A stretch of DNA of 64,000 nucleotides from Saccostrea cucullata (lineage: Eukaryota). The position numbers and the translations under genes were made by a program. This document shows positions 1 through 64,000 of the stretch, in pieces. Position 1 is the first letter of the stretch. Each line of letters opens with the position of its first letter. Under the pieces are notes generated by a model. It was given only the letters and a program-made list of their open reading frames with translations. It did no database searches and had not been told where the DNA came from. The DNA is taken from positions 1 through 64,000 of the forward strand of contig NW_026941516.1 of NCBI RefSeq assembly GCF_032062105.1, written 5' to 3'.

Positions 1-56300: not shown

Positions 56301-59300
56301 TGCTTAATCAGTTGAATGGCTCAATTTTTTCACCATTCCTAGATCTTATGCTATCATGCTGTTCTCTCATGGCATTTTTTGGATTTCTCCGTTGTGGAGA
56401 ATTTACTGTAAAGAGTAGTAATGTAGACAATGATTTTCTTTGTATGAAAGATGTAATAGAGAAAGGTGATAAAATGTCTTATACTTTGTATTTGAAATGT
56501 TCAAAAACTGACCCTTTTCGTCAAGGTGTCTTTATTCATGTTTTTAACAATGATCACACCAAACCTGTAGATATTATGCATGAATACTGCCAGCTACGTA
56601 TTTCACAAGGCGCTCAACCAAACTCGCCTCTGTTTGTTGATGCTGATGGTTCACCTTTGTCGAGAAATCAATTTATATCATATTTAAGACATGTAATAGC
56701 TGTGTTAGGTTATGATGACACTAAATATTGTGGGCATTCATTTAGAATAGGTGCTGCTACTTCTGCGGCAGAAGCCGGTATAGAAGACCATCTTATACAA
56801 ACTCTAGGACGCTGGTCATCAAATTGTTATGTTAGGTACATAAGAACTGATGAGAAAGTACTTAGAGAAGCACAAAAGAAAATGTGCTGTGGAAACAGAA
56901 CTTAGTTTGTACAAATTTTCCATTTGTTAGATCGGTATTGTTTTTTCTAAAATAATGTACAGTGTATTGGTTTTGGCGTCTATTTCTTTGGGGGCTCTCA
57001 CTCTTTTTAACAATTTTAAAACTCGTTCATTTTGGACATTAAAATTCCCATGTATTTGGAATTTTTCTACCCCCAAATTCAAATAAGCAAAATGCTCATT
57101 GAAGCTTTATTATTAAAGTTTACAAATTGTGTACTCAACACACAAAATACCTAATATATTTTTACCATGCTTTAAGTTCACATTTAAGTAACCTGCCGGG
57201 CTCCCCCCAGGTACTTTAACTACTTAAATTATTAGCAACCTGCTGGGCTCCCCCCAGGTTGATTGAAATACCTACTGTATTAGTACCATGCTTTTAGTTC
57301 ACATTTAGTAACCTGCCGGGCTCCCCCCAGGTACTTATATTATTATCAACCTGCTGGGCTCCCCCCAGGTTGATTGACTACAACCAAAAAAAAATATTGC
57401 TTTGTTCGGTATCGATGATTGCCTGCTGGGCTCCCCCCAGGTAATTTTAATTTGGAACCTGCTGGGCTCTCCCCAGGTTCTGGGATAACAACTAATAACC
57501 TGCTGGGCTCCCCCCAGGTTATATTTTAATCTATGTATTTAATTCAGAGAGCAGCCCCCAAGATGCCAAAGTTTTTTGTAATGTATTTTTATAACAGTAT
57601 TTGTTTTTAATTTATTTGTACTCAACCTTGTGTTGTACATAGTGTTTTTTGATTTATTATGTGATGTGTTCATTTTAATAAATCTAAACCTTTACCTTTT
57701 GTCATGTTGTGTATAAAATGTAAATTTATGTAATTTTTGTTTATACACAACTATGTTACTTAACTGTTGACGTAATCAGTAGACATGTGCCTGGGATGTT
57801 TATAAACAAAACCACGTGATCGATGGAACCAATCAGAAGTGCGGAAAGGGACGCTATCTCAGTCTGTCTTTTGTAATCGAAGTGTTTAGTATTGTACCTT
57901 TAAATTGGTCATCCCACCCACCACCCCTTCATCTCCTGTTTTATAAGTACTAACATATATCTGTTTGACATTGCATCTTTAAAAATTGTAAAATTGTAAC
58001 ATGTATCTCATTATTGTTATGATGTACATCATTATCTTTGTTTTAATATTGTACTTCAATCACTGTTTATATCATTAACTGTTTTAAAGGGGCTGCTTTA
58101 TTTGAATTATTTTAATATTAATAAATTTGGACATTAAATTATAGGACATTAAAATTCCCATGTATATTAAAATTCCCATGTATTTGGAATTTTTCTACCC
58201 CCAAATTCAAATAAGCAAAATGCTCATTGAAGCTTTATTATTAAAGTTTACAAATTGTGTACTCAACACACAAAATACCTAATATATTTTTACCATGCTT
58301 TAAGTTCACATTTAAGTAACCTGCCGGGCTCCCCCCAGGTACTTTAACTACTTAAATTATTAGCAACCTGCTGGGCTCCCCCCAGGTTGATTGAAATACC
58401 TACTGTATTAGTACCATGCTTTTAGTTCACATTTAGTAACCTGCCGGGCTCCCCCCAGGTACTTATATTATTATCAACCTGCTGGGCTCCCCCCAGGTTG
58501 ATTGACTACAACCAAAAAAAATATTGCTTTGTTCGGTATCGATGATTGCCTGCTGGGCTCCCCCCAGGTAATTTTAATTTGGAACCTGCTGGGCTCTCCC
58601 CAGGTTCTGGGATAACAACTAATAACCTGCTGGGCTCCCCCCAGGTTATATTTTAATCTATGTATTTCGGACATTAAAATTCCCATGTATTTGGAATTTT
58701 TCTACCCCCAAATTCAAATAAGCAAAATGCTCATTGAAGCTTTATTATTAAAGTTTACAAATTGTGTACTCAACACACAAAATACCTAATATATTTTTAC
58801 CATGCTTTAAGTTCACATTTAAGTAACCTGCCGGGCTCCCCCCAGGTACTTTAACTACTTAAATTATTAGCAACCTGCTGGGCTCCCCCCAGGTTGATTG
58901 AAATACCTACTGTATTAGTACCATGCTTTTAGTTCACATTTAGTAACCTGCCGGGCTCCCCCCAGGTACTTATATTATTATCAACCTGCTGGGCTCCCAA
59001 GAATTTCACAGAAATTTCTATTTTTAGAAACCATGGCAACACTGTTTATCAAAATCAAAAACCGATGCACAGAATTATGTATCTTAGTGTAGTCTACTTG
59101 TGTGCCACATTATGTTGAAATCAGAACAAAACTGGTGGACGAGTAGTATTTAAAATAAAATTTCACAGAAATTTCTAGTTTTAGTAACCATGGCATCACC
59201 GTTCATCGAAATCAAAAACCAATGCACAGAATTATGTATCTTAGTGTAGTCTACTTGTGTGCCAAGTTATATTGAAATCGGACCAAAACTGTAAGAGGAG

Positions 59301-59785
59301 TAGCATTTTGAAAGAAGTTCACAGAAATTTCTATTTTTAGTAACCATGGCAACACCGTTCATCGAAATCAAAAACCGATGCACAGAATTATGTATCTTAG
59401 TGTAGTCTACTTGTGTGCCAAGTTATATTGAAATCGGACCAAAACTGTAAGAGGAGTAGCATTTTGAAAGAAGTTCACAGAATTTTCTATTTTTAATAAC
59501 CATGGCAACACCATACATCAAAATCAAAAACCGATGCACAGAATTATGTATCTTAGTGTAGTCTACTTGTGTACCAAGTTATATTGAAATCGGACCAAAA
59601 TTGTAAGAGGAGTAGCATTTTGAAAGAAGTTCACAGAAATTTCTAGTTTTAGTAACCATGGCAACACCGTTCATCGAAATCAAAAACCGATGCACAGAAT
59701 TATGTATCTTAGTGTAGTCTACTTGTGTGCCAAGTTATATTGAAATCGGACCAAAACTCTAATAGGAGTAGCATTTTGAAAAATT

Positions 59786-59818
<33 letters not shown>

Positions 59819-62800
59819 CGGACGGACGCCGGACGCATTACTATCGCATAAGCTCTTCTGGTCTCTGACCAGTAGAGCTAAAAATGGGGTCTTTAAAGAT
59901 CGCACATTGTGCGCACGGACCAGTCTGTTGTTAAGTTAATTTCATTATAATTTCAAACATTTGGATTTGGGCTTTACACATGTTCATGGACACACACTAC
60001 ATTTTTTTAAGGTGCAAAGCACTTCCAAGTATTAGCAATAATCTTTAAGTATAGTTCATAATTTACTTAATTATTAACATTCAGAACAATGCACAAAAAT
60101 TTACGAGCTTCATCAAAATAAACAGGTTGTATACACAAACTGCACGACCAAGTCTGATGCTGCACTAGATTTATAACAATGTCATGAATAGAAATCTCAA
60201 TTTTCAGTACATTACATGTATTTTTAAATTCTTGTTTTGTCTTCAAAGAAGAAGGTATGGTTTTAGCTTTATTGCGCCCTAAAAATGTAATGACATAAAA
60301 AAGTTTTGAAACTGGCTTAAATATTAGTTTAATAAATGACTCTGATAAATCAGGAAAGAATATGGCAAGAAGGTTTACCATTCTGCAAATATGACGTCAT
60401 TAATGTGAAGCATTTCTCTATTTTCAACAGAAAAAGCCTCAAATTGGCACATTTCAAGGGAGATTTTCCTTTAGAAAACAGTGTCCACAGCCGTTGCCCA
60501 CATTAATTTTTTGATATTTTGTGCAAAATTCAATAACAAATCACATATCTCAAGATCTTTGTGGGCGATGCCTGTGGACAATGTTATCTAAAAGAAAATT
60601 TCATTAAAATTTGGTGTCTTCTGCAACTTTTTAAGAAAATACGGGAAAATGCACATGTTCTTGACGTCATAATTAGCATTTAAAAACACATGTGAGAAAA
60701 ATCACTTGTATGTTTTTTCTGCATTGATTTTCTATTATTCAAAAAGCATGAGTTTTCAACTTTTACACCAGTTTCATTTTTTTTTTAGAAAATCACAGGG
60801 CAAAACTTGTATGGAAACCATACCTTCTTCTTTGTACACACCGTTGTAAAATCATATATACAAATCTCAATTCAATACACTAAATTTATTTCAATCATTT
60901 TGAGATGTTTTAACAAATATTTTGTCTCTTACATCATTTCAACTGAATTAAAACTTATTTTTTTGAAAGGACGCTGCCCGTGCCGAAGGCCGGCGTCGCT
61001 TTTCTTGTCTAGTTTTGACAAATATTTGTTAGGGTTTTTGTTAAGTATTTGTACTGCCTATATAGTAAGCGATACTTAAGATATCATAAAATGATTATAG
61101 CCTCTTTATTTGTGGTATATAAAATTTTTATCAATTTTTGACCTGTTTTATATGGAAAACAATCATTTAATTCCAAACACTTTACATCAGAGTTAATGTC
61201 AATTTAACCTTGGTCTGTGAGCACTGTCTGCGATCTTTCAAGACCCCTATTTTTACAGAAATATTACGTTCCATCAATAAAAATTAAATCATTTTGACTT
61301 GTTTTTTCATAAGAAATATTTTGATATACAATAGATGCAAATAGATACATTTATCTTAACAAATATGTCACTGTCCACGAACTTTTTGGACAGCCCTGGT
61401 ATGTGATAAAAAGTAAGGGTTATATAGTGTATACATAATTAGAGAGAGAGAGTGAGAGAGAGAGAGATTTTTTTGAACATTACAATATTTACATCCACTG
61501 AATATTTTCTTCTTTATTTCTTAAGAAAACCCATTGCGTTCATCACTGCATGAACTACATTAGGCATATCACCTGTACGGATTTCTTGATCAGTGGCCGT
61601 TTCATCAATGAAACGTACAAAGACGTTCGCATCATAAATACAATAATTAATATTTTTAATCCTACTTAAAATGACAATTCAAACAGATATAAATATAAAC
61701 AATAAAATGTCTTTGAATGAACAGTCGCAGCTATTGCAGAAAAAATTTTCATAACCCGCGGGTTATGTATTTTTTCTGCAACAGCTGCTTCCGTTCATTC
61801 CAGTAATAACAAACAAAGAAAGCATTTTATTGTTTAAATAATTCTGCAACAAAAAAATATTTCATGTACCTTCAGTTGGATCAGGTGGTGTGAAATCTGT
61901 GAGGATTGATTCAGAAGATAAAATATTCTCAAATCCAAGAGAATTTTTCACATGAATATTGAAATAGTACATTGTGTTGTGCTGAAGGTCCAAATCATTG
62001 TATTCAAATTTTCTGTTTGAACCAACTCCTAATTTTTCATAGTGCATGTAATGTCCATCCTAAAAAAAGATAAAAAAAAATTAAAGGTATCTTAGATAAC
62101 ATCATCACAAAAAAATGTCAAAAATTGTTACAAAAATGTTGTTGTACAATCTTGAATCTACAAAATTAAATGAAGTTATTTTTAGAAAATGGTACATGAT
62201 TTTCATTTTAGCACATTCATGCTAACTCCTTGCAAAATATAGGAACTGAACTGTTTACCGGGGTATTTGCCTGGGAGTCTCAAATAGTGAAAATTGAAGA
62301 ATACCTTTGATATCTTAAAATTATATCCTTCTATTGCCTCTAAGAGCTCACAATGGCCACTGCCAAAGTCATAGTTGAAGCTCAGACACTTAGTGTCATG
62401 CATCTTGTTGCAGTGAGTGGCACATTCACCTGGAGTGGAAAGACTGTCATATTCTTTAAAGAGAATATGCCTTCCTACAAGTTTACCACTTCTTCCATCA
62501 CTAAAAAGTGTCATAACTTTTAGGTTTAAGGGATCATAACCTGAAATTAAAAGAATGGGTACATAATATAATAAAATATACAAGAATATTAAAAATTGTA
62601 AACTTATTTTTCTTTTTACTCACAAGACAATTCCCCCCTCATAAATGTTCTTAAAGCACATACCCACATCATAGTTGACCGTATTTGCTGCAATGCTGGT
62701 TTGATTCCACCTGACAATCTGCTCTCCCCAGATGTCCCTGCCGTACCCCACAGCCACCAGAACCTGGGTTATGGGGGAGTCCTCATACACAGTGACTAGT

Positions 62801-63264
62801 CCCTTCATCACTCGGGGGTTACTGGTCGATCTGAAGGCTTCTGACATTCTCCCTCCAGGAATGGTCATGTCAAAGGTCTCCAACTGACAGGTGGCAGGTA
62901 CACTCACACCCGCTTCATTGGCCACATGTACAGTGAAATACAGAGGAACTCCAGAAGGGTTCAAAATCTACAAGGTTTTGTACATAGTGATGAAAAATGA
63001 AACATCGCCGACATACAGAAATTAAAACCATCATGATTATTTGCCAATCTACAGTATTATATTTTGTTATTACTTATAGATCAAGTTCATATGCATATCA
63101 ACCTCTGTCAATGAAGTTGAAAATCCTCCAAGTTCTTTTCGATAGACAACATCTGAGCCACCAGGTACAGTTCCTACATCCAGAGTCAGGATCACATTAC
63201 TGCGGTCATCCTCTGCGTCAAGATCCAACTTAAATTCTGGATCTGTGTGGTCACGTCCTGCTGC
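13742..63264 (-). CDS. Giant uncharacterised single-pass membrane protein (Fn3/Ig-like repeats, PAN-like, cadherin-like, EGF, TM); ~50 exons, 5' part outside window
   Basis: Dozens of GT-AG-bounded minus-strand exons with recurring motifs D-x-T-P-P-x-x-G-x-V-x-D-G, W-x-x-x-x-D-x-E-S-G and A-V/I-G-T-x-P-G. Last exons checked in frame: 17556-17862, 16232-16290, 14806-14849, 13742-14218 (stop). AATAAA on - at ~13368-13373. Not every internal junction was verified. Confidence 0.85.
14875..16145. repeat. Degenerate ~21-bp minisatellite element (AAACTATAGTTTACA-like), split by an insertion
   Basis: The motif recurs at 14895-15210 and again at 16040-16145. Confidence 0.55.
15216..16015. mobile_element. 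Decayed TIR element
   Basis: AGTCACATTT (15219) / AAATGTGACT (16003-16012) inverted ends, with CpG-rich CGAC/GTCG subterminal motifs. Confidence 0.5.
17556..17862 (-). CDS. Exon with EGF/calcium-binding EGF domains and the transmembrane helix
   Basis: [24 protein letters not shown]...CYNEINHYRCAC, then WMIALIVILVVAALAVIIGLGIF followed by basic RYKAIKR. Confidence 0.9.
19321..19638 (-). mobile_element. Short Helitron/HINE-type element
   Basis: (GACA)n microsatellite and terminal hairpin TCCCTCCGGTTTTACCGGTAGGGGA. Confidence 0.5.
20785..20971. mobile_element. pogo/Tigger-like MITE
   Basis: TATA-flanked CAATGGACC.../...GGTCCACTG with repeated ATCCGGAT motifs. Confidence 0.7.
21785..22916 (-). 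mobile_element. HINE with Cg170-like repeats
   Basis: ACAAGAGGCCC...GCTCACCTGAG at the left, monomers, (ACG/ACA)n, CTCAGGTGAGCTAA at the right. Confidence 0.88.
23213..24121 (+). mobile_element. Helitron-like element with TTGACCTTG tandem monomers
   Basis: ATGCCCC...GGGGCAT 5' hairpin, (GTCT)n, repeated monomers, GGGCATC...CACAAACACATCTTGT end. Confidence 0.7.
25765..26218 (-). mobile_element. Truncated/diverged Cg170-type HINE
   Basis: AAGAGGC...GCTCACCTGAG start, two decayed monomers, GGGCTAAAA end. Confidence 0.6.
30613..30792. mobile_element. Decayed TA-flanked MITE
   Basis: TA-CATTGAACTTCTATAT... / ...ATATAGGTTTGACTG-TA imperfect inverted ends. Confidence 0.4.
31493..32911 (-). mobile_element. 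HINE with ~6 homogeneous 166-bp Cg170-like monomers
   Basis: TTGGCCCCACCC recurs at about 31698, 31861, 32027, 32193, 32359 and 32525; standard termini. Confidence 0.92.
34744..35009 (-). mobile_element. SINE-like retroposon with non-tRNA head, Meta-like core and (CAAT)n tail
   Basis: 13-bp TSD TACCATTCTTAGA (34731-34743, 35010-35022). Its 3' half is homologous to the SINE at 35058-35406. Confidence 0.85.
35058..35406 (+). mobile_element. tRNA-headed SINE with (CAAT)n tail
   Basis: Box A TAGCCCAGTGG, box B GGTTCGATTC, core ...GGCACGATAAAGAACCC..., 13-bp TSD CATATGTTTAATA (35045-35057, 35407-35419). Confidence 0.9.
38845..39178. repeat. 78-79-bp tandem repeat (~4 copies) spanning an intron/exon junction
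   Basis: CTGGTACCTGTCAATCAACATTTA recurs with the acceptor dinucleotide at 38871, 38950, 39028 and 39106. Confidence 0.9.
41203..42777. mobile_element. PIF/Harbinger-like non-autonomous element
   Basis: GGCC...GGCC ends, inverted TTTGTTTGGAATTGCCGCC / GGCGGCAATTCCAAACAAA, 3-bp TSD TCA. Confidence 0.75.
45549..47012. mobile_element. pogo/Tigger-like non-autonomous element
   Basis: TA-CCGTAATTT...TATAGGTCGA / TCGACCTATA...AAATTACGG-TA. Confidence 0.75.
51598..51814. mobile_element. TA-flanked MITE
   Basis: 23-bp perfect TIR CTGTAAACCAACTTTTATTCGCG. Confidence 0.85.
52668..52863 (+). promoter_or_regulatory. Repeat A1, probable element promoter
   Basis: Cluster of TGACGTAA (CRE/ATF-like), TGTTTATAAACA (forkhead-like palindrome), CACGTG, CCAAT, CGGAA and TCAGTC (Inr-like) upstream of the gag ATG. 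Confidence 0.55.
53003..54286 (+). CDS. gag: Gag-like ORF1 (HeH/LEM-like N-terminus, C-terminal Cys/His fingers); apparent 1-nt frameshift near 54225, restored stop at 54324
   Basis: IIEGKDVNL...AFGIYKN...ELDLYE...FYEYH...DW core, CTLC...H...C and CNNFN...C...C...H motifs. Confidence 0.85.
   Translation: MPPIRNRTRVNRQPRAYDDSLPENWSVSKLRDELRLKGITQPQNTRRSVLVNLYKQTVTNDESRTSQASGTQESRQETVSTTQGQDIRTELLGVVRNLTSTVQNLQSSMISLTERVNTMARSQTSITAAAGSADQLRQSGAQTTNPRNDNTPVSCGTPRETSETDYTLTTAWADQASPRTIGVKTTYGYAAESLPYVETIAPNLRKQIIEGKDVNLATILIPYYTGPSDDKTDKEKKDPRLNKTLTISEFIQAFGIYKNTMCGAFPRRRQELDLYERDIVDMANRYGGSAFYEYHRQFSARAAAYLKYHNIPVDWSVRNNTLFCNIFANEKPITCTLCRSVSHTAPFCHQNLETGAKPYSYSQTYRQYSNLNSNDSYGRPRQFKDGLEICNNFNDMGCTRKRCNNLHVVNLAKNRDIHNPIAFQKTR
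54234..55931 (+). CDS. pol: Reverse transcriptase / RNase H (ORF2, no upstream ATG)
   Basis: KKRLIVDLS, KVDISDAF, LVFGSRSSP, HLLDDF, YLGI, then RNase H LYTDA...YELYP...HCDN...ADAISR. Confidence 0.95.
   Translation: MQKTGTFTIRLPFKKRGKPPGEITKAGESLKNWTITTPVNIDKLEKLLLNHSDKQTVDYLLNGFRFGFYTGFRTLPTETYECRNLLSSRKQPEITSQLIQTELQKGFISGPYPSMPFDIYRVNPIGVAEGKYSKKKRLIVDLSAPHNEDHHASLNSLIDKSEFSLSYVTIDHAIDLIKKLGKNSWMCKVDISDAFKLIPIHPSLWPFHGIKWDNQYYYFTRLVFGSRSSPKIFDTLSTILCWIAQNEFGIDNILHLLDDFLTVDPPEFPAEKTMNTLTTMFQILGIPLAVHKSVGPSQCLEYLGIVLDSNKMEARLPTDKLQRILETVHSFLDRKTCTKRQLLSLLGHLNFACRVVRPGRSFVSYLISLSTTVSELHHHVTITAECRLDLGMWYKFLSSWNGVAFFLEDNITIAADMHLYTDATNSAFGGYYAGKWFQDVFPSDMFHSGEKPSMAFYELYPIVIACVMWGQEWSRKRILFHCDNLATVEIINKGRSKMKSIMRLMRKLTFTAASFHFTVHARHIPGKLNTIADAISRFQMDKFRKLAPEADIRATACLPYHKITM
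55832..56905 (+). CDS. Tyrosine recombinase (ORF3; frame open from 55832, overlapping pol)
   Basis: Catalytic set GFLRCGE, SKTD, GHSFRIG, GRW and YVRY. The N-terminal LWNAAISQQTARAY segment lies upstream of the track's GTG start. Confidence 0.95.
   Translation, partial: CYFSFPDGQISQTSSGGGHPSHSLSSIPQDYNVEEIKTLWNAAISQQTARAYSTGIQHLLSFVTLCGIAVPLGTLPDVNEDVLIKFVSYCHYSLSLSFSSIKLYLAGIRFHYLKAGLCNPLKQHERLDCILRGIKRLQSSVSKPKRFPVTYQILCQMLNQLNGSIFSPFLDLMLSCCSLMAFFGFLRCGEFTVKSSNVDNDFLCMKDVIEKGDKMSYTLYLKCSKTDPFRQGVFIHVFNNDHTKPVDIMHEYCQLRISQGAQPNSPLFVDADGSPLSRNQFISYLRHVIAVLGYDDTKYCGHSFRIGAATSAAEAGIEDHLIQTLGRWSSNCYVRYIRTDEKVLREAQKKMCCGNRT
57190..58998 (+). repeat. Array of 24-bp palindromic motifs AACCTGCYGGGCTCCCCCCAGGTT within B repeats (7+7+4 copies, last one truncated)
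   Basis: B1 copies at 57190, 57237, 57310, 57348, 57420, 57456 and 57497, separated by AT-rich spacers of ~12-50 bp. Confidence 0.95.
61441..61468. repeat. (AG)n microsatellite
   Basis: Direct reading. Confidence 0.9.
61695..61838. repeat. Long imperfect palindrome, probably the end of a non-autonomous DNA element
   Basis: AAACAATAAAATG...TGCAGAAAAAA..CATAACCCG|CGGGTTATG..TTTTTTCTGCA...CATTTTATTGTTT. Confidence 0.6.
62304..62541 (-). CDS. Exon encoding a PAN/apple-like domain of the giant protein
   Basis: ECATHC...KCLSFNY...GHCEL cysteine pattern. Confidence 0.7.
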
Positions 63265-63534
63265 CTGCAGCACTTTACATTCCCCTGGTCTTGTCACTCC
63301 CTTGAACATGTAGTTAATATAAAATGTAATGAGATATTGTAATTCAAATGTTTCATAATCTTCCTTTTTATTACAAATGGTTCAAAGACTTTGATATTCT
63401 GTCTATAGCAATGCTTTAACAAAGAAGTACAGAGTATGTTGTTTAATATCTTAAATCTTTATAAATTAAGAATGCATTTACATTGAAATTTAGTTACTTT
63501 ATCTCATACAAATTGAATCAACATTTAAACAAAA

Positions 63535-63775
63535 GATGTTTGTAAAACACTTATGCCCCCCTCCTCCAAATATTAAATTGGAACTTTTTTAAGTCAAAGG
63601 GGAATAACTCTATCCAAAATGGCTAGATCATACCCATAACAGAACTTAACCTAGATATTGTTATCAAATTTCATTTCAATATGTGCAACATCTGTGAAGA
63701 AAATGAGTGGAAATGAAGGTGGATCAACAGACAGCAGCAAAGAAACATGCCCTCCCTTATTCAAAGGGGGGCATA
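63535..63775 (-). mobile_element. Short Helitron/HINE-type element
   Basis: TATGCCCCC ... ATGCCCTCC-TTATTCAAA-GGGGGCATAA termini, similar to 23213-24121 in reverse. Confidence 0.55.
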
Positions 63776-64000
63776 AATATTTGCTTTCTATGAAATTTTC
63801 CTAGAATTATGTTTCAGATGCACGGTAAATAATAAAATGCTCACCCCAAAACTTTTGATCTGTGGTGGTGTTTTGTCTTTCTCCTTTTTGTGGGTATCTA
63901 TAATTTTTTTCTGTATGACAGGTGTTTCATAATGCCAAATCCTATGCTTAAAAAGAGTCTTTTTAAATGTATGGAAAATTAGGTGTATCTTCAATGTCAC

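What the first reader, a model, noticed from the sequence alone, without database searches (positions are those of the whole stretch)
57190..58998. CRISPR-looking array of 24-bp palindromes in the Ngaro terminal repeats
Seen: a near-invariant GC-rich motif AACCTG-CYGGGCTCCCCC-CAGGTT repeated seven times per B repeat with diverged AT-rich spacers. It can form two alternative hairpins (AACCTG/CAGGTT or CTGGG/CCCAG), and each copy contains a pyrimidine run plus CAG|GT. Motif conservation against spacer drift suggests selection. Inference: iterated binding sites for YR, Gag or a host factor (insulator/enhancer), or RNA hairpins for packaging or strand transfer. The element's right end breaks in the middle of one motif.
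Basis: partly seen in the sequence, partly recalled or inferred. Interest (0 to 1): 0.7.

Follow-up and report, generated by a model that had tools for sequence, protein, structure and literature searches.

The report
Ngaro retrotransposon tail carries hairpin array
A jumping gene of the Ngaro type, likely from an oyster, carries seven near-identical short palindromes in its end repeat, as several of its relatives do with other sequences; they likely fold as stem-loops on the element's own RNA that its packaging protein would bind, and they are not a CRISPR array.

Summary
The array is real: 17 whole copies of a 20-nt core (7 + 7 + 3, plus one cut copy), none expected by chance. It lies in the B repeats of a young Ngaro tyrosine-recombinase retrotransposon. 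It is not CRISPR-like: two spacer pairs are duplicates and there is no cas gene. The mid-motif break is likely a later deletion, since the element sits inside a 156-bp-repeat element whose unit is cut too. Each motif's own flanks extend its stem with different letters (best of 120 permutations). A relative with 43% recombinase identity keeps the motif with unalignable spacers, so the neutral-minisatellite refutation is not met. Six of seven assessable families of this clade carry a post-recombinase array with family-specific motifs, enclosed by a conserved long-range helix. A separate conserved inverted repeat at the B/A junction is the likely recombinase site. Best reading: RNA stem-loops serving as a multivalent signal, likely for the zinc-finger ORF1 (Gag) protein. 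Binding is untested, RNA-versus-DNA evidence is weak, and one relative's array has no hairpins. I found no description in six literature searches.

The parts
52668..52863 (+). A1 split direct repeat (left end of the element)
   Evidence: 196 nt, 100% identical to 57717-57912
52991..54286 (+). ORF1, Gag-like: weak N-terminal SAP/Ish1-like helix, CX2CX4HX4C knuckle, CCCH-type finger; this copy seems frameshifted near 54225
   Evidence: (Ish1 E 0.007, SAP E 0.14, both below cut-off)
54231..55931 (+). ORF2, reverse transcriptase with an RNase H-like C-terminus; no methyltransferase hit
   Evidence: PF00078 E 8e-11; RNase H read from the sequence, no Pfam hit
55832..56905 (+). ORF3, tyrosine recombinase
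   Evidence: PF00589 E 4e-7; 86% identical to a Saccostrea echinata protein
56971..56999 (+). arm alpha: 5' strand of the predicted helix that encloses the array
   Evidence: MFE fold; duplex -34 kcal/mol, counterpart in 6 relatives
57031..57716 (+). B1 repeat; the end at 57716 is inferred from relatives in which B1 abuts A2
57190..57520 (+). array 1: seven hairpin-capable motifs with AT-rich spacers
57540..57571 (+). arm gamma: complementary to both alpha and beta
57707..57750 (.). inverted repeat spanning the B1/A2 junction; likely recombinase crossover region (junction at about 57716/57717)
   Evidence: conserved with compensatory changes in 5 of 5 aligned families
57717..57912 (+). A2 repeat
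58089..58109 (+). arm beta: second partner of gamma, just before AATAAA (58120-58125) and the start of B2
   Evidence: duplex -29 kcal/mol; counterpart in L082 and L084; preferred over alpha in the full-length ensemble
58126..58667 (+). B2 with short duplications at its start and array 2 (58318-58647); lacks the last about 176 nt of B
58668..58998 (+). tandem partial third B copy with 3 whole motifs and 1 cut motif
58999..59883 (+). right part of the host element: five 156-bp repeats, ACAG/ACGG microsatellite, terminal palindrome (Pearl/HINE-like); not part of the Ngaro
   Evidence: its 5' part is the left flank up to 52667 (loose ends)

Best explanation
The motifs are an iterated cis signal in the B repeat of a Ngaro retrotransposon that likely folds as seven small stem-loops in the 3' untranslated part of the element's RNA and likely gives multivalent, family-specific binding sites for the element's own zinc-finger ORF1 (Gag-like) protein, which would select the RNA for packaging and reverse transcription. 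Shown: the position after the YR stop, the near-invariant core, stems extended by covarying flanks, growth partly by block duplication, and arrays at the same place in related families. Predicted: the stem-loops sit in a loop closed by helix alpha-gamma, and gamma switches to beta once the RNA 3' end is made, bringing that end next to the B1 tail. Inferred from the general Ngaro model (recalled): the RNA ends early in B2, so only the B1 array is on the RNA and the B2 array is its by-product. Untested: the folding in vivo, the binding partner and any role in transposition.
For: Own flanks fold better than permuted flanks: p=0.001 for 7 units, best of 120 permutations in each of three sets of 5 non-duplicate units. 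On 8 units (6 window, 2 L023) 89.6% of cells pair, 5 of 12 pairs show two-sided changes, and 1 of 500 shuffles reaches the covariation score. L023 (43% YR identity over 207 aa, another subclade) holds the motif family; it is the only 1 of 128 loci matching the pattern and none of its spacers aligned. In other copies from public runs, three T.G positions of stem 6 read as C-G and a G.A mismatch of stem 2 as T-A. A GC-rich 12-mer occurs 3 or more times within 700 nt after YR in 19 of 94 loci against 0 of 94 coding controls. Alpha-gamma helix: own partner better than permuted in 7 families, p=0.0004; beta-gamma own partner best and sense better than antisense in 3 of 3. ORF1 has CCHC and CCCH fingers; a CCHC box in YR-element Gag is linked to RNA packaging in PMC6681497 (passage read). 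DIRS-1 cDNA is antisense (PMC7192593, passage read), so plus-strand pairing points to RNA.
Against: Strand evidence is weak: sense folds better than antisense in only 2 of 7 window units; pooled G.T versus A.C is 25 versus 13 in 8 families (p=0.07), and cross-paired window flanks show the same G.T excess (38 versus 2), so composition explains it. The own-flank test passed in only 3 of 14 testable families (window, L082, L007). L084 has six copies of a motif with no hairpin. Most loci (75 of 94) show no array by this test, so it is not a universal need. RNA depth was 2-3x per orientation on B1, mostly from a diverged subfamily and without usable strand or ends. No binding data.
Confidence: 0.5

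Rival explanations
1. The motifs are iterated double-stranded DNA sites for a host factor or for ORF1's SAP-like domain (enhancer or insulator next to the A2 promoter, as in LTR U3 repeats).
For: B1 lies directly upstream of A2, which has CCAAT-, CRE- and E-box-like words (read; motif names recalled). L084's array is a sequence motif without stems. The core, including the loop, is kept by sequence. A resemblance of CCTGCTG to Zic-type sites is recalled, not tested.
Against: It does not explain flanks that stay complementary with different letters, T.G to C-G changes or the enclosing helix. Close families use unrelated motifs. All copies face one way.
Confidence: 0.17
2. The array is a neutral by-product: hairpins make reverse transcriptase slip, which duplicates and homogenises units and perfects palindromes by template switching.
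For: Units 1-2 and 3-4 are a block duplication; B2 has short duplications at its start and a tandem third copy. Motifs turn over between families about 65% identical in YR.
Against: The same core persists in L023 across saturating distance while spacers do not align. Template switching gives exact complements, not kept wobble pairs. Among the rows shown, all listed indels in the array lie in spacers and the one listed core change restores the consensus (only 40 of 1303 substitution rows and 12 of 142 indel rows were shown).
Confidence: 0.16
3. The hairpins act on the single-stranded minus cDNA, as pause or landing sites for the strand transfer that rebuilds B2, or as folded sites for YR.
For: DIRS-1 has single-stranded cDNA intermediates (PMC7192593, passages read). 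With DNA energies the antisense strand folds as well as or better than sense in 6 of 7 units.
Against: Wobble positions become C.A mismatches on the minus strand (unit 5 loses stability). The junction where the element inserts has its own conserved inverted repeat. The mid-motif break is explained by a deletion.
Confidence: 0.14
4. The array is a CRISPR-like or integron-like system that stores foreign spacers with the help of YR.
For: Conserved palindromes with variable spacers beside a tyrosine recombinase.
Against: Spacers vary from 15 to 52 nt, two pairs are duplicates, and spacer edges are part of the stems. B has no phage match at E<=1 and no Rfam match at gathering level. Of 7 frames of 150 aa or more, three are the element's; one other was scanned with no Pfam hit and three were not scanned.
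Confidence: 0.03

Closest known systems
Ngaro superfamily of tyrosine-recombinase retrotransposons (A1-[gag, RT/RH, YR]-B1A2-B2; PMC8547959, PMC3783388, PMC4157794, bioRxiv 10.1101/2021.08.05.455354; passages read)
   Same: [quoted passage not shown]
   Different: B is long (about 686 nt against 152 nt in Xenopus DIRS-53) and holds a hairpin array inside a conserved long-range helix. Term searches for hairpin and palindrom* found nothing in those four papers. B2 of this copy is rearranged.
Retroviral and LTR-retrotransposon packaging signals bound by CCHC nucleocapsid; MS2-type iterated operators (general knowledge, recalled)
   Same: Clustered short stem-loops with conserved loops; a partner protein with a CX2CX4HX4C knuckle is encoded in cis.
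   Different: Here the units are near-identical repeats in the 3' UTR and terminal repeat, not distinct loops in the 5' leader; binding is untested.
DIRS-1 of Dictyostelium (PMC7192593, passages read)
   Same: Same order of elements; complementary terminal sequences rebuild the ends; primer unknown; a 3' hairpin was suggested as primer.
   Different: DIRS-1 has inverted repeats and an ICR; no iterated array appeared in the passages seen.
CRISPR arrays and integron attC arrays (recalled)
   Same: Palindromic repeat and spacer look; a tyrosine recombinase next door, as in integrons.
   Different: No constant spacer length, no foreign spacers or cassettes, no cas gene; growth by duplication.

Membership tests
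Ngaro retrotransposon | gag, RT/RNase H and tyrosine recombinase ORFs | tested here: met
   RNase H read from sequence, no Pfam hit
Ngaro retrotransposon | A1-ORFs-B1A2-B2 split direct repeats, internal pair after YR | tested here: met
   B2 lacks its 3' part and is followed by a partial third copy
Ngaro retrotransposon | no methyltransferase domain (unlike DIRS and PAT) | tested here: met
   no MT hit; ORF2 is 566 aa and overlaps YR
Ngaro retrotransposon | RT groups with reference Ngaro elements | not tested
   the tree used YR and had no named reference elements
CRISPR array | unique spacers of near-constant length | tested here: not met
   15-52 nt, two pairs homologous
CRISPR array | cas genes nearby and spacers of foreign origin | tested here: not met
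   (phage collection only; rest of the genome not held)
YR crossover (att) site | element ends fall at the motif | tested here: not met
   left end falls at the B/A junction inverted repeat; the right break also removes part of the host repeat unit
Neutral minisatellite | motif and spacer diverge alike; head-to-tail period | tested here: not met
   no TRF call on the array; core kept in L023, spacers not
Packaging-type RNA signal | covarying stems on the sense strand | tested here: inconclusive
   covariation met; strand preference weak
Packaging-type RNA signal | bound by Gag and needed for RNA selection | not testable with these tools
   needs binding and transposition assays
Known Rfam RNA or ribozyme | match to a covariance model | tested here: not met
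   two weak matches (E 2.2 and 5.2), neither on a motif

The most novel reading that the evidence does not exclude
Many Ngaro retrotransposons carry an undescribed 3' RNA module: a fast-turning-over array of family-specific stem-loops that acts as an identity code read by the element's own Gag, held in a conserved helix that switches partners when the RNA 3' end is complete and so couples packaging to priming and strand transfer; a separate fold-back at the B/A junction is the recombinase substrate. This would supply the missing cis signals of the DIRS order.
Probability: 0.3. Interest if true: 0.72.

Novelty: new variant of a known kind. Interest (0 to 1): 0.5.

Why it matters
The cis signals for RNA selection and priming in DIRS-order retrotransposons are largely unknown: PMC7192593 states that no primer has been determined for DIRS-1, and the word 'packag' does not occur in it. 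This locus and its relatives name short candidate elements (array, alpha/gamma/beta switch, junction inverted repeat) with natural compensatory variants, so each can be tested directly. It also warns that repeat-spacer arrays beside eukaryotic tyrosine recombinases are a recurring Ngaro feature and no sign of a CRISPR-like system.

Tried and rejected
No whole genome was held, so copy number and a copy-level rate test of motif against spacer could not be done. Rfam at E<=10 found nothing on the motifs. The exact motif had 0 matches in viral contigs; the YR search there gave one distant integrase. B1 had no phage match. Look-ups of earlier findings by B sequence, YR sequence and genome place were empty, as was one by words. 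The G.T-versus-A.C count was dropped as strand evidence because the cross-paired control shows the same bias. Whole-unit folding energies did not favour the sense strand in the window. Laid reads gave no transcript ends, no strand and no joint for the B2-to-B3 tandem junction; contigs cannot show absence, so an assembly artefact there is not excluded. A link between ORF1 finger sequence and motif type could not be judged from 6 ORF1 sequences; L002 and L082 share a loop but are not closer in ORF1 (54%) than L001 and L082 (64%, on a shorter alignment). No transcription-factor library was available. No structure or complex prediction was run, since RNA cannot be the partner.

Full report
Observation. 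The 20-nt core CCTGCYGGGCTCYCCCCAGG occurs 17 times in the window, all on the + strand, with none expected from 100 shuffles. The copies form arrays of 7, 7 and 3, and an 18th is cut at 58998. The arrays are copies of one array (99.7-99.8% identity). The spacers are 15-52 nt and AT-rich; units 1-2 and 3-4 form a block duplication, while most other spacer pairs are unrelated. Tandem Repeats Finder does not call the array.

Context. Three overlapping ORFs encode a Gag-like protein with CCHC and CCCH fingers, a reverse transcriptase and a tyrosine recombinase. A1 (52668-52863) equals A2 (57717-57912). This is the A1-ORFs-B1A2-B2 layout of Ngaro elements (PMC8547959, PMC3783388, PMC4157794; passages read). 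The closest named YR is from Saccostrea echinata at 86% identity, so the host is likely an oyster. In relatives with full layouts B1 ends where A2 begins, so B1 likely runs from 57031 to 57716, and B2 of this copy has lost about 176 nt to a tandem restart at 58668.

The right-hand break. In other genomic copies the left flank continues at 52665 straight into the 156-bp unit found right of the array (loose ends in X21, X1 and X7). The Ngaro therefore inserted into a Pearl/HINE-like element (class described in PMC7492417, passages read; family not matched by sequence). The right junction resumes about 90 nt further into that unit than the insertion point. A later deletion, or an assembly error, removed both the Ngaro end and part of the host unit. 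The mid-motif break is thus no evidence of cutting at the motif.

Structure within the array. Each motif's flanks extend its stem with different letters. Own flanks beat permuted flanks (p=0.001 for 7 units; best of 120 in three sets of 5 non-duplicate units). On 8 aligned units (window units 1, 2, 4, 5, 6, 7 and two from L023; unit 3 left out as a duplicate) 89.6% of cells pair, 5 of 12 pairs have two-sided changes and 1 of 500 shuffles reaches the covariation score; the structure was drawn from these sequences, so the slid controls are not independent. Laid reads and contigs of other copies show three T.G positions of stem 6 as C-G, a G.A mismatch of stem 2 as T-A, and the one deviant loop base of unit 6 as consensus; listed indels lie in spacers; ten RNA reads and one contig carry a different spacer before a motif. 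Only 40 of 1303 substitution rows and 12 of 142 indel rows were shown.

Relatives. Scans gave 79 metagenome loci (best 80 of 377 confirmed, from 14 of 64 parts of the collection) and 48 genome loci (those labelled as bacterial MAGs are likely host contigs, an inference). A GC-rich 12-mer occurs three or more times in the first 700 nt after YR in 19 of 94 loci, window included, and in 0 of 94 coding controls. That control is coding DNA, the loci are not independent, and some hits include B1/B2 duplicates. In the 25-row YR clade holding the window (96/97 support), families with at least 400 nt after YR are the window, L001, L002, L003, L005, L023, L082 and L084; leaving the window aside, 6 of 7 have an array (L005 does not; L004, L081, L083 and L085 were too short or duplicates). 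Motifs differ between families 63-68% identical in YR. Yet L023, in another subclade at 43% identity, keeps CCTGCTGGG...CAGGT: it is the only 1 of 128 loci matching the pattern, which was written after seeing it, and the best of 97 in an edit-distance scan, by one edit (4 against 5), with two such copies; none of its spacers aligns with the window's.

The scaffold. The region 56940-57720 folds far better than shuffles (z -7, 20 shuffles), with the array inside a helix between alpha (56971-56999) and gamma (57540-57571). Six relatives have both arms; own partners beat permuted ones (p=0.0004, anchors chosen by eye, families related, and some cross pairs are stronger than own pairs). A second arm, beta (58089-58109), just before B2, also pairs with gamma in the window, L082 and L084, each best with its own partner and better on the sense strand. 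In the full-length ensemble gamma pairs with beta and alpha pairs locally; six of seven motifs keep much of their own stem in that state. Separately, an inverted repeat spanning the B/A junction is conserved in 5 of 5 aligned families, 5 of 17 pairs with two-sided changes. The element's left end falls within it, so it is the likely recombinase site.

Results against the RNA reading. Sense folds better than antisense in 2 of 7 window units. The wobble count is explained by composition. Of 15 families picked by eye could be tested and only 3 passed the own-flank test; L084's motif has no hairpin. RNA reads covered B1 at 2-3x per orientation, mostly from a diverged subfamily, with no usable strand or ends.

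Mechanism. I judge it most likely (0.5) that the array is read as RNA stem-loops, probably by ORF1, whose CCHC box is the type linked to RNA packaging (PMC6681497, passage read). DIRS-1 cDNA is the antisense strand (PMC7192593, passages read), which makes plus-strand pairing an RNA feature. Rivals are DNA sites for a host factor (0.17), a neutral product of slippage (0.16), minus-cDNA hairpins (0.14) and a CRISPR- or integron-like system (0.03).

Literature. Six searches (listings and abstract starts) and term look-ups in eight papers (passages only, no supplements) showed no description of such arrays or of the enclosing helix. The original Ngaro papers of Goodwin and Poulter, and Repbase entries, were not read and may mention them. 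Unchecked notes of this scan report similar arrays in sea-urchin and fungal Ngaro elements, with divided readings; they are leads and not support.

Verdict. A real, probably selected, recurring feature of Ngaro B repeats; a new variant of a known kind of element; interest 0.5.

Noticed in passing
window 57707-57750; L082:6645-6694, L084:3478-3527, L001:703-752, L002:657-706: Conserved inverted repeat with compensatory changes spanning the B/A junction; the element's left end falls in its left arm. Likely the YR recombination site, possibly used as a folded single strand.
   Followed up: partly
window 56971-56999, 57070-57077, 57540-57571, 58089-58109: Mutually exclusive long-range pairings (alpha-gamma, beta-gamma, alpha-local) conserved in related families; candidate RNA switch near the 3' end.
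   Followed up: partly
window about 54225: ORF1 of this copy seems frameshifted relative to other copies and lacks the last zinc knuckle seen in five relatives, so this copy may not be autonomous.
   Followed up: partly
window 52379-52667 and 58999-59883: The Ngaro is nested in a Pearl/HINE-like element with 156-bp repeats; other 161-173-bp repeat arrays of similar look lie at 5663, 8955, 11516, 22197 and 31641.
   Followed up: partly
L075 and L105 (after YR); L002 and L082 (after YR): Two more pairs of families share a loop motif while their stems differ.
   Followed up: partly
L081-L085, L104, L108, L113 and other loci: Ngaro-like retrotransposons lie in contigs filed under bacterial MAGs; likely animal host contamination.
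   Followed up: no
window 6674-7741: Open frame of 355 codons with no Pfam hit.
   Followed up: no
L084, about 1440-1500 nt after YR: B2 starts with a short internal duplication, as B2 of the window does at 58126-58183; may mark slippage where B2 is rebuilt.
   Followed up: no
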